Assembly: GCF_045037415.1 (NCBI RefSeq)
Contig: NZ_CP173438.1
DNA from: Escherichia coli
GTDB taxonomy: Bacteria; Pseudomonadota; Gammaproteobacteria; Enterobacterales; Enterobacteriaceae
Length of the DNA stretch: 64,000 nt
Direction: 5' to 3' (one strand)
The position numbers and the translations under genes were made by a program. This document shows, piece by piece, positions 1 through 64,000 of this stretch. Positions within the stretch are counted from its first letter, which is position 1; every line of letters starts with the position of its first letter. Under the pieces are notes generated by a model. That model was given only the letters and a program-made list of their open reading frames with translations, was not told the origin of the DNA and did no database searches.

Positions 1-41
1 GCCTCTTTTGACATCAGCATTTTTATCTCTTTTCATAACCA

Positions 42-1814
42 TCACTTTGATGGGTGTAGATTGATAAAATGTTTTTTGATTTCAATAATTGAATCAAGTA
101 TGGGTTTGAATAATGAAAAATCGATAGTTTTTCTATTTTCCCTTACTATATAAGTAGCAAATCTATCTTTTCCAAATGTAGTAGAACTGTCATGATTATT
201 GCTTTTATCGAAGCTTTTTCCATTATACTTCATTTGCAAAACTTTTGGTTCAAAAAAATCCTCTAGTGAAGAATAGTTATCCCCTGGTAATAACGGAGTA
301 AAAAGAACATATAAATTACTCTCTAAGTGATAAAACGCCCCTTTTCTAACATCCTCCGCTTTTTTTGGTAGATGCGAATAATCCTTTATTATTTGATTTA
401 TGAAGTCAGATGGCCCTGTGTCATTATCTAATAAAATTATCACTGGATTTTTAGGAGGCTGTTTTTCATACGCTTTACAAAGTAAACCATGTCGTCTGAA
501 AAACCTCGAATAGTCTGCAGCTCCACCAGACAAATCGAGAAAATATTTTTTCTTGTCATTGGTTTTAAATAAATTAACTTTTAACACTCTATTCTTTGTG
601 TTTTTTTCCTCTCTAACTAACTGAGGGTAATCCAAAAACAAAGAATCAATTGCACACTTAAGATAAACCGGGTCAGTTTTCCCTTCTGTTAAGATTGTTA
701 TTTGCTCATTTCCATAGAAATTTTTATAGTATAGGAATTTGCTGTATGCTTTCTCTCTGGAGTTAAGTCTCTGCTTAAAATCCAACCCAAATCCTTTAAC
801 CACATATCTCTCAGGACGCGCATTTTTCTTTGCTTCCACATTATTATATTTATCAAGCATATCGATAAATGCAAATCGCCCTTCTAATTCACTAAGGGTG
901 CCCTTTCTATGTTTTCCATCTTTCTCAATAAGTGTATACGAACCTTCAAAGTATAAAGAATGCGCCATCGCTCTTGTATTCTTTATATACTCTCTGCTTA
1001 CATTTATTTTTTTATTTACAGTTAAACCTGTAACTTGCTGTCTTGATGTACACCTAGACACTCTGTTTTTATTATGGTTTAAAGTGAAGCCTGCACGATG
1101 AATTTCTTCTACCAATATCTTACCTGGTTCGTTTTCTTTCTCATTAGAAACTAATGCATCAGGGATGTTTTTTTTGTTTGTTGAAAACGTAATGTCATCT
1201 GCATAGCGGCTGTAACTACAACCATATGTGACTGCTAGCTTTGATAATCTGAAATCTAAAATCCTACAAATAAGATTAGTTATTACTGGAGAACAAGGGC
1301 TTCCTTGCGGAAGCGATCCATCCAGGCAGGCTATCTGCGCAATAATGGTTGCAACATTTGGATGTAACTTGAAATTTTGGTTTGCAATAAAATATCCTCG
1401 CACGCGACCAAAATTAAAGGATGGGAAGAAATTCTCAATATCAATATTAAATACAATATTTTTATCTCGATGCCTCTCAGCATTTGTAATTATAGTTTTA
1501 TTCTTCTCAAAACCATGTGATACATTTTGTTTAATATTATTTTTTGCCCAAATTTCTTCCTGGCATATATATAGAAGTTCAGAAAGTCGTTGTTGAATAT
1601 CTTTCAGTTTTTCATCAGGAGCAAAGATCTCCCGCTCTCCTCCAGACTTTTTCTTTATAGTAAATTTTTTGTATTGATTTTCTGGCCTTATTCTATACAA
1701 AACATTAGTCAGAAATGTAACTTTAATCTGAAGCAAATCAGCCAGTTCAAATTTGTTACAACAAGCCTGCAGCCTTGCCAGATAGGTAGGTTTAAACATA
1801 ACAGTAAATTCCAT
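42..1814 (-). CDS. Retron-type reverse transcriptase fused to a C-terminal TOPRIM domain (Ec67/Retron-Eco2-like architecture)
   Basis: 590-aa ORF. RT motifs present: NAERH (NAxxH), LPQGSPCSP, YSRYADDITF (YADD) and RQQVTGLTVN (retron-typical VTG). C-terminal part has ILTEGKTD and ILLDNDTG, matching the TOPRIM Glu and DxD. msr/msd-type inverted repeats end 17 nt upstream. The region is visibly AT-rich. The start could be 1814 or the Met at 1799; there is no strong SD. Confidence 0.9.
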   Translation of the reverse strand: MEFTVMFKPTYLARLQACCNKFELADLLQIKVTFLTNVLYRIRPENQYKKFTIKKKSGGEREIFAPDEKLKDIQQRLSELLYICQEEIWAKNNIKQNVSHGFEKNKTIITNAERHRDKNIVFNIDIENFFPSFNFGRVRGYFIANQNFKLHPNVATIIAQIACLDGSLPQGSPCSPVITNLICRILDFRLSKLAVTYGCSYSRYADDITFSTNKKNIPDALVSNEKENEPGKILVEEIHRAGFTLNHNKNRVSRCTSRQQVTGLTVNKKINVSREYIKNTRAMAHSLYFEGSYTLIEKDGKHRKGTLSELEGRFAFIDMLDKYNNVEAKKNARPERYVVKGFGLDFKQRLNSREKAYSKFLYYKNFYGNEQITILTEGKTDPVYLKCAIDSLFLDYPQLVREEKNTKNRVLKVNLFKTNDKKKYFLDLSGGAADYSRFFRRHGLLCKAYEKQPPKNPVIILLDNDTGPSDFINQIIKDYSHLPKKAEDVRKGAFYHLESNLYVLFTPLLPGDNYSSLEDFFEPKVLQMKYNGKSFDKSNNHDSSTTFGKDRFATYIVRENRKTIDFSLFKPILDSIIEIKKHFINLHPSK

Positions 1815-1830
1815 TATTGATTATGTTAAT

Positions 1831-1960
1831 GCACATGCAGGTACTCTTACGCATTTAACGGTGACGCCAAGATGACTTGACGGCAGTCAGAGGGCGAATA
1901 CTCCCGACCTTGTTAACACTGATTGCGATACCACAACCAACAAATCTACCTGCATGTGCC
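1831..1960 (-). ncRNA. Retron msr-msd non-coding RNA (template/primer for msDNA)
   Basis: Perfect 13-nt inverted repeats GCACATGCAGGTA (1831-1843) and TACCTGCATGTGC (1947-1959) form the a1/a2 pair. On the transcribed (-) strand a G (complement of 1946) directly follows a1 and is the candidate 2'-branching G. An internal imperfect long hairpin (CGCC..GACT / AGTC..GGCG, about 1866-1900) fits an msd stem. The element lies immediately upstream of the RT in the canonical msr-msd-ret order. Confidence 0.75.
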
Positions 1961-2369
1961 GTATTAAATTAGCATAGTCATCATATAACTCAAGCCCCCA
2001 ATCAATTTTTTTCAAAATCCTCAATAAGTTATAGATGGTTTGCGTTCTGTTCATTTCTGGCATCAGAGTGATGATTAGGCAAGTTAGCTGGGAAAATTTA
2101 TCCGGAGTATATACAAAGAAAGTAGTCAGCCCAGTTGAATCATCTAAACAAGACCAATTAACTAATTTATTTAAATGAAAAATAATGCTTTTGAGCTAAC
2201 CAATTATGCACTTAAGCTAAATTTACCGTTTTTGGGGCTAGCCCAACATCGAGGGCGCATAAGCTTTAGCCCACTTTTACTTTCCTGTTTTCTTTAGTAA
2301 CAGAAGGTTAACTATCAAATATTTTTGTTGGGCTATGTGGGCTAACAGTTTTCATATTTACGTGTTTTT

Positions 2370-2609
2370 TTATTCTTCTCCGGTTTCCGTTTCAGATACC
2401 GGAGTAAACAACAGCGTATAAGCCCAGGGACGTGCATGCTTGAGGTGTCTCAGCCGTGGCATACGTATCAGCCATCCCTCCACGCTGGTGGACTTTTTGA
2501 GCATTCCAGCCTCATGAAGGATTCTGCCGGCAGTATCCTTGCTGAGAGGAGTAGAACCTACGCCCTTCGCATTACGAATGCGAGCTAACTCCAAAATGAG
2601 TACGAACAT
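2370..2609 (-). CDS. Hypothetical 79-aa protein in the retron islet (possible small DNA-binding protein)
   Basis: ORF only. No family recognised, no clear SD inspected, and it lies in accessory DNA. Confidence 0.25.
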   Translation of the reverse strand: MFVLILELARIRNAKGVGSTPLSKDTAGRILHEAGMLKKSTSVEGWLIRMPRLRHLKHARPWAYTLLFTPVSETETGEE

Positions 2610-2718
2610 GAGTACAAAAAAAATATATCATTAAATGTAGTATAAATTTCAATCAGATACAGCAAAAATTACAATTCAACGTCTAATTCCGCTAATACTA
2701 CTCTGGCGGTTAATAACG

Positions 2719-2752
2719 AGCCATTATGTGAGTTGCACGTAATGGCTTTTTT
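2719..2752 (+). terminator. Strong intrinsic terminator with no obvious upstream gene
   Basis: 12-bp stem (agccattatgtg / cacgtaatggct, one G-U pair), 5-nt loop, followed by T6. Confidence 0.6.
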
Positions 2753-2877
2753 ACGCCTGCTACGCGTCTTCTTTCAATTCTGAGTTACCAAAACTCATAA
2801 TCAGACTCCTGACAATATTAACAATGCAGCTTTTATGTGATAACAATCACAGTGCATTAACCGTTCAAGAGTTTGTC

Positions 2878-3054
2878 ATGAAAAAAACATTTACCTTCAG
2901 CCTGTTAGCAATTGTCTTTGCAAGCCTGTTGAGTGCTTGTGTTCCCCACCATCATCACCGCCACAGCGATGGCCCTCGTGGTCCTGCGCCCTCCGGTAAG
3001 CCAATGCCACCTTCAAATGGTGGACCAAATCACGGCAGTCATGGTCGCTATTAA
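2878..3054 (+). CDS. Small predicted lipoprotein with a His/Pro/Gly-rich mature part
   Basis: MKKTFTFSLLAIVFASLLSAC gives a signal peptide plus lipobox L-S-A-C. The mature peptide is CVPHHHHRHSDGPRGPAPSGKPMPPSNGGPNHGSHGRY. The internal Met of the 76-aa ORF was chosen as start. Confidence 0.55.
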   Translation: MKKTFTFSLLAIVFASLLSACVPHHHHRHSDGPRGPAPSGKPMPPSNGGPNHGSHGRY

Positions 3055-3090
3055 TTAGTAATTCATAGCGGGAAAGTACATACTCTCCCG

Positions 3091-5010
3091 CTATCCACGG
3101 CGCTTAAACTGCCCTGCATCAATGCCATGTTGCTTCATTTTCCGCCACAGCGTAGTGCGGCCGATTCCAAGTAAAGCCGACATTTCCTGAATGCGACCGC
3201 CTGTGACTTGGGCTGCGTTAATAATTGCCTCTTTTTCAACTTCCGCAAATGACAGACTGGTGGAAAGGCGGGTGGCGCTGACATCATCTGTCGCCTGCTC
3301 GGTAAACAGATGTTCCGGCAAATCACTGACGCGAATGCGCCCATTATCACTACTCAGAGCAAGATTCTCGATGACGCTGTAAAGTTCAAAATCGTTGCCA
3401 GGCCATGCACAGGAAACCAGGCGAGCGAGGGCATCGTCATCAATTTTCAGCCGCGTAGAGAAGCGTTTTTCAAGGCTGCGTAATTTGTTATTCACCAGCG
3501 CCGGAATGCTGCCACGCCGCATACGCAGTGGCGGGATGGTAATTTCAAATGCATGCAGCGCGTAATACAGCTGGCGACTAAAACGATTTTGTTCCACCAG
3601 CATTGCGAGGTCCGCGGTCGTTGTGGCAATCACTTTGACATCAATGGGTATTAAACGCCGCGCATCCAGTCGCGTGATAACACCCTGCTTGATAACCTGA
3701 AGCAAAGCAGACTGTAACTCCACCGCCAGATATTCAATCTTTTCAAGAAACAGCGTGCCGCCGTGCGCCAGTTCCAGCCGACTCAGACGGCCATTTTCAT
3801 TATCCGTGCGATCGCCACCAATAAATTCTTCCGCCAGCGCCGCATCACCATATAACTCACAATTGACGGCGATATAAGGCCCCGCTGCACGCTCGCTTTC
3901 ATTATGAATTGCCTGACTTAGCAGTGCCTTGCCCACGCCCTCTTCTCCACAAAGCAGGACAGGAAAGCTACTGCGCGCCGCCTGGCGACCAAAATGAATC
4001 AAGCGGCGGGTTTGCGGATCGTCCTGTGGCATATGAGCGAAGGTATGGCTGACTTTTCCTAATTGACTGGTCATTAACTGCCGCATCTGTTCCACAGGAT
4101 GGAGCAATAAAATAAAGCTGGTTCCCTGCGTTTCTATTATCGGTTTAAGGGTTATCACCGCATCAATAAACTGATGCTGACTTTCAAAGGTTGCTTCTAC
4201 GTGTTTGAGCGGATGTGCCTGTTTTATTGCTTGTTGCAATACGGCGGGTAACGTTAAGAGTTCAGTGATTGCCCTTCCCTGACTTGCCGTCGCGTCAAGG
4301 CGCAAGACTCGCGCCGCCTGGGCGTTGATAAATTGCAAATTACCCTGCTCGTCCCAGCTAATCACGCCATCATCCATACTTTCTAACAGGGCATTAAGTT
4401 GATTTAAATGACGGTTAGTTTCAGCGAGCAAACTGTCCGTCAGCAGTAAATTTCCGACCTCGCGTGCGATTGCCAACGTCAACGGCAAATCAGCTGCGGT
4501 AGTTTGCTCAACCGGACACGCCAGCGCTATTGTTCCCGTCAATCGGCCCTTGCTGTCAAACAACGGCGTTGCGCAAAAGGCCCAGTTCCAGAGTGCCTGT
4601 TTGAAATGTTGATCGGCCATCGTTTTCACGGCCTGACCAGAGATAGCCGCTAACGATAGCGCACAAGTACCAATAATTCCCTCGGCGCAATACGTGCCGT
4701 CATTGAATCCCAGTACACTTAGCTGCTGCAAGGTTTGCGGATCGCCATTACGGCTGAGAATGCAGGCGGTTTCATCGAGGATAAGCAACGCACACTCTCG
4801 CGGTGCCATATATTCCCAGGCATCTTCCAGCGCAGCCTGCCCGAGCGTCAGCATCGCTTTCTTACGCCGATAAATAGAAGCAAATGTCACGCCCTGGGCC
4901 TGGTGTGGTACGTTCCATGTCTCCCGTTTCATCAGCTTATTGCATCTCTCCCAGGAGGTTGCAATTAAGGGAGATATGCCCCGACCATCGTTGTTAAAAG
5001 CGCCACTCAT
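3091..5010 (-). CDS. dhaR: DhaR, transcriptional activator of the dha operon (GAF/PAS plus AAA+ EBP-type plus Fis-HTH)
   Basis: Starts MSGAFNNDGRGISPLIATSWERC. 639 aa from the 4th codon of the ORF. Divergent from dhaKLM. Matches K-12 in length and synteny. Confidence 0.93.
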   Translation of the reverse strand: MSGAFNNDGRGISPLIATSWERCNKLMKRETWNVPHQAQGVTFASIYRRKKAMLTLGQAALEDAWEYMAPRECALLILDETACILSRNGDPQTLQQLSVLGFNDGTYCAEGIIGTCALSLAAISGQAVKTMADQHFKQALWNWAFCATPLFDSKGRLTGTIALACPVEQTTAADLPLTLAIAREVGNLLLTDSLLAETNRHLNQLNALLESMDDGVISWDEQGNLQFINAQAARVLRLDATASQGRAITELLTLPAVLQQAIKQAHPLKHVEATFESQHQFIDAVITLKPIIETQGTSFILLLHPVEQMRQLMTSQLGKVSHTFAHMPQDDPQTRRLIHFGRQAARSSFPVLLCGEEGVGKALLSQAIHNESERAAGPYIAVNCELYGDAALAEEFIGGDRTDNENGRLSRLELAHGGTLFLEKIEYLAVELQSALLQVIKQGVITRLDARRLIPIDVKVIATTTADLAMLVEQNRFSRQLYYALHAFEITIPPLRMRRGSIPALVNNKLRSLEKRFSTRLKIDDDALARLVSCAWPGNDFELYSVIENLALSSDNGRIRVSDLPEHLFTEQATDDVSATRLSTSLSFAEVEKEAIINAAQVTGGRIQEMSALLGIGRTTLWRKMKQHGIDAGQFKRRG

Positions 5011-5074
5011 ATCCCGCATCCCTTATGACAAAAGGTGTTCCGGCTCGCAATTTTAAGTATTAATACACGTAAAA

Positions 5075-5122
5075 GTTTCAATATGGAACACTCATTAAAG
5101 CATATGTTTCACTATGAAACAT
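5075..5122. promoter_or_regulatory. Two GTTTCA-N3-TGRAAC inverted repeats in the dhaR-dhaK intergenic region (candidate DhaR operator/UAS)
   Basis: gtttcaatatggaac lies at 5075-5089. The perfect palindrome atgtttca-cta-tgaaacat lies at 5104-5122. Centres are about 31 bp apart. The functional assignment is inference. Confidence 0.3.
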
Positions 5123-5237
5123 AATTTGGGCTAATTTTCTTTTCCCTTGCCTGATGCACAATGGATTCATCGGCAGTCAGTGGTCGCCGTGTCGTTGAAC
5201 ATCATCCATGCCCTACCGTAATTGCTGGAGCAAAATA

Positions 5238-6308
5238 ATGAAAAAATTGATCAATGATGTGCAAGACGTACTGGACGAACAACTGGCAGGACTAGCGAAA
5301 GCGCATCCATCGCTGACACTGCATCAGGATCCGGTGTATGTCACCCGAGCTGATGCCCCCGTTGCAGGAAAAGTCGCCCTGCTGTCGGGTGGCGGCAGCG
5401 GACACGAGCCGATGCATTGTGGTTATATCGGTCAGGGGATGCTTTCGGGGGCCTGTCCGGGCGAAATTTTCACCTCACCGACGCCCGATAAAATCTTTGA
5501 ATGCGCCATGCAAATTGATGGCGGCGAAGGTGTACTGTTGATTATCAAAAATTACACCGGCGATATTCTTAACTTCGAAACAGCAACCGAGTTACTGCAC
5601 GATAGCGGCGTAAAAGTGACCACTGTGGTCATTGATGACGACGTTGCAGTAAAAGACAGTCTTTATACCGCCGGGCGACGCGGCGTTGCCAACACCGTAT
5701 TAATTGAAAAACTCGTAGGTGCAGCGGCGGAGCGTGGCGACTCACTGGACGCCTGTGCGGAACTGGGGCGTAAGTTGAATAATCAAGGCCACTCAATAGG
5801 TATCGCTCTCGGTGCCTGTACCGTTCCTGCCGCGGGCAAACCTTCTTTTACCCTGGCGGATAATGAGATGGAGTTTGGCGTCGGCATTCATGGTGAGCCA
5901 GGTATTGACCGCCGCCCCTTCTCTTCCCTTGATCAAACCGTCGATGAAATGTTCGACACCCTGCTGGAAAATGGCTCATACCATCGCACTTTGCGTTTAT
6001 GGGATTATCAACAAGGCAGCTGGCAGGAAGAACCACAAACCAAACAACCGCTCCAGTCTGGCGATCGGGTGATTGCGCTGGTTAACAATCTTGGCGCAAC
6101 TCCGCTTTCTGAGCTGTACGGCGTCTATAACCGCCTGACCACACGTTGCCAGCAAGCGGGATTGACTATCGAACGTAATTTAATTGGCGCGTACTGCACC
6201 TCACTGGATATGACCGGTTTCTCAATCACCTTACTGAAAGTTGATGACGAAACGCTGGCACTCTGGGACGCCCCGGTCCACACCCCGGCCCTTAACTGGG
6301 GTAAATAA
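5238..6308 (+). CDS. dhaK: Dihydroxyacetone kinase subunit DhaK
   Basis: MKKLINDVQDVLDEQLAGLAKAHP. 356 aa from the internal Met. Synteny with dhaL/dhaM. Confidence 0.95.
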   Translation: MKKLINDVQDVLDEQLAGLAKAHPSLTLHQDPVYVTRADAPVAGKVALLSGGGSGHEPMHCGYIGQGMLSGACPGEIFTSPTPDKIFECAMQIDGGEGVLLIIKNYTGDILNFETATELLHDSGVKVTTVVIDDDVAVKDSLYTAGRRGVANTVLIEKLVGAAAERGDSLDACAELGRKLNNQGHSIGIALGACTVPAAGKPSFTLADNEMEFGVGIHGEPGIDRRPFSSLDQTVDEMFDTLLENGSYHRTLRLWDYQQGSWQEEPQTKQPLQSGDRVIALVNNLGATPLSELYGVYNRLTTRCQQAGLTIERNLIGAYCTSLDMTGFSITLLKVDDETLALWDAPVHTPALNWGK

Positions 6309-6318
6309 GGAGAAAGCA

Positions 6319-6951
6319 ATGTCACTGAGCAGAACTCAAATTGTTAACTGGCTCACTCGTTGTGGCGATATTTTCAGCACCGAGAGCGAGTATCTTACTG
6401 GACTGGATCGCGAGATTGGCGACGCTGACCACGGGCTAAATATGAACCGAGGCTTTGGCAAAGTGGTGGAAAAACTCCCTGCTATCGCAGATAAAGATAT
6501 CGGTTTCATTCTCAAGAATACCGGCATGACGCTACTTTCCAGCGTCGGAGGTGCCAGTGGTCCGCTGTTCGGTACCTTCTTTATCCGCGCCGCACAGACA
6601 ACCCAGGCACGGCAAAGCCTGACGCTGGAAGAGCTTTATCAGATGTTCCGCGATGGCGCGGACGGCGTAATCAGTCGCGGGAAAGCCGAACCTGGCGATA
6701 AAACCATGTGTGATGTGTGGGTGCCGGTGGTGGAATCGTTACGTCAGTCCTGCGAGCAAAATCTCTCTGTTCCGGCGGCGCTCGACGCTGCCAGTAGCAT
6801 CGCCGAATCCGCTGCACAAAGTACGATTACGATGCAAGCCCGCAAAGGCCGCGCCAGTTATCTCGGTGAACGCAGTATTGGTCACCAGGATCCCGGCGCG
6901 ACCTCGGTGATGTTTATGATGCAAATGTTGGCGTTAGCCGCAAAAGAGTAA
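6319..6951 (+). CDS. dhaL: Dihydroxyacetone kinase ADP-binding subunit DhaL
   Basis: MSLSRTQIVNWLTRCGDIF. 210 aa. SD aaggag lies upstream. Confidence 0.95.
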   Translation: MSLSRTQIVNWLTRCGDIFSTESEYLTGLDREIGDADHGLNMNRGFGKVVEKLPAIADKDIGFILKNTGMTLLSSVGGASGPLFGTFFIRAAQTTQARQSLTLEELYQMFRDGADGVISRGKAEPGDKTMCDVWVPVVESLRQSCEQNLSVPAALDAASSIAESAAQSTITMQARKGRASYLGERSIGHQDPGATSVMFMMQMLALAAKE

Positions 6952-6961
6952 GGAATTGGTG

Positions 6962-8380
6962 ATGGTAAACCTGGTCATAGTTTCACATAGCAGCCGACTG
7001 GGAGAAGGTGTCGGTGAATTAGCCCGTCAGATGTTAATGAGTGATAATTGTAAAATCGCCATTGCCGCGGGAATTGACGATCCACAAAATCCCATTGGTA
7101 CCGATGCCGTCAAAGTGATGGAGGCCATCGAATCTGTTGCCGATGCCGACCATGTGCTGGTCATGATGGATATGGGTAGCGCATTATTGAGTGCTGAAAC
7201 TGCGCTGGAATTGCTGGCTCCCGAGATCGCCGCAAAAGTACGTTTGTGTGCTGCGCCGTTGGTCGAAGGTACACTGGCAGCAACGGTCAGCGCGGCCTCG
7301 GGGGCGGATATCGACAAAGTTATCTTTGACGCCATGCATGCGCTGGAAGCCAAACGTGAACAACTGGGTTTACCGTCCTCCGACACTGAAATCTCTGACA
7401 CATGTCCTCCGTACGATGAAGAAGCCCGTTCTCTGGCGGTGGTCATAAAAAACCGTAACGGCCTGCATGTACGTCCGGCCTCCCGGCTGGTTTATACCTT
7501 ATCGACATTTAATGCCGATATGTTGCTGGAGAAAAACGGCAAATGCGTTACACCGGAGAGTATTAACCAGATTGCGTTACTACAAGTTCGCTATAACGAT
7601 ACGCTGCGCCTGATTGCGAAAGGACCAGAAGCTGAAGAGGCACTGATCGCTTTCCGTCAGTTGGCTGAAGATAACTTTGGTGAAACGGAGGAAGTTGCTC
7701 CACCTACTCTGCGTCCCGTTCCGCCTGTTTCGGGTAAAGCCTTTTATTATCAACCTGTTTTATGTACGGTACAGGCAAAATCAACCCTGACCGTGGAAGA
7801 AGAACAAGAACGATTACGCCAGGCCATTGACTTCACGTTATTAGATCTGATGACGTTAACAGCGAAAGCAGAAACCAGCGGGCTTGACGATATTGCCGCA
7901 ATCTTTTCTGGTCACCATACACTGTTAGATGATCCGGAACTGCAGGCGGCGGCAAGCGAACTCCTTCAGCATGAACATTGCACGGCGGAATATGCCTGGC
8001 AGCAAGTTCTTAAAGAACTTAGCCAGCAATACCAACAGCTGGATGATGAATATCTACAGGCTCGCTATATCGATGTGGACGATCTTCTGCATCGCACCCT
8101 GGTCCACCTGACCCAAACGAAAGAAGAACTCCCGCAGTTTAACTCGCCAACTATTCTACTGGCGGAGAACATTTATCCCTCCACAGTACTGCAACTGGAT
8201 CCAGCGGTTGTAAAAGGTATCTGCCTTAGCGCCGGAACTCCGCTATCCCACAGTGCCCTAATCGCCCGTGAACTGGGAATTGGCTGGATTTGCCAGCAGG
8301 GTGAGAAACTGTATGCGATACAACCAGAAGAAACGCTAACGCTGGACGTTAAAACGCAACGTTTCAACCGTCAGGGTTAA
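6962..8380 (+). CDS. dhaM: PTS-dependent dihydroxyacetone kinase phosphotransferase subunit DhaM (EIIA-like/HPr/EI-N fusion)
   Basis: MVNLVIVSHSSRLGEGV. 472 aa. Contains an HPr-like segment (NRNGLHVRPAS). Confidence 0.94.
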   Translation: MVNLVIVSHSSRLGEGVGELARQMLMSDNCKIAIAAGIDDPQNPIGTDAVKVMEAIESVADADHVLVMMDMGSALLSAETALELLAPEIAAKVRLCAAPLVEGTLAATVSAASGADIDKVIFDAMHALEAKREQLGLPSSDTEISDTCPPYDEEARSLAVVIKNRNGLHVRPASRLVYTLSTFNADMLLEKNGKCVTPESINQIALLQVRYNDTLRLIAKGPEAEEALIAFRQLAEDNFGETEEVAPPTLRPVPPVSGKAFYYQPVLCTVQAKSTLTVEEEQERLRQAIDFTLLDLMTLTAKAETSGLDDIAAIFSGHHTLLDDPELQAAASELLQHEHCTAEYAWQQVLKELSQQYQQLDDEYLQARYIDVDDLLHRTLVHLTQTKEELPQFNSPTILLAENIYPSTVLQLDPAVVKGICLSAGTPLSHSALIARELGIGWICQQGEKLYAIQPEETLTLDVKTQRFNRQG

Positions 8381-8699
8381 ACCACCGTTCGGATGGCATC
8401 ATTCTGATGTCATCCGGCAATTTACTCTGCACTGATGTTTTTTAACTACCTGTTATATTTTTCACCAAATTATGATGATTTTTCTTCGCTAATCGCGAAC
8501 CCAACGTCGCTGGCTGACGAATAAACAGATGTTATTTTATCACTCTATTTCGCCGTTATTTATCCCTTTAATTCCCTTTTCTAAAATGTCTGTCAGTTCG
8601 CAGAATGTGATTTCGATCATGCAGCTAGTGCGATCCTGAACTAAGGTTTTCTGATACTTGAATACCGTTTTATTCGGTTTCGCCAAAGGAGAATGATTG

Positions 8700-10397
8700 A
8701 TGAAATCCCCCGCACCTTCTCGCCCGCAAAAAATGGCGTTAATTCCAGCCTGCATCTTTTTGTGTTTCGCTGCGCTATCGGTGCAGGCAGAAGAAACATC
8801 GGTAACACCACAACCGCCTGATATTTTATTAGGGCCGCTGTTTAATGATGTGCAAAACGCCAAACTTTTTCCGGACCAAAAAACCTTTGCCGATGCCGTG
8901 CCGAACAGCGATCCGCTGATGATCCTTGCTGATTATCGGATGCAGCAAAACCAGAGCGGATTTGATCTACGCCATTTCGTTAACGTCAATTTCACCCTGC
9001 CGAAAGAGGGCGAGAAATATGTTCCGCCAGAGGGGCAATCACTGCGCGAACATATTGACGGACTTTGGCCGGTATTAACGCGTTCTACCGAAAACACCGA
9101 AAAATGGGATTCTCTATTACCGCTGCCAAAGCCTTATGTCGTGCCAGGCGGACGTTTTCGCGAGGTATATTACTGGGACAGTTACTTCACCATGTTAGGA
9201 CTTGCCGAAAGCGGTCACTGGGATAAAGTCGCGGATATGGTGGCCAATTTTGCTCATGAAATAGACACTTACGGTCATATTCCCAACGGCAACCGCAGTT
9301 ACTATTTAAGCCGCTCGCAACCGCCCTTCTTTGCCCTGATGGTAGAGTTACTGGCGCAGCATGAAGGCGACGCCGCGTTGAAACAATACCTGCCGCAAAT
9401 GCAAAAAGAATATGCTTACTGGATGGACGGTGTTGAAAACCTGCAAGCCGGACAACAGGAAAAACGCGTTGTAAAACTTCAGGATGGTACCCTTCTCAAC
9501 CGCTACTGGGACGATCGCGATACGCCACGACCAGAGTCATGGGTGGAAGATATTGCCACTGCCAAAAGCAATCCGAATCGACCTGCCACTGAAATTTACC
9601 GCGACCTGCGCTCTGCCGCTGCGTCTGGCTGGGATTTCAGCTCGCGCTGGATGGACAATCCGCAGCAGTTAAACACCTTACGCACCACCAGCATCGTACC
9701 GGTCGATCTGAACAGCTTGATGTTCAAAATGGAAAAAATCCTCGCCCGCGCCAGCAAAGCTATCGGAGATAACGCGATGGCAAACCAGTACGAAACGCTG
9801 GCAAATGCCCGTCAAAAAGGGATCGAAAAATACCTGTGGAACGATCAACAAAGCTGGTATGCCGATTACGACCTGAAAAGTCATAAAGTGCGCAATCAGT
9901 TAACCGCGGCCGCCCTGTTCCCGCTGTACGTCAATGCGGCAGCGAAAGATCGCGCCAGCAAAATGGCGACGGCGACGAAAACACATCTGCTGCAACCAGG
10001 CGGCCTGAACACCACGTCGGTGAAAAGTGGGCAACAATGGGATGCGCCAAACGGCTGGGCGCCGTTGCAGTGGGTCGCGACAGAAGGATTACAAAACTAC
10101 GGGCAAAAAGAGGTAGCGATGGACATTAGCTGGCACTTCCTGACCAATGTTCAGCACACCTATGACCGGGAGAAAAAGCTGGTGGAAAAATATGATGTCA
10201 GCACCACCGGAACAGGGGGCGGCGGTGGCGAATATCCATTACAGGATGGCTTTGGCTGGACCAATGGCGTGACGCTGAAAATGCTGGATTTGATCTGCCC
10301 GAAAGAGCAACCGTGTGACAATGTTCCGGCGACGCGTCCACTCAGTGAATCAACAACACAGCCGCTAAAACAAAAAGAGGCGGAACCTACGCCTTAA
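8700..10397 (+). CDS. treA: Periplasmic trehalase
   Basis: [30 protein letters not shown] signal peptide. 565 aa. Trehalase motifs present ([26 protein letters not shown]). Confidence 0.96.
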
Positions 10398-10726
10398 CTT
10401 TACTGTATATCGAGCAATGCCATTACGTGCATAAAATTGGCATTGCTCTTTCTTCATCACGAAATACCACTCTTTCTACGGTCTATGCCTTTATTTTCTT
10501 TTATTAGAGAAGATTTTAATTTTATTTTATCAACTTGTTAATCATCACACCTCTATTTATATTTTCCCCCACTCCCCATTCTCCCTGACAATTTTCTTGT
10601 GGAACAAAGTGTTATTTAAGAAACAAGCAAATCATTCTGTCTCTTTAGACAAATTTTGACATCAAACATGATCTTTTTCGCTATATGTGTAAGTATATAG
10701 CGGTTTTAATTATCAGGATATTACTT

Positions 10727-11749
10727 ATGTCACTAACCAGACGGAGGTTTACACAGATTCTTGCGTCGACATTGTTCCTGCATCATCTGCCGTCCTTTGC
10801 ACAATCAGTCAAATTCTGGGCCTCACTGACGCTTCCCGAAGCCCAACACATTACACGCATCGTCAGCGCAGGCGCGCCCGCCGATTTACTATTGCTGGCT
10901 GTCGCGCCAGAAAAAATGGTCGGTTTTTCCTCTTTTGATTTTGCCCGTCAGGCATTAATTCCATTGCCAGAGCACATTCGCCAGTTCCCCAGGCTGGGAC
11001 GACTCGCCGGGCGCGCCAGCACACTCTCGCTGGAAGGGCTTATGGCGTTACATCCCGATTTGGTCGTTGATTGCGGCAATACGGATGAAACCTGGATCTC
11101 CCAGGCACGGCAGGTTAGCGAACAGACACAAATACCCTGGTTATTGCTTAACGGGAAACTGGAACAATCAGCAGAACAGTTAACAACGCTTGGCAAAACG
11201 TTAGGCGAAGAGCACCGCGCCGCAGAACAAGCCAATCTCGCCAGCCGCTTCGTTGGTGAAGCTCAGGCATTCGCCACCTCACCCGCCGCTAATCTCAGCT
11301 TTTATGCTGCGCGCGGTCCTCGAGGGCTGGAAACGGGCTTACAGGGTTCGTTGCATACCGAGGCGGCGGAATTATTAGGTTTGCACAACGTCGCGCAAAT
11401 AGCCGATCGCCACGGTCTGACACAGGTTTCCATGGAAAATCTCCTGCGCTGGCAGCCGGATATTATTCTGGTTCAGGAGGCCGTTACTGCAGATTTTATT
11501 CGTCGTGATCCTCTCTGGCAGGGCGTGAAAGCGGTTGCGGAACAACGCATCTTATTTTTAAGTGGCCTGCCCTTTGGCTGGCTGGATGCCCCGCCGGGAA
11601 TCAACCGTCTTCTGGGATTACGCAGACTTCACGCCTGGCTGGATCCCGCCATCAATCGCCAGTTTAAAAGTGACATGCAGCATTACGCCCAACTGTTCTG
11701 GCATTGTTCACTCAGTGACGCCGACTATCAAAAATTGGTGGCGAGCTAA
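10727..11749 (+). CDS. Periplasmic substrate-binding protein of a siderophore/cobalamin-type (FecB/BtuF class) ABC importer, with a twin-arginine-like signal
   Basis: MSLTRRRFTQILASTLFLHHLPSFAQS. SD agga lies upstream. The stop overlaps the permease start (TAATG). First gene of the non-K-12 island. Confidence 0.8.
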   Translation: MSLTRRRFTQILASTLFLHHLPSFAQSVKFWASLTLPEAQHITRIVSAGAPADLLLLAVAPEKMVGFSSFDFARQALIPLPEHIRQFPRLGRLAGRASTLSLEGLMALHPDLVVDCGNTDETWISQARQVSEQTQIPWLLLNGKLEQSAEQLTTLGKTLGEEHRAAEQANLASRFVGEAQAFATSPAANLSFYAARGPRGLETGLQGSLHTEAAELLGLHNVAQIADRHGLTQVSMENLLRWQPDIILVQEAVTADFIRRDPLWQGVKAVAEQRILFLSGLPFGWLDAPPGINRLLGLRRLHAWLDPAINRQFKSDMQHYAQLFWHCSLSDADYQKLVAS

Positions 11750-12729
11750 TGAGAACCGTAAACGGATGTATTTTGCTGCTGGCAGCTATCAGTATCACTT
11801 TTGCCGCCGTAAGTGGGGCTTATCATCTCGATATGCAGCAACTGCTGGCGCTCATTCTTCGTCAAGAAAATGTTCCTGTGCAGGAACAAATTGTCTTCTG
11901 GCAAATCCGCGTGCCGCGTATTCTTGCTGCGCTGTTTCTGGGCGCGGCGCTGGCAGGGGCCGGAACCACCTATCAGGGAATGTTCCGTAATCCCTTAGTG
12001 TCACCGGATATTTTAGGCGTCTCCGCCGGTGCCGGACTTGGTGCCTGCGCGGCAATCCTGTGGGGATTATCCATTGTTTACATCCAGCTGTACGCATTTT
12101 GCGGCGGGCTGATGGTGGTCGCGGGCGTCTGGTTGATTACGCGTCGGGTGACCCGCCACGATCCGATCTTAACCCTGGTGCTGGTAGGCATTGCGTTAGG
12201 AACGTTGTGCGGAGCGGGGATATCGCTAATAAAAACGCTGGCCGATCCTTACACCCAGTTACCGTCAATTACCTTCTGGTTGCTGGGGGGGCTGTCCACC
12301 GTGACCTTACGCGATCTCTGCTATGCTGCACCGATCATTCTCATAGGCTCCTTGCCCCTGTTTTTTCTCCGCTGGCGCATGAATTTACTCACGCTTTCCG
12401 ACGACGAAGCCCGTTCGCTGGGACTGAACGTGACACGTCTGCGCTTTGGATTGATTGTCTGCGCCACACTCATCACCGCCAGCACGGTAGCAATAGCAGG
12501 CATAATTGGTTGGGTCGGCCTGGTCGTTCCGCACATTGCCCGCTTGTTGACCGGTCATAACCATCAGCAGCTGTTGCCCATGGCAATGTGTACTGGCGCG
12601 ATTCTGCTCCTGCTTACCGATACGCTGGCACGCAGCATTGGAACAACAGAAATCCCACTTGGCATTCTGACCGCTTTTGTTGGTGCACCGTTTTTCCTGT
12701 TTTTGTTGTTACGCGGAGGTCGCCAGTGA
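11749..12729 (+). CDS. FecCD-family ABC transporter permease
   Basis: 326-aa polytopic membrane protein with FecCD/BtuC-like features (GAALAGAG, PLGILTAFVGAPFFLFLL). Confidence 0.88.
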   Translation: MRTVNGCILLLAAISITFAAVSGAYHLDMQQLLALILRQENVPVQEQIVFWQIRVPRILAALFLGAALAGAGTTYQGMFRNPLVSPDILGVSAGAGLGACAAILWGLSIVYIQLYAFCGGLMVVAGVWLITRRVTRHDPILTLVLVGIALGTLCGAGISLIKTLADPYTQLPSITFWLLGGLSTVTLRDLCYAAPIILIGSLPLFFLRWRMNLLTLSDDEARSLGLNVTRLRFGLIVCATLITASTVAIAGIIGWVGLVVPHIARLLTGHNHQQLLPMAMCTGAILLLLTDTLARSIGTTEIPLGILTAFVGAPFFLFLLLRGGRQ

Positions 12730-13484
12730 CTTTGCTTGCCGTCCGTCATGCGTCTCTGGGTTACTCCCGCCATCCGGTGCTACGCGACGTGTCCTTCACC
12801 CTGTCGCAAGGAACAATTTGTTGTCTGTTAGGAGCCAATGGTTGCGGCAAAACCACACTCATGCGCTCCATTCTTGGCGTTATACCGTTATTAAAAGGCG
12901 AGATCTTACTGGATAGCCTCCCTGTGCAGACACTCAGCCATCGCCAGCGCGCGCAGGCTATTGCCTGGGTGCCGCAGGCGCACGACGGCATTTTTGCTTT
13001 TAGTGTGCTGGATATGGTGTTGATGGGCCTGGCCCCCACCATAGGCGCTTTTTCCGTTCCCGGTAAGCAAGAACGCCTGAAAGCAACGGAGCAACTGGAA
13101 AAGCTGGGCATTTTGCATCTGGCGACACGACGCTGGAATACGCTTAGCGGCGGTGAACGTCAGCTGGCTTTAATCGCCCGTGCACTCGTCCAGCAACCGC
13201 GCTTGTTATTACTGGATGAGCCTGCCTCCAGCCTCGATTTCGGTCATCAGATCCAACTTCTGGACACGCTGGCGCAGCTCAAAAATAACGGCATGACAAT
13301 GTTAATGTCGACTCATCATCCGCTCCATGCAAACGCCATTGCCGACAGCATTATCCAGGTAGAGCCAGATGGACGAGTAACACAAGGCTTACCGACCGAA
13401 CAGTTAACAACGAAAAAACTGGCTGCCCTGTACCGGGTTTCTGCCGACCAGATTCACCATCACCTCTCTGCAATTAAGCACTAA
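12726..13484 (+). CDS. ABC transporter ATP-binding protein (the 'fepC' of the prrA-modD-yc73-fepC cluster as I recall it)
   Basis: GTG start overlaps the permease stop (GTGA). Walker A GANGCGKTT, signature LSGGERQ, Walker B LLLLDEP. Confidence 0.88.
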   Translation: MTLLAVRHASLGYSRHPVLRDVSFTLSQGTICCLLGANGCGKTTLMRSILGVIPLLKGEILLDSLPVQTLSHRQRAQAIAWVPQAHDGIFAFSVLDMVLMGLAPTIGAFSVPGKQERLKATEQLEKLGILHLATRRWNTLSGGERQLALIARALVQQPRLLLLDEPASSLDFGHQIQLLDTLAQLKNNGMTMLMSTHHPLHANAIADSIIQVEPDGRVTQGLPTEQLTTKKLAALYRVSADQIHHHLSAIKH

Positions 13485-13493
13485 GGAAAAATC

Positions 13494-14306
13494 ATGCTCA
13501 TTGACGATATTGATTTTGCAGACCTTTACCTTCAGCAACTCAGGCTGGCCCATCGCACAGAAAAAACGCCGGATCACTGGGATCAACGGGCGGAAAAAAT
13601 GGCGGAAAATTGCGCCTCGCCTACGGACAGCTACCTGCAACAACTGACCTCAAAAATTGACCTGCAAGGCGCGCAAACCTTATTCGATATGGGCTGCGGA
13701 CCGGGTACCGTATCGCTGGCGCTGGCGGACAAACTCACGACGATTTATGGCGTTGATTACAGTCAGGGGATGCTGAACGTTGCCGCCCGTCGTGCCGCCG
13801 CGCTAAAGGCAGACAATGTCCACTGGATCCAGCGCGCCTGGGAAGAGGACTGGAGTGACCTGCCACGCTGCGATATTGCCGTGGCTTCCCGCTCCACTCT
13901 GGTGGCTGATATGCGCCAGGCAATGAGCAAACTGAATAATCAGGCACGGCTTCGCGTCTATACGACTCATCTGGTCAGCACCTCGTTCGTCTCTCCAGCC
14001 ATTCAGCGGGCGGCTGGTCGGGAAGTGATCGAATTACCCAACTATATCTTTGCACTCAACGTCCTGTATCAGATGGGAATTTATGCTCACGTTGATTTTA
14101 TCCGCGGACAAAATTGCCAACAGGATAACAGCACCTGGGAACGTTTTGAGCAGAACGTCAGCTGGAGTCTGGGCGCGCTTAACGACGATGAGCGTGAGCG
14201 GTTATATCGCTGGTATCAACAACAAGATGCTCGTGCCCTCGCCCCTGCCAGCCGCGACTGGGCGCTCATCTGGTGGGATAGCGTACCGCAGGAGACACTG
14301 CGATGA
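13494..14306 (+). CDS. Class I SAM-dependent methyltransferase
   Basis: Motif I LFDMGCGPGT. 270 aa. The stop overlaps the modD start (ATGA). Confidence 0.8.
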   Translation: MLIDDIDFADLYLQQLRLAHRTEKTPDHWDQRAEKMAENCASPTDSYLQQLTSKIDLQGAQTLFDMGCGPGTVSLALADKLTTIYGVDYSQGMLNVAARRAAALKADNVHWIQRAWEEDWSDLPRCDIAVASRSTLVADMRQAMSKLNNQARLRVYTTHLVSTSFVSPAIQRAAGREVIELPNYIFALNVLYQMGIYAHVDFIRGQNCQQDNSTWERFEQNVSWSLGALNDDERERLYRWYQQQDARALAPASRDWALIWWDSVPQETLR

Positions 14307-15157
14307 TTTTCCTTTCTCAGGCACAAATCGATGCGTTATTGCTGGAAGATATCCAGGGCGGTGACCTGACCACGCGAGCATTAAATATTGGACACCAGCA
14401 TGGCTATATAGAGTTTTTTCTCCGTCAGGGCGGCTGCATCAGCGGCATTTCTGTCGCGTGTAAGATGTTAACTACGCTGGGATTAACTATTGATGACGCG
14501 GTCAGCGACGGTTCACAAGCGAACGCGGGTCAGCGGCTAATCCGTGCGCAAGGTAATGCCGCAGCACTTCATCAGGGATGGAAGGCAGTCCAGAATGTGC
14601 TGGAGTGGAGTTGCGGTGTTTCTGATTATCTCGCTCAAATGCTGGCGTTACTTCGTGAACGTTACCCTGATGGCAATATCGCCTGCACCCGAAAAGCAAT
14701 TCCGGGCACCCGCTTACTGGCCTCGCAGGCAATTCTGGCTGCCGGAGGACTGATTCATCGTGCCGGATGTGCGGAAACCATATTATTGTTTGCCAACCAC
14801 CGCCATTTTCTTCATGACAATCAGGACTGGTCAGGCGCAATCAATCAGTTACGTCGCCACGCACCCGAGAAGAAAATAGTTGTTGAAGCCGACACGCCGA
14901 AAGAGGCAATCGCCGCGTTACGCGCGCAACCAGACGTACTTCAGCTCGACAAATTTAGTCCGCAACAGGCAACTGAAATTGCGCAAATAGCACCGTCGCT
15001 GGCTCCCCACTGCACGCTGGCTCTGACCGGCGGAATTAATCTGACAACACTCAAAAATTACCTCGACTGCGGCATTCGCCTTTTTATTACCTCCGCGCCT
15101 TATTACGCGACACCAGCTGACATTAAAGTCAGTCTGCAACCCGCAGCCTCTATTTAA
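14303..15157 (+). CDS. modD: ModD protein (quinolinate/nicotinate-nucleotide pyrophosphorylase family)
   Basis: 284 aa. N-terminal LLEDIQGGDLTT and overall QPRTase-like pattern. Gene order matches the ExPEC prrA-modD cluster (recollection). Confidence 0.7.
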   Translation: MIFLSQAQIDALLLEDIQGGDLTTRALNIGHQHGYIEFFLRQGGCISGISVACKMLTTLGLTIDDAVSDGSQANAGQRLIRAQGNAAALHQGWKAVQNVLEWSCGVSDYLAQMLALLRERYPDGNIACTRKAIPGTRLLASQAILAAGGLIHRAGCAETILLFANHRHFLHDNQDWSGAINQLRRHAPEKKIVVEADTPKEAIAALRAQPDVLQLDKFSPQQATEIAQIAPSLAPHCTLALTGGINLTTLKNYLDCGIRLFITSAPYYATPADIKVSLQPAASI

Positions 15158-15182
15158 TTCTTTGTTAAACGGAATTTATTCT

Positions 15183-17153
15183 ATGAGACTCAAAAAACGT
15201 TATCTCTGCACAGCATTATCACTTGCCTTTACCCAGCAGGCCGTAGCGGCTCAGGAGAGTGACACGCTGACCGTATGGTCCAGTCCGGTATCATCAACGA
15301 CGACCACCGTTCTCGATCAACCCACCATGAAGGCCCTGGATAAACAGAATGTCGCTCAGGCATTAAGTGTCGTCCCCGGCGTGGTGCTGCAAAAGTCAGG
15401 TAGCCGCAACGAAGAACAGGTCAAAGTTCGTGGCTTTGATAGTCGTCAGGTGCCGGTCTATTTCGACGGTGTGCCCATTTATGTTCCCTATGACGGCAAC
15501 CTCGATCTGGCGCGGATTCTGACCAACAATTTGGGGGCAGTTGAAGTTTCCAAAGGGTATTCGTCGCTGCTTCAGGGGCCTAATCAGATGGGCGGAGCCA
15601 TTAATATCACCACCCAGAAGCCAACAAAACCTCTGGAAGCAAGTCTGGGATATCGCCAGGGATGGAGCCGTAGCCAGGACAATGCCTACGATATGCATGC
15701 TTCATTTGCCGCCAGCAGCGATCTGGGGTATTTGCAAGTCAGCGGTAGCCAGCTAAAGCAGGATTTTCTCGGCCTGCCGCATGGTGTAAATAATGATATT
15801 GCAGGCAAACACGGCAAGATGATTAATTCATCGGCTGATGATAAACGCGGCATTGTGAAGCTCGGTTTTACACCACGCGAAAACGATGAATACACATTGA
15901 CTTACATTAAGCAGGATGGTGAAAAAGATAACCCGCCATACAGTGGAAATAGTGGTCAGAAATCACGCTACTGGCAGTGGCCAGAGTATGACAAAGAAAG
16001 TTTTTATTATCAGGGAACGACCCAACTAAACGATCGTTTTACCCTGAAAAGTCGGCTGTATCGCGACACCTTTGAAAATACGCTAATGATGTACAACTCG
16101 CTGGCTGATTTGAAAAATAAAAAAGGCAGCTACAGCCATTATTCCGATTACAGCGACGGTGCCGGGTTACAACTGGCAGCCGATGTGCGTGAAAACGATC
16201 TGCTGTCGTTTGCCGTTAACTGGAAAGATGACGTACACCGGGAAAAAGGTGCGCCGCACGCCGCTTACGATCGCTATGAAGATCGTACCTGGTCGCTCGC
16301 CAGTGAATATCAATGGGCTGCTGCCGATAATGTCGATGTCGTGGCTGGAATCAGCTATGACTGGCGCGATAGCGTAGAAGCGAAAAAACATGAGAAAGAT
16401 GGCAGTATCACCCATTATGACGACAACAATCAGTCAGCTTTTAACTGGCAGGTGATGGGGAAATACCACTTTGCCAATGAAGACACGCTGGCGCTTTCGT
16501 ACTATGACCGCACACGCTTTCCGACGCTGAAAGAACGCTATACCACGTCCAAACCTGCGTATAACCAGATAGCGATTGTTAACCCGCAGCTCAAGCCGGA
16601 ACGCGCGCGCGGGGTGGATTTAACCTGGAATGGTGCCTTCACGCACGACTGGGGATTTGAGGTCAGCGTTTACTATAACCGGGTGAGTGATGCCATCCTC
16701 TCGCACAATATCGATGCCGATACCATTCAAAATCAGAACAGCGGCACGGTGGATTACAGCGGTCTGGATGCCGGTATTAAGGGGAAAATCAGCAATATAC
16801 TGGATGTAGGATTGAGCTACGCCCTGATCCACGCTGATGCCAAACGCAAAGACATCGGCAAGATAACCGATCTGCCAACGCAGACAATGACCGCATGGAT
16901 GACTCTCAAACCGTGGGAGCCGTTAAGCGTAACGCTGTCGGAAGAGGCGCGTTCCTCCAGCTACAGCAACAGTGACGGTTCACAAAAAGCCGCCGGTTTT
17001 GCGGTGACTCACATTCGAGCCGATTACACCTTAGGTCATGGCTTCAGCGTTAATGCGTCGGTCAATAACCTGTTTGATACCAAATATGCCTACAGTGAAG
17101 GGTTTATTGAAGAAGGTCGCAATTTCTGGGCAGGTATCGAGTATACGTTCTGA
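15183..17153 (+). CDS. prrA: TonB-dependent outer-membrane receptor
   Basis: Signal peptide MRLKKRYLCTALSLAFTQQAVA. TonB-box-like DTLTVW. Plug motifs present (VEVSKGYSSLLQGPNQMGGAINI). C-terminal ...FWAGIEYTF. The symbol is from recollection of the ExPEC cluster name. Confidence 0.85.
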   Translation: MRLKKRYLCTALSLAFTQQAVAAQESDTLTVWSSPVSSTTTTVLDQPTMKALDKQNVAQALSVVPGVVLQKSGSRNEEQVKVRGFDSRQVPVYFDGVPIYVPYDGNLDLARILTNNLGAVEVSKGYSSLLQGPNQMGGAINITTQKPTKPLEASLGYRQGWSRSQDNAYDMHASFAASSDLGYLQVSGSQLKQDFLGLPHGVNNDIAGKHGKMINSSADDKRGIVKLGFTPRENDEYTLTYIKQDGEKDNPPYSGNSGQKSRYWQWPEYDKESFYYQGTTQLNDRFTLKSRLYRDTFENTLMMYNSLADLKNKKGSYSHYSDYSDGAGLQLAADVRENDLLSFAVNWKDDVHREKGAPHAAYDRYEDRTWSLASEYQWAAADNVDVVAGISYDWRDSVEAKKHEKDGSITHYDDNNQSAFNWQVMGKYHFANEDTLALSYYDRTRFPTLKERYTTSKPAYNQIAIVNPQLKPERARGVDLTWNGAFTHDWGFEVSVYYNRVSDAILSHNIDADTIQNQNSGTVDYSGLDAGIKGKISNILDVGLSYALIHADAKRKDIGKITDLPTQTMTAWMTLKPWEPLSVTLSEEARSSSYSNSDGSQKAAGFAVTHIRADYTLGHGFSVNASVNNLFDTKYAYSEGFIEEGRNFWAGIEYTF

Positions 17154-17160
17154 TGTGAAA

Positions 17161-17190
17161 GCGGATAGCGGCATCTGTATCGCTATCCGC
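17161..17190. terminator. Hairpin between the convergent receptor gene and ymgE
   Basis: 10-bp stem gcggatagcg / cgctatccgc with a 10-nt loop. T-rich only on the minus-strand side. Confidence 0.4.
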
Positions 17191-17202
17191 CTTATGAAAA
17201 TC

Positions 17203-17457
17203 TTATTCTCTTCGCAGGAGGCGGAATACGCCCAGCACCAGGATAGCGCCCACCACCGCCACCAGGAAGCTGTGCAAATTAAAACCGCTGATGGAGCCGC
17301 CAATGCCAAACATGGTCGCCAGCCAGCCGCCGACCACCGCACCGACTATCCCAAGAATACAGGTCAGGAAAAATCCACCACCATCTCGCCCCGGCATGAT
17401 TAGCTTGGCGATAATGCCGGCTATCAGGCCAAAAATAATCCAGGCAATAATTCCCAT
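17203..17457 (-). CDS. ymgE: Transglycosylase-associated (GlsB/YeaQ/YmgE) family small membrane protein
   Basis: MGIIAWIIFGLIAGIIAKLIMPGRDGGG. 84 aa from the internal Met. Confidence 0.9.
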   Translation of the reverse strand: MGIIAWIIFGLIAGIIAKLIMPGRDGGGFFLTCILGIVGAVVGGWLATMFGIGGSISGFNLHSFLVAVVGAILVLGVFRLLRRE

Positions 17458-17595
17458 GTTCAGGCCCTCGTTTCGATGAATCGGACGCAAGAAATGCTTA
17501 CGTCAACGCTCTAAGTATAGGCAAGGGCGGGATCGATGCTGGGCATATGTCGGCTGATTTAAGAACAACATGTAAAAAATATTCGCGCATTTGTA

Positions 17596-17622
17596 TTAAG
17601 TTTTGTTAACTGCGACCGATAA
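17596..17622 (+). promoter_or_regulatory. Sigma-28 (FliA) class 3 flagellar promoter for ycgR
   Basis: TTAAGTTT-N11-ACCGATAA compared with the consensus TAAAGTTT-N11-GCCGATAA. It ends 36 nt upstream of the ycgR GTG start. Confidence 0.6.
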
Positions 17623-17657
17623 ACCAAAGACAGTTTGTCAGTCAGGAGTTTTTCCGC

Positions 17658-18392
17658 GTGAGTCATTACCATGAGCAGTTCCTGAAACAAAATCCGTTAG
17701 CCGTCCTGGGCGTGTTACGCGATTTGAACAAAGCCGCAATTCCTTTGCGTATCAGCTGGAATGGCGGGCAGCTGATCAGCAAAATACTGGCAATAACTCC
17801 GGATAAACTGGTGCTGGATTTCGGCAGCCAGGCCGAAGACAACATCGCCGTGCTAAAGGCGCAGCACATTACCATTACCGCCGAAACTCAGGGTGCGAAA
17901 GTCGAGTTTACTGTTGAACAACTACAGCAGAGTGAATACTTGCAGCTTCCGGCATTTATTACCGTACCGCCTCCCACCTTATGGTTTGTACAACGACGCC
18001 GATATTTCCGCATCACCGCCCCACTCCATCCGCCTTATTTTTGCCAGACCAAACTGGCGGATAACAGTACGTTACGTTTCCGCCTGTATGATTTGTCGTT
18101 AGGCGGCATGGGCGCATTACTGGAAACAGCAAAGCCTGCCGAATTACACGAAGGCATGCGCTTCGCTCAGATTGAAGTCAACATGGGGCAATGGGGTGTT
18201 TTTCACTTTGACGCCCAGTTAATCTCCATCAGCGAGCGCAAAGTGATTGATGGCAAAAATGAAACCATCACCACTCCCCGTCTGAGCTTCCGTTTTCTTA
18301 ACGTCAGCCCGACGGTGGAGCGGCAATTACAGCGGATTATTTTCTCTCTCGAGCGAGAAGCCCGGAAAAAAGCGGACAATGTGCGTGACTGA
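17658..18392 (+). CDS. ycgR: Flagellar brake protein YcgR (c-di-GMP-binding PilZ)
   Basis: GTG start. MSHYHEQFLKQNPLAVLGVLRDL. 244 aa. PilZ RRRYFR motif present. Confidence 0.95.
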   Translation: MSHYHEQFLKQNPLAVLGVLRDLNKAAIPLRISWNGGQLISKILAITPDKLVLDFGSQAEDNIAVLKAQHITITAETQGAKVEFTVEQLQQSEYLQLPAFITVPPPTLWFVQRRRYFRITAPLHPPYFCQTKLADNSTLRFRLYDLSLGGMGALLETAKPAELHEGMRFAQIEVNMGQWGVFHFDAQLISISERKVIDGKNETITTPRLSFRFLNVSPTVERQLQRIIFSLEREARKKADNVRD

Positions 18393-18393
18393 T

Positions 18394-20019
<1,626 letters not shown>

Positions 20020-20065
20020 AAAAATCACGCTTCAGGGCTAAGTAAAACGCTGTCTCTGCCGCTAA

Positions 20066-21850
<1,785 letters not shown>

Positions 21851-21906
21851 GTTTAATGTGTTTCGTAACGCTGGATACGACGCTGGTCGCATCCAGCGAT
21901 AACAAG

Positions 21907-22977
21907 TTACACCGTCACAACCGGGACGCGTAACGCCAGCGCGCACATCAACTCATAGCCTACCGTTCCGGCAGCGGCGGCGACATCATCAATTTTGATC
22001 TCCTTGCCCCACAGCTCAACTGGCGTACCAATACCCGCTTGCGGGCAAGGCGTTAAATCGACCGCCAGCATATCCATCGAGACTGTCCCCACCGTCATGG
22101 TGCGAACGCCGTCCACTAAAACAGGGGTACCGGTAGGCGCGTGGCGCGGATAACCGTCGGCGTATCCTGCGGCGACAATGCCGATTCGCTGTTCATCGCG
22201 CGCAGTATAGCGACCGCCGTAGCCCACACGCTCGCCCGCTTTTAGCGTCTGGACACCAATAATCTCACTGCTTAGCGTCATCACCGGACGTAATCCGGTA
22301 TTGGCGATATCACGCCACTGACCGGACGGCGAAGCACCATACAAAATAATGCCAGGCCGAACCCAGTCAAAATGCGCTTCCTGGTGCCACAGAGTCGCCG
22401 CCGAATTAGACAACGAACGCCGACACTCCAGCCCTTCCGCCGCCTGCTCAATACGCGCCATCGCGCTGGAAATTCCATCAGGATGTTCCGCTTCGGCAAA
22501 ATGCGACATCAGGGTCATTTCGCCAACATTCGCCATCGCCCGCAACTGCTGCCAGACGGTAAGCACGCGATCGGGCTGGAAGCCCAACCGATTCATCCCA
22601 CTGTTCACTTTAAGATAAATATCCAACGGTGCTTTTAGCCGCGCATTTTGCAGTGCTTTGAGCTGCCAGTTGCTGTGTACGCAGGTGGTCAGGCGGTGCT
22701 GGTCATAAATCTCCAGATCCTGAGCATGGAAAAATCCTTCCAGCATCAGGATCGGTCCTTTCCAGCCGCGCTCACGTAACGTTATTGCCTCTTCCAGGTT
22801 AAGCAATGCAAAGCCATCGGTAGCCCCGAGCGCGCTCCAGATACGCTCAATACCGTGCCCGTAAGCGTTCGCTTTTACCACCGACCAGACGCGCGCGTGC
22901 GGCGCGGCCTGGCGGACAATGGACAGATTCTGTTTTAATGCCTGCAGATCGAGGCTGGCCTGTATCGGACGGGTCAT
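21907..22977 (-). CDS. dadX: Catabolic alanine racemase
   Basis: [39 protein letters not shown] site. 356 aa. Confidence 0.96.
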
Positions 22978-22986
22978 CTCGTTTCC

Positions 22987-24330
<1,344 letters not shown>

Positions 24331-24614
24331 TTACATCTTGATAACTCAGTTGAAAATATTATTCAACATACGGCTTTTTTATGGTGAGCTGGCTCACATC
24401 TCCCTGACTCTGCGGCAATATGGCGTCTTTAGTATCTCCTGCTGAACGCCCTTTTTATCCAGCATAAAATTCCGTTCAGAAGCGGATTAGTGGCACTCTG
24501 ATAATAAGAAATCGCAAAGAAAAAAATTCTCCGGCGACGCGGTTTTTAACAGGTGTTCTATGCTTGAAATGAGGTGCTCCACACAGAGAGCGCCGACAAC
24601 AATGAGGTGCGCGT

Positions 24615-26147
24615 ATGGCGACGATCGATTCTATGAATAAGGACACCACACGTTTGAGCGATGGACCCGACTGGACGTTCGACCTGCTGGATGTTTATCT
24701 GGCAGAGATAGACCGGGTGGCGAAACTCTACCGGCTGGATACCTACCCGCACCAGATTGAAGTGATAACCTCAGAACAGATGATGGATGCTTACTCCAGC
24801 GTCGGCATGCCAATTAACTATCCGCACTGGTCATTCGGTAAAAAGTTTATCGAGACTGAACGGCTGTATAAGCACGGTCAGCAAGGACTGGCCTATGAAA
24901 TCGTCATTAACTCTAACCCGTGTATCGCTTACCTGATGGAAGAGAACACCATTACCATGCAAGCGTTGGTGATGGCTCATGCCTGCTATGGGCATAACTC
25001 TTTCTTCAAAAACAATTACTTATTCCGTAGCTGGACCGACGCCAGTTCGATTGTCGATTATCTGATTTTTGCCCGTAAATATATTACCGAGTGCGAAGAA
25101 CGTTATGGCGTTGATGAAGTAGAACGGCTTCTGGACTCGTGCCACGCGCTGATGAACTACGGCGTGGACCGGTACAAACGCCCGCAAAAAATCTCGCTGC
25201 AAGAAGAGAAAGCCCGGCAGAAGAGTCGCGAAGAGTATCTGCAAAGTCAGGTCAATATGCTCTGGCGTACCCTGCCGAAGCGCGAGGAAGAGAAAACGGT
25301 TGCTGAAGCGCGCCGCTATCCGTCCGAACCACAAGAAAACCTGCTCTATTTTATGGAGAAAAATGCGCCACTGCTGGAATCATGGCAGCGTGAAATCCTG
25401 CGTATTGTGCGTAAGGTGAGCCAGTATTTTTATCCGCAAAAACAGACTCAGGTGATGAACGAAGGCTGGGCGACCTTCTGGCACTACACCATCCTTAACC
25501 ATCTGTATGATGAAGGGAAAGTAACGGAACGTTTTATGCTGGAGTTTTTGCACAGCCACACCAATGTGGTCTTCCAGCCGCCCTATAACAGCCCGTGGTA
25601 CAGCGGCATCAACCCATATGCCCTCGGGTTCGCCATGTTCCAGGATATTAAACGGATTTGTCAGTCGCCGACGGAAGAAGACAAATACTGGTTCCCGGAT
25701 ATCGCCGGTTCCGACTGGCTGGAAACGCTGCATTTCGCGATGCGTGATTTCAAAGATGAGAGTTTTATCAGCCAGTTCCTGTCACCGAAAGTGATGCGTG
25801 ATTTCCGCTTCTTCACCGTACTGGATGATGATCGACATAATTATCTGGAGATTTCCGCTATTCATAATGAAGAAGGTTATCGGGAAATCCGTAACCGGTT
25901 ATCGTCGCAATATAACTTAAGTAATCTGGAGCCGAATATTCAGATCTGGAACGTGGATTTGCGCGGTGACCGTTCGCTGACGCTGCGTTACATTCCACAT
26001 AATCGCGCACCGTTGGATCGGGGGCGCAAAGAAGTGCTGAAGCATGTGCATCGCCTGTGGGGATTTGATGTGATGCTGGAACAGCAAAACGAAGACGGCA
26101 GCATCGAGTTGCTGGAACGTTGCCCGCCGAGAATGGGAAATCTGTAA
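24615..26147 (+). CDS. ycgB: SpoVR-family protein YcgB
   Basis: 510 aa. MATIDSMNKDTTRLSDGPDWTF. Synteny between dadA and fadR. Confidence 0.93.
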   Translation: MATIDSMNKDTTRLSDGPDWTFDLLDVYLAEIDRVAKLYRLDTYPHQIEVITSEQMMDAYSSVGMPINYPHWSFGKKFIETERLYKHGQQGLAYEIVINSNPCIAYLMEENTITMQALVMAHACYGHNSFFKNNYLFRSWTDASSIVDYLIFARKYITECEERYGVDEVERLLDSCHALMNYGVDRYKRPQKISLQEEKARQKSREEYLQSQVNMLWRTLPKREEEKTVAEARRYPSEPQENLLYFMEKNAPLLESWQREILRIVRKVSQYFYPQKQTQVMNEGWATFWHYTILNHLYDEGKVTERFMLEFLHSHTNVVFQPPYNSPWYSGINPYALGFAMFQDIKRICQSPTEEDKYWFPDIAGSDWLETLHFAMRDFKDESFISQFLSPKVMRDFRFFTVLDDDRHNYLEISAIHNEEGYREIRNRLSSQYNLSNLEPNIQIWNVDLRGDRSLTLRYIPHNRAPLDRGRKEVLKHVHRLWGFDVMLEQQNEDGSIELLERCPPRMGNL

Positions 26148-26155
26148 AAACAACG

Positions 26156-26186
26156 AAAAACCCCTCGTTTGAGGGGTTTGCTTTTT
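26156..26186. terminator. Bidirectional intrinsic terminator between ycgB and fadR
   Basis: An A-run, then cccctc-gttt-gagggg, then tttgcttttt. Confidence 0.7.
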
Positions 26187-26198
26187 AAACGGAAGGGA

Positions 26199-26918
26199 TT
26201 ATCGTCCCTGAATGGCTAAATCACCCGGCAGATTTTTCTGCATCCGGTGCCAAATCTCGCCACTCTCATGCCCATAGCGACGCACTGTTTCATATACCTG
26301 ATCGTGTGCGCCTTCACTGCACAACGCCGACAGTTTGTGATAGAAGCCCAGCGCCAGACTGCGCGCTTCCGGATTGGCGAAATAGTGACGACCAATGCGC
26401 GTATACAGCCCTTTCATCCCGTTAAGGATCAGACCGTAAATCGGGTTGCCGGAAGCAAACGCCAGGCCGCGGAAAATGTTGTAATCCAGCTCGGCAAAGG
26501 CGTCGGCGTGATCGGCCACTTCATTAGCGGTTGCCAGCACTTCCTGCGCTTTATCGGGATGTTGACGAAACGCGGTGCGAATAAAAATAGTTGAAATATT
26601 GGTACGCACCGACAGCAAATTATCAATAAGCTGCGGCACACTTTCGTGGTCCAGTCGCGCCAGTGTTTCAAGGATATTTAAACCAGAGGTTTCCCAGAAA
26701 TTATTCACCTTCGTCGGCTTGCCGTGTTGAATGGTCAACCAGCCATCTCGTGCCAGACGTTGTAACACTTCACGTAACGTAGTACGCGTTACGCCAATTA
26801 ATTCTGAAAGTTCACGTTCTGCGGGCAAAATAGTCCCGGGAGGGAAGCGGTTATTCCAGATACTTTCAATAATGTACTCTTCCGCGAAACCCGCCGGGCT
26901 TTGCGCCTTAATGACCAT
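26199..26918 (-). CDS. fadR: Fatty acid metabolism regulator FadR (GntR family)
   Basis: [28 protein letters not shown]. 239 aa from the internal Met. Confidence 0.96.
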
Positions 26919-27139
26919 AGTGAGATTTCCATAACACAGCAAAACAAAGTTGGACTCATCATACCAGAGGGCTAACTACGCTGATAGAAGACAAAAAGAA
27001 GAAAAAAGGGATCAAGGCTTCATTTTCTGCATCTCTTTCCCCTTGACTATCAAGACTTGCCTCACTCCTGTCTGACCGTTAAGCTTTGCGTTTAAACATA
27101 AAAACATCATTGATTATTTCTAAGGTAAGGGAAACCATC

Positions 27140-28681
27140 ATGGAGATCTCCTGGGGCCGCGCACTATGGCGCAATTTTTTGGGCCAGTCCCCCGACTGGT
27201 ACAAACTCGCCCTCATCATTTTCTTAATCGTAAATCCGTTAATTTTCCTCATCAGCCCTTTCGTCGCTGGCTGGTTGCTGGTAGCGGAATTTATTTTCAC
27301 TCTGGCGATGGCCCTGAAATGCTACCCGCTGCTCCCCGGTGGTCTGTTGGCTATCGAAGCGGTATTCATCGGCATGACCAGCGCGGAACATGTTCGTGAA
27401 GAAGTGGCGGCAAATCTTGAAGTCTTGCTGTTACTGATGTTTATGGTGGCGGGTATCTATTTTATGAAACAGCTGTTGTTGTTCATATTTACCCGTTTGC
27501 TGTTAAGCATTCGCTCCAAAATGCTGCTGTCGCTCTCTTTTTGCGTGGCGGCGGCGCTCCTCTCCGCGTTCCTCGATGCCTTAACCGTCGTGGCGGTGGT
27601 GATCAGCGTTGCAGTCGGTTTTTATGGTATTTATCACCGCGTAGCCTCTTCCCGTACTGAAGATACCGACCTGCAAGACGATAGTCATATCGACAAGCAT
27701 TACAAAGTGGTTCTGGAACAGTTCCGTGGCTTTCTGCGTAGTCTGATGATGCATGCCGGTGTCGGCACCGCATTAGGCGGCGTGATGACCATGGTGGGCG
27801 AACCACAGAACCTGATCATCGCTAAAGCGGCTGGCTGGCATTTTGGCGATTTCTTCCTGCGCATGTCGCCGGTGACCGTCCCGGTTCTGATTTGTGGCCT
27901 GTTAACCTGCCTGCTGGTAGAGAAGCTGCGTTGGTTTGGCTACGGTGAAACGCTGCCGGAGAAAGTCCGCGAAGTACTGCAACAGTTTGACGATCAAAGC
28001 CGCAACCAGCGTACCCGTCAGGATAAAATCCGTCTGATTGTCCAGGCGATTATCGGCGTCTGGCTGGTGACTGCGCTGGCACTGCATCTGGCGGAAGTTG
28101 GTTTGATTGGTTTGTCAGTCATTATTCTGGCGACATCATTGACCGGTGTTACCGATGAACATGCTATCGGTAAAGCCTTCACCGAATCTCTGCCATTCAC
28201 CGCACTGTTGACGGTGTTTTTCTCAGTAGTCGCGGTGATTATCGACCAACAACTGTTTTCGCCGATTATTCAGTTTGTGTTGCAGGCATCTGAACATGCT
28301 CAGCTGTCGTTGTTCTATATTTTCAACGGTCTGCTGTCATCCATTTCGGATAACGTCTTCGTGGGGACGATTTATATCAACGAAGCGAAAGCGGCAATGG
28401 AAAGTGGCGCTATCACGTTGAAGCAATATGAGCTGCTGGCGGTCGCCATTAATACCGGTACCAATCTGCCCTCCGTCGCTACGCCGAACGGTCAGGCTGC
28501 GTTCCTGTTCCTGCTGACCTCTGCACTCGCGCCATTGATTCGTCTCTCTTATGGCCGCATGGTGTGGATGGCCCTGCCTTACACCCTCGTACTGACGGTT
28601 GCCGGGTTACTCTGCGTCGAGTTTACGCTTGCTCCTGTAACCGAATGGTTTATGCAAATGGGCTGGATAGCAACGCTTTGA
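27140..28681 (+). CDS. nhaB: Na+/H+ antiporter NhaB
   Basis: [33 protein letters not shown]. 513 aa from the internal Met. Confidence 0.96.
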
Positions 28682-28691
28682 TAACAACTTA

Positions 28692-28721
28692 CCGGGCATA
28701 TAAATGCCCGGTTTGCCTTTT
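28692..28721 (+). terminator. nhaB intrinsic terminator
   Basis: ccgggcat-ataa-atgcccgg followed by tttgcctttt. Confidence 0.7.
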
Positions 28722-28826
28722 CGCCCGATAATTGTCCAATTGCGTCCTATTTTTGCTGCCTCCTGGTGGCGCAGCGAATGAATTGGTTTAAACTGCGCAC
28801 TCTATGCATATTGCAGGGAAATGATT

Positions 28827-29357
28827 ATGTTGCGATTTTTGAACCAATGTTCACAAGGCCGGGGCGCATGGCTGTTGATGGCGTTTACTGCTCTGGCACT
28901 GGAACTGACGGCGCTGTGGTTCCAGCATGTGATGTTACTGAAACCTTGCGTGCTCTGTATTTATGAACGCTGCGCGTTATTCGGCGTTCTGGGTGCTGCG
29001 CTGATTGGCGCGATCGCCCCGAAAACTCCGCTGCGTTATGTAGCGATGGTTATCTGGTTGTATAGTGCGTTCCGCGGTGTGCAGTTAACTTACGAGCACA
29101 CCATGCTTCAGCTCTATCCTTCGCCGTTTGCGACCTGTGATTTTATGGCTCGTTTCCCGGAATGGCTGCCGCTGGATAAATGGGTGCCGCAAGTGTTTGT
29201 CGCCTCTGGCGATTGCGCCGAGCGTCAGTGGGAATTTTTAGGTCTGGAAATGCCGCAGTGGCTGCTCGGTATTTTTATCGCTTACCTGATTGTCGCGGTG
29301 CTGGTGGTGATTTCCCAGCCGTTTAAAGCGAAAAAACGTGACCTGTTCGGTCGCTAA
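28827..29357 (+). CDS. dsbB: Disulfide bond formation protein B
   Basis: [49 protein letters not shown]. 176 aa. Confidence 0.96.
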
Positions 29358-29365
29358 TCCATTCG

Positions 29366-29388
29366 GCGCTCCTGCGGGAGCGCTTTTT
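29366..29388 (+). terminator. dsbB intrinsic terminator
   Basis: gcgctcc-tgcg-ggagcgc followed by ttttt. Confidence 0.7.
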
Positions 29389-29401
29389 CCTGCCGCTATG
29401 T

Positions 29402-30670
29402 TTATTTGACCCGCAGTAAATCAGAACTTCGCGTTGTATAACATGGTGAAAGCATGGCACGCTTCATCTGCCATTGTTGCTGGATCCCCTGCCCGGCAAA
29501 ATAGAGTGTTCCTCTGCCCTCTTTAGCATTCAGCGTATCCATTACCGCCATCAATTGCTCACTCCCGGGGCGTGGTGCGTTGTCATCGAATAAATTGAGC
29601 TGCGCGACTCCCTGACTGAAGAAATCCCCCAGCATCACGCCCGCTTTTTGGTAGCGATGGCCCGCTTGCCAGATGGCATCCAGAGATCGCGTAGCGGCGT
29701 TAATGATATCCCTGCTGTCCTGAGTGGGCGTCAGCAGTTTTACCGATGCGCTATTGCCGTAATAAGGTTCATTGAACGCAAATGGTGACGTCTTAATAAA
29801 CGTGGAGATAAACCGACAATATTGATGCTCGCTGCGAAGTTTTTCCGCCGCCCGGGCAGCGTAACTACAAATGGCCTGCCGCATCGACGGATAATCCGTG
29901 ATGCGTTCACCAAACGAGCGGGAACAGATAATTTCCTGCTTCGTCGGTGCAAACTCTTCCAGTTGCAAACAGGGTTCACCGCGCAGTTCACGCACCGTTC
30001 TTTCGAGCACGACATTAAAATGTTTACGGATAAACCGGATATCTGAATCTGCCAAATCTAGAACGGTTTTGATCCCCATCGCGTCCAGTTTTTTGCTGAT
30101 CCGCCGTCCAATCCCCCAGACTTCATCCACGGGGAGAGCAGACATTAATTTACGCTGGCGTTCCAGATTTGATAAATCCACCACCCCACCCGTCTGCCGC
30201 TGCCATTTTTTTGCCGCATGATTGGCAAGCTTAGCCAGCGTTTTGGTCTGGGCGATCCCCACACCAACAGTAAGATGGGTACGTTGTAGCACCGTTGCGC
30301 GAATTTCTCTGCCAAAATCAGTCAGATCGCGACAATTATGCACACCTGTCAGATCGCAGAATGCCTCATCAATACTGTAAATCTCGACGCGGGGCGATAG
30401 TTCTTCCAGCGTCGACATCACCCGATTACTCATGTCTGCGTAAAGCTCATAATTGCTGCTAAAGCAAACCACGCCACAGCGACGAAACAGATCTTTTTGT
30501 TTGAACCAGGGATCGCCCATTTTAACGCCCAGCGCCTTTGCCTCAGCGTTTCGGGCGATAACGCAACCGTCATTATTCGATAGCACAACCACCGGTTTAC
30601 CCCATAAATCAGGGCGAAACACCGTCTCACAGCTGGCATAAAACGCGTTTACATCACAGAGGGCAAACAT
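29402..30670 (-). CDS. umuC: DNA polymerase V catalytic subunit UmuC
   Basis: [22 protein letters not shown]. 422 aa. Overlaps the umuD stop. Confidence 0.96.
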   Translation of the reverse strand: MFALCDVNAFYASCETVFRPDLWGKPVVVLSNNDGCVIARNAEAKALGVKMGDPWFKQKDLFRRCGVVCFSSNYELYADMSNRVMSTLEELSPRVEIYSIDEAFCDLTGVHNCRDLTDFGREIRATVLQRTHLTVGVGIAQTKTLAKLANHAAKKWQRQTGGVVDLSNLERQRKLMSALPVDEVWGIGRRISKKLDAMGIKTVLDLADSDIRFIRKHFNVVLERTVRELRGEPCLQLEEFAPTKQEIICSRSFGERITDYPSMRQAICSYAARAAEKLRSEHQYCRFISTFIKTSPFAFNEPYYGNSASVKLLTPTQDSRDIINAATRSLDAIWQAGHRYQKAGVMLGDFFSQGVAQLNLFDDNAPRPGSEQLMAVMDTLNAKEGRGTLYFAGQGIQQQWQMKRAMLSPCYTTRSSDLLRVK

Positions 30671-31089
30671 CAGCGCATCGCCTTAACGACGTGGATCACC
30701 ACACCAAAGACATCCAGCGTATCTTCGCTACTGATGGTAATGGGCGAGTACGCACTGTTCATAGGAATAAGCTGTACCGTCGGGCGTAGTTGCAATTTTT
30801 TCACCGTAAACTCGCCGTCAACAGCAGCGATGATAATATCACCATGGCTGGCGGTAATAGCGCTATCGACAATCAGTAAATCACCGTCACTAATCCCACC
30901 ATCAATCATAGAATCACCACTTGCTTTGACGAAATAAGTCGCGCTGGGATGCTGGATCAACAGTTGATTCAGATCGATGCGCTGTTCAACGTAATCTGCG
31001 GCCGGTGAAGGAAAGCCACACTGAACAAGATCGCTAAATAGCGGAAAAGTCACAATTTCGCGGAGATCCGCAGGCTTGATAAACAACAT
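30670..31089 (-). CDS. umuD: DNA polymerase V subunit UmuD (LexA-like self-cleaving)
   Basis: [33 protein letters not shown]. 139 aa. Confidence 0.96.
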
Positions 31090-31108
31090 AATAATCTGCC
31101 TGAAGTTA

Positions 31109-31128
31109 TACTGTTTTTATATACAGTA
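31109..31128 (-). promoter_or_regulatory. LexA SOS box of the umuDC operon
   Basis: The minus strand reads TACTGTATATAAAAACAGTA (CTG-N10-CAG), 20 nt upstream of the umuD start. Confidence 0.9.
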
Positions 31129-31279
31129 GTCTGTTCTTGTCAGCAGATCAATACTGATTCAGGCTATCAATATTTGTCGCTGCATAGACTGCTGATTTTT
31201 CGTTCTCTTATCCTGTGCTCACGCGGCCTTCTGGCGACAGCGTCCATCCAGCAGAAAGGAAAAATATCACCTGGTTTAA

Positions 31280-31675
31280 AATAGAATCGAAGCATTCGCC
31301 CAGAAAGGCATTCTCATTAAGGTACTGGATGACGGCATCAAGAAACTGTGTTCTATTGCTGCGGGCGTAGTTGAAGGGAAACTGATTCCAGAATTGAAGA
31401 ACAAGTTAAAATCTGTGCAGAGTTTCTTTACCACCCTGTCTAACACGGTTAAACAAGCGAATAAAGATATCGATGCCGCCAAATTGAAATTAACCACCGA
31501 AATAGCCGCCATCGGGGAGATAAAAACGGAAACTGAAACAGCCAGATTCTACGTTGATTATGATGATTTAATGCTTTCTTTACTAAAAGAAGCGGCCCAA
31601 AAAATGATTAACACCTGTAATGAGTATCAGAAAAGACACGGTAAGAAGACACTCTTTGAGATACCTGAAGTCTGA
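31280..31675 (+). pseudogene. hlyE: hlyE/clyA (cytolysin A) deletion remnant
   Basis: The open frame reads ..AFAQKGILIKVLDDGIKKL|CSIAAGVVEGKLIPELKNKLKSVQSFFTTLSNTVKQANKDIDAAKLKLTTEIAAIGEIKTETETARFYVDYDDLMLSLLKEAAQKMINTCNEYQKRHGKKTLFEIPEV*. This matches the ClyA C-terminal third joined to a short mid-protein segment. The N-terminal ~100 codons and an internal block of ~70 codons are missing, and there is no start codon. Confidence 0.85.
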
Positions 31676-31881
31676 TAAGCGATTATTCTCTCTATGTACT
31701 CAAGGTATAAAATTTATCACATTTAAAAATACAGACGTTTTTTAAAGATTGAGAGTTACCTGTTGATAATAAAGTATCGGGTAACTCTCATTATGACAGA
31801 GCGCTTTCAAAAACAGGGCTACGAAATGGCGAGCATCCAGACGTATATTAAGAAAGCCCCCATCAACATCTATTAAATTTA

Positions 31882-32343
31882 TCACTGCGCCCAGTCAGGT
31901 TTATTTAAGATATGATCCTGCCAGTCAATCACTTCTGATTCTTTCACTGCGATATGACGCACAGAGATACGTTCACCATGCATTGCCGCTTTCGAACCAG
32001 TAAGTAGCGGATGCCACGCAGGTAAACCTTTACCTTCCGCCAGCAAACGATAAGCGCAGGTCATTGGCAGCCATTCGAATGTTGGCAGATTTTCACGGGT
32101 TAATTTAATGCAGTCGGGTTCAAACTCGAAACGACGTTCGTAGTTCCGACATTGACAGGTTTTAATATTGAGCTGGCGACAGGCGACGTTAGTGAAGTAG
32201 ATTTCGTCGGTGTCTTCATCCATCAGTTTATGCAGGCAACACTGACCGCAACCATCACACAACGACTCCCATTCTGCATCGCTCATTTCGTCCAGGGTTT
32301 TACTTTGCCAGAAAGGTACATCGCTCATCAGGTGTTCCGCCAT
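31882..32343 (-). CDS. ycgN: UPF0260 Cys-rich protein YcgN
   Basis: [36 protein letters not shown]. 153 aa from the internal Met. Confidence 0.9.
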
Positions 32344-32419
32344 TACGTTAAAACGCACCTTATAACCAGTCTGGCACAGCGATGCAAGTTTTGCCGCCGC
32401 TTTCAGGCGGCAAAAAGTA

Positions 32420-33079
32420 TTACAAAACGCGAGTTGTCAAAGAATGCCCATCGAAAGTGACTGTCAGCTCATCACCGCTTTGCAACGGGCCGACACCATC
32501 AGGCGTGCCTGTCAGCACAACGTCACCGACCTTGAGGGTAAAAAACTTGCTCATATAAGCGATCAGCGGAACGATTTTATGGATCATGTCCGCAGTCGTA
32601 CCTTGCTGGCGTTGCTCGCCGTTTACGCTCAGGCCCAGCGTTGTATTTTGCGGGTCGCCGGTAAATTCCGCCGCGGGAATAAACCCGGAAAGCGGACAAG
32701 AGTTATCAAACGCTTTGGCCTTTTCCCACGGCTGCCCGGCTTTCTTCATTTTTCCCTGAACATCACGCAATGTCAGATCGAGCGCCACGCCGTAACCGGC
32801 AATGGCTTTGCGGACATGCTCTTCCGTAGCCTGACGCAGCGTCGCGCCAATCAACACCGCCAGTTCGACTTCATGATGAACTGAACCGAAATCGGATGGG
32901 ATCGCCAATGGCTGCCGCAGATCGCACAGTGCCGTTTCTGGTTTAATAAACAGCACTGGCTCTTCGGGTACTGCGCTGCCCATCTCTTTAATATGTTTGG
33001 CATAGTTACTGCCAACACAGACTACTTTACTCACCGGATAATCCAGCAGCGCACCTTGCCAGTTGTGATGTTGATACAT
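32420..33079 (-). CDS. ycgM: Fumarylacetoacetate hydrolase-family protein YcgM
   Basis: 219 aa. [29 protein letters not shown]. Confidence 0.92.
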
Positions 33080-33150
33080 AACGTTCCCCTCACCTTATCG
33101 TGGATATGAAAACCCGCGCCGACAAAGATAATGCCACCGCCGGATATCGG

Positions 33151-33477
33151 TTATTTGTTAGTGTCGTCTGTTTTCTGCCCCATGACGGAAAGATGTTGCT
33201 TCAGCAAATCTTCGGGTGGTGGCGGTAACTGCAAATAGTAACCTTGCTCGGTTAATGCCTGTTTAACCTTTTCAATATCGGCATTGACCAGTTTCTTCCG
33301 CCCATCCAGCGGAAGAATCATCGCTAACTGAGGCTGACCAAAACCTTTCATCAGTTCCTCAGGAACACGCGAAAAATCGTCTTTTTTTTCGACATATAAA
33401 TAGGTCTGGTCACGTTTGCTGCTTCGATAAATCACACAAAACATACTTTTACTCTTTAAGATGCCAGGTTTTGGCAT
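33151..33477 (-). CDS. ycgL: Protein YcgL (DUF709)
   Basis: 108 aa. [29 protein letters not shown]. Confidence 0.9.
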
Positions 33478-33684
33478 AAGCTAACATCAATGAAACCCGC
33501 GCCACAAGCCAGCCAGCTGTAGATTTCTACGGTTTGTTCAGTCCATGCCCCCTTTATAAGTAATCCCCCGGCAAAAATGCCGCGCCAGGATTTAACCGAA
33601 CACAGGAAAGCCACTGGAATTCTCCCGTGAAGGATTGTTATATTATAACAGTTCATCGTACTCATTCTGAACAGGAGACTACCA

Positions 33685-34086
33685 ATGAAAATTAAGGGCA
33701 TCAGTAAGGCTGTATTGTTGCTTGCACTGCTAACTTCCACGAGCTTTGCTGCGGGTAAGAATGTCAATGTTGAGTTCAGAAAAGGCCATAGTAGCGCTCA
33801 GTACTCCGGCGAAATAAAGGGATACGATTACGATACATATACCTTCTATGCCAAAAAAGGTCAGAAAGTGCATGTGAGTATCTCTAATGAAGGCGCTGAT
33901 ACTTACCTCTTCGGGCCAGGAATCGATGATTCTGTTGATTTATCCAGATATTCCCCAGAACTCGATAGTCACGGACAATACTCACTCCCTGCTTCTGGCA
34001 AATATGAGCTGCGAGTGCTGCAAACCCGAAACGACGCCCGTAAAAACAAAACTAAAAAATATAACGTCGATATTCAAATTAAGTAA
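33685..34086 (+). CDS. pliG: Periplasmic inhibitor of g-type lysozyme PliG (YcgK)
   Basis: 133 aa with a signal peptide. MKIKGISKAVLLLALLTSTSFA. Confidence 0.88.
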   Translation: MKIKGISKAVLLLALLTSTSFAAGKNVNVEFRKGHSSAQYSGEIKGYDYDTYTFYAKKGQKVHVSISNEGADTYLFGPGIDDSVDLSRYSPELDSHGQYSLPASGKYELRVLQTRNDARKNKTKKYNVDIQIK

Positions 34087-34188
34087 ATGTCAACCGACGG
34101 GGACTCTCCCCGTCATAAACGTTAACGCCACACTCCTCTCTGTCGCTTAAGAGGTTAATGACGAATAGAACATAATGTAAACAAGACA

Positions 34189-34557
34189 TCACTCACGACA
34201 CATAAATAACATCTTTGTGGTGGTTTGATTGATTTTTCCACTCCGCTTACCATCCACACCAAAATAACGATCATCACGACATAATTTTTCTTTAACATCG
34301 CAAAATACACCGTTAGAGAATGTAAATTCGCTGGGATCGTAGCCTTGTAATGATTGTAAGTTTTCAGCGGCTTTTTCGCCGAGATATTTCCTTGTTAACT
34401 CTGGGGAAATGCCATCTGAACTCACACAAATATACGGGTCGCAAACAACGCCACACGCAGGAGATTGAAGCCCGCCAGCGTCATTTCCAGACGCCATTGA
34501 TGAGAACATCATCCCCACACCTGACAATCCGATATAAAAAATACGCATCATATTCAT
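34189..34557 (-). CDS. ycgJ: Secreted protein YcgJ
   Basis: 122 aa with a signal peptide. Synteny next to minC. Confidence 0.85.
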   Translation of the reverse strand: MNMMRIFYIGLSGVGMMFSSMASGNDAGGLQSPACGVVCDPYICVSSDGISPELTRKYLGEKAAENLQSLQGYDPSEFTFSNGVFCDVKEKLCRDDRYFGVDGKRSGKINQTTTKMLFMCRE

Positions 34558-35076
34558 AGCACATCCTGATAATCCAACCGTACAACACTTATGCTCATTT
34601 CATCATCAATCCGTAATCAAAACCGCTGACCTGGACGAGTTACGATGACCTGACAGAAGTATCAGACGTCTTCTGCGGTTTCTATGATAGAGCAATTCTG
34701 CGGCGGATATTAAGATAACGGGTATCTGTTCTTTAATGATGCTGCAAAAAATGGAAAGTTAAGAAAGCCTGGCGTGGTGAAAAAATACACTCGCCTCAAT
34801 ACTGGATATTTAAACAGGTCTGAAGATGCTGTCACGATTAGGGTGCGGAAAAAGGAAGCGTAAATAAGAACAATCAAAAGTACGACGGCAATGGGTTGAT
34901 TGACAAGGGTATTTTTTAAGCTATGAATCAACGCCATTTATCACAGAATAGACTTTTACTCTGAATAAATGGGAGGGTGACTTGCCTCAATATAATCCAG
35001 ACTATAACATGCCTTATAGTCTTCGGAACATCATCGCGCGCTGGCGATGATTAATAGCTAATTGAGTAAGGCCAGG

Positions 35077-35772
35077 ATGTCAAACACGCCAATCGAGCTT
35101 AAAGGCAGTAGCTTCACTTTATCTGTGGTTCATCTGCATGAGGCAGAACCTAAGGTTATCCATCAGGCGCTGGAAGACAAAATCGCTCAGGCCCCCGCAT
35201 TTTTAAAACATGCCCCCGTTGTACTCAACGTCAGTGCACTGGAAGACCCGGTAAACTGGTCGGCGATGCATAAGGCGGTTTCGGCAACTGGTTTGCGGGT
35301 TATTGGCGTAAGTGGCTGCAAAGATGCGCAACTTAAAGCCGAAATTGAAAAGATGGGGCTGCCTATCCTGACGGAAGGAAAGGAAAAATCGCCGCGTCCA
35401 GCCCCCGCACCGCAGGCTCCAGCGCAAAATACAACGCCGGTCACAAAAACGCGTTTAATTGATACCCCAGTGCGTTCCGGTCAGCGTATTTATGCTCCAC
35501 AATGTGATCTGATTGTTACAAGCCACGTTAGCGCAGGGGCCGAATTGATTGCCGATGGTAACATTCATGTCTATGGCATGATGCGCGGTCGTGCGCTGGC
35601 AGGGGCAAGTGGTGACCGGGAAACGCAAATATTTTGTACGAACCTGATGGCGGAACTGGTGTCCATCGCAGGTGAATACTGGCTGAGTGATCAAATCCCA
35701 GCAGAATTTTATGGCAAAGCGGCACGACTGCAGTTAGTCGAAAACGCTTTGACCGTTCAACCGTTAAATTGA
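35077..35772 (+). CDS. minC: Septum site-determining protein MinC
   Basis: [25 protein letters not shown]. 231 aa from the internal Met. Confidence 0.96.
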
Positions 35773-35795
35773 TCCCTTTTTAACAAGGAATTTCT

Positions 35796-36608
35796 ATGGC
35801 ACGCATTATTGTTGTTACTTCGGGCAAAGGGGGTGTTGGTAAGACAACCTCCAGCGCGGCCATCGCCACTGGTTTGGCCCAGAAGGGAAAGAAAACTGTC
35901 GTGATAGATTTTGATATCGGCCTGCGTAATCTCGACCTGATTATGGGTTGTGAACGCCGGGTCGTTTACGATTTCGTCAACGTCATTCAGGGCGATGCAA
36001 CGCTAAACCAGGCGTTAATTAAAGATAAACGTACTGAAAATCTCTATATTCTTCCGGCATCGCAAACTCGCGATAAAGATGCCCTCACCCGTGAAGGGGT
36101 CGCCAAAGTTCTTGATGATCTGAAAGCGATGGATTTTGAATTTATCGTTTGTGACTCCCCGGCAGGGATTGAAACCGGTGCGTTAATGGCACTCTATTTT
36201 GCAGACGAAGCCATTATTACCACCAACCCGGAAGTCTCCTCAGTACGCGACTCTGACCGTATTTTAGGCATTCTGGCGTCGAAATCACGCCGCGCAGAAA
36301 ATGGCGAAGAGCCGATTAAAGAGCACCTGCTGTTAACGCGCTATAACCCAGGCCGCGTAAGCAGAGGTGACATGCTGAGCATGGAAGATGTGCTGGAGAT
36401 CCTGCGCATCAAACTCGTCGGCGTGATCCCAGAGGATCAATCAGTATTGCGCGCCTCTAACCAGGGTGAACCGGTCATTCTCGACATTAACGCCGATGCG
36501 GGTAAAGCCTACGCAGATACCGTAGAACGTCTGTTGGGAGAAGAACGTCCTTTCCGCTTCATTGAAGAAGAGAAGAAAGGCTTCCTCAAACGCTTGTTCG
36601 GAGGATAA
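35796..36608 (+). CDS. minD: Septum site-determining ATPase MinD
   Basis: MARIIVVTSGKGGVGKTT deviant Walker A. 270 aa. Confidence 0.98.
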   Translation: MARIIVVTSGKGGVGKTTSSAAIATGLAQKGKKTVVIDFDIGLRNLDLIMGCERRVVYDFVNVIQGDATLNQALIKDKRTENLYILPASQTRDKDALTREGVAKVLDDLKAMDFEFIVCDSPAGIETGALMALYFADEAIITTNPEVSSVRDSDRILGILASKSRRAENGEEPIKEHLLLTRYNPGRVSRGDMLSMEDVLEILRIKLVGVIPEDQSVLRASNQGEPVILDINADAGKAYADTVERLLGEERPFRFIEEEKKGFLKRLFGG

Positions 36609-36611
36609 GTT

Positions 36612-36878
36612 ATGGCATTACTCGATTTCTTTCTCTCGCGGAAGAAAAACACAGCCAACATTGCAAAAGAACGGTTGCAGATTATTGTTGCTGAACGCCG
36701 TCGCAGCGATGCAGAACCGCATTATCTGCCGCAGTTGCGTAAAGATATTCTTGAGGTCATTTGTAAATACGTACAAATTGATCCTGAGATGGTAACCGTA
36801 CAGCTTGAGCAAAAAGATGGCGATATTTCTATTCTTGAGCTGAACGTGACCTTACCGGAAGCAGAAGAGCTGAAATAA
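36612..36878 (+). CDS. minE: Cell division topological specificity factor MinE
   Basis: [31 protein letters not shown]. 88 aa. Confidence 0.98.
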
Positions 36879-36904
36879 GCCCCCTGTAAAAGCGCATTTA
36901 TCTT

Positions 36905-36935
36905 CAAGGCAGAGTCATCTCTGCCTTGAGTTTTT
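36905..36935 (+). terminator. minCDE intrinsic terminator
   Basis: caaggcagag-tcat-ctctgccttg followed by agttttt. Confidence 0.75.
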
Positions 36936-37244
36936 CATCCCTCTCATCCACGTTGTGGTAAAGCGGCGAGTATTCTTGCTGATACTACTCATTGCTATTT
37001 CCCCCCCCTTTACACCTTAAGGCTGTTCCCACGCACAGAACAAAATGTTTACGCCTGGTTGAGTAAATAACCTTATTGTTAGCATGGGTATCCAGGGAGA
37101 TGATAACCCGCAATTTCATTATTCATTGTTCTCCAATAGGATGAGGTTTCCCGCCGTAACTGGCGGGCTTTTTTTGCCCCAGAATTTTCCCTTTTAGCAC
37201 CCTGTAAACGAAAACAGCGCCGAAACGCAGTTAATCGTTGATGG

Positions 37245-37570
37245 TCAGAACGGCCAGTTCACACCGGCCACCGCATTCCACGGGGACTCCACACCGGCAC
37301 CACGGTTATACCCACCCCGAGATGCCCGCTTAACATACTGCTGAATGAGGCTTTAATACCTGCCTGGTATATTCCACGTCTGCCCGACAAATCATTGACA
37401 AAATTACCGTCACTATTCACCTTCACCCGGTTATCATCGACAAATTCTTTGCGCACAGCCGCCTTCAGCCAGGGTTCAATTTCCATACCGTTCCCCAGAC
37501 GCATGTTGTAGCTCAGCGTTGCGCCCAGTTCACGATATATACTGCGGGTATCGACTGATTTCGATTCCAT
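37245..37570 (-). pseudogene. ycgI: Autotransporter beta-barrel C-terminal remnant (ycgI-like)
   Basis: 103-aa fragment with beta-domain-like sequence (..VNDLSGRRGIYQAGIKASF..). The canonical terminal ..GAGVESPWNAVAGVNWPF* is present only in a different frame, so there is a frameshift. There is no passenger domain and no start context. Confidence 0.7.
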
Positions 37571-38161
37571 GCATTGGATAAATGATAGTAGCGTCTAAGT
37601 GACCTTAGCTCTGCTGCAACATCAGCCCGCAGGCACCAGACCAGGGGATTCATCCTGAAGAGACAGCGCAAATGTATTGTGTTCACCGCTCATCAAAGAC
37701 ATCATGATGAAATGATGATATCCCGTATAAGAAAGAGGCATTTTTTAAACGCAGTGCGCTGAAGTGTTGTTGGATAAAAAACACTCTTTTCTGATAATAC
37801 TGTCGTACGCTTATTTTTCGACAATGAGGCCGTCCACAAAATAAAATGACTAATGTAATCGTTGCTAATGAATATCTTCTGCTCACATAACAATCACACA
37901 ATAATATTGATAAATCAGATTATCTTACCTTTACAACATTGTATTAACAGCCAATGACACTTCTTGAATAAAAATATTGTCAATCAATGAGTTATTTCTC
38001 ATTTGAGATTATTCTCATTCCCGTAAAAAACATAATTCCTATCATCACAGTCACGCTCATTTTGAATTATCTGAATAATAGCGAGCGTTCTTTAGTTAAG
38101 CAGATCTTAATTGAAGACGAAATTATTGTGTGTGCAACTTACTTAATACCGGACAACTAAG

Positions 38162-38506
38162 TTGAAGAAAAAAATACTCGCCTTCGGGCTTATCTCAGCA
38201 TTGTTCTGCTCCACGCCAGCAATGGCGGATATGAATCGCACCACGAAAGGTGCATTGCTAGGTGCAGGCGTTGGTTTACTTACTGGCAATGGTGTTAATG
38301 GCGTACTGAAAGGTGCAGCTGTTGGCGCTGGTGTTGGTGCAGTAACAGAAAAAGGCCGTGACGGTAAAAATGCGCGTAAAGGTGCAAAAGTGGGTGCCGC
38401 CGTTGGTGCTGTCACTGGCGTTCTGACCGGCAATGGCCTCGAAGGGGCGATTAAAGGTGCCGTGATTGGCGGTACGGGTGGTGCAATTCTGGGTAAAATG
38501 AAATAA
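38162..38506 (+). CDS. ymgG: Glycine-zipper small protein YmgG
   Basis: TTG start. [22 protein letters not shown] followed by GxxxG repeats. 114 aa. Confidence 0.9.
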
Positions 38507-38515
38507 GGAATGATG

Positions 38516-38845
38516 ATGAAAAAATTTGCTTTACTGGCGGGTCTGTTTGTTTTCGCACCAATGACCTGGGCGCAGGACTACAATATTAAGAACGGTTTGC
38601 CATCAGAAACCTATATTACTTGCGCAGAAGCCAACGAAATGGCAAAAACTGACAGCGCACAGGTTGCAGAAATTGTTGCGGTAATGGGTAATGCCAGCGT
38701 TGCCAGCCGTGATTTAAAAATTGAGCAATCTCCGGAACTGAGCGCCAAAGTGGTAGAAAAACTGAATCAGGTTTGCGCTAAAGATCCGCAAATGCTGTTG
38801 ATCACGGCAATTGATGACACCATGCGTGCTATCGGCAAAAAATAA
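38516..38845 (+). CDS. ymgD: Periplasmic protein YmgD
   Basis: MKKFALLAGLFVFAPMTWA signal peptide. 109 aa. Confidence 0.9.
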   Translation: MKKFALLAGLFVFAPMTWAQDYNIKNGLPSETYITCAEANEMAKTDSAQVAEIVAVMGNASVASRDLKIEQSPELSAKVVEKLNQVCAKDPQMLLITAIDDTMRAIGKK

Positions 38846-38858
38846 TATTTCATATGTT

Positions 38859-38888
38859 ACCGCGTCGATGAATTCGACGCGGTTTTTT
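38859..38888 (+). terminator. ymgGD intrinsic terminator
   Basis: accgcgtcga-tgaat-tcgacgcggt followed by ttttt. Confidence 0.75.
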
Positions 38889-38903
38889 AGCTAACGGGCG
38901 GGA

Positions 38904-40410
38904 TCAGAACTTATATTTCAGGCCCACCATCATTGCGGTGTCATTGTAGCCATTATCACCCAGCTGCACGCCCACATTACCCCAGACGCTGGCCGCCGGA
39001 TTCAGATTGCCATTTACGCCATGTTTCATTTCCCCCAGATTACGAGCCCCGTCTTGTTCGACTTTCACACCGTTCATTGAGACAGCAAAATCTTTACTGT
39101 TATGGATCCCGTTCATTTCAACAAAAGGTTCAAAGTCGTCACCGTGCGGACCGCTGTTTTTCTCCTGAGTACGAATAAAGGTGCGGAAACCAAGTCGGCT
39201 CTGGATGTTGTAATTTGCGTCATTCTCAATACGTGAGCCATTGGCTTCCGTGTGCGCATTATGATCGACGCCCATCCAGATGGCCTGTGCCGAGGTCGTT
39301 CTCAACTGTCCGTTGCTGTCACGCCAGGCATTATGCCCGCCAATTTGACATAGCCAAAGTTGGCTTGAACGCTCCTGTTCAGTTACAGGATCGATATAGC
39401 GCGTTTCACCCGCACGATCGTTCAGACGCGTAACAAAAAGAGTGTTAGCGGCTGCCAGGTTGGCGACGTAACTGCCAGCGTCGGGTCGCAGGACGGGGGT
39501 AGGCGTTTCTGTTGATTCTGAAGTGACATTGGAAAAAAATCACTCTCTACCATTGTATATTTTTGCAATGGGGGCTTTAGTGCCATTTGTTGTAATAGAA
39601 CTTTTTTATATCAATGTTACCTTGTCGAATAGCAACTGCATAACTTCCATCAGCCACAGTTTCAAGTACCACATAATCTAAATTAATATATGCTTTATTC
39701 CCATTAGCATAAGTACCATAGCTATTAATACCATTAGTTGTTATGGAACCACCATTCATTTTTAAATCAGCACGGCTAATAACTTCGTAACTGTTAGAAT
39801 CACAAACTTCATCATCTACAGCATCGACACATGTTCGAGACTCTCCAGGACTTGAACATGCAAGAACTCCTACTGCATTTTCCCCATAGGTAACAATGTT
39901 CGTTTTATCTGTGGTTTCAAGACTGGTGTTATTTTCCACAGTCCCAGAATCATTAACCTGACTTAAAAATCCCGCTGAATATGCCCCCTCGTCTCGACTG
40001 AATTATCACCATTCATAACGATGGTGCCACCAAATTCACTGACTACTGCGCTGGCTGTTATCCCTCCATTTTCTTTGTCAGATACGCTTCCAGAGGTCTT
40101 AATATTGCTATCGCTTATATATAATACTTTGTTTTGGCTATCAACAGAAATACCATAAGATCCATCACCACTAGTCATCACACTGGCATTATTTATATAT
40201 CCAGTTACACCGTCATCCACTTTCACAGCATGGCTTTCGTCTTAAGTGATTAGATACTCTCCATTACTTGTAGAAGTATTATTTTTGATTTCAATCGGTG
40301 ATTCTTCATCGGTTATATAGGAAATTACACTATAATTATCCAACAATTGTGTTACCCACCGCCAGAGCAATAAGTCCTAAACTGAACCCGGGGAGTTTTT
40401 TCAGTTTCAT
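38904..40410 (-). pseudogene. ycgH: Disrupted autotransporter gene (ycgH-like)
   Basis: A signal-peptide start MKLKKLPGFSLGLIALAVG lies at 40410. Passenger-like fragments (39963-40226, 39577-39939) and the beta-barrel end (38904-39305, ..MVGLKYKF*) lie in different frames, separated by stops. Confidence 0.8.
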
Positions 40411-40807
40411 AGATTAACCATCCATTCATTGGATTAACAAATATTCCTGATAAAATAACCTATGAGTTCAGATCACCAAAACGGAGGGCAAAGATAAAAA
40501 CAAAAGCACAATAAATTTAAATAGATAAACAGCGACAATATTTAAATGATAAATAAGTCAGCATTATCATTTTTAGCTTATTTTCATGACATTGATCACT
40601 TTGGGGTAACTATTTTGTTTAACAAATAACTCTTCGACATCAAAATTATCAACAGTTGCCATAGAAATTATTTCACTGATATATAAAACAACTGTGATAA
40701 CACCAGGGTTGACAACTATTTGCACAATAATTCCTTTCCTTCAATGATCCAGGGGTTCACTGCCAGCAACCCATTCAGCCGCATACTGACAGTGAGAAAC
40801 TGAAAGA

Positions 40808-41026
40808 TTAGTGCTGATCCCTGTGGCTGACGAGTCTTTCCCTTAATCGATTAACCAGATTGATCGCCAGCCAAACAAGGGCATTAAGCAAATTTATCGT
40901 CACAAGCACTTCTCCCAGCCCGGTGCTGGGTTTTGCAATAAGGATGACCAGGAGAGTGATCAACATAAATGCAATGGAAAAGATGATATAGAGAGTGAAA
41001 TAATCCAGATTATTACTATTGTTCAT
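40808..41026 (-). CDS. ymgF: Small inner-membrane protein YmgF
   Basis: MNNSNNLDYFTLYIIFSIAFMLITLLVILIA. 72 aa from the internal Met. Confidence 0.85.
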   Translation of the reverse strand: MNNSNNLDYFTLYIIFSIAFMLITLLVILIAKPSTGLGEVLVTINLLNALVWLAINLVNRLRERLVSHRDQH

Positions 41027-41157
41027 GCTACTAATGGCAATCCAGTCAAAACTTTCAAACAATTATAGCAAACAAAAGAATGAACAATAGTAACAAGAGG
41101 CAACGAGCTAATTAGCTGTCTATAATTACACCGTACCATGGCCTTACTGATCAATTT

Positions 41158-42009
41158 TCACTCAACCACAACCTTCACCTTCGGTTTAGAAAGGATAATT
41201 TTGACCAGGTCGATGTATGTAACAGGTTTATAGAAATAATAACCCTGCTGAAATGTAATATTATTTTGGTTCAGATAGTCAAGTTGTTCTTTCGTTTCGA
41301 CACCTTCAGCGACGATACTGATCGAAAGTTTACGCGCCAGATCCAATACACAATCCAGAATTCGGGTTGATTCTGGGTCTGCGTTGACGCGGCCAACGAA
41401 ACTGTGATCAATTTTTATATAATCAATATGCAGGTCATGCAGATAAGAAAGCCCTGAGTAACCAGTACCGAAATCATCCAGCGCGATGACAAAACCATTT
41501 TCATGCAGAATGTTCAACCGCTGAACCAGACTTTCATCAACATTTAATGGTTCACGCTCGGTGACTTCCAGAACAAGGTTTAAATCGCGGCGGGTAAAAC
41601 TGTCACGGTAATTTAAGCACTCGTCGACAAACGTCGGCGAAACAATATGCGAGGCGCTAAAATTAATCCCAATATGAAAACCTTCCGGCAGTTTACTCGC
41701 GATAGCGTTCATCTGGGTGGCAACCTGATTCATCAGGCTTTGCGTAAGCGGAACGATTAATCCGCATTTTTCAGCAAGTGGAATAAATGCCGCAGGTGAT
41801 ATATATCCACCGTGAGGTTGTTTCCAGCGGGCTAACACCTCAACTCCCCGCAATGTCCCTTCCCGACCATTTACCACAGGTTGGTAAAAAGGGACGATCT
41901 CCCCATTATTTATAGCCCGTCGCAGGATCTCTTCAGGCGTTGCGCTTTTATTGAAATACCTATCAAGAAGGAAGGCAGCGGCGCAGGCGATTAACAGAAT
42001 AAATATCAA
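41158..42009 (-). pseudogene. pdeG: 5'-truncated EAL-domain c-di-GMP phosphodiesterase (pdeG/ycgG)
   Basis: The EAL domain is intact (FYQPVV, EVLARW, EVTE, DDFGTGYS, IKID, AEGVE). Only one TM segment precedes it. The frame is closed by a TAG about 100 nt upstream of a TTG. Only about 340 bp separates it from ymgC, whereas the K-12 protein (507 aa by recollection) has an N-terminal periplasmic CSS domain. Confidence 0.6.
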
Positions 42010-42348
42010 AATCCCAAAGCCTTTATCGATAAGTCTGTAGAAGCTAAAGAGACGTTCATTCGCTCGCGCTGGGGTCTACAGATAGCATGGTAGAGAGCAT
42101 CACAAATATCCACGCCGAAGATAAAATTTTCTCCAACTTCATCTAACCTATTAATTATTTAGAACAATGTAGGCAGAATTAAACAAATTAGGCGGGATAT
42201 CAGGCGTCAAGAATGGAAAACGAGCGCTCTCCATTCCTGTTTGCCCTCTGATATTGCGGATATATTAAGAAAGCATAACGCCTGAAATGCTCACTTTGCA
42301 TCAGCATAGTGATACAGCTGATGTTTATTCAAAAACCTTACTCAAGTT

Positions 42349-42597
42349 TTAAGAGAGCACGGATTCCCTGTCATTAATAATGATATCCGTTAGTGTAGTC
42401 TTATGCATTTCAATGTACTGCAAGATTTGCAGATAGAGATCAGAAAGAATAACACTGGTCTCATCTTTTAAACGCAACCGTAAAGCATGAGCAATAATAT
42501 GACTATCAACATATCCATGTGTCATGAACACCTCCTTCTCGAGGTTTTTAAACAAAGCACATTGAAAAATAAATCTCTCTGGGATTGAATTATTCAT
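42349..42597 (-). CDS. ymgC: YmgC
   Basis: MNNSIPERFIFQCALFKNLEKEVFMTHGYVD. 82 aa from the internal Met. Confidence 0.85.
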   Translation of the reverse strand: MNNSIPERFIFQCALFKNLEKEVFMTHGYVDSHIIAHALRLRLKDETSVILSDLYLQILQYIEMHKTTLTDIIINDRESVLS

Positions 42598-42709
42598 GTC
42601 AGCCTCGCAGGAATAGTGACCCAATAAAATTATGCTATGTATAGTCTAAAGCGACAGACAAAAATAAGATGAATGAGTTTTCTATAAACTTATACTTTAT
42701 AATTAAAAG

Positions 42710-42976
42710 TTACATATCATCAGCTGTGTATCGCAACACGATTTCCAGTGTTTTTCTAATCACATCAGCTTTGAGAATATCACTTGTTGTTTCCAGGGAG
42801 TGTATCAGACTTAAGATAATATTTTTATTATTAACATTATCACCTGAAAGCATTAAATTGGTCACAGCCTGCCCTAACACAGCTGACTCTTCTTCTAACA
42901 AATTACCTGAACTACGAAAGTAACTTGATAACGCTTTATCAGATATTGCATTATGAATAGTAGTATCTTCAAGCAT
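42710..42976 (-). CDS. ariR: Biofilm/acid-resistance connector protein AriR (YmgB)
   Basis: [46 protein letters not shown]. 88 aa. Confidence 0.92.
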
Positions 42977-43004
42977 GGTAACCTCTCATCTTACTTATGA
43001 AATT

Positions 43005-43277
43005 TTAATGTATTCTGTTTATTTTCTTACCAGTGAACATATTTTTATTGTCAGCGATCGCTGTTCTTCGGTTTGGCCCTCCTGTATCACTGTTGCTAAA
43101 ATCACGAATTATGCTGTCAATTAAATCTCGTCGGAAAGTATTTTCCTCAGCCGATTTCATTACGAGTAATTGCTTAATAAGAGTCTGCAACGAAAAATTT
43201 ATCTTCATGCGCAGTATCTGGAGCACCGCCTGGCCAGTAATTTCATATTTAATACTTTCATTATCAGATGTCTTCAT
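43005..43277 (-). CDS. ymgA: Connector protein YmgA
   Basis: 90 aa. Paralogous small helical protein in the ycgZ-ymgA-ariR operon. Confidence 0.88.
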   Translation of the reverse strand: MKTSDNESIKYEITGQAVLQILRMKINFSLQTLIKQLLVMKSAEENTFRRDLIDSIIRDFSNSDTGGPNRRTAIADNKNMFTGKKINRIH

Positions 43278-43319
43278 AACGACTTCATAGCTAACCTGTT
43301 AAATAATCAGGCTGTTGCA

Positions 43320-43556
43320 TTATTCAAAAAGCAACCCAATTAGTGCATTATAATGTTTCTGTTCCTCTTCCCCTGTCGCTTGTTCCAGTCGGCAAAGAAG
43401 TTTGGCACAAAGCGACTTTCGACTCAGATTACGTCCATCTTTCAAAATCTCAGTCACAATTTCCCCGAGAGTTTCCTGCTGAGTAGGCAAGTTAGCTTTT
43501 GCAAAGTAACGAGTGATTGCTCCTGCAGAATCTGAAGTCACTGAATTTTGATGCAT
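43320..43556 (-). CDS. ycgZ: Connector protein YcgZ
   Basis: 78 aa. First gene of the operon divergent from bluF. Confidence 0.88.
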   Translation of the reverse strand: MHQNSVTSDSAGAITRYFAKANLPTQQETLGEIVTEILKDGRNLSRKSLCAKLLCRLEQATGEEEQKHYNALIGLLFE

Positions 43557-43869
43557 GCTACGCCTCTGTTAAAAATGTTAATCAATGTTAAGTGAGGTAA
43601 CAATAGCAAACTTGTACGAAATATGTGTACAGAATGATAAATTAATTTTTCGCAATTAGTGCTAATTCATATAAAACAATGCATTACGATAAAACATATT
43701 GCATCATTTAAATGACAACCTATACAGGTTTTTTCACCAAACCGTCTTCAACCTTTTCCACTTTTTATCAATGTAAAGAAACGGTTATGTTTTGGTATTA
43801 AAAGAAAGACACAAGAAGATATGTCTGTTACCGTCTTACTCTCGCCTCGCCCATTACCCTGGATTGTTA

Positions 43870-45081
43870 ATGCTTACCACCCTTATTTATCGTAGCCATA
43901 TACGTGACGCCGAACCTGTCAAAAAAATCGAAGAAATGGTTTCGATAGCAAATCGCAGGAACATGCGGTCTGACGTAACAGGGATCTTACTGTTTAATGG
44001 TTCTCATTTTTTCCAGCTTCTGGAAGGTCCGGAAGAACAGGTTCAAATGATATATCGGGCCATATGCCAGGATCCACGGCACTATAATATTGTTGAACTG
44101 TTGTGCGATTACGCGCCTGCTCGCCGTTTTGGCAAAGCAGGAATGGAATTATTTGATTTACGCCTGCACGAGCGAGATGACGTTTTACAGGCCGTATTCG
44201 ACAAAGGCACATCAAAATTTCAGCTAACTTATGATGACAGAGCGCTACAATTTTTTCGTACTTTTGTCCTTGCAACTGAACAATCAACCTATTTCGAGAT
44301 TCCTGCTGAAGACTCCTGGCTTTTTATCGCTGACGGATCTGATAAAGAACTTGATTCTTGTACCCTTTCATCAAATATAAACGACCACTTTGCCTTTCAT
44401 CCTATTGTCGACCCTTTATCGCGGCGGATAATCGCTTTTGAAGCCATTGTGCAAAAAAATGAAGACAGCCCGTCAGCTATAGCGGTTGGGCAGCGTAAAG
44501 AAGGGGAAATCTACACAGCGGATCTCAAAAGTAAGGCGCTTGCATTCGCGATGGCACACGCACTTAAGCTCGGTGATAAAATGATTTCAATCAATCTATT
44601 ACCTATGACCCTGGTTAACGAGCCTGACGCAGTCTCTTTTTTACTTGATGAAATAAAGGCCAATGCTCTGGTGCCTGAACAAATCATCGTTGAATTTACT
44701 GAAAGTGAAGTCATATCTCGGTTTGATGAGTTTGCCGAAGCGGTTAAATCGCTAAAGGCTGCCGGTATCAGTGTAGCAATTGATCATTTTGGCGCAGGTT
44801 TTGCTGGTTTGTTACTCCTGTCACGCTTCCAGCCTGACAGAATTAAAATCAGTCAGGAATTGATTACCAACGTTCATAAAAGCGGACCACGGCAGGCAAT
44901 TATTCAGGCGATCATGAAATGCTGTACATCACTTGAAATTCAAGTCTCTGCTATGGGCGTGGCAACACCAGAAGAGTGGATGTGGCTTGAATCTGCAGGA
45001 ATTGAGATGTTTCAGGGAGATCTGTTTTCCAAAGCTAAATTGAATGGTATCCCTTCAGTTGCGTGGCCGGAGAAAAAATAA
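43870..45081 (+). CDS. bluF: Blue-light sensor BLUF plus degenerate EAL protein
   Basis: MLTTLIYRSHIRD..ILLFNGSHFFQLLEG is the BLUF domain. The C-terminal EAL-like domain lacks a canonical EAL (EFTE). 403 aa from the internal Met. Confidence 0.93.
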   Translation: MLTTLIYRSHIRDAEPVKKIEEMVSIANRRNMRSDVTGILLFNGSHFFQLLEGPEEQVQMIYRAICQDPRHYNIVELLCDYAPARRFGKAGMELFDLRLHERDDVLQAVFDKGTSKFQLTYDDRALQFFRTFVLATEQSTYFEIPAEDSWLFIADGSDKELDSCTLSSNINDHFAFHPIVDPLSRRIIAFEAIVQKNEDSPSAIAVGQRKEGEIYTADLKSKALAFAMAHALKLGDKMISINLLPMTLVNEPDAVSFLLDEIKANALVPEQIIVEFTESEVISRFDEFAEAVKSLKAAGISVAIDHFGAGFAGLLLLSRFQPDRIKISQELITNVHKSGPRQAIIQAIMKCCTSLEIQVSAMGVATPEEWMWLESAGIEMFQGDLFSKAKLNGIPSVAWPEKK

Positions 45082-45285
45082 TTTTCAGCACATTATTTCG
45101 CATGATTTCTGGAAATCATCGTGAAAATGAATACGTTATGTTTTAATTTAATCCACATTAAAAATAATATTTCATCCAATTTAGCTGAAATCTTATTTAT
45201 ACTTTGTACAATTTTAGCGTATATTGTACAAAGTATTATTGGGTCGTGTAGAGGCGACGGAGATTTATGACCGCAAGGAGGAATT

Positions 45286-46017
45286 GTGGCTTATTACAGC
45301 ATTGGTGATGTTGCTGAACGTTGCGGGATTAATCCTGTCACTCTCCGGGCCTGGCAACGCCGCTACGGTTTGTTAAAACCACAACGCAGTGAAGGCGGAC
45401 ACCGACTCTTTGATGAAGAAGACATACAACGCATCGAAGAGATCAAGCGTTGGATAAGTAATGGCGTTCCTGTAGGCAAAGTTAAAGCATTACTGGAAAC
45501 TACCCGCCAGGATACGCAAGATGACTGGAGCCGCCTGCAAGAAGAGATGATGTCAATTCTTCGTATGGCTAATCCAGCCAAACTACGCGCGCGAATTATT
45601 TCACTGGGTCGAGAGTACCCAGTAGATCAATTGATTAATCATGTTTACCTTCCTGTTCGCCAGCGTCTCGTGCTTGATCACAACACCTCCCGCATTATGA
45701 GCAGTATGTTTGACGGCGCATTAATTGAATACGCAGCGGCCTCACTTTTCGAAATGCGCCGTAAGCCCGGTAAAGAGGCCATTCTGATGGCGTGGAATGT
45801 TGAAGAGAGAGCACGATTGTGGCTGGAAGCATGGCGTTTATCATTGTCAGGATGGCACATTTCTGTTCTTGCTGATCCCATTGAATCGCCGCGCCCGGAA
45901 CTGTTCCCAACGCAAACATTGATTGTCTGGACAGGCATGGCACCAACGAGAAGGCAAAACGAACTTTTACAACACTGGGGTGAGCAAGGTTATAAAGTCA
46001 TCTTTCATGCCCCCTAA
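45286..46017 (+). CDS. bluR: MerR-family repressor BluR (YcgE)
   Basis: GTG start. [42 protein letters not shown]. 243 aa. Confidence 0.93.
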
Positions 46018-46237
46018 ATTCACCTTTATCCCGCCCCTTAGACAGAATGTTATAATCTGAACCCACAACAGCGTTTGTAGCGGAGCTGGTCCGTTGCAAA
46101 ATGCTCACCGGGAGAATTCAGGTAATCCCCCTTTGACACTTTGTACATATCACAGCCAAAGGACAGACCAGATTGAAGTGGTAAAACCGATCGTGCACAC
46201 TACGCAGTCTCACACCTAACAAGAGGTTATTATCCTG

Positions 46238-46642
46238 ATGGATCAGGTCGTTGTTTTTCAAAAGATGTTTGAGCAAGTGAGAAAAGAGCAAAACTTCTCC
46301 TGGTTTTATTCAGAATTAAAACATCACCGTATTGCACATTACATTTATTATCTGGCTACGGATAACATCAGAATTATTACTCACGATGACACGGTTTTGT
46401 TATTAAGAGGAACCAGGAACCTGTTAAAAGTTAGTACGACCAAGAACCCAGCTAAAATAAAAGAGGCCGCATTGCTTCATATTCGCGGAAAATCTACATT
46501 TCGGGAATACTGTTCAACACTGGCAGGCGCAGGCGTTTTCCGGTGGGTTACTGATGTTAATCATAACAAACGCAGTTACTACGCCATTGATAATACGCTT
46601 TTATATATTGAAGATGTAGAAAATAATAAACCATTAATCTAG
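46238..46642 (+). CDS. ycgX: DUF1398-family protein YcgX
   Basis: 134 aa. Synteny after bluR. Confidence 0.8.
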   Translation: MDQVVVFQKMFEQVRKEQNFSWFYSELKHHRIAHYIYYLATDNIRIITHDDTVLLLRGTRNLLKVSTTKNPAKIKEAALLHIRGKSTFREYCSTLAGAGVFRWVTDVNHNKRSYYAIDNTLLYIEDVENNKPLI

Positions 46643-46857
46643 CTAAAGTTGGGAGCTTAAGAAATGCTTCATAATTCAGTAAGGCATTAGCATAATGGAA
46701 ATAAAAGTGCAGAGACCATCCCTATGGATGATTAATACTGTCTTTTTATTGCTTCCCATAAATAATCACCAGACCAATACGATCAAATTGATATTTGAAA
46801 TGTGTTCACTTGACTTTTGATACGTTATTTTATAATGGTTAACATATTTATAACAAC

Positions 46858-46880
46858 AACGGGCGTGTTATACGCCCGTT
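46858..46880. terminator. Hairpin downstream of the icd' fragment (original icd terminator)
   Basis: aacgggcgt-gttat-acgcccgtt, a 9-bp stem located 24 nt past the icd' stop codon on the minus strand. Confidence 0.5.
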
Positions 46881-46903
46881 ACCGTTTTTAACACATGCAG
46901 AAA

Positions 46904-47068
46904 TTACATATTCTTGATGATCGCGTCACCAAACTCTGAACATTTCAGCAGTTTAGCGCCTTCCATCAGACGTTCGAAGTCATAGGTTACGGTCTTCGCA
47001 TTGATTGCGCCTTCCATACCTTTAACAATCAGGTCTGCGGCTTCAGTCCAACCCATGTGGCGCAGCAG
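46904..47068 (-). pseudogene. icdC: Isocitrate dehydrogenase 3'-terminal fragment (icdC-type duplicate marking the prophage att site)
   Basis: The minus strand encodes [54 protein letters not shown], the Icd C-terminus, with no upstream icd sequence. Similarity stops abruptly at 47068, where AT-rich phage DNA begins. Confidence 0.9.
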
Positions 47069-47249
47069 TATATAAAAATTATGTATTCAACTCGCTGATA
47101 TTTAATCATAAATATTATTTTCTTGTCTTTGTATTAGCCAAAATCAACTTTATTCAACCGTTTGATTTCATTGACGTTCGTTTTTATTTTGGGGAAAGAT
47201 TTTCTCTACCATTTATATCAAAATTACAAGTCTACATTTTATTAACATC

Positions 47250-47405
47250 TCAATACATGTGTGGCCTTGCAAGCCATTGCGAGGCCTTATGTGTCTCAGT
47301 TTTGTCCCGCCTTGTATTACGACTTGCATAGCCAATGAAGATAAACGTGACGACAAACAAAGCAGCTGTCTTCTTTTCTTTCACACTTTCCCCACTCAGC
47401 AGCAT
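47250..47405 (-). CDS. Hypothetical 51-aa single-TM protein downstream of the 256-aa orphan
   Basis: Hand-translated: MLLSGESVKEKKTAALFVVTFIFIGYASRNTRRDKTETHKASQWLARPHMY*. SD-like agaagg lies 5-9 nt upstream. Same strand as the 256-aa ORF. Below the ORF-track length cut-off. Confidence 0.3.
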   Translation of the reverse strand: MLLSGESVKEKKTAALFVVTFIFIGYASRNTRRDKTETHKASQWLARPHMY

Positions 47406-47527
47406 GCATACCTTCTACTATAACTGTAGTGAATGTCTATTATGAGCGAACTGCGGACATCGTGGAGACAACATGCTGCTGGGTGCGGATATCCCATGGC
47501 ACGTCATATCGCTCGCCGTATTACTTG

Positions 47528-48298
47528 TTATTTTTTTGAAACGAGAAGTTGATACAATTCCTTCAGGGATAAGGCTAATAACTCATTCTTCCTGATGAGA
47601 TCTTTATCAGCGTCTATACCCTCTGCGCATGATTCATTTAAATAGTTCAGTGTTTCCTGATCATCATCCAAGCATTCATAGCTGCCTGAATAAAATTCAT
47701 CGCAACTTGCTTTGTTATTTTTGTCAATGTAACCAATGCATTGAATCACGCCTTTAACAACTTTAGCAGCAGAAAAAACAAAGTAACTGCAGTCATTTAT
47801 ATAGCGTTCAATATCAAAAATCATATAAAAATAGTGCATAGAGTGTTTTTCAATTTCAAACTCACTTGAAATCATAGCTATTTCACATTCAAGGTCTTTC
47901 AGACCATCTAACATTATGGAAAGTTTACATTGTTTTTCTTGCACAGTTTCATACTTAAATGACTCTCTCCCCTTTGCCCTGACATTTATTCTTTCTTCAA
48001 TTGCATAAATATAAGCAGGATATACACGCGACCACACTTGGTTTATTTTTAGGATTAACCGGCCTCTTTTCAGCCTTTCTTTTGTAGCTATAAATTCTGC
48101 ATATAGCGCAGCATCCTCTTCGCACCATACATCAACTTTTCGTTTATAACCCAACTTTAATTCTTTCCCTACGCATTCAGGAAACAAAGGATCAAAGTCC
48201 TTTAAGTATTCAAACTCACTTAGATAGAATCCTGTCTCATAACGATTAAATAATTTCCTAAACTCTTTCCCACTTAAGGTTTTCATTGTATCAATCAC
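47528..48298 (-). CDS. Hypothetical 256-aa protein, no family recognised (prophage cargo next to attR)
   Basis: Long uninterrupted ORF in very AT-rich DNA, where random ORFs of this length are unlikely. Start is GTG at 48298 or ATG at 48286. No recognisable catalytic motifs. Confidence 0.65.
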   Translation of the reverse strand: MIDTMKTLSGKEFRKLFNRYETGFYLSEFEYLKDFDPLFPECVGKELKLGYKRKVDVWCEEDAALYAEFIATKERLKRGRLILKINQVWSRVYPAYIYAIEERINVRAKGRESFKYETVQEKQCKLSIMLDGLKDLECEIAMISSEFEIEKHSMHYFYMIFDIERYINDCSYFVFSAAKVVKGVIQCIGYIDKNNKASCDEFYSGSYECLDDDQETLNYLNESCAEGIDADKDLIRKNELLALSLKELYQLLVSKK

Positions 48299-48889
48299 TC
48301 TGTTTTCATAAAAGCAAAGTCAACAAGATAAAACAATAAAAACTCTTACACAACCAGCTGATGTTTTTAAAATAGAGGATAATATAAGACAAGCATAACC
48401 TCGTTCACTTCAATGCTACTCCTATCGTTCTTTTGCGTCACAGAGCGCCTGCCGGACAACTGCATCATAGACCAAACGGAACTGCTTCCGTCGATTAATC
48501 AGATGGCAGCGCATAAACACGCTCAACAACCCGTTTGACTGCTTCAATTTTAAGCTCTTCGGAATAACGCTTACCGTGTAAGTCTCCCTGCAAAACGAGC
48601 TATCAACTTTTAAGGAGTCTCTGGCCCCCCTGCTTCCGCTCCTGGCACACAGCAGCCCTAGAGACAGTGGAGTAAAGTCATGGAGGCTCGGTGGGGGGAG
48701 GTGCAAATCCTCCCATACAAAAAATACGAAAATCAGTAACGGCTAGAAATCATTCAATACATGCACTCTCGAAATTGCATCAGCCAACCGCAAAACGTTA
48801 TTTCAAAGCCTACTAGCTGCCTTACTTTTTTCCTCAATAACGCGTCGCCAGCAGGAAACAACCTAATCCCTGTTTTGGGCCTCAAAGCT

Positions 48890-48908
48890 GCTAATGATAA
48901 TCATTTTC
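48890..48908 (+). promoter_or_regulatory. Fur box upstream of sitA
   Basis: GCTAATGATAATCATTTTC matches the consensus GATAATGATAATCATTATC at 17 of 19 positions. Confidence 0.8.
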
Positions 48909-48930
48909 ATTTTGTATAGGCTGTGCTATA

Positions 48931-48952
48931 AAACATAGCCGTTGCTATATTT
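48931..48952 (+). promoter_or_regulatory. MntR-type palindrome upstream of sitA
   Basis: AAACATAGC-CGTT-GCTATATTT resembles the mntH MntR box AAACATAGC..GCTATGTTT (recollection). Confidence 0.6.
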
Positions 48953-48984
48953 GTTCTAATTTTGCTCACTATAGGTACTAAATT

Positions 48985-49899
48985 ATGCACTCGATAAAAA
49001 AAGTAACCATGCTCTTGGGGGGGCTCGCACTCACCTGCTCGATCGCATTTCAGGCAAGTGCAACTGAAAAATTCAAGGTCATTACAACATTTACCATCAT
49101 CGCGGATATGGCCAAAAACGTGGCGGGAGATGCTGCAGAAGTCTCATCCATAACCAAGCCTGGTGCAGAAATTCATGAGTATCAGCCTACCCCTGGCGAT
49201 ATTAAACGTGCGCAGGGGGCACAACTGATTCTCGCCAATGGTATGAATCTGGAATTGTGGTTCCAACGCTTTTACCAGCATCTCAATGGGGTTCCAGAAG
49301 TAATTGTCTCTTCGGGTGTGACGCCTGTAGGGATCACCGAAGGACCCTATGAGGGCAAACCTAACCCCCATGCATGGATGTCGCCAGATAATGCTCTGAT
49401 TTACGTCGATAATATTCGTGATGCGTTGATAAAATACGATCCGGCAAATGCACAAACCTACCAACGCAATGCCGATACTTATAAAGCCAAGATTACCCAA
49501 ACCCTTGCCCCCCTGCGTAAGCAGATTACGGAACTCCCTGAGAATCAGCGATGGATGGTCACCAGTGAAGGGGCTTTTTCTTATCTCGCACGCGATTTGG
49601 GGCTAAAAGAGCTTTATCTGTGGCCGATTAATGCCGATCAACAAGGAACACCGCAGCAGGTACGTAAGGTTGTTGATATAGTTAAGAAAAATCATATCCC
49701 GGCAGTCTTTAGCGAGAGTACGATTTCCGATAAACCAGCGCGTCAGGTTGCGCGTGAAACCGGCGCACACTACGGCGGTGTGCTCTATGTCGATTCCCTG
49801 AGCACAGAAAACGGCCCGGTACCGACGTATATCGACCTTCTTAAGGTTACTACCAGTACGCTGGTACAGGGAATTAAAGCTGGGAAAAGGGAGAAATAA
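48985..49899 (+). CDS. sitA: Mn2+/Fe2+ ABC transporter periplasmic binding protein SitA
   Basis: 304 aa with a signal peptide. Cluster-9 (PsaA/YfeA-like) sequence with EIHEYQPTP and PHAWMSP. Confidence 0.92.
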
Positions 49900-50726
49900 T
49901 GATGCAATCTGCAGGCATTGTCGTTAATGATGTTACTGTCACCTGGCGTAACGGGCACACAGCACTGCGCGATGCATCCTTCACAGTACCAAGTGGATCT
50001 ATTGCCGCTCTGGTTGGGGTAAACGGTTCCGGAAAATCGACGTTGTTTAAAGCGATTATGGGATTTGTGCGTCTGACCAGCGGAAAGATATCTGTTCTGG
50101 GTATTCCCACGCGACAGGCGTTACAGAAAAACCTGGTTGCCTACGTCCCTCAGTCAGAAGATGTTGACTGGTCATTTCCTGTACTGGTGGAAGATGTGGT
50201 GATGATGGGCCGCTATGGGCATATGGGTATGTTGCGTATCGCCAAAAAGAGGGATCGTCAAATTGTCACCGATGCGCTGGAACGTGTCGATATGGTGAAT
50301 TTTCGCCATCGACAAATCGGCGAGCTTTCCGGTGGACAAAAGAAACGCGTCTTTCTGGCGAGAGCGATTGCACAGCAGGGTGATGTGATCCTGCTGGATG
50401 AACCTTTTACTGGCGTTGATGTGAAAACCGAAGCCAAAATCATCAGCCTGTTGAGGGAGTTACGCGCGGAAGGCAAAACGATGCTTGTCTCAACACACAA
50501 TCTCGGATCCGTCACGACATTTTGCGATTATACGGTCATGGTCAAAGGCACCGTCCTGGCAAGCGGGCCGACAGACACCACTTTTACAGCCGAGAACCTA
50601 GAGCTGGCTTTTAGCGGCGTACTGCGCCATGTCACACTTAACGGCTCGGAAGAAAGCATTATTACTGACGATGAACGCCCTTTTGTGGCTCATCGACCGT
50701 CAGCGGTGCAGAGGGAAGAAAGATGA
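49899..50726 (+). CDS. sitB: Mn2+/Fe2+ ABC transporter ATPase SitB
   Basis: Walker [10 protein letters not shown], signature LSGGQKKR, Walker B ILLDEP. The start overlaps the sitA stop. Confidence 0.92.
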
Positions 50727-51580
50727 ACGTGCTACTGGAACCCTTCAGCTATGAATATATGCTCAATGCGATGTGGGTCTCGGCGATGGTCGGCGGTCTC
50801 TGCGCTTTCCTGTCATGCTATCTGATGCTAAAAGGCTGGTCGCTGATTGGCGATGCGTTGTCGCACTCTATTGTCCCGGGTGTTGCGGGGGCATATATGC
50901 TGGGGCTTCCGTTTTCTCTGGGAGCCTTCTTTTCCGGCGGACTGGCTGCGGGCAGCATGCTGTTTCTTAACCAACGCACCCGCTTAAAAGAAGATGCCAT
51001 CATCGGTCTGATCTTCTCGTCCTTTTTTGGCCTGGGGCTGTTTATGGTGTCATTGAACCCGACATCTGTGAACATTCAGACCATCGTCCTGGGCAATATT
51101 CTGGCAATCGATCCGGCGGATATCCTGCAACTCACTATCATTGGCATTCTCTCGATCATCGTGCTTTTTTTCAAATGGAAAGATCTTATGGTGACCTTTT
51201 TCGACGAGAATCACGCCCGTGCTATTGGATTGCATCCGGGCAGATTAAAACTCCTCTTCTTCACCCTGCTGTCGGTTTCGACCGTTGCGGCGCTGCAAAC
51301 GGTTGGTGCCTTTCTGGTGATCTGTCTGGTGGTGACTCCCGGTGCAACAGCATGGTTGTTAACCGATCGTTTTCCCCGCCTGCTCATGATTGCTGTAACT
51401 ATTGGCAGTGTAACCAGTTTCCTCGGCGCGTGGGTCAGTTACTTTCTGGACGGCGCGACAGGTGGAATCATCGTGGTGGCGCAGACACTGCTGTTTCTTT
51501 TAGCATTTGTCTTTGCGCCCACCCATGGGCTTTTGGCAAATCGTCGGCGTGCGCATAAGGCGCTGGAGGATCGCTCATGA
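50723..51580 (+). CDS. sitC: Mn2+/Fe2+ ABC transporter permease SitC
   Basis: 285-aa polytopic ABC-3 family permease. Overlapping start/stop (ATGA). Confidence 0.92.
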
Positions 51581-52434
51581 TGGCATTATTACTGGAGCCA
51601 CTGCAGTTCACCTTTATGAGTCACGCACTGCTGATTTCACTGGTAGTTTCCATACCCTGTGCGCTGCTGTCGGTCTTTCTGGTCCTGAAAGGTTGGGCAC
51701 TGATGGGTGACGCGATGAGTCATGCGGTTTTTCCTGGCATCGTGCTTGCCTGGATTCTGGGGTTACCTTTGGCTACAGGGGCATTCGTCGCCGGAGTATT
51801 CTGTGCGGTGGCGACGGGATACCTGAAAGACAACAGCCGAATCAAGCAAGATACAGTGATGGGGATTGTTTTTTCTGGCATGTTTGCCGCAGGTCTGATC
51901 TTGTATATTGCAGTCAAACCAGACGTACATCTTGACCATATTCTTTTCGGCGACATGCTCGGGATAACCATCGGCGATATAATCCAGACGATGATTATTG
52001 CCGGGCTGGTTACACTTGTTATTAGCGTAAAATGGCGGGATTTTTTGCTGTTCAGCTTTGATTATCAACAGGCGCAGGTAAGCGGTTTGCATACGAGATG
52101 GCTGCATTATGGGCTGCTGTGCATGGTCTCTCTGACCATTGTGGCGACGCTGAAAGCGGTAGGTATCATTCTCTCCATTTCTCTGCTCATTGCGCCTGGC
52201 GCCATTGCGGTACTCCTGACACAACGCTTTCATATTGCGCTCCTACTGGCGACTGGCATATCGGTAATAGTGTCAATGACTGGTGTCTGGTTGTCCTTTT
52301 TTATCGACAGCGCACCAGCTCCGACGATTGTCGTCTTATTCGCGGTTTTGTTCATCATGACGTTTGCCGTTACCAGCATCAACGCACGCAAAAAGGGAAA
52401 CTCCCATACACAGGATCTGTTATCACCCAATTAG
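51577..52434 (+). CDS. sitD: Mn2+/Fe2+ ABC transporter permease SitD
   Basis: 285-aa paralogue of SitC. Overlapping start/stop. Confidence 0.92.
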   Translation: MMALLLEPLQFTFMSHALLISLVVSIPCALLSVFLVLKGWALMGDAMSHAVFPGIVLAWILGLPLATGAFVAGVFCAVATGYLKDNSRIKQDTVMGIVFSGMFAAGLILYIAVKPDVHLDHILFGDMLGITIGDIIQTMIIAGLVTLVISVKWRDFLLFSFDYQQAQVSGLHTRWLHYGLLCMVSLTIVATLKAVGIILSISLLIAPGAIAVLLTQRFHIALLLATGISVIVSMTGVWLSFFIDSAPAPTIVVLFAVLFIMTFAVTSINARKKGNSHTQDLLSPN

Positions 52435-52525
52435 CACAACATCCGAGGACAGCAACACCCGATACTTTTTCCTGGCTTCCAGCAACGGGGTTTCTTCCTC
52501 CGTTGCATATACAGCTCACCTTTTT

Positions 52526-52819
52526 TCACCCACGATTAACCAACAGCCAGACCAGCAGACACGCCACCACCGGCACAGCAAAATCCATCAGGCTTGCCAC
52601 ATCCCAAGCTCGCGGATCAAAACCGCCCCACCACGGCATATTCATTCGCTTGCCATGCCCGAACATTTCAATCCAGCGATATTCTGCCTGGGTATGTTCA
52701 CGCGCAATGAAGAACGTACAACCGGCTATCGCTCCGTAAGCCCAGTTTCCGGTAAAAAGACCAACCAGTATCTGCGCAGCCACAGCACAAAGTGCATGAA
52801 GTAAGGGGCTTATATCCAT
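52526..52819 (-). CDS. Hypothetical 97-aa membrane protein (about 3 TM segments), prophage cargo
   Basis: Perfect SD AAGGAGG 5 nt upstream of the ATG. Hydrophobic segments LLHALCAVAAQILVGLF, AYGAIAGCTFFIA and FAVPVVACLLVWLLV. Confidence 0.7.
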   Translation of the reverse strand: MDISPLLHALCAVAAQILVGLFTGNWAYGAIAGCTFFIAREHTQAEYRWIEMFGHGKRMNMPWWGGFDPRAWDVASLMDFAVPVVACLLVWLLVNRG

Positions 52820-52831
52820 TATTTCCTCCTT

Positions 52832-53110
52832 TCAGCTCCATTCCCGAAGCGGTGTTTCCAGCTCCACGACATAATCAGAGAATACAGAAACATCAAACAA
52901 GTCATCAAGAATGCGAATGTTGACAAAATAACCGTCATTCCGGACACAGACAGGTTCTCCCTCTTCTGTTACCCCTGTTTCTGTGTAGGTGAAACCAATT
53001 TCATCGACTAACAGTTTATTCTGGAGGTCTTCATCCTCCTCCCAGTCAAGAGATGACAGGAAGGATTTAAACTCTCTGTTACCAGGAAATTTCAAAGTTA
53101 AATCTTTCAT
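52832..53110 (-). CDS. Hypothetical 92-aa strongly acidic protein, translationally coupled to the tail-fibre gene
   Basis: The ATG overlaps the fibre stop (ATGA). SD AAGGAGG lies upstream. By hand count there are 22 Asp/Glu against 8 Lys/Arg. Confidence 0.7.
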   Translation of the reverse strand: MKDLTLKFPGNREFKSFLSSLDWEEDEDLQNKLLVDEIGFTYTETGVTEEGEPVCVRNDGYFVNIRILDDLFDVSVFSDYVVELETPLREWS

Positions 53111-55128
53111 ACTGCCTCCTTGATTTGCCTGTCATTTAATTCTTTAAACCAGACTCTGAAATTTCTGATGTGTCCAAACAAATGACGCGTTCCTGCTGCG
53201 GTCTGCCCACCAAACCGGTACGATGTTGCTGTAACTCCAAATATTTTACCATTAAGGTTTGTTGTATAATTACCATTGCATATTGCATTTACTGATAAAT
53301 CAGATTTAGCTCTCACACCCACAATGAACCTTTCTCCATCTGAGGCAATTTGTGGCTGAACCATTCCTACGTTGGCGCTTATCTTTCCTGTTGCAACAAA
53401 CCCCAGCGATAAATAATTATCATCAATACTGTGCCCTCCAACATCAAATATCCTTGGCGCAACATTGGGCGGTGTACTCCAGTTCCTGCTTACTTCGCAC
53501 AATACCGTAAAAGGCCGTGTTGACAGGTTATTCTGCGATGGGATAGTAACTACATCACTTGCGCGTGTTGTTGGCATTGTAGTTACAATAAATGACGATG
53601 CCGTATTGCCCAGTTCAATTTGCGGCGTCGTCATGGTTAATGTTGAGTCATCATAGAATGTCTCATTACTTATTTTATTTGTCATATAAAAAGCACAGTT
53701 AACGGTATCAATGTCCGTATTAGCTGTATAAGTGGCCTCATAGTAGGTCCACTCGCCCTGTTGTTCAGCTTTGGCTGTTATAAGGGATGTATTACCGCTT
53801 ACTGTTGCGATCCGGGTATCCAGATCAAGATAAGAGTCAGCAGAGAAGGTATCTGTTCCACCAATAATAACTGAAACTCTTAACCTGCATCGTGCTTTAG
53901 CGCCTTTAACCCGGCACGAAAAAGTGAAACATTCACCACTTGCCAGCGGGAATCTGTCTGCTGCAACCACACCATGCACAGTATAGCCACCTGTTGTTCC
54001 CACTATACTTTCCGTGGGTGTCACCGTGGCATAATTGAACCCCTGTTTATCAGTGCCAAATGTTTTATTCAGTGCGGAATGAACAGTCCATGAGTCTGGT
54101 TTATTTGAGTTCCTCAGATAATTTGTCCTCTGTCCTTCAATCAATAAGCCATCGCGCTCAAATCGCGGTTCGTCAACTTCAGCAAGCTTGAGTTGGCCGG
54201 ACTTATTAATATACGTTGCTGTTGAAGCACGTTTAAACTTAACAATCTTGTCGCCTGGCATTGTTATTTCATCGTCACCAATAACTATCTTTTTATAAGA
54301 TGGCGAAAAACCCGTAATCATATCCAGTGAATCGTTAAACGGTATCCACACATCAGGCAGCGGCGGCACTATATTCGCACAGGGCTCTGCAGTCACTTCC
54401 GCTGCGGCTTCTGCGCGGTCTGCCGCCTTTTCAGCTCGTGTCGCTGCCGACAGAGCCTCATCCTTTTTCTGCCCGGCCTTTGTTGCGTCTGCTGCGGCCT
54501 CCCGCGCTTTTGTGGTGGCGACTCCGGCATTTTCAGCGGCTGACTCTGCATTACGGCGGGAAGCCTCTTCACTGTCTGCGGAGGCTTCTTCTGACGCACG
54601 GGCATTTGTCTCTGAACGTTCTGCCGCTGTTGCTGCGTTTTGTGCGGCTGTTTTTGAAGAAGCTGCCGCTTTCGCGCTGTTACCTGCATTCGTCTCTGAT
54701 GTTTTCGCCGCGTTCCTGGACGATGCCGCTGCTGTTTCTGATTTCTTTGCTGCCGCTGCGCTCTGAGAGGCGGCTTCAGCGTTGCGTGCCGCCTCTTCCA
54801 CCATCTTTTCAAAACGATACAGTGCCTCCGGACAAACATCATCTTCTGTTGCAGCGCCCAGAAAATCATTCAATGTCCCCGGCTTAGAATCCTCATACAC
54901 GGTGATGGTCCCGGCATGTGAAGGCGGAAAACCTTCAACCAGCAGGGCGACGCTGTACTGGCCATACTCAACATCCATGCTGTAACGTCCGGCTTCATCC
55001 GGATTTTCTGAGGCCACCGTGTTCACCACAACTGTGGTGCTGTTACGTTTTGCTTTGAGCTGAATGGTGCAGTTCTGTATCGGTTTTCCTGCACCGTCTT
55101 TCAGCACACCTGAAATCTGTACTGCCAT
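53107..55128 (-). CDS. stf: Side tail fibre protein, chimeric (lambda Stf N-terminus plus Ala-rich repeats plus unrelated C-terminal receptor-binding half)
   Basis: MAVQISGVLKDGAGKPIQNCTIQLKAKRNSTTVVVNTV...GFPPSHAGTITVYEDS is nearly identical to the lambda Stf N-terminus (recollection). This is followed by Ala/Ser/Glu-rich repeats. From about residue 260 onward the protein is a different beta-rich C-terminal region. Confidence 0.85.
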   Translation of the reverse strand: MAVQISGVLKDGAGKPIQNCTIQLKAKRNSTTVVVNTVASENPDEAGRYSMDVEYGQYSVALLVEGFPPSHAGTITVYEDSKPGTLNDFLGAATEDDVCPEALYRFEKMVEEAARNAEAASQSAAAAKKSETAAASSRNAAKTSETNAGNSAKAAASSKTAAQNAATAAERSETNARASEEASADSEEASRRNAESAAENAGVATTKAREAAADATKAGQKKDEALSAATRAEKAADRAEAAAEVTAEPCANIVPPLPDVWIPFNDSLDMITGFSPSYKKIVIGDDEITMPGDKIVKFKRASTATYINKSGQLKLAEVDEPRFERDGLLIEGQRTNYLRNSNKPDSWTVHSALNKTFGTDKQGFNYATVTPTESIVGTTGGYTVHGVVAADRFPLASGECFTFSCRVKGAKARCRLRVSVIIGGTDTFSADSYLDLDTRIATVSGNTSLITAKAEQQGEWTYYEATYTANTDIDTVNCAFYMTNKISNETFYDDSTLTMTTPQIELGNTASSFIVTTMPTTRASDVVTIPSQNNLSTRPFTVLCEVSRNWSTPPNVAPRIFDVGGHSIDDNYLSLGFVATGKISANVGMVQPQIASDGERFIVGVRAKSDLSVNAICNGNYTTNLNGKIFGVTATSYRFGGQTAAGTRHLFGHIRNFRVWFKELNDRQIKEAV

Positions 55129-55143
55129 ATTCACTCCACAAAT

Positions 55144-64000: not shown

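What the first reader, a model, noticed from the sequence alone, without database searches (positions are those of the whole stretch)
42..1960. Complete retron: msr-msd ncRNA plus RT-TOPRIM fusion in an AT-rich islet next to dhaR
What the sequence shows:
- A 590-aa ORF carries the retron-RT hallmarks NAERH (NAxxH), LPQGSPCSP, YADD and VTG.
- It continues into a C-terminal domain of about 230 aa with TEGKTD and LLDNDTG, which match the TOPRIM Glu and DxD.
- Seventeen nt upstream of its start, perfect 13-nt inverted repeats (1831-1843 and 1947-1959) bracket 103 nt containing a long imperfect hairpin.
- On the transcribed strand a G directly follows the a1 repeat (complement of 1946).

Established knowledge: this is the canonical msr-msd-ret layout. 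RT-TOPRIM fusions define the Ec67/Retron-Eco2 family, which acts as a single-gene abortive-infection anti-phage system.

Inference: this is an intact defence retron. From my memory of the Ec67 RT the sequence is clearly related but substantially diverged, and the ncRNA is different, so it may be an uncharacterised family member with its own trigger specificity. No integrase or flanking repeat is visible, and the left border of the islet is outside the window.
Basis: partly seen in the sequence, partly recalled or inferred. Interest (0 to 1): 0.85.

Follow-up and report, generated by a model that had tools for sequence, protein, structure and literature searches.

The report
Ec67-family retron in E. 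coli ST131
This is a complete but ordinary anti-phage retron of the well-studied Ec67/Eco2 family: one reverse transcriptase-nuclease fusion gene plus its small RNA. Public databases already label it correctly in more than 500 E. coli genomes.

Summary
ORF 42-1814(-) encodes a 590-aa reverse transcriptase fused to a C-terminal TOPRIM nuclease. A 131-nt ncRNA (1830-1960, minus strand), closed by a perfect 13-nt inverted repeat, lies directly upstream.

- **Protein family.** It scores far above the curated cut-off of NCBIfam "retron_Ec67_fus" (702 vs 450 bits). It matches PADLOC RT-Toprim_I-C at 5e-214 and is 50.5% identical to the solved Ec67/Eco2 protein.
- **Catalytic residues.** All experimentally defined residues are present: YADD 204-207 and E377/D381/D463/D465.
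- **ncRNA.** A covariance model finds one copy upstream of the RT in 86 of 89 related loci. The a1/a2 helix shows compensatory changes at 12 of 13 pairs, and the branching G is invariant.

The identical locus is in 510 of 5426 complete E. coli genomes, many labelled ST131, and RefSeq names it correctly. It sits beside a Lamassu system at the end of a ~28-kb island inserted at ychF. It most likely works like Eco2: msDNA cages the nuclease, and phage nucleases release it to cut tRNAs. Already known; low interest.

The parts
42..1814 (-). RT-TOPRIM fusion gene (590 aa from the first ATG; RefSeq WP_000476153.1 starts at Met6, coordinate 1799, 585 aa)
   Evidence: ORF list. PADLOC RT-Toprim_I-C 5.3e-214 over residues 11-584. 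NCBIfam NF038237 retron_Ec67_fus 702 bits against a cut-off of 450. PDB 9i2f Ec67 4e-188. 50.5% identity to Ec67 over 578 aa. RefSeq annotation.
1020..1658 (-). Reverse transcriptase domain (residues 53-265), including NAERH (1470-1484), LPQGSPCSP (1287-1313), YADD active site (1194-1205) and VTG (1026-1034)
   Evidence: Pfam RVT_1 2.7e-18. Motif coordinates. D206/D207 are invariant in 29 relatives and correspond to Ec67 D201/D202, whose mutation abolishes defence (PMC12916289).
45..782 (-). C-terminal TOPRIM nuclease domain (residues 345-590). Catalytic E377 (684-686), D381 (672-674), D463 (426-428), D465 (420-422)
1830..1960 (-). Retron ncRNA (msr-msd), 131 nt
   Evidence: Covariance model R1 scores 144 bits, E 5e-38, and this is the only hit in the 64-kb window. 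The model was built from an alignment that includes this window sequence, so that score is circular by itself. The independent support is the one hit directly upstream of the RT in 77 related loci that were not in the seed alignment. Alignment to the Ec67 ncRNA.
1947..1959 (-). a1 arm of the inverted repeat (GCACATGCAGGTA on the RNA strand)
   Evidence: Perfect 13-nt inverted repeat. Across 87 sequences the helix is 96.4% paired, with changes on both sides at 12 of 13 pairs.
1946..1946 (-). Predicted branching guanosine (2'-OH primer for msDNA synthesis)
   Evidence: The A-G-A directly after a1 is invariant in 87 of 87 aligned ncRNAs. It aligns with G15 of Ec67, the experimentally determined branch point (PMC12916289). 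Branching itself was not tested.
1919..1940 (-). msr hairpin 1 (UUGGUUGUG-GUAU-CGCAAUCAG)
   Evidence: Predicted in the single-sequence fold and the alignment fold. 91% of cells paired, and 9 of 9 pairs show changes on both sides across the family.
1885..1909 (-). Second hairpin at the msr/msd boundary (GGUCGGG...CCCUCUGAC region). Its 5' side corresponds to the Ec67 stretch that stays hybridised to the 3' end of the msDNA
   Evidence: Alignment fold. Weaker support: 73% paired, 7 of 7 pairs vary on both sides. The register with Ec67 G52-A58 is read from the alignment.
1844..1908 (-). Predicted msd template, giving an msDNA of about 65 nt (5'-CTCTTACGCATTTAACGG...CTCCCGAC-3')
   Evidence: Inferred from the register with Ec67, where the same boundaries give its known 67-nt msDNA. 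The template start GC-GTAAGAGT is nearly invariant in the family. The length was not measured.
1831..1843 (-). a2 arm of the inverted repeat (UACCUGCAUGUGC)
1966..1993 (-). Putative promoter of the ncRNA-RT transcript: -35 TTGAGT (1993-1988), extended -10 TGcTAATTT (1974-1966)
   Evidence: Read by eye. The motifs and their spacing recur in the closest relatives L083, L085, L086 and L087. Homology with the Phytobacter cassette starts at about 2032. The consensus scan found no minus-strand site here, so this is inference only.
2675..2686 (+). Island end: 12-bp direct repeat TTCAACGTCTAA, a copy of the last codons and stop of ychF
   Evidence: The same 12-mer lies at the ychF stop at the other end of the island. 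Island-free genomes join ychF directly to window 2675 onward.

Best explanation
This is an intact type I-C retron of the Ec67/Retron-Eco2 family, carried as a ~2.1-kb cassette at the end of an integrative defence island in E. coli ST131.

Shown by sequence analysis:
- A single transcript region on the minus strand holds a 131-nt ncRNA and then a gene for a reverse transcriptase fused to a TOPRIM nuclease.
- The RNA has the family's a1/a2 helix, its invariant branching G, the msr hairpin and the conserved template start.
- The protein has the complete RT and TOPRIM active sites.

Inferred from the experimentally characterised homologue Eco2 (PMC12916289, PMC12405507):
- The RT uses the 2'-OH of the G at 1946 to prime copying of the msd template into a branched msDNA of about 65 nt.
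- RT-TOPRIM and msDNA assemble into an oligomer, a trimer in Eco2, in which the msDNA holds the TOPRIM site inactive.
- A phage DNA endonuclease (DenB or A1 for Eco2) degrades the msDNA.
- The freed TOPRIM then cuts tRNA acceptor stems and other RNAs. Translation stops and the infection is aborted.
For: - Family assignment: PADLOC RT-Toprim_I-C 5e-214. NCBIfam retron_Ec67_fus 702 bits against a cut-off of 450. Full-length match to the solved Ec67 protein at 4e-188 and 50.5% identity. Ec67 itself hits the same two PADLOC models best.
- Active sites: YADD, E377, D381, D463 and D465 are invariant in relatives. They align with the residues whose mutation kills Eco2 defence.
- ncRNA: homologous to the Ec67 ncRNA. 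Apart from the window itself, 86 of 89 related loci have one model hit on the RT strand directly upstream of the RT; 77 of these loci were not in the model's seed alignment. The a1/a2 helix is 96% paired with compensatory changes at 12 of 13 pairs, against 29-41% paired when partners are slid. The AGA branch motif is invariant.
- Single-gene system: genes flanking the retron differ between relatives. They are Lamassu in ST131, unknown genes in Phytobacter and Enterobacter, and P2 prophage genes for Ec67 and others.
- The ORF is intact and at least 99% identical in 510 complete genomes.
Against: - Nothing was measured. msDNA production, oligomeric state, trigger, RNA target and phage defence are all inferred from a homologue only 50% identical.
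- The central msd stretch, which in Eco2 forms the three-way junction that cages TOPRIM, is not conserved in sequence. It folds only weakly as DNA.
- The loop that forms the only protein-protein trimer contact in Eco2 (residues 325-347) is diverged and one residue shorter here.
- No Pfam TOPRIM model and no Rfam family match.
- No promoter passed the consensus scan.
- Conservation across 510 genomes largely reflects one clonal lineage and says little about selection. IS1 has split the gene in a few strains.
- The covariation alignment was fitted to the model, which biases pair counts towards the structure.
Confidence: 0.85

Rival explanations
1. It is a genuine type I-C retron that makes msDNA, but it differs from Eco2 in what it senses or cuts. 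It might have a different phage trigger, a different msDNA architecture (no three-way junction or no trimer), or DNA rather than tRNA as substrate.
For: - Only 50.5% identity to Ec67.
- The central msd segment and the predicted msDNA length (about 65 nt against 67 nt) differ.
- The trimer-contact loop is diverged and has a one-residue deletion.
- The nearest structural relatives after Ec67 are DNA-cutting OLD and GajA nucleases.
- The Eco2 paper notes that some susceptible phages lack DenB and A1, so the triggers are not fully known even for Eco2.
Against: - The catalytic residues, the msr and the template-start motifs are conserved.
- The model of the C-terminal domain superposes on the Eco2 structure at 1.8 A over 239 residues.
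- Nothing in the sequence points to a specific alternative.
Confidence: 0.2
2. It is a retron by descent that is silent or non-functional in this host: not transcribed, or unable to make msDNA or to defend.
For: - No consensus promoter was detected.
- IS1 disrupts the gene in several ST131 genomes without obvious consequence.
- Conservation is clonal.
- The Eco2 paper reports slower growth of cells expressing Eco2 from a plasmid, so silencing could be favoured.
Against: - Full-length ORF with every catalytic residue.
- Perfect a1/a2 helix and an intact branch motif.
- The upstream 72 nt, with an extended -10-like motif, are conserved with relatives that share only the cassette.
- A 2026 preprint reports that transposon insertions in an ST131 island carrying 'Lamassu and Retron' change fitness in the gut. 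This suggests, but does not prove, that the island's genes are active. It is also only probable that this is the same island.
Confidence: 0.07
3. The RT-TOPRIM works together with the adjacent Lamassu genes (LmuA/LmuC/LmuB) as one composite system, not as a self-contained single-gene retron.
For: The Lamassu genes start 259 nt beyond the RT stop, on the same strand.
Against: - In Phytobacter the homologous cassette ends about 90 nt after the RT stop and different genes follow.
- Other relatives sit in P2 prophages or other contexts without Lamassu.
- Eco2 alone is sufficient for defence (PMC12916289).
Confidence: 0.03

Closest known systems
Retron Ec67 / Retron-Eco2 (type I-C1; PDB 9I2F, 9I2G, 9S1F, 9LM3)
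   Same: - ncRNA followed by a single RT-TOPRIM gene.
- Full-length alignment without large gaps.
- The same catalytic residues.
- A homologous ncRNA: 13-bp a1/a2 helix in the same register, AGA branch motif, msr hairpin, template start.
- The same best PADLOC models.
   Different: - 50.5% protein identity.
- The central msd sequence is not conserved, and the predicted msDNA is about 65 nt instead of 67.
- It lies in an integrative island at ychF, not in a P2-like prophage.
- It has not been characterised experimentally.
Closest uncharacterised orthologues: Phytobacter sp. (86%), Enterobacter hormaechei (83%), a metagenomic contig (72%), Serratia proteamaculans (71%)
   Same: Nearly identical ncRNA with the same a1, msr and template start. 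They share the upstream promoter-like motifs. The Phytobacter copy lies in a related island with the same backbone genes.
   Different: Different chromosomal sites (next to mutS in Phytobacter, a P2-like prophage in Serratia) and different neighbouring cargo. Several have a G-U instead of an A-U pair in a1/a2.
Other RT-effector fusion retrons (type XII RT-TIR, type XI RT-protease)
   Same: The RT domain is clearly related, at about 1e-100 against the PADLOC models, over the first ~330 residues only.
   Different: The C-terminal effector is TOPRIM, not TIR or protease. The NCBIfam TIR-retron score of 284 bits is below its cut-off of 600.
OLD-family and Gabija GajA TOPRIM nucleases
   Different: 12-13% sequence identity, no ATPase domain, and no Pfam TOPRIM match. 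In Eco2 the known substrate is RNA, not DNA.

Membership tests
Retron type I-C (Ec67 / Retron-Eco2 family) | Retron-clade reverse transcriptase with NAxxH, YADD and VTG motifs | tested here: met
   Pfam RVT_1. All the best PADLOC hits are retron RT models. Motifs located. Scores for group II intron maturase (43 bits against a cut-off of 300) and Drt2 (34.5 against 390) are far below their cut-offs.
Retron type I-C (Ec67 / Retron-Eco2 family) | Whole-protein score above the curated family threshold | tested here: met
   NF038237 retron_Ec67_fus: 702.4 bits against a cut-off of 450, covering profile positions 1-572 of 572.
Retron type I-C (Ec67 / Retron-Eco2 family) | C-terminal TOPRIM nuclease domain fused to the RT, with catalytic Glu/Asp and DxD | tested here: met
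Retron type I-C (Ec67 / Retron-Eco2 family) | ncRNA directly upstream on the same strand, closed by a1/a2 inverted repeats, with a conserved G after a1 | tested here: met
   Perfect 13-nt repeat. Model hit of 144 bits, with matching hits in 86 of 89 related loci. Compensatory changes at 12 of 13 pairs. The G is invariant in 87 of 87 sequences and aligned to Ec67 G15.
Retron type I-C (Ec67 / Retron-Eco2 family) | Single protein-coding gene, with no conserved accessory effector gene | tested here: met
   Neighbouring genes differ among relatives. Cassette homology with Phytobacter ends about 90 nt after the stop codon.
Retron type I-C (Ec67 / Retron-Eco2 family) | Production of 2'-5' branched msDNA | not testable with these tools
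   Needs nucleic-acid extraction and a gel with RNase and debranching treatment. The length of about 65 nt is only predicted.
Retron type I-C (Ec67 / Retron-Eco2 family) | Anti-phage defence that depends on both the RT and the TOPRIM active sites | not testable with these tools
   Shown for Eco2 only (PMC12916289, PMC12405507).
Subtype I-C1 (the Ec67 branch) | RT phylogeny groups it with Ec67 and not with I-C2 or I-C3 | tested here: inconclusive
   This protein and Ec67 share the same two best PADLOC models (PDLC02963 and PDLC02966, about 700 bits) and the same ranking of the others. No tree was built and the models carry no subtype label.
Rfam RNA families (Rfam has a retron msr family, as I recall from memory) | Match to a curated covariance model | tested here: not met
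   No Rfam family matched 1-3000 at E <= 1. The ncRNA is recognised only by the model built here from Ec67-family loci.
Retron type XII (RT-TIR) and St85-type retron RT | Score above the family cut-off | tested here: not met
   NF042941: 284 bits against 600. NF038233: 196 bits against 235.

The most novel reading that the evidence does not exclude
This half-diverged Eco2 orthologue has a different msd core and a different trimer-contact loop. It may assemble differently or respond to a different set of phage nucleases than Eco2. As a lineage marker of the pandemic ST131 clone, paired with Lamassu on one island, it may measurably shape that clone's phage susceptibility or gut fitness.
Probability: 0.25. 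Interest if true: 0.35.

Novelty: already known. Interest (0 to 1): 0.15.

Why it matters
It matters little for discovery. The family, its structure and its mechanism were published in 2025-2026, and standard annotation (PGAP, PADLOC) already labels this exact protein.

Its practical value is modest:
- The ncRNA, branch point and predicted msDNA, which RefSeq does not annotate, are now placed for a retron carried by about 9% of complete E. coli genomes. That includes the clinically dominant ST131 lineage, which is relevant to choosing phages for therapy against ST131.
- It offers a natural 50%-identity comparison for testing which Eco2 features are general: the three-way junction, the trimer loop and DenB sensing.

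Tried and rejected
- Rfam scan of 1-3000 at E <= 1: nothing.
- Pfam on the full protein and on the C-terminal 240 aa at E <= 10: no TOPRIM family, only a chance-level CdiI_4 hit. I therefore predicted and compared the fold instead.
- Phage collection, tblastn: no close relative. The best hit is 39% identical, in a faecal phage contig, so Ec67-type prophage copies are not in that collection at high identity.
- Consensus promoter and terminator scan: no minus-strand promoter upstream of the ncRNA.
- Literature: no hits for WP_000476153, none for ychF + genomic island + ST131, and none for the ncRNA sequence or accession in the supplements held for the retron census. No supplements are held for Mestre et al. 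2020. A first apparent 'Ec67' hit in an ST131 paper was a strain name, EC672.
- Rejected as genes: the overlapping ORFs inside the RT gene and the 58-aa ORF 1887-2063 across the ncRNA. They have no Pfam hit and no annotation.
- Rejected as families: group II intron RT, DRT2, RT-TIR and St85-type retron, all below their cut-offs.
Full report
**Observation.** The window holds a 590-aa ORF on the minus strand at 42-1814. The inverted repeat 1831-1843 / 1947-1959 is perfect, 13 nt long, with 103 nt between the arms. The base after a1 on the transcribed strand is G, the complement of 1946.

The repeat alone is only mildly unusual. 2.3% of random 3-kb sequences of the same first-order composition contain one, and the whole window has five. 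The fold of 1815-1975(-) beats shuffles with z = -2.8.

Three details need correcting. The a2-to-ATG gap is 16 nt, or 31 nt from the RefSeq start at Met6, which aligns with Met1 of Ec67. The interior forms several short hairpins, not one long one. The AT-richness is real: GC is 0.30-0.39 against about 0.50 in dhaR.

**The protein.**
- PADLOC's RT-Toprim_I-C models match at 5e-214 across residues 11-584.
- NCBIfam NF038237 'retron Ec67 family RNA-directed DNA polymerase/endonuclease' scores 702 bits against a curated cut-off of 450, over the whole profile.
- The solved Ec67/Eco2 protein (PDB 9i2f, 9lm3) aligns from residue 8 to 583 at 4e-188. Identity is 50.5% over 578 residues.
- Group II intron maturase, Drt2, RT-TIR and St85-type retron models all fall below their cut-offs.
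- In an alignment of 29 relatives, D206/D207 and E377, D381, D463 and D465 are invariant. They correspond to Ec67 D201/D202 and E374/D378/D460/D462, the residues mutated in the inactive Eco2 variants (PMC12916289).

**The TOPRIM question.** Pfam finds only RVT_1. It finds no TOPRIM family even when the C-terminal 240 residues are searched alone at E <= 10. An AlphaFold2 model of residues 345-590 is confident (mean pLDDT 94.4, pTM 0.91).
- Further down are T7 primase and a small Toprim protein (5.7), another OLD nuclease (5.6) and the retron Eco8 OLD nuclease (5.2).

The domain is therefore a TOPRIM of the OLD-like kind that Pfam's models do not reach.

**The ncRNA.** I recovered the Ec67 locus through a protein 99.8% identical to the PDB sequence, together with eight other relatives. 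The RNAs align over their full length.
- Shared features are the 13-bp a1/a2 helix in the same register, the AGAUUUGUUGGUUGUG...CGCAA.CAGUG msr hairpin, a second hairpin and the template start GCG(U/A)A(A/G)GAGU.
- Only the central msd stretch has diverged.
- A covariance model built from this alignment gave one full-length hit on the RT strand, ending a few tens of nucleotides before the RT start, in 86 of the 89 related loci searched. It gave one hit in the window, at 1830-1960(-), 144 bits. Nine of the hit sequences, including the window's, were in the model's seed alignment, so the 77 other loci are the independent test.
- On the resulting 87-sequence alignment the a1/a2 helix is 96.4% paired, with changes on both sides at 12 of 13 pairs. 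The msr hairpin is 91% paired, with changes at 9 of 9 pairs. Sliding the partners by 1-3 columns drops pairing to 29-41%.
- The alignment was fitted to the model, which favours the structure. The compensatory changes are nevertheless visible by eye in the MAFFT seed: GCACATGCAGGTA/TACCTGCATGTGC here against GCACATGTAGGCA/TGCCTACATGTGC, GCACATGTGGGCA/TGCTCACATGTGC and others.
- The A-G-A directly after a1 is invariant in all 87 sequences. It aligns with G15 of Ec67, the published branch point.
- Using the Ec67 register, in which the same boundaries reproduce its 67-nt msDNA, the template here is 1908->1844 and the msDNA about 65 nt. This is a prediction.
- Rfam has no matching family.

**Context.**
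- The same 2.4 kb occurs at 99% identity or more in 510 of 5426 complete E. coli genomes, always chromosomal. Many are labelled O25b:H4-ST131, and RefSeq names the gene correctly as WP_000476153.1.
- The retron is the last cassette of a ~28-kb island between dhaR and ychF. The island is flanked by a 12-bp direct repeat, TTCAACGTCTAA, which is the end of ychF. One copy lies at window 2675-2686.
- Island-free strains join ychF directly to window 2675 onward. A tyrosine integrase lies next to ychF and a second one mid-island.
- The three genes beyond the RT stop, outside the window, are Lamassu LmuA/LmuC/LmuB.
- A 2026 preprint mentions an ST131-specific island with 'Lamassu and Retron'. It is probably this island.
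- In Phytobacter the orthologous cassette (86% protein identity, 84% DNA identity) runs from about 72 nt upstream of a1 to about 90 nt past the stop. Different cargo follows, and then the same backbone genes. Other relatives sit in P2-like prophages, as Ec67 does. No neighbouring gene is conserved, which fits a single-gene system.

**Mechanism.** What is shown here is anatomy and homology. The mechanism is inferred from Eco2.
- The RT primes on the 2'-OH of the branching G.
- The branched msDNA links three RT-TOPRIM subunits and holds the TOPRIM site in an inactive state.
- The phage endonuclease DenB (A1 in T5-like phages) starts msDNA decay.
- The released TOPRIM nicks tRNA acceptor stems and other RNAs, which shuts down translation (PMC12405507).

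I consider it likely that this locus works the same way. The parts of Eco2 that build the cage are the least conserved here: msDNA nucleotides 29-50 and protein loop 325-347. Oligomer geometry and trigger range could therefore differ.

**Promoter.** A promoter is only inferred. TTGAGT (1993-1988) and an extended -10, TGcTAATTT (1974-1966), recur in the closest relatives. The consensus scan did not call them.

**Verdict.** The locus is a textbook member of a family whose structure and mechanism are published, and which annotation pipelines already recognise. It is uncharacterised only in the sense that nobody has tested this particular orthologue. Interest is low.

Noticed in passing
window 2675-2686; L092 1428-29755: The retron lies at the end of a ~28-kb island inserted at the 3' end of ychF and flanked by the 12-bp direct repeat TTCAACGTCTAA. 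Island-free E. coli join ychF directly to window 2675. The island has two tyrosine integrases, a group II intron and IS remnants.
   Followed up: yes
L001 4268-7783 (just left of the window): The three genes next to the retron, annotated 'ABC-three component system' or hypothetical, match Lamassu LmuA (1e-105), LmuC (4e-57) and LmuB (4e-176) in PADLOC. The island end is therefore a two-system defence locus.
   Followed up: partly
window 2593-2617; L092 29560-29620: Short GTACTCA-containing repeats (TTGTACTCAT, GTACTCATTTT) occur near both ends of the island. They may be recombinase or excisionase binding sites.
   Followed up: no
L094 (NZ_CP184097.1) and L095 (NZ_AP018784.2): In several ST131 genomes an IS1 splits the RT gene into 460-aa and 139-aa pieces. 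In others an IS5 sits upstream of the ncRNA, at about window 2290-2400, without touching the retron.
   Followed up: partly
window 2239-2345: Nested perfect inverted repeats (TAGCCCAACA/TGTTGGGCTA and TTAGCCCAC/GTGGGCTAA) in the spacer between the retron and the island end. Their function is unknown.
   Followed up: no
window 2370-2609 (-): A 79-aa ORF in a patch of higher GC (0.45). It has no Pfam hit and is not annotated in RefSeq. The stretch 2401-2540 is weakly similar (66%) to DNA just after the integrase gene of the Phytobacter island.
   Followed up: partly
L083 compared with L092: The Phytobacter and ST131 islands share the retron cassette and a backbone (HTH_35, DUF2787, RadC, integrase; 78-84% DNA identity). 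They differ in the cargo between them: Lamassu in ST131, two unknown genes in Phytobacter. This looks like a cargo-exchange slot.
   Followed up: partly
L002, L087-L091: Ec67 and several relatives occupy the same slot of P2-like prophages, between the replication/DinI side and the portal gene. In L002 a SIR2-family gene and an ATP-binding protein gene sit beside the retron.
   Followed up: no
window 31149-31227 (-): The only Rfam match above gathering score in the whole window is the sRNA C0299 (112 bits). No tRNA genes were found in the 64 kb.
   Followed up: no
whole window: Five perfect inverted repeats of 13 nt or more with arms within 200 nt exist in the 64 kb. Only the retron one was examined.
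   Followed up: no

What the first reader, a model, noticed from the sequence alone, without database searches (positions are those of the whole stretch)
10400..17160. TonB/ABC import operon with embedded methyltransferase and ModD, inserted between treA and ymgE
What the sequence shows:
- Six same-strand genes have overlapping or near-abutting start and stop codons (TAATG, GTGA, ATGA).
- In order they encode a FecB/BtuF-class binding protein with a twin-arginine-like leader (TRRRFTQ), a FecCD permease, an ATPase, a class I SAM methyltransferase (DMGCGPGT), a ModD/QPRTase-family protein and a 656-aa TonB-dependent receptor.
- The 330-bp upstream region is AT-rich, and I could not find a convincing Fur box in it.

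Established knowledge (recollection): in K-12 treA and ymgE are close neighbours. This gene order matches the 'prrA-modD-yc73-fepC' cluster used as an ExPEC/B2 marker and annotated as a putative iron system, whose substrate has, to my knowledge, not been defined.

Inference: two cytoplasmic enzymes locked by translational coupling into an uptake operon suggest that the imported ligand is chemically modified or salvaged, for example a tetrapyrrole/corrinoid-like or pyridine-containing metallophore, rather than simply stripped of iron.
Basis: partly seen in the sequence, partly recalled or inferred. Interest (0 to 1): 0.5.

Follow-up and report, generated by a model that had tools for sequence, protein, structure and literature searches.

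The report
Molybdate-regulated TonB/ABC uptake operon
A six-gene E. coli uptake operon that has been labelled a "putative iron system" for about 20 years has no iron (Fur) control site. It has instead a conserved binding site for the molybdate sensor ModE and travels with molybdate-transport genes across bacteria, so it is most likely a molybdenum or tungsten scavenging system.

Summary
There are six co-directional, tightly coupled genes: a Tat-type binding protein, a FecCD permease, an ATPase, a class I SAM methyltransferase (MT), ModD and a 656-aa TonB-dependent receptor. The leader is AT-rich, with no Fur box and no riboswitch.

Two parts of the interpretation do not hold.
- **Not an insertion.** Citrobacter koseri carries the cluster at the same treA–ymgE site. 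K-12-like genomes keep the receptor's last 8 codons next to a 622-bp ycgY segment. The two alleles partition E. coli (39% / 58%).
- **Not a corrinoid or pyridine-chelate salvage system.** A palindrome at 10677–10704 matches the ModE operator in 17 of 20 positions; the K-12 modA operator scores 16. It ends 23 nt before the start codon. It is the only conserved block in the leaders of four genera.

Related clusters encode ModE or TOBE proteins. The MT–ModD pair also sits inside modABC operons. The closest solved transporter is the Haemophilus influenzae molybdate/tungstate importer MolBC.

Best reading: a ModE-repressed molybdenum/tungsten uptake system. The exact ligand and the chemistry of the two enzymes are unknown. 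It is a new variant of a known kind, and none of this has been tested experimentally.

The parts
10398..10398 (.). Left boundary of the variable segment, the first base after the treA stop codon
   Evidence: Homology to the K-12-like genome L001 ends at window 10398.
10656..10661 (+). Candidate -35 hexamer TTGACA of the operon promoter
   Evidence: Read from the sequence. C. koseri has TTGATA at the same spacing from the ModE box. The consensus scan did not call it, because the -10 is weak. This is an inference.
10677..10704 (.). Predicted ModE (molybdate-responsive repressor) operator, TTCGCTATATGTGTAAGTATATAGCGGT. The core palindrome is 10679-10702.
   Evidence: It is the only match in 64 kb, with 0 mismatches; 0.09 matches are expected even allowing 2 mismatches. 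It fits the published consensus ATCGNTATATA-N6-TATATANCGAT in 17 of 20 positions. The K-12 modA operator scores 16/20 and the O157 allele of this site scores 18/20. It is the only conserved block in the leaders of four genera.
10727..11749 (+). Periplasmic binding protein (Peripla_BP_2, cluster A-II type) with a twin-arginine leader
   Evidence: Pfam PF01497. The RR motif is conserved in 5 of 6 well-defined orthologue N-termini. The AF2 model has pLDDT 86.6. The nearest structures are 4pag (TM 0.79), then MolA 3psa (TM 0.67).
11749..12729 (+). FecCD/BtuC-type (type II ABC) permease, MolB-like
   Evidence: PF01032, 299 bits. The best PDB hit is MolB HI1471 (2nq2_A) at 222 bits, against FhuB 175, HmuU 168 and BtuC 146.
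12726..13484 (+). ABC ATPase, MolC-like. The GTG start overlaps the permease stop (GTGA).
   Evidence: PF00005. The best single-NBD PDB hit is MolC HI1470 at 126 bits. Junction shown.
13494..14306 (+). Class I SAM-dependent small-molecule methyltransferase ('yc73'), substrate unknown
   Evidence: Methyltransf_25/31. AF2 pLDDT 92; there are only generic small-molecule methyltransferase fold neighbours, TM <=0.6. In at least 10 of 19 loci with a homologue of >=38% identity, modABC, ModE or TOBE genes lie within 10 kb.
14303..15157 (+). ModD, a type II phosphoribosyltransferase-fold protein that is not NadC
   Evidence: TIGR01334, 502 bits. The NadC model scores 136 bits, below its cutoff of 198. 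The QAPRTase residues R139, K140, H161, R162, E201 and D222 are retained, but K172 is an invariant Phe in ModD.
15183..17153 (+). TonB-dependent outer-membrane receptor ('prrA'), 656 aa, with no assigned substrate class
   Evidence: Plug plus beta-barrel. All NCBIfam substrate-specific models score far below their cutoffs. Only plug-domain PDB hits are found.
17130..17153 (+). Right boundary: the last 8 codons of the receptor (AGIEYTF*), which K-12-like genomes retain as a relic
   Evidence: Alignment A2 shows the K-12-like sequence nearly identical from GCAGGT.TCGAGTATACGTTCTGA onward, with one difference in the 24-nt relic.

Best explanation
The cluster is a molybdate-responsive (ModE-regulated) uptake system for molybdenum, and possibly tungsten.

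**Proposed mechanism**
- When cytoplasmic molybdate is sufficient, molybdate-bound ModE sits on the palindrome at 10677-10704. The palindrome overlaps the promoter/start region, so the single six-gene transcript is shut off.
- When molybdenum is scarce, the operon is expressed.
- The TonB-dependent receptor captures the molybdenum species at the outer membrane.
- The Tat-exported binding protein hands it to a MolBC-like type II ABC importer.
- The co-translated methyltransferase and ModD act in the cytoplasm on a molybdenum-linked small molecule.

**Shown here**
- The gene content and the coupling between genes.
- The operator sequence, its placement and its conservation.
- The recurrent linkage of these genes to modABC, ModE and TOBE genes.
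- The closest solved transporter being MolBC.

**Inferred**
- That ModE binds the site and represses the operon.
- That molybdenum is the cargo.
- Whether the cargo is free molybdate/tungstate or a molybdenum complex.

**Unknown:** what the two enzymes do.
For: 1. **Operator.**
   - The palindrome is an exact match and the only one in 64 kb.
   - It fits the published E. coli ModE consensus in 17 of 20 positions.
   - The K-12 modA operator scores 16/20 on the same scale. It ends 18 nt before its ATG, against 23 nt here.
   - Background: 0 sites of >=15 in 1.0 Mb of unrelated loci, and 0 sites of >=17 in 2 Mb of simulated AT-rich DNA.
2. **Footprint across genera.** Boxes of 16-18/20 lie immediately upstream of the first gene of orthologous clusters:
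   - C. koseri, 18/20;
   - Pectobacterium, 18/20 twice (before the binding protein and before the receptor);
   - Morganella, 16 and 17;
   - Acidovorax, 17 and 18;
   - Burkholderiaceae, 16;
   - betaproteobacterium L017, 16;
   - Sulfurovaceae, 17.
   In the alignment of four enterobacterial leaders the box is the only conserved block.
3. **Linked regulators.** The Acidovorax and Burkholderiaceae clusters end with a ModE gene (HTH_1 plus 2 TOBE). Pectobacterium has a TOBE protein directly upstream.
4. **Enzymes ride with molybdate transporters.**
   - Arcobacter: ModE-ModA-TOBE-ModB-ModC-MT-ModA2-ModB2-ModD.
   - Sulfurovaceae: ModA-TOBE-ModB-ModC...PBP-PERM-ATP-MT-ModD.
   - Gemmatimonadaceae: the methyltransferase lies next to a ModA gene that has an 18/20 box.
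   - Edwardsiella: the MT-ModD pair stands alone, behind a 15/20 box.
5. **Closest characterised system.**
   - The permease and ATPase are most similar to MolB and MolC of H. influenzae.
   - MolA is the nearest functionally characterised fold for the binding protein.
   - MolBC-A imports molybdate, and molB is repressed 10-fold by molybdate (PMC4031551).
   - The Haemophilus-type locus L089 reads ModABC-like, ModD, a 17/20 box, then MolA-MolB-MolC.
6. **No competing signal.** There is no Fur, Zur or NikR site and no riboswitch.
Against: - No experiment on this operon is available. ModE binding, molybdate-dependent expression and molybdenum transport are all predictions.
- The binding protein is only distantly related to MolA: 35 bits, 20% identity, TM 0.67. 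This is barely better than its match to iron-type and uncharacterised binding proteins. Its nearest structure, 4pag, has no assigned ligand.
- Molybdate is small enough to pass through porins, so the need for a TonB-dependent receptor is not obvious. It hints at a larger or complexed cargo.
- Membership of the ModE regulon does not prove molybdenum transport, because ModE also controls genes for molybdoenzymes.
- No good -10 hexamer was found.
- The palindrome can also fold as an RNA hairpin followed by a T run.
- The public annotation and all papers found call it an iron system.
Confidence: 0.7

Rival explanations
1. It is a ferric-siderophore or other iron uptake system, as annotated and as proposed in the ExPEC and O157 literature.
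For: It has generic iron-type parts: a TonB-dependent receptor, a Peripla_BP_2 binding protein, a FecCD permease and a FepC-like ATPase. PGAP names the binding protein 'iron ABC transporter substrate-binding protein'. Published papers call it a putative iron system.
Against: - The leader has no Fur box above noise level, while the same scan finds a 17/19 box at the sit operon in this window.
- All iron-specific NCBIfam models score far below their cutoffs.
- The conserved leader element is a ModE box.
- The cluster's relatives are embedded in modABC/ModE loci, not in siderophore loci.
- The iron label in the papers is by homology only.
Confidence: 0.07
2. One reading: the system imports an organic metal chelate (tetrapyrrole/corrinoid-like or pyridine-containing), and the methyltransferase and ModD then modify or salvage it.
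For: - The binding protein and permease belong to the class that carries large chelates.
- A TonB-dependent receptor is present.
- ModD has a quinolinate-phosphoribosyltransferase fold with most substrate-binding residues kept.
- The weak best NCBIfam hit of the methyltransferase is a corrinoid-protein-associated methyltransferase, 43 bits against a cutoff of 180.
Against: - There is no cobalamin or other riboswitch.
- The same MT-ModD pair sits in operons whose only transporters are ModABC-type oxyanion importers. In Edwardsiella it has no transporter. The enzymes therefore do not depend on an imported organic ligand.
- The nearest solved transporter carries an oxyanion (PMC4031551).
- A molybdenum-chelate version of this idea is not excluded; it is listed as the novel case.
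Confidence: 0.08
3. The operon is molybdate-regulated through ModE, but its cargo is not molybdenum. It could be a substrate or cofactor precursor whose use depends on molybdenum status.
For: From established knowledge, ModE also controls non-transport genes such as moa, dmsA and napF. The binding protein is far from MolA. The receptor has no assignable substrate.
Against: - The operator overlaps the start region in the same geometry as at modA, which indicates repression, not activation.
- The recurrent physical fusion with modABC operons and with molybdate-binding TOBE proteins is what parallel uptake routes for the same element would produce.
- The homologous MolBC-A system does import molybdate.
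Confidence: 0.1
4. The palindrome is not a protein operator but an RNA hairpin: a terminator or attenuator, or a chance AT-rich repeat. Regulation would then be unrelated to molybdate.
For: The terminator scan flags 10678-10703, with an 11-pair stem followed by TTTTAATTAT. The RNA folds at -10.7 kcal/mol, z = -2.9.
Against: - What is conserved across genera is the half-site sequence CGnTATAT/ATATAnCG, while the spacer varies. That pattern fits a protein-binding site, not a stem maintained by covariation.
- The same motif recurs before receptor genes in other genera and before modA genes.
- A terminator immediately before the ribosome-binding site of the first gene would silence the operon.
Confidence: 0.05

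Closest known systems
MolBC-A (HI1470/HI1471/HI1472) with ModD (HI1473) of Haemophilus influenzae: a type II ABC importer of molybdate/tungstate
   Same: - Both have a FecCD/BtuC-type permease and NBD. MolB and MolC are the best solved matches, at 222 and 126 bits.
- Both have a Peripla_BP_2 binding protein.
- A ModD gene lies in the same locus (263 bits to the E. coli ModD).
- A 17/20 ModE box lies directly upstream of the binding-protein gene.
- Repression of molB by molybdate has been shown experimentally (PMC4031551).
   Different: - The E. coli operon adds a TonB-dependent receptor and a SAM methyltransferase; neither was found in the Haemophilus-type locus.
- The gene order differs: ModD follows the transporter genes here and precedes them in Haemophilus.
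- The binding protein belongs to another subfamily, scoring 35 bits to MolA and 97 bits to 4pag.
- MolBC-A is described as low affinity. A receptor-equipped system would be expected to scavenge.
ModABC / ModE high-affinity molybdate system of E. coli K-12
   Same: Both have an operator of the same consensus, at the same distance from the first start codon: 16/20 ending 18 nt upstream at modA, and 17/20 ending 23 nt upstream here. The predicted logic is the same: repression when molybdate is sufficient.
   Different: The transporter architecture is unrelated: ModABC is a type I ABC importer with a ModA-type binding protein. ModABC has no outer-membrane component and no enzymes.
Beta-proteobacterial TBDR-DUF2478-PBP-permease-ATPase-MT-DUF364-ModD-ModE clusters (Acidovorax L004, Burkholderiaceae L003), uncharacterised
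   Same: The receptor, binding protein (43% identity), permease, ATPase, methyltransferase and ModD are orthologous and co-directional. ModE boxes lie at the cluster promoter.
   Different: These clusters carry their own ModE, plus DUF2478 and DUF364. The only characterised DUF364 enzyme cyclises a SAM derivative (PMC12930334). The receptor comes first, not last. In L003, modABC is adjacent.
Fur-regulated TonB/FecBCD-type ferric-chelate systems (Fec, Fep, Fhu, Chu)
   Same: The overall three-compartment architecture is the same: receptor, class III binding protein, FecCD permease and ATPase.
   Different: There is no Fur box. No iron-specific family model reaches its cutoff. Two cytoplasmic enzymes are embedded in the operon, and it carries a ModE operator.

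Membership tests
ModE regulon (molybdate-responsive repression) | An operator matching ATCGNTATATA-N6-TATATANCGAT that overlaps the promoter/start region | tested here: met
   17 of 20 positions at 10677-10704, ending 23 nt before the ATG. The modA positive control scores 16/20.
ModE regulon (molybdate-responsive repression) | The operator is conserved in orthologous loci | tested here: met
   Boxes of 16-18/20 precede the first gene in eight related clusters. The box is the only conserved leader block.
ModE regulon (molybdate-responsive repression) | ModE-molybdate binds the site, and expression falls when molybdate is added | not testable with these tools
   This needs EMSA or footprinting and expression assays. 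It has been shown only for molB in H. influenzae (PMC4031551).
MolBC-A type II molybdate/tungstate ABC importer | The permease and NBD are closest to MolB and MolC | tested here: met
   2nq2_A scores 222 bits and is the best PDB hit. 2nq2_C scores 126 bits and is the best single-NBD hit.
MolBC-A type II molybdate/tungstate ABC importer | The binding protein is orthologous to MolA | tested here: inconclusive
   Only 35 bits and 20% identity, TM 0.67. MolA is the nearest characterised fold, but 4pag (ligand unknown) is much closer.
MolBC-A type II molybdate/tungstate ABC importer | It binds and transports molybdate/tungstate | not testable with these tools
   This needs ITC and uptake assays.
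ModD (TIGR01334) | The score exceeds the curated cutoff of the ModD model | tested here: met
   502 bits against a cutoff of 179.
NadC quinolinate phosphoribosyltransferase | The score exceeds the NadC cutoff and the full catalytic set, including Lys172 (M. tuberculosis numbering), is present | tested here: not met
   136 bits, below the cutoff of 198. Lys172 is replaced by an invariant Phe163 and Arg105 by Lys.
Fur-regulated ferric-siderophore uptake | A Fur box at the promoter | tested here: not met
   The best match is 13/19, which is noise level. The control box at the sit operon scores 17/19.
Fur-regulated ferric-siderophore uptake | The components reach substrate-specific family cutoffs (Fec, Fep, Fhu, haem) | tested here: not met
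   All score far below their cutoffs. For example, FecB scores 32 against 320, and the TonB-siderophore model scores 127 against 223.
Cobalamin/corrinoid uptake (BtuB-BtuFCD) | A cobalamin riboswitch in the leader, and BtuB/BtuF/BtuC equivalog scores | tested here: not met
   No Rfam hit at E<=1. BtuB scores 80 against 600, and BtuC scores 243 against 461.
Horizontally inserted genomic island | Absent from the syntenic site in relatives, with mobility genes or repeats at the borders | tested here: not met
   It is present at the same site in C. koseri. No integrase or tRNA is present. The K-12-like allele keeps a relic of the receptor's 3' end.

The most novel reading that the evidence does not exclude
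The receptor and the 4pag-type binding protein import molybdenum as a complex rather than as free molybdate. Candidates are a catecholate- or other chelate-bound molybdenum (a "molybdophore"), or thiomolybdate formed in sulfidic gut contents. The conserved methyltransferase-ModD pair would be a so far undescribed cytoplasmic pathway using SAM and, by inference from ModD's fold, PRPP that handles molybdenum or its carrier. If so, this would be the first TonB-dependent molybdenum acquisition system. It is carried by about 40% of E. coli, including ExPEC and O157, and by Citrobacter, Proteus, Morganella, Yersinia and Pectobacterium. It has been mislabelled as an iron system.
Probability: 0.3. Interest if true: 0.8.

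Novelty: new variant of a known kind. Interest (0 to 1): 0.6.

Why it matters
- **Host relevance.** From established knowledge, Enterobacteriaceae bloom in the inflamed gut through molybdenum-cofactor-dependent anaerobic respiration and formate oxidation, and tungstate treatment suppresses that bloom. A second, TonB-energised, ModE-controlled molybdenum route, present in roughly 40% of E. coli, would bear on this. That share includes ExPEC, APEC and O157 lineages. It would change how molybdenum supply, and tungstate poisoning, are understood in these pathogens.
- **Marker reinterpretation.** The cluster is widely used as a virulence or phylogeny marker (prrA-modD-yc73-fepC) and would no longer count as an iron system.
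- **Open question in Haemophilus.** ModE boxes found here in the Haemophilus-type locus offer an answer to the "unknown factor" that couples molybdate to molABC transcription in H. influenzae.
- **Uncharacterised families.** It gives ModD, which has had no function since 1993, a defined genetic context for biochemistry. The same applies to an uncharacterised methyltransferase family, with DUF2478 and DUF364 as recurrent partners.

Tried and rejected
- **Riboswitch or other structured RNA in the leader and operon:** the Rfam E-value scan found nothing.
- **Fur, Zur and NikR boxes:** only noise-level matches.
- **Sigma-70 scan of the leader:** the only hits are around 10513-10563, no better than shuffled sequence. 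No canonical -10 lies next to the TTGACA at 10656.
- **ycgY as a remnant of a cluster gene:** no protein or DNA similarity to the cluster or to the extra C. koseri receptor.
- **A second, diverged E. coli paralogue (the 'PAI-II CFT073 copy'):**
  - The ModD search shows only E. coli sequences of at least 96% identity, with E. albertii next at 86-88%.
  - The position of the cluster in CFT073 itself was not resolved.
- **Methyltransferase function from structure:** the model is confident, but it has only generic small-molecule N-, O- and S-methyltransferase neighbours (TM <=0.6). It shows no specific likeness to ArsM or TehB oxyanion methyltransferases.
- **Receptor substrate class:** only plug-domain similarity in the PDB, and sub-threshold family scores.
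- **The genome-contig scan:** Loci L025-L081, other than L060, are unrelated actinobacterial methyltransferases and served only as background.
- **Papers that could not be read:** Studholme & Pau 2003 (a ModE-site survey) and Tirado-Lee 2011 (the MolA structure) are not held. A prior report of this ModE site cannot be excluded.
- **Literature search:** No open-access paper links the E. coli cluster to molybdenum.

Full report
**1.

Six + strand genes lie between treA (8697-10397) and ymgE (17203-17490, minus strand):

| Gene | Coordinates | Evidence |
|---|---|---|
| Binding protein | 10727-11749 | Peripla_BP_2 |
| Permease | 11749-12729 | FecCD, 299 bits |
| ATPase | 12726-13484 | ABC_tran |
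| SAM methyltransferase (MT) | 13494-14306 | class I, motif DMGCGPGT |
| ModD | 14303-15157 | TIGR01334, 502 bits against cutoff 179 |
| TonB-dependent receptor | 15183-17153 | 656 aa, Plug plus barrel |

- The junctions are TAATG, GTGA and ATGA, plus gaps of 9 nt and 25 nt.
- The mechanical ORF start at 10685 is not the real start. PGAP and the AGGA Shine-Dalgarno point to the ATG at 10727, which gives MSLTRRRFTQ.
- The twin-arginine motif is kept in five of the six orthologues whose N-terminus is well defined. These are E. coli, C. koseri, Pectobacterium, Acidovorax and L017, but not Morganella.
- The 329-bp leader is 32% G+C.
- Its best Fur match is 13 of 19, which is noise. The same scan finds a 17/19 Fur box at 48890, in front of a sitABCD-type Mn/Fe operon elsewhere in the window.
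- The Rfam E-value scan of 10300-17700 finds nothing.

**2. It is not an insertion.**

- Homology between the window and a K-12-like genome stops one base after the treA stop codon (10398). It resumes at 17130.
- The resumed stretch begins with the last eight codons of the receptor gene (AG[I/V]EYTF-stop). K-12-like genomes keep this as a relic, with one base different, next to a 622-bp segment holding ycgY.
- ycgY has no similarity to any cluster gene.
- Citrobacter koseri carries the same six genes at the same treA...ymgE site. Nucleotide identity is 73.5% over 6.3 kb, against about 81% in the flanks.
- E. albertii and E. marmotae have orthologues.
- Of 5426 complete E. coli genomes, 2139 have the cluster and 3171 have the ycgY segment, which together make 98%.
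- O157:H7 carries the cluster, so it is not B2-specific.
- The simplest history is an ancestral cluster that was replaced by ycgY in some lineages.

**3. The leader holds a ModE operator.**

- A perfect palindrome, CGCTATAT-GTGTAAGT-ATATAGCG, lies at 10679-10702.
- It is the only match in the window even when two mismatches are allowed, where 0.09 matches are expected.
- The published E. coli ModE consensus is ATCGNTATATA-N6-TATATANCGAT (Rodionov et al. 2004, PMC545781). The window site 10677-10704 matches 17 of the 20 specified positions.
- On the same scale the K-12 modA site CGTTATATTGTCGCCTACATAACG scores 16/20. From my own recollection, this is the footprinted modA operator.
- The modA site ends 18 nt before its ATG. 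The window site ends 23 nt before the ATG at 10727. The O157 allele of the window site scores 18/20.
- Background is low: no site of >=15 in 1.0 Mb of unrelated loci. In 2 Mb of random sequence with the leader's composition there is no site of >=17 and nine of >=16.
- A TTGACA lies at 10656-10661. C. koseri has TTGATA at the same spacing from the box, which suggests a -35 element. The box would then cover the -10/start region. This is an inference, because no good -10 was found.

**4. Comparative genomics ties the cluster to molybdenum.**

ModE boxes lie immediately upstream of the first gene of related clusters:

| Organism (locus) | Box score(s) out of 20 | Position |
|---|---|---|
| C. koseri (L082) | 18 | before the binding protein |
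| Pectobacterium (L083) | 18 and 18 | before the binding protein and before the receptor |
| Morganella (L002) | 16 and 17 | before the binding protein and before the receptor |
| Acidovorax (L004) | 17 and 18 | before the receptor |
| Burkholderiaceae (L003) | 16 | before the receptor |
| Betaproteobacterium (L017) | 16 | before the receptor |
| Sulfurovaceae (L011) | 17 | before a binding-protein gene |

- In an alignment of the E. coli, C. koseri, Pectobacterium and Morganella leaders, the box is the only conserved block.
- The Acidovorax cluster reads TBDR, unknown, DUF2478, PBP, permease, ATPase, MT, DUF364/DUF4213, ModD, ModE (HTH_1 plus two TOBE).
- The Burkholderiaceae locus has most of the same genes, lacking a detected DUF2478 or separate ATPase ORF, with modABC directly upstream.
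- Pectobacterium has a TOBE protein directly upstream.
- In Arcobacter caeni the methyltransferase and ModD sit inside a classical operon: ModE-ModA-TOBE-ModB-ModC-MT-ModA2-ModB2-ModD.
- Sulfurovaceae has ModA-TOBE-ModB-ModC ... PBP-permease-ATPase-MT-ModD.
- In a Gemmatimonadaceae genome the methyltransferase lies next to a ModA gene that has an 18/20 box.
- Edwardsiella tarda has only the MT-ModD pair, behind a 15/20 box.
- Of the 19 loci with a methyltransferase homologue of >=38% identity, at least 10 have modABC, ModE or TOBE genes within 10 kb. DUF2478 recurs in nine.
- The two enzymes therefore follow molybdenum-uptake genes of two unrelated transporter types. They do not follow a particular organic cargo.

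**5. The closest characterised system is MolBC-A of H. influenzae.**

- The permease's best solved relative is MolB (HI1471, 2nq2_A) at 222 bits. FhuB scores 175, HmuU 168 and BtuC 146.
- The best single-NBD match of the ATPase is MolC, at 126 bits.
- The binding protein is closest to an uncharacterised Sulfurospirillum protein, 4pag (97 bits, TM 0.79). Next comes MolA (35 bits, TM 0.67, 20% identity), which is only slightly ahead of iron-type proteins.
- MolBC-A imports molybdate, and molB is repressed 10-fold by molybdate. The authors attributed this to "an unknown factor" (PMC4031551).
- Using a primer sequence printed in that paper, I recovered two metagenome contigs carrying that locus.
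- The locus reads: 17/20 ModE box, ModA-like, ModB-like, ModC-like, ModD (263 bits to the E. coli ModD), a second 17/20 ModE box, MolA, MolB, MolC. No methyltransferase or receptor is present in the stretch held.

**6. The enzymes.**

- ModD keeps the QAPRTase residues Arg139, Lys140, His161, Arg162, Glu201 and Asp222 (M. tuberculosis numbering).
- Lys172 is replaced by a Phe that is invariant in eight ModDs from four bacterial classes. Arg105 is replaced by Lys.
- ModD scores below the NadC cutoff. It looks like an active phosphoribosyltransferase-fold enzyme with a substrate other than quinolinate. This is an inference.
- The methyltransferase models confidently (pLDDT 92). It resembles only generic small-molecule methyltransferases, with TM <=0.6.
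- DUF364 is a partner in the beta-proteobacterial clusters. Its genome context has long linked it to Mo, W and V transport (PMC2954201). Its one characterised member cyclises a SAM derivative (PMC12930334).

**7. Mechanism proposed.**

- Molybdate-bound ModE represses the operon.
- Under molybdenum scarcity the receptor, the binding protein and the MolBC-like importer bring in molybdenum or tungsten. The methyltransferase and ModD then act on a molybdenum-linked small molecule.
- Regulation by ModE is strongly predicted. That molybdenum is the cargo is likely.
- Free oxyanion versus complex remains open. The MolBC precedent and the ModABC association favour the oxyanion. The TonB-dependent receptor and the non-MolA binding protein favour something larger.
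- The chemistry of the enzymes is unknown.

**8. Rivals.**

- An iron system is contradicted by the missing Fur box and by the genomic context.
- A ModE-regulated operon with a non-molybdenum cargo is possible.
- A hairpin or terminator reading of the palindrome is possible. It does not explain why the half-site sequence is conserved across genera and before modA genes.

**9. Novelty and limits.**

- All public annotations seen call the transporter an iron system. The papers found propose iron uptake.
- No open-access paper found links the cluster to molybdenum.
- The key ModE-site survey (Studholme & Pau 2003) and curated regulon databases could not be consulted, so prior notice of the site cannot be ruled out.
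- Nothing here is experimental evidence for this operon.

Noticed in passing
window 48890-48908 and 48985-51580: A strong Fur box (GCTAATGATAATCATTTTC, 17/19) lies about 95 nt upstream of a three-gene Mn/Fe ABC operon of the SitABC type. The ATPase matches PRK15056 at 593 bits. I used it as the positive control for the Fur scan.
   Followed up: partly
L089 2868-2895 and 5905-5932 (Haemophilus-type metagenome contig): Two 17/20 ModE boxes are present. One precedes a ModABC-like operon that ends in ModD. The other lies directly before molA-molB-molC. This would explain the molybdate repression of molB that the 2014 MolBC paper attributed to an unknown factor.
   Followed up: partly
L086 (E. coli O157:H7 TT12A) 5603-6415, 816-2500, 9767-11811: In this O157:H7 genome the cluster's methyltransferase gene is annotated as a pseudogene with an internal stop. 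treA is frameshifted, and ycgR is split by an IS3 element.
   Followed up: no
L082 11717-13831 (C. koseri): C. koseri has a second, convergent 704-aa TonB-dependent receptor gene between the cluster and ymgE. E. coli has no counterpart.
   Followed up: no
L004 6380-7060 and 10850-11716; L007, L012-L014, L017, L018, L020: DUF2478 is found next to the methyltransferase in nine loci. DUF364/DUF4213 is found in four beta-proteobacterial loci. Both recur with the methyltransferase, which suggests a larger molybdenum-linked enzyme set, of which E. coli keeps only the methyltransferase and ModD.
   Followed up: partly
window 10412-10448: An inverted repeat, GAGCAATGCCA-N15-TGGCATTGCTC, followed by a T-rich run lies just after the treA stop codon. 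It is probably the treA terminator of the cluster-bearing allele. It lies outside the region shared with K-12.
   Followed up: no
H26-H30 (E. coli genome hits of the ycgY segment): In several K-12-like genomes the ycgY segment is itself interrupted by IS1, which splits ycgY into two annotated pieces.
   Followed up: no
L083 14361-15998 (Pectobacterium): An MsrPQ-like pair, a molybdopterin oxidoreductase plus a ferric-reductase-like membrane partner, lies 2.6 kb downstream of the Pectobacterium cluster. This may be coincidental.
   Followed up: no

Follow-up and report, generated by a model that had tools for sequence, protein, structure and literature searches.

A single-gene cargo unit at the icd end of phage 21-type prophages encodes a conserved protein with a predicted winged-helix domain

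The 64,000-nucleotide stretch of Escherichia coli DNA analyzed here (contig NZ_CP173438.1; hereafter the window) covers the min-ymg-bluF-bluR-ycgX region and, following it, a lambdoid prophage integrated in icd. The last gene of this prophage corresponds to gene 31 of phage 21 (CPT_21_31), and we use that name throughout. Gene 31 is a real, conserved gene encoding a cytoplasmic protein, and the DNA shared between loci indicates that it moves as a single-gene unit of ~950 bp among prophages, conjugative elements, plasmids, and islands of Enterobacterales. The reading we favor, with a probability of about 40%, is that gene 31 is an independently transcribed single-gene moron of the phage 21-type icd prophage and that its product, as modeled, acts as a nucleic acid-binding exclusion or regulatory protein. 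The original prediction, made from the letters of the window, had proposed a candidate defense, exclusion, or lysogenic-conversion function. What has stood is that the gene is real, conserved, transcribed, and located in a cargo slot, and none of the outcomes named in advance as refuting it was observed; against the proposal, no defense profile matches the protein meaningfully, and the one published phage-protection phenotype of this prophage type was reproduced by another of its elements, the small RNA svsR. The gene has long been present in databases as "hypothetical"; the predicted fold, the orphan status, the mobile-unit behavior, the selection estimate, and the expression extracted from published data are added here.

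The program-made list of open reading frames places a 256-aa ORF at positions 47528 to 48298 of the minus strand, starting from a GTG codon, and the PGAP/RefSeq annotation has the same CDS as a hypothetical protein (WP_000567449.1). The GTG start is used by some PGAP annotations. According to the homologs, the ATG at 48286, which yields a protein of 252 aa, is the likelier start, since all of them open with MKTLSGKEF, the profile of PHROG 20520 begins at this point, and the genes of phage 21 and NC101 (I0P59_RS10370 in one assembly, GQ584_RS07115 in another) are annotated from the ATG. The four residues ahead of MKTLSGKEF vary from locus to locus, and their codons are probably part of the 5' untranslated region (Table 1). 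PHROG 20520, a phage family of unknown function, is matched over its full length, with residues 5 to 256 of the longer ORF aligned to profile positions 1 to 252 of 252 (E = 1.4e-177), which makes gene 31 a member of that family.

It had been argued that a 771-nt frame uninterrupted in such AT-rich DNA is likely to be coding, and two measures agree. Namely, the ORF has a G+C content of 34.1%, against 44 to 50% in its flanks, and none of 5000 sequences simulated from the 1928-bp icdC-sitA interval with a first-order Markov model attained 256 codons; the longest simulated runs averaged 99 codons and peaked at 241, compared with an observed open run of 256 to 263. In addition, pairwise dN/dS ratios (Nei-Gojobori, pairs among seven loci) range from 0.16 to 0.41 with a median of 0.22, usually being lower in the first 58 codons, which encode the N-terminal domain. 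A ratio of ~0.22, far from the value near 1 that would have pointed to a meaningless frame, excludes both a spurious frame and one in decay. The ORF list and PGAP also bear out the predicted orientation: gene 31 points to the icd 3' fragment and the att junction, and sitABCD (48985 to 52434, plus strand) runs in the opposite direction.

Table 1. Features of the gene 31 locus in the window (positions 1 to 64,000)
Feature	Positions	Strand	Basis
icd 3' fragment (icdC), chromosomal side of the right prophage junction	46904..47071	-	ORF list, PGAP, attP/icd annotation of phage 21
51-aa ORF with one short hydrophobic stretch	47250..47405	-	ORF list; hairpin at 47263-47286 lies within it
Conserved 3' flank, ~85 nt, travels with gene 31	47443..47527	-	BLASTN among loci
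Gene 31 coding sequence, 252-aa protein, stop included	47528..48286	-	ATG start; annotations, homologs, dN/dS, ORF length
Residues 56-252, four long predicted helices (56-110, 115-147, 153-189, 206-251)	47531..48121	-	AlphaFold2 model
Residues 1-55, predicted MerR/excisionase-type (AlpA, Xis) winged helix	48122..48286	-	Strand-helix-helix-strand-strand order; basic wing K41 K44 K48 R49 K50
Four additional in-frame codons from the GTG, probably 5' untranslated	48287..48298	-	Homolog alignment, start of PHROG profile
Conserved 5' region, ~112 nt, travels with gene 31	48287..48398	-	Left homology boundary; invariant columns
IS3-family orfA remnant, between the repeat unit and the 5' region	48399..48634	-	Frame reading GKRYSEELKIEAVKRVVER
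One palindromic repeat unit (…GTGCCAGGAGCGGA)	48635..48656	-	Outer left boundary of the unit common to loci L002 and L021

The genome of phage 21 (OL657228; PMC9119081) shows the same arrangement as the window. Its genes follow the order side tail fiber, two small genes, sitDCBA on the opposite strand, an IS3-like remnant, gene 31 (labelled "hypothetical protein"), the 51-aa ORF, the icd 3' copy, attP, and int. The prophage also corresponds to PAI-CFT073-icdA (c1518 to c1601), of which gene 31 is the last gene, and to NC-SV of strain NC101, where, in an assembly other than that of the expression data below, the sole CDS between sitA and the icd fragment encodes a 252-aa protein 100% identical to that of the window. 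Other icd-integrated prophages hold different genes in this slot: pinE and mcrA in e14 of K-12, a McrBC-like pair in strain EC38, and a set comprising an acetyltransferase, an HTH protein, ompT, and a hydrolase in an O157:H7 strain. The interval from the tail fiber genes to icdC is thus a true variable cargo hotspot, as the original prediction had supposed. Its comparison with e14 also holds in K-12, where mcrA lies directly before icdC and is transcribed toward it.

Gene 31 is common within E. coli and rare elsewhere. At 99% identity or higher it is present in 759 of 5426 complete E. coli genomes (14%), among them strains labelled ST131, APEC O18, ATCC 25922, and NC101, and its reading frame is intact in essentially all of them. 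Twenty sequenced phages besides phage 21 carry it at 99.6% identity, and the exact 252-aa sequence occurs in at least 1000 contigs. Outside E. coli, a word-index search recovered 21 further clusters at 63 to 88% identity, from Citrobacter, Klebsiella, Mangrovibacter, and an Aeromonadaceae MAG; additional relatives are found in Intestinirhabdus and on a Leclercia plasmid. Only 3 of 185,579 species-representative genomes and 6 of 72,556 plasmid records have the gene. When 1.84 billion representative proteins were searched exhaustively with a HMMER profile, one full-length cluster and some fragments came back, with no more distant relatives below 63% identity. By sequence, then, the family is narrow and an orphan, given its presence in so few species representatives and the lack of anything more distant in the 1.84 billion proteins. 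The description of gene 31 as an orphan therefore holds at the family level, whereas as a strain-specific gene it does not, since phage 21 and one in seven complete E. coli genomes share it and its conservation extends beyond the genus.

The limits of the mobile unit were drawn from BLASTN comparisons among 11 loci. In most pairs homology begins at -110 to -114 relative to gene 31 and ends at about +840, so that the shared DNA stops about 65 to 85 nt past the stop codon. The window and two Citrobacter loci (L002 and L021) share a longer stretch, reaching about -362 to -378 upstream, because the IS3-family orfA remnant common to these three lies in between; the annotators of phage 21 noted an IS3 similarity here and termed it unconvincing. 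The last part of the 3' flank is a half copy (TCCGCAGTTCGCTCA, 47457-47443) of a palindromic repeat, which belongs to the same repeat family as the unit upstream of the IS3 remnant. Repeats of this family also occur between unrelated genes, 3 to 9 kb away from the cassette, at two loci (L003 and L004). A gene for a 200-aa tyrosine recombinase is found nearby in 2 of 10 loci. We considered and rejected an integron cassette: the repeat consensus is different, its fit to RYYYAAC/GTTRRRY is sporadic, and no gene of IntI size was seen.

The conserved 5' region has many invariant positions and contains, read by eye, a candidate sigma-70 promoter made of TTGTGT (48353-48348), a 17-nt spacer, and TATCTT (48330-48325). 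We infer that it is a plausible promoter of gene 31; a consensus scan, confined to spacers of 16 to 18 nt, called no minus-strand promoter in this region. Inspection of the same region revealed neither a dyad operator nor a MerR-style promoter with a 19- to 20-bp spacer. The TTGT-N6-TTGT marked by the phage 21 annotators as a CII-dependent promoter was discarded, as its first repeat is not conserved at other loci. Downstream, the conserved 3' flank gave no sign of a terminator or of significant RNA structure (z = -0.23), no clear intrinsic terminator for gene 31 was found, and an Rfam scan of the whole window returned nothing in the icdC-sitA interval.

With these features, gene 31 resembles the morons of lambdoid phages (lambda lom and bor, and rexAB; "more DNA" in the sense of Hendrix) in its deviant composition (34% G+C), its own conserved 5' region of 112 nt, its high transcription in the single lysogen data set (10 min into infection by phage RSB03), and its nonessential place between the tail fiber genes and att. 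It differs from them in having no clear intrinsic terminator and, unlike most morons, in being carried also by integrative conjugative elements (ICEs), plasmids, and islands of other genera.

Sequence searches with the protein were almost silent. Pfam and NCBIfam returned no hit for the window protein and nothing of use for the 20 family members; no profile of an HTH family matched, and the Pfam families MerR, HTH_17, and Phage_AlpA were absent for all 20 even at E <= 10; and a PDB sequence-profile search came back empty. Alignment by hhalign with an approximate E. coli AlpA sequence gave a probability of 0.2%. The window protein has no HNH or other nuclease family in Pfam, although one of the 20 members has a weak match to Tox-HNH-HHH (E = 0.13). 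The searches linked the protein to no structural or housekeeping phage protein, and in Pfam and PHROGs it resembled none of the known anti-restriction or anti-defense families.

The predicted structure was more informative. An AlphaFold2 model built from the 20-sequence alignment is confident (mean pLDDT, 92.5; pTM, 0.84) and predicts a small N-terminal domain followed by an all-helical remainder after residue 55 (Table 1). The predicted topology of the N-terminal domain superposes on solved members of the MerR/excisionase group, whereas searches with the whole model retrieved just generic helical bundles. The statement that the protein belongs to no recognizable family is accordingly right for Pfam and NCBIfam and needs amending for the first 55 residues, predicted to form a MerR/excisionase-type winged helix. 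Charge is mixed along the protein. Basic character is found in the wing, in helix 1 of the winged helix, and in the long helix 59-112, which has a pI of 10.2, but helix 2 (residues 22-31, SEFEYLKDFD), which occupies the recognition position, is acidic. The pI of the whole protein is 5.3; both properties imply that the fold may serve protein binding rather than DNA binding. As had been anticipated, the protein looks cytoplasmic, helical, and Cys containing (9 Cys), with an acidic C-terminal segment (residues 191-252, pI 4.3). The alignment shows no variation at C166, C183, C195, or the LDDD motif (206-209), and C205 is almost invariant; from the order of the helices in the model, we infer that C183, C195, C205, and the acidic residues gather at the end of the bundle distant from the winged helix. 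By inspection of the invariant residues we rejected HEPN, HD, ferritin-like, and PhoU-like proteins, as no conserved Rx4-6H, H..HD..D, or ExxH is present among them. A pore-forming or membrane protein was likewise set aside, because every helix has charged residues.

Several known systems share parts of this architecture. The winged helices of AlpA, Xis, and RdfS and of MerR (PDB 8c3t, 8dgl, and 4j2n; MerR N-terminal domains) have only the predicted N-terminal fold in common with gene 31, which differs from them in having no sequence-profile similarity and an acidic helix at the recognition position. Excisionases are stand-alone proteins of 55 to 80 aa, whereas the gene 31 protein adds a bundle of 200 aa. 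MerR proteins have one more wing and dimerize through an antiparallel coiled-coil helix; the likeness of gene 31 to them is confined to the predicted N-terminal domain, and the type of promoter that MerR proteins target is absent from its conserved 5' region. Deinococcus DdrC, Bacillus RacA, and Par of pSK1 are alike in combining a winged helix with a bundle or coiled coil, without sequence relation and without appearing among the top 60 whole-model matches of gene 31; their biology (DNA repair, chromosome anchoring, and plasmid partition) has no evident tie to a prophage moron. Finally, McrA of e14 and the McrBC-like pair of EC38 are alike in position and orientation, as each closes the cargo of its icd-integrated lambdoid prophage next to icdC/attR. 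Both are different in kind, as gene 31 has no HNH or other nuclease motif and neither sequence nor fold similarity to them.

If the model is correct, the gene 31 protein would contact nucleic acid with its basic elements, namely the wing, the first helix of the winged-helix domain, and the long helix. The latter would directly follow the winged helix and pack into the four-helix bundle, whose far tip would bear the invariant Cys and the acidic residues. The bundle might serve oligomerization or the sensing of a signal (a protein, a metal, or the redox state). As a result, transcription or replication of the target DNA would be blocked or reprogrammed; since there is no catalytic domain, the protein would act by binding rather than cutting. 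The likeliest target would be incoming or competing mobile DNA, resulting in exclusion, and the alternative would be a set of host promoters, resulting in lysogenic conversion. Of the two, we tentatively put exclusion of competing mobile DNA ahead of regulation of the host. In a broader form of this idea, which we consider improbable, gene 31 would found a family of nonenzymatic, single-protein exclusion or defense factors in which a MerR/Xis-like winged helix with a Cys/acid-tipped bundle recognizes and silences invading DNA. The gene would pass from element to element (phages, ICEs, plasmids, and islands) in a unit of ~950 bp bounded by the palindromic repeats, with the repeats maybe acting as recombination sites for the 200-aa tyrosine recombinase. 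We found no functional study of the gene 31 protein or its CFT073 counterpart in the literature. It belongs to phage 21, a founding phage of molecular genetics, and roughly one in seven complete E. coli genomes carries its prophage, yet it has neither name nor family. If it excludes mobile DNA or reprograms host transcription, it would represent a new binding-based mechanism, with relevance for phage therapy against ExPEC; if it has no detectable effect, it would be another conserved moron of unknown role.

Expression can be read from published RNA sequencing that compared NC101 with a strain deleted for NC-SV (Pershing et al., PLoS Pathog 2026; PMC12803456). Cells were collected 10 min into infection by phage RSB03, and the values are fold changes relative to the deletion, not absolute levels. 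In S1 Data of that study, GQ584_RS07115, which follows sitA (RS07110), has a logFC of -9.78 in the prophage deletion versus the wild type, the sixth strongest of all prophage genes; the HTH regulator RS06850 stands at -9.76, and sitABCD ranges from -5.6 to -7.8. Gene 31 is thus highly transcribed from the resident prophage, about level with the immunity region and among the most transcribed genes of its carrier, in this single lysogen data set. Expression in a lysogen, which the original prediction had advised checking by RNA sequencing, was therefore seen in NC101, at one time point after infection.

The same study bears on the strongest competitor of our reading, namely that gene 31 is a stand-alone anti-phage protein of the abortive-infection or sensor type, whose bundle would detect a phage protein or phage DNA and trigger cell arrest or a replication block. 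We regard this as less likely, about half as probable as the nucleic acid-binding exclusion or regulatory protein. The slot shared with McrA (e14) and the McrBC-like pair (EC38), the high expression in the lysogen data set, and the many kinds of mobile elements that carry the gene all speak for it. Yet deletion of NC-SV altered plaque size, and not plaque counts, for two of four phages; the svsR small RNA alone restored this phenotype, and the effect of NC-SV on plaque size and adsorption was credited to svsR (PMC12803456). We dismissed svsR as an element of the sitA-icdC interval, as it sits at the 3' end of cI, elsewhere in the prophage. The protein itself also offers little of what such a system would use: nuclease, NTPase, TIR, Sir2, pore, and transmembrane elements are all absent from it, fold searches with the whole model gave only generic bundles, and no defense profile of PADLOC-DB v2 matches it significantly. 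The sole match, to the candidate profile PDC-M13C of 70 positions, is negligible (E = 0.0034; 15.6 bits over the 25 residues 5-29).

The neighborhoods of gene 31 in other genera, surveyed as the original prediction had advised, also bear on an anti-phage role. Two loci (L007 and L022) place it in ICE cargo between transfer modules, two (L002 and L003) in islets adjoining the 200-aa tyrosine recombinase, and one (L021) at the variable end of a CP4-like island, next to an HNH protein. In one locus (L011) it lies immediately beside a type I restriction-modification (R-M) system and an Imm50 gene, and in another (L014) immediately after PD-Lambda-4_A and a PD-Lambda-4_B of 303 residues that is cut short at residue 141. 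A Lamassu system is situated about 7 kb from the gene at L003, and L002 adjoins a T5orf172/PDC-S57-like gene. Overall, a defense gene is found within 10 kb in 6 of the 10 non-E. coli contexts, the six being PD-Lambda-4 and type I R-M (both adjacent), Lamassu, T5orf172/PDC-S57-like, HNH, and Mrr. These neighborhoods are suggestive of a role in defense, a weak signal since such genes are frequent in the cargo of mobile elements of every kind.

A less probable explanation makes gene 31 an anti-defense or establishment factor, which would help its carrier withstand the immune or silencing systems of the host, for instance through binding to a defense or nucleoid protein of the cell. Its presence on conjugative elements beside transfer genes (L007 and L022) and on the Leclercia plasmid fits such a role, as does the Intestinirhabdus locus, where the left edge of the unit is what truncates PD-Lambda-4_B. 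That truncation is a single case, however, and transcription in the lysogen at the level of the immunity region, in a sample taken 10 min after infection, is atypical of an early anti-defense gene. The lack of similarity to known anti-restriction and anti-defense families in Pfam and PHROGs also weighs against it.

The proximity of sitABCD raises the further scenario of a metal- or redox-sensing regulator of this manganese/iron transporter. Gene 31 is divergent from sitA in both phage 21 and the window, and its layout is MerR-like, with a predicted winged helix followed by a long helix and invariant Cys residues. Yet sit genes are found in none of the 10 non-E. coli contexts, so this scenario is largely excluded by the other genera and we consider it very unlikely. 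Moreover, sitABCD is common on ColV-type plasmids, and with gene 31 in just 6 of the 72,556 plasmid records the two would be unlinked there. The IS3 remnant and about 690 bp separate gene 31 from sitA, and Fur and MntR, both regulators of the host, are known to control sit.

Hardly tenable is the idea that gene 31 is a decaying or selfish passenger, functionless for host and phage: no phenotype is known and some strains have IS insertions in or near the gene, but the dN/dS of about 0.22 across genera largely excludes a junk reading, and the intact frame in essentially all 759 genomes, the strong transcription, and a confident, compact fold predicted from a shallow alignment are all at odds with it.

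The nucleic acid-binding reading that we prefer concerns gene 31 alone, whereas the original prediction had also raised a two-gene system with a 51-aa transmembrane ORF on the same strand. The ORF exists, is recorded as a "putative membrane protein" in phage 21, and is unannotated by PGAP; as a conserved partner it did not hold up. It is outside the DNA that travels with gene 31 and is missing downstream of gene 31 in other genera, so a two-gene system is not supported. We also tried other neighbors as partners and rejected them: the upstream genes at L002 (389 aa) and L007 (381 aa) are unrelated, as are the downstream genes at L004 and L009, and no conserved neighbor was found among the loci compared across genera. 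The segment with the 51-aa ORF recurs as a paralogous copy at the end of CP4-like islands (L023), where the ORF stays open despite a divergence of 11 to 18% and an in-frame indel of 3 nt.

Two readings may account for the palindromic repeats that bound the gene-31 unit, the ~950-bp stretch of DNA comprising the gene and its conserved flanks. Most simply, they are REP/REPIN-like elements, betraying that the unit came from outside E. coli. Alternatively, they could be recombination sites for a nearby 200-aa tyrosine recombinase. The repeats form one family, about 78 nt in length, in which the unit TCCGCTyyTCGCTCAsAGCGGA is followed by ~20 nt and the inverted unit TCCGCTssGTGCCAGrAGCGGA, often with a trailing GTTG. 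The family is rare in E. coli, where it occurs in 37 of 5426 genomes as a single copy per genome; it is also carried by plasmids of Klebsiella, Pantoea, and Serratia. In two gene-31 loci from other genera (L002 and L003) and in the cargo of an integrative and conjugative element (L007), consecutive single genes are set apart by the repeat, which is also found between unrelated genes several kilobases away from the gene-31 cassette.

Coordinates of repeats, recombinases, and the segment with the 51-aa ORF (L numbers denote comparison loci)
Feature	Locus	Position	Remarks
Palindromic repeats	Window	47443-47457; 48635-48656	
Palindromic repeats	L002	6838-6910; 8062-8098; 9580-9657; 10826-10905	
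Palindromic repeats	L003	1677-1710; 2872-2947; 8548-8627; 9857-9882; 10814-10892; 13765-13844	
Palindromic repeats	L007	8350-8423; 9807-9882; 10978-11053	
Palindromic repeat	L004	19742-19819	
Palindromic repeats	L020	2840-2870; 3802-3877	
200-aa tyrosine recombinase	L002	5379-5987	Citrobacter telavivensis; Phage_integrase family
200-aa tyrosine recombinase	L003	9229-9837	Klebsiella variicola; Phage_integrase family
Segment with 51-aa ORF	Window	47250-47458	Conserved hairpin, 47263-47286
Counterpart of segment	L023	4001-4198	

The two recombinases, which are roughly 80% identical and match FimB/FimE in size, both lie near a gene-31 unit. That of L003 is directly upstream of the unit, while in L002 three repeat-separated genes intervene, namely, a DUF1963 gene, a T5orf172 gene, and one encoding a 389-aa protein of unknown function.

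In Intestinirhabdus alba (L014, 3574-7941), PD-Lambda-4_A is full-length (2498 bits), and the PD-Lambda-4_B after it matches only as far as residue 141 of 303. Since this break coincides with the start of gene-31-unit homology (-114), the unit seems to have taken the place of this gene's 3' half. In several other E. coli strains (hits H1-H10 and H47), IS1, IS903B, and ISEc52 insertions lie in the equivalent of window positions 47100-48900, and at least one of them, IS1B in strain ZJ3920, splits the 252-aa gene itself.

The segment with the 51-aa ORF recurs, at 82-89% identity, at the ends of CP4-like islands, where ykfI/yafW-type toxin-antitoxin genes lie upstream of it; K-12-derived strains also match its 60-nt core (47249-47308). 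In the island copy L023, an in-frame 3-nt indel leaves the frame open, at 50 aa. No Rfam family matches the segment, which could encode a small membrane peptide or serve as a terminator or RNA element. Across the whole window, only the sRNA C0299 (31149-31227, minus strand; 111.9 bits) reaches the Rfam gathering threshold, and it has nothing to do with gene 31.

Window positions 46643-46903 differ from K-12 (L024, 6579-7703) in iraM and ymgK. K-12 and O157:H7 carry both genes; neither was found between the icd fragment and ymgL/ycgX in the window ORF list or in the annotations of B2 strains 4/1-1 and NC101.

In NC101, deletion of the prophage NC-SV most strongly depleted transcripts of two hypothetical genes adjoining an HTH regulator, GQ584_RS06840 (logFC -11.7) and RS06845 (logFC -11.1), with a DUF4145 gene and a TonB-family gene also high among the transcripts lost (PMC12803456 S1 Data). 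Like gene 31, these are highly transcribed and without an assigned role in that list.

Follow-up and report, generated by a model that had tools for sequence, protein, structure and literature searches.

Does the DNA that separates the sitABCD operon from the neighbouring genes of a lambda-like prophage in Escherichia coli encode anything of its own, such as a small protein or a regulatory RNA for sit, or is it what remained when the operon was brought in? The question is raised by positions 48299-48889 of a 64,000-nucleotide stretch of DNA (hereafter the window), which derives from a chromosome of the phylogroup B2/ST131 type and is 100% identical to the corresponding DNA of e.g. JJ1887. Our answer is that this interval is very probably a non-coding junction region without a dedicated function, put together from four pieces of different origin. 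From left to right these are: the right end of an imported 1.2-kb block, which brings a 256-aa ORF, the AT-rich DNA upstream of it and a dead 73-bp relic of the IS3 family; a decayed copy of a ~165-nt non-coding module that lambda-like prophages have in their backbone; a breakpoint (48797-48800) within the hairpin of that module; and the distal part of the sit upstream region. The junction would have arisen by illegitimate recombination where the two partners share a short stretch of similar sequence, and the regulation of sit would be carried by Fur- and MntR-type boxes and a promoter at 48890-48984, rather than by the flagged interval.

Genomic context of the spacer

The gene order in this part of the window is: bluR, ycgX, a partial duplicate of the 3' end of icd, a 256-aa ORF on the minus strand, the spacer and sitABCD on the plus strand, beyond which the minus strand carries two small ORFs, the tail-fibre genes and gpJ. 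From this gene order it follows that sitABCD is cargo of a lambda-like prophage that occupies icd, and that it lies between the end of this prophage and its tail-fibre genes. The complete spacer (48299-48984) measures 686 bp and extends from the 256-aa ORF (47528-48298, minus strand) to sitA (48985-49899, plus strand), the first gene of the operon. It is without annotation in the RefSeq genomes that are 100% identical to it. The same spacer, with 99.6-100% identity, adjoins sitABCD in the sequenced phages 1H12, ev207, Lambda_2E9 and PhiR57_1. Indeed, the full operon is found on GenBank phage genomes, such as those of the Jouyvirus 1H12 (NC_049947.1; L005 3397-6846), ev207 and their relatives; hence, this metal-uptake system is cargo of complete phage genomes and extends beyond decayed prophages. 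The spacer is also 100% conserved in more than 700 genomes; however, as these belong to closely related B2 lineages, such conservation says little about selection.

Several chromosomal sites are known at which prophage-like DNA carries the sit island (PMC7545054, citing Fisher et al. 2009). In the ‘PAI sit’ islands of Shigella and E. coli prophage remnants, as far as they are summarised there, sitABCD is likewise prophage-like cargo, and the chromosomal sit loci compared here, which lie at the icd, ydfJ and uspF/ttcA sites, have Fur/MntR-type operators upstream as in ‘PAI sit’. Nothing essential differs between the two: what is added here is a detailed map of the upstream junction and the occurrence of sit on either side of a backbone module. 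A related case is seen in EPEC E2348/69 (L170 5131-5730; NC_011601.1 1580130-1580729), where a frameshifted ‘metal ABC transporter permease’ lies beside uspF and an integrase fragment beside ttcA; these are apparently the remains of a sit-carrying prophage of the Rac site.

An earlier note on this DNA had described the interval as a GC-rich block between two AT-rich genes. The gene to the left is AT-rich (34.1% GC), and it is only against this neighbour that the block appears GC-rich: the central part (48421-48799) has 48.8% GC and equals the window mean of 48.7%, and the flagged interval as a whole has 44.5%. Nor is the right-hand neighbour AT-rich, with 48.4% GC in sitA and 50.2% in sitABCD. 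The same note's description of the interval as an apparently non-coding spacer upstream of sitA is borne out, since it is intergenic, unannotated in RefSeq and lacks a coding signal. ARAGORN identified no tRNA gene in 47000-49500.

Homology blocks of the spacer

The blocks that make up the spacer were delimited from partial matches across 5,426 complete E. coli genomes, in which both the blocks and their breakpoints can be read directly. The left part, 48299-48653, is matched only in STEC strains. Other sit loci share with the window 48728-48984, 48797-48984 or 48848-48984, the second of these being the segment present in plasmids. A comparison with the sequences flanking sit in other E. coli loci had been recommended in the earlier note, and such loci are among the partial matches from which the block structure and the breakpoint were read.

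The sit upstream region proper (48799-48984, plus strand) has homology to a uspF/Rac-site locus (L134; 97.9% identity), a ColV-type plasmid (L136; 82.7%) and, from 48848 onwards, a further locus, L135 (94.9%). The ydfJ/Qin-site locus has 48730-48984 in common with the window, and a second icd-site variant only 48848-48984, which is the smallest part common to all the sit loci compared. The segment 48799-48889 is conserved among independent sit loci and could, judging from this conservation, hold an undescribed upstream regulatory site.

A conserved module of the prophage backbone

To the left of the sit upstream region, window positions 48635-48799 are homologous to phage lambda 24184-24348 (NC_001416; L006 3501-3665), with 80% identity over 165 nt. 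Matches to both phage and IS sequences, for which the earlier note had suggested a search, are present in the spacer: this homology and a fragment of an IS3-family transposase gene at 48504-48576. The lambda segment is an unannotated gap between ea47 and ea31 in the b-region, and agrees with the window copy in orientation and in its placement with respect to the tail-fibre genes. In general, the module is located between the tail-fibre/cargo side and the int/att side of lambda-like prophages.

We collected 120 further copies of the module from viral contigs with a 22-nt motif, the 22 columns of which are therefore invariant by construction. Read on the tail-fibre strand, the layout consists of variable cargo, an A-rich run, a hairpin and a well-conserved stretch of ~80 nt. 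What comes next after it is one of three things: a convergent dinI-like gene, beginning with its stop codon; a ~90-nt ‘extension’, as in lambda, the window and many prophage copies; or other DNA. Covariation bears out the hairpin, with 89.4% of the cells paired and compensatory changes in 9 of the 11 pairs; none of 500 shuffles reached the observed pairing, compensated pairs or covariation score, and with the partners slid by 1-3 columns the pairing falls to 24-55%. RNAalifold on the raw MAFFT alignment missed this hairpin because of gaps in the loop, and an explicit pair count was used instead.

On the opposite strand, which is that of dinI, int and ea31 (plus in the window), the hairpin of intact copies is followed by a T-run. 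Intact hairpins have a median of 13 pairs and -18.8 kcal/mol, 52 of 82 copies have at least four T among the 8 nt that follow, and folding of intact copies gives terminal hairpins of 12-14 bp followed by U-runs; on the other strand, there are never more than three T after the stem. Intact copies are thus predicted by folding to possess the GC-rich stem-loop and U-run of an intrinsic terminator. The simplest reading is that the module constitutes the 3' untranslated end and the intrinsic terminator of leftward transcripts, situated between the convergent early and tail operons, where it would normally end the leftward transcription of dinI, int or ea31. In lambda, the hairpin is intact but the U-run is weak; the window copy, in contrast, is without the distal arm of the hairpin and has a deletion and substitutions in the core.

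The canonical 108-nt core is matched at 18,481 places in 5,411 of the 5,426 complete E. coli genomes, with a median of three per genome, and 4,227 genomes hold a copy that covers at least 80% of it. It is either unannotated or mislabelled as a spurious ‘capsid protein’ fragment. Copies include one in the Qin prophage of K-12 (L010 2471-2566; NC_000913.3 ~1632470-1632571, plus strand) and another at L004 3001-3081. In E2348/69 (NZ_CP059840.2; L171 3501-3598), a copy lies ~95 nt after the intS stop codon in an argW prophage with baseplate and sheath genes, so that the module extends beyond lambda-like siphoviruses. When species-representative genomes are compared, only those of Escherichia and Shigella have the exact motif, apart from matches with the appearance of lambda contamination. 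The latter are from assemblies of Pseudomonas, Shewanella, Streptomyces, Enterococcus, Paenibacillus and others (L144, L148, L166; short contigs L140, L143, L146, L154 and others), on contigs that are often ~48.4-48.5 kb long or of very low coverage, and look like contaminating phage lambda DNA.

The intact copies in the lambda, O157 and K-12 loci have no match in Rfam, and a full-text literature search with the core sequence returned no papers. In the same loci, the Rfam entry IS009, a described ‘RNA’ family that lies within coding sequence, strongly matches a segment of the tail-fibre-assembly gene in both lambda and Qin (~220 bits; L006 1633-1831; L010 4345-4543). The layout of the intact module, with its conserved ~80 nt, GC-rich hairpin and U-run, often immediately behind the stop of a dinI-like or integrase gene, resembles that of 3' UTR-derived RNAs and of prophage small RNAs of pathogenic E. 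coli such as AgvB/AsxR, PasA-D and svsR. However, the module is not homologous to AgvB/AsxR, PasA-D or svsR, none of them is found at its position, and the window copy is truncated. AgvB/AsxR belong to the PR' moron site and svsR to the 3' end of cI; PasA-D occupy different positions, and the PasB probe also differs in sequence; EcOnc31/43, from the end of Sakai Sp5, have no homology to the module. In the EPEC Hfq RIL-seq data, the integrase locus tag E2348C_2486, which flanks one module copy, is absent among the entries listed. Protein coding through the core was likewise rejected, as the substitutions are spread evenly over the codon positions, one copy has an in-frame stop (alignment A2) and the dinI-type context is without a start codon.

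The module is thus ubiquitous, supported by covariation and undescribed in the resources searched. We consider it rather unlikely that this element of ~110-165 nt is an unrecognised functional RNA of temperate coliphages, either a small RNA derived from the 3' UTR and terminator or a terminator that insulates the early-left from the tail operon; the copy upstream of sitA would then be a relic of it.

The truncated copy and its junction with sit

The window copy of the module consists of two parts, both given on the plus strand: the ‘extension’ (48635-48727), which equals approximately lambda 24348-24256, and a decayed ‘core’ (48728-48799), with 84% identity to the canonical core over 70 nt. 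In this core, the canonical TAAAAT reads GAAAAT after a 1-nt deletion, and there are several substitutions. Homology to the module ends at 48798-48799, in the left arm or the loop of the terminator-like hairpin, and the fold of the window copy is devoid of a terminal hairpin, a loss that is observed directly. A terminator scan of 48250-49050 found none; the rule used allows only loops of 3-8 nt, and on this account misses the module hairpin. With no match in the scan, no T-run behind the hairpin at 48696-48714 (see below) and the module hairpin truncated, the window copy does not qualify as an intrinsic terminator.

At the breakpoint (48797-48800) the loop of the module hairpin is joined to approximately position -187 of the sit upstream region, and from these positions onwards the DNA is homologous to the sit loci of the plasmid and the Rac site. 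The two sides share a patch of similarity here (ATTTCAAA versus ATTGCATA). The sequences around the crossover, AACGTTATTGCATAC in the module, GTCATTTCAAAGCC in the sit upstream region and AACGTTATTTCAAAGCC in the window, suggest an illegitimate join at this short patch. The closest relative of the window copy is intact and belongs to the sit locus at the Rac site (L134 7685-7837; NZ_AP040205.1), where it lies downstream of sitD. With an intact copy downstream of sitD and a truncated one upstream of sitA, sit is found on either side of the module. In the L134 locus, a short CAGCA repeat brackets an extra 260 bp.

The G/C runs and the hairpin to which the earlier note had drawn attention are all present as claimed, with CCCCCC at 48625-48630, GGGGGG at 48693-48698 and the hairpin GGGAGG-TGCAAAT-CCTCCC at exactly 48696-48714, inside the extension of the module. 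The hairpin is unexceptional: on the plus strand it folds with -15.7 kcal/mol (z = -1.87; 8 of 200 shuffles are as good) and on the minus strand more weakly (z = -0.92); it is not a terminator, as no T-run follows it on either strand, and its stem is not conserved in the lambda copy. A reading as a tRNA-like T-arm was rejected because ARAGORN was negative and because of this lack of conservation in lambda. Over the same positions, the minus strand has a proline-rich mini-frame of 12 codons (MGGFAPPPTEPP, 48679-48717; elsewhere MRGFAPPPTDPP or MREFVPPPTDHL), which is kept open in several copies of the extension; it is without a Shine-Dalgarno sequence, has an early stop in one copy and is probably due to chance.

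Putative control sites upstream of sitA

Recognisable candidate control sites of sit lie just to the right of the flagged interval. A Fur-box-like site (GCTAATGATAATCATTTTC, 48890-48908, plus strand) with two mismatches to the 19-bp consensus is the only one in the 64 kb of the window, where 0.01 are expected. It is followed by an MntR-box-like palindrome, AAACATAGC-CGTT-GCTATATTT (48931-48952, plus strand), with one mismatch to the consensus and none expected by chance; this consensus is that of the E. coli mntH operator. At 48948 within the palindrome, the window has an A (GCTATATTT), as against a G in the four other sit loci compared, which makes the palindrome perfect (GCTATGTTT); the A may weaken MntR repression in the lineage of the window. 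A plausible promoter, read from the sequence, is TTTTCA and TATAAA spaced by 17 nt at 48903-48931. Both boxes belong to the segment common to all sit loci. In Salmonella, sitABCD is reported to be repressed by Fur and by MntR (PMC8970401), and by analogy the region upstream of sitA, outside the flagged interval, would act as a Fur- and MntR-repressed operator. Thus, sit operators of a known type are located right of 48889.

It had further been proposed that the interval could hide a regulatory RNA for sit. Searches with the Rfam 15 covariance models over 47400-49400 on both strands gave no match at E <= 1, and the sole RNA-like element is the decayed phage module, shorn of its terminator hairpin. 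As nothing links this module to sit regulation, the proposal is unsupported. A more specific version would be that the truncated module is transcribed towards sitA, giving a small RNA, or a read-through transcript or long leader that modulates sitABCD. Read-through into sitA is conceivable because the decayed module points towards sitA and its terminator is lost: the strand presumed to be transcribed is the sitA strand, the junction falls exactly where the hairpin is cut away, a second prophage, at the ydfJ site (L133), keeps this module-sit junction, and 48728-48798 retains 84% identity to the canonical core. Nevertheless, we regard this version as improbable, since the -10-like hexamer TAAAAT conserved in other copies is damaged here (GAAAAT), there is no convincing -35 in any context, consensus promoter scans found nothing in the module, no Rfam family matches, and L134, L135 and the plasmid sit loci are without an upstream module, yet have the same Fur/MntR region. 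A sigma-54 reading of CTGGCAC was rejected for want of a TTGC at the required spacing.

The imported block and its IS3-family relic

The left part of the spacer belongs to a block of 1,211 bp (47443-48653), which is 99.67% identical over 1,211 bp to DNA of strain STEC1585 (L132 3145-4355). There it lies in an unrelated island beside GTPase and Ag43 genes, without sit. The block comprises the 256-aa ORF, its upstream region and the IS3-family relic, and even the first 19 bp of the module's extension are common to both copies; the block boundary lies at 48653. The 256-aa hypothetical protein at the left border of the spacer (RefSeq WP_000567449.1) belongs to no Pfam family, and PADLOC gives only a sub-threshold match (E = 0.0034). 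Directly upstream of its gene is AT-rich DNA (48299-48420; 30% GC), which presumably holds its promoter region; a consensus scan of this segment found no minus-strand promoter and a single plus-strand match that is within chance expectation.

The relic (48504-48576, minus strand), recognised by nucleotide and tblastn matches, corresponds to codons 3-26 of OrfA of an IS3-family transposase gene (GKRYSEELKIEAVKRVVERVYA). Over 73-74 bp, 85-88% of its nucleotides agree with the 5' ends of genes annotated as IS3-family transposases; it no longer has a start codon, and further on comes a 1-nt deletion, with a stop soon after. Its translation reads GKRYSEELKIEAVKRVVERVYA against MSGKRYPEEFKIEAVKQVVDRGYS in the reference IS, with 17 of 27 identities in tblastn (E = 3e-10 when only the 502-nt region was searched), and residues 8-25 of the frame-repaired translation match Pfam HTH_Tnp_1 with E = 0.016 and 15.9 bits, below the cut-off of 24.1 bits. 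Similarity to the reference IS does not go beyond 74 bp, the spacer has no ORF of the OrfB type (DDE, programmed frameshift), and a search for terminal repeats and target duplications found no inverted or direct repeats that bracket either the IS3 fragment or sit. Comparable OrfA pseudogene fragments of the IS3 family are known, e.g. the partial ‘transposase’ beside yagB in the CP4-6 region of E. coli ER1709 (L008), which has the same 5' stretch at 85-88% identity. Given that in the window only ~24 codons survive, with no start codon, OrfB or recognisable terminal repeats, the fragment is a relic and not an insertion sequence.

A strict IS scar, in which sitABCD was brought in by an IS3-family element whose remains mark the point of insertion, might be suspected from the OrfA fragment 410 bp upstream of sitA and from the IS1 copies that border plasmid sit loci. 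It is very unlikely: the fragment is part of the left block and present without sit in STEC1585, the phage module separates it from the sit DNA, sit is not flanked by inverted repeats or target duplications, and other sit loci are without the fragment. Having come with the left block, which is found elsewhere without sit, the fragment cannot be tied to the arrival of sit. With this reservation, the earlier idea of a scar is broadly right: an IS3-family fragment, a block boundary at 48653 and a breakpoint at 48797-48800 are all present.

The 94-aa frame

The only remaining coding candidate is the frame at 48422-48706 on the minus strand, previously described as start-less. Its coordinates and the absence of an ATG stand, but it does begin with a TTG. 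The surmise that it is the C-terminal stub of a larger protein fails, as it has no Pfam match and no longer parent among 5.8 billion proteins: only six clusters were recovered, all with at least 90% identity, none longer than 94 aa and all from E. coli where the source gives a name. The frame spans three unrelated blocks, namely the IS relic, which it reads out of frame, junction DNA and the phage module. The true transposase relic, an N-terminal end of OrfA, uses a different minus-strand frame and ends before the C-terminal peptide quoted in support of a stub begins. That this frame, or the 75-aa version called in phage 1H12 (gp30), represents a real small gene of phage or cargo could be argued from that gene call and from identical ORFs deposited as hypothetical proteins, but is scarcely credible given the TTG start, the lack of a Shine-Dalgarno-like purine run directly upstream on inspection of the sequence, the want of any family or of other than near-identical relatives, the passage through unrelated blocks and the silence of RefSeq PGAP on it. 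The frame is hence spurious.

Implications

The finding is an ordinary one: junction DNA of this sort, left over where lambda-like prophages carry sitABCD as cargo at their variable end, is already known. For the regulation of sit, the place to look is the 95 bp directly upstream of sitA; the flagged interval itself matters little. The backbone module, being very widespread, structurally constrained, unannotated and present even in phage lambda, merits a look at the level of transcripts. The map of the junction, in turn, shows how sit moves: the same cassette occupies three different attachment sites of prophages, and it lies on one side of the conserved backbone module in some loci and on the other side in others, a pattern of placement that fits the exchange of cargo via recombination in conserved flanking sequence.
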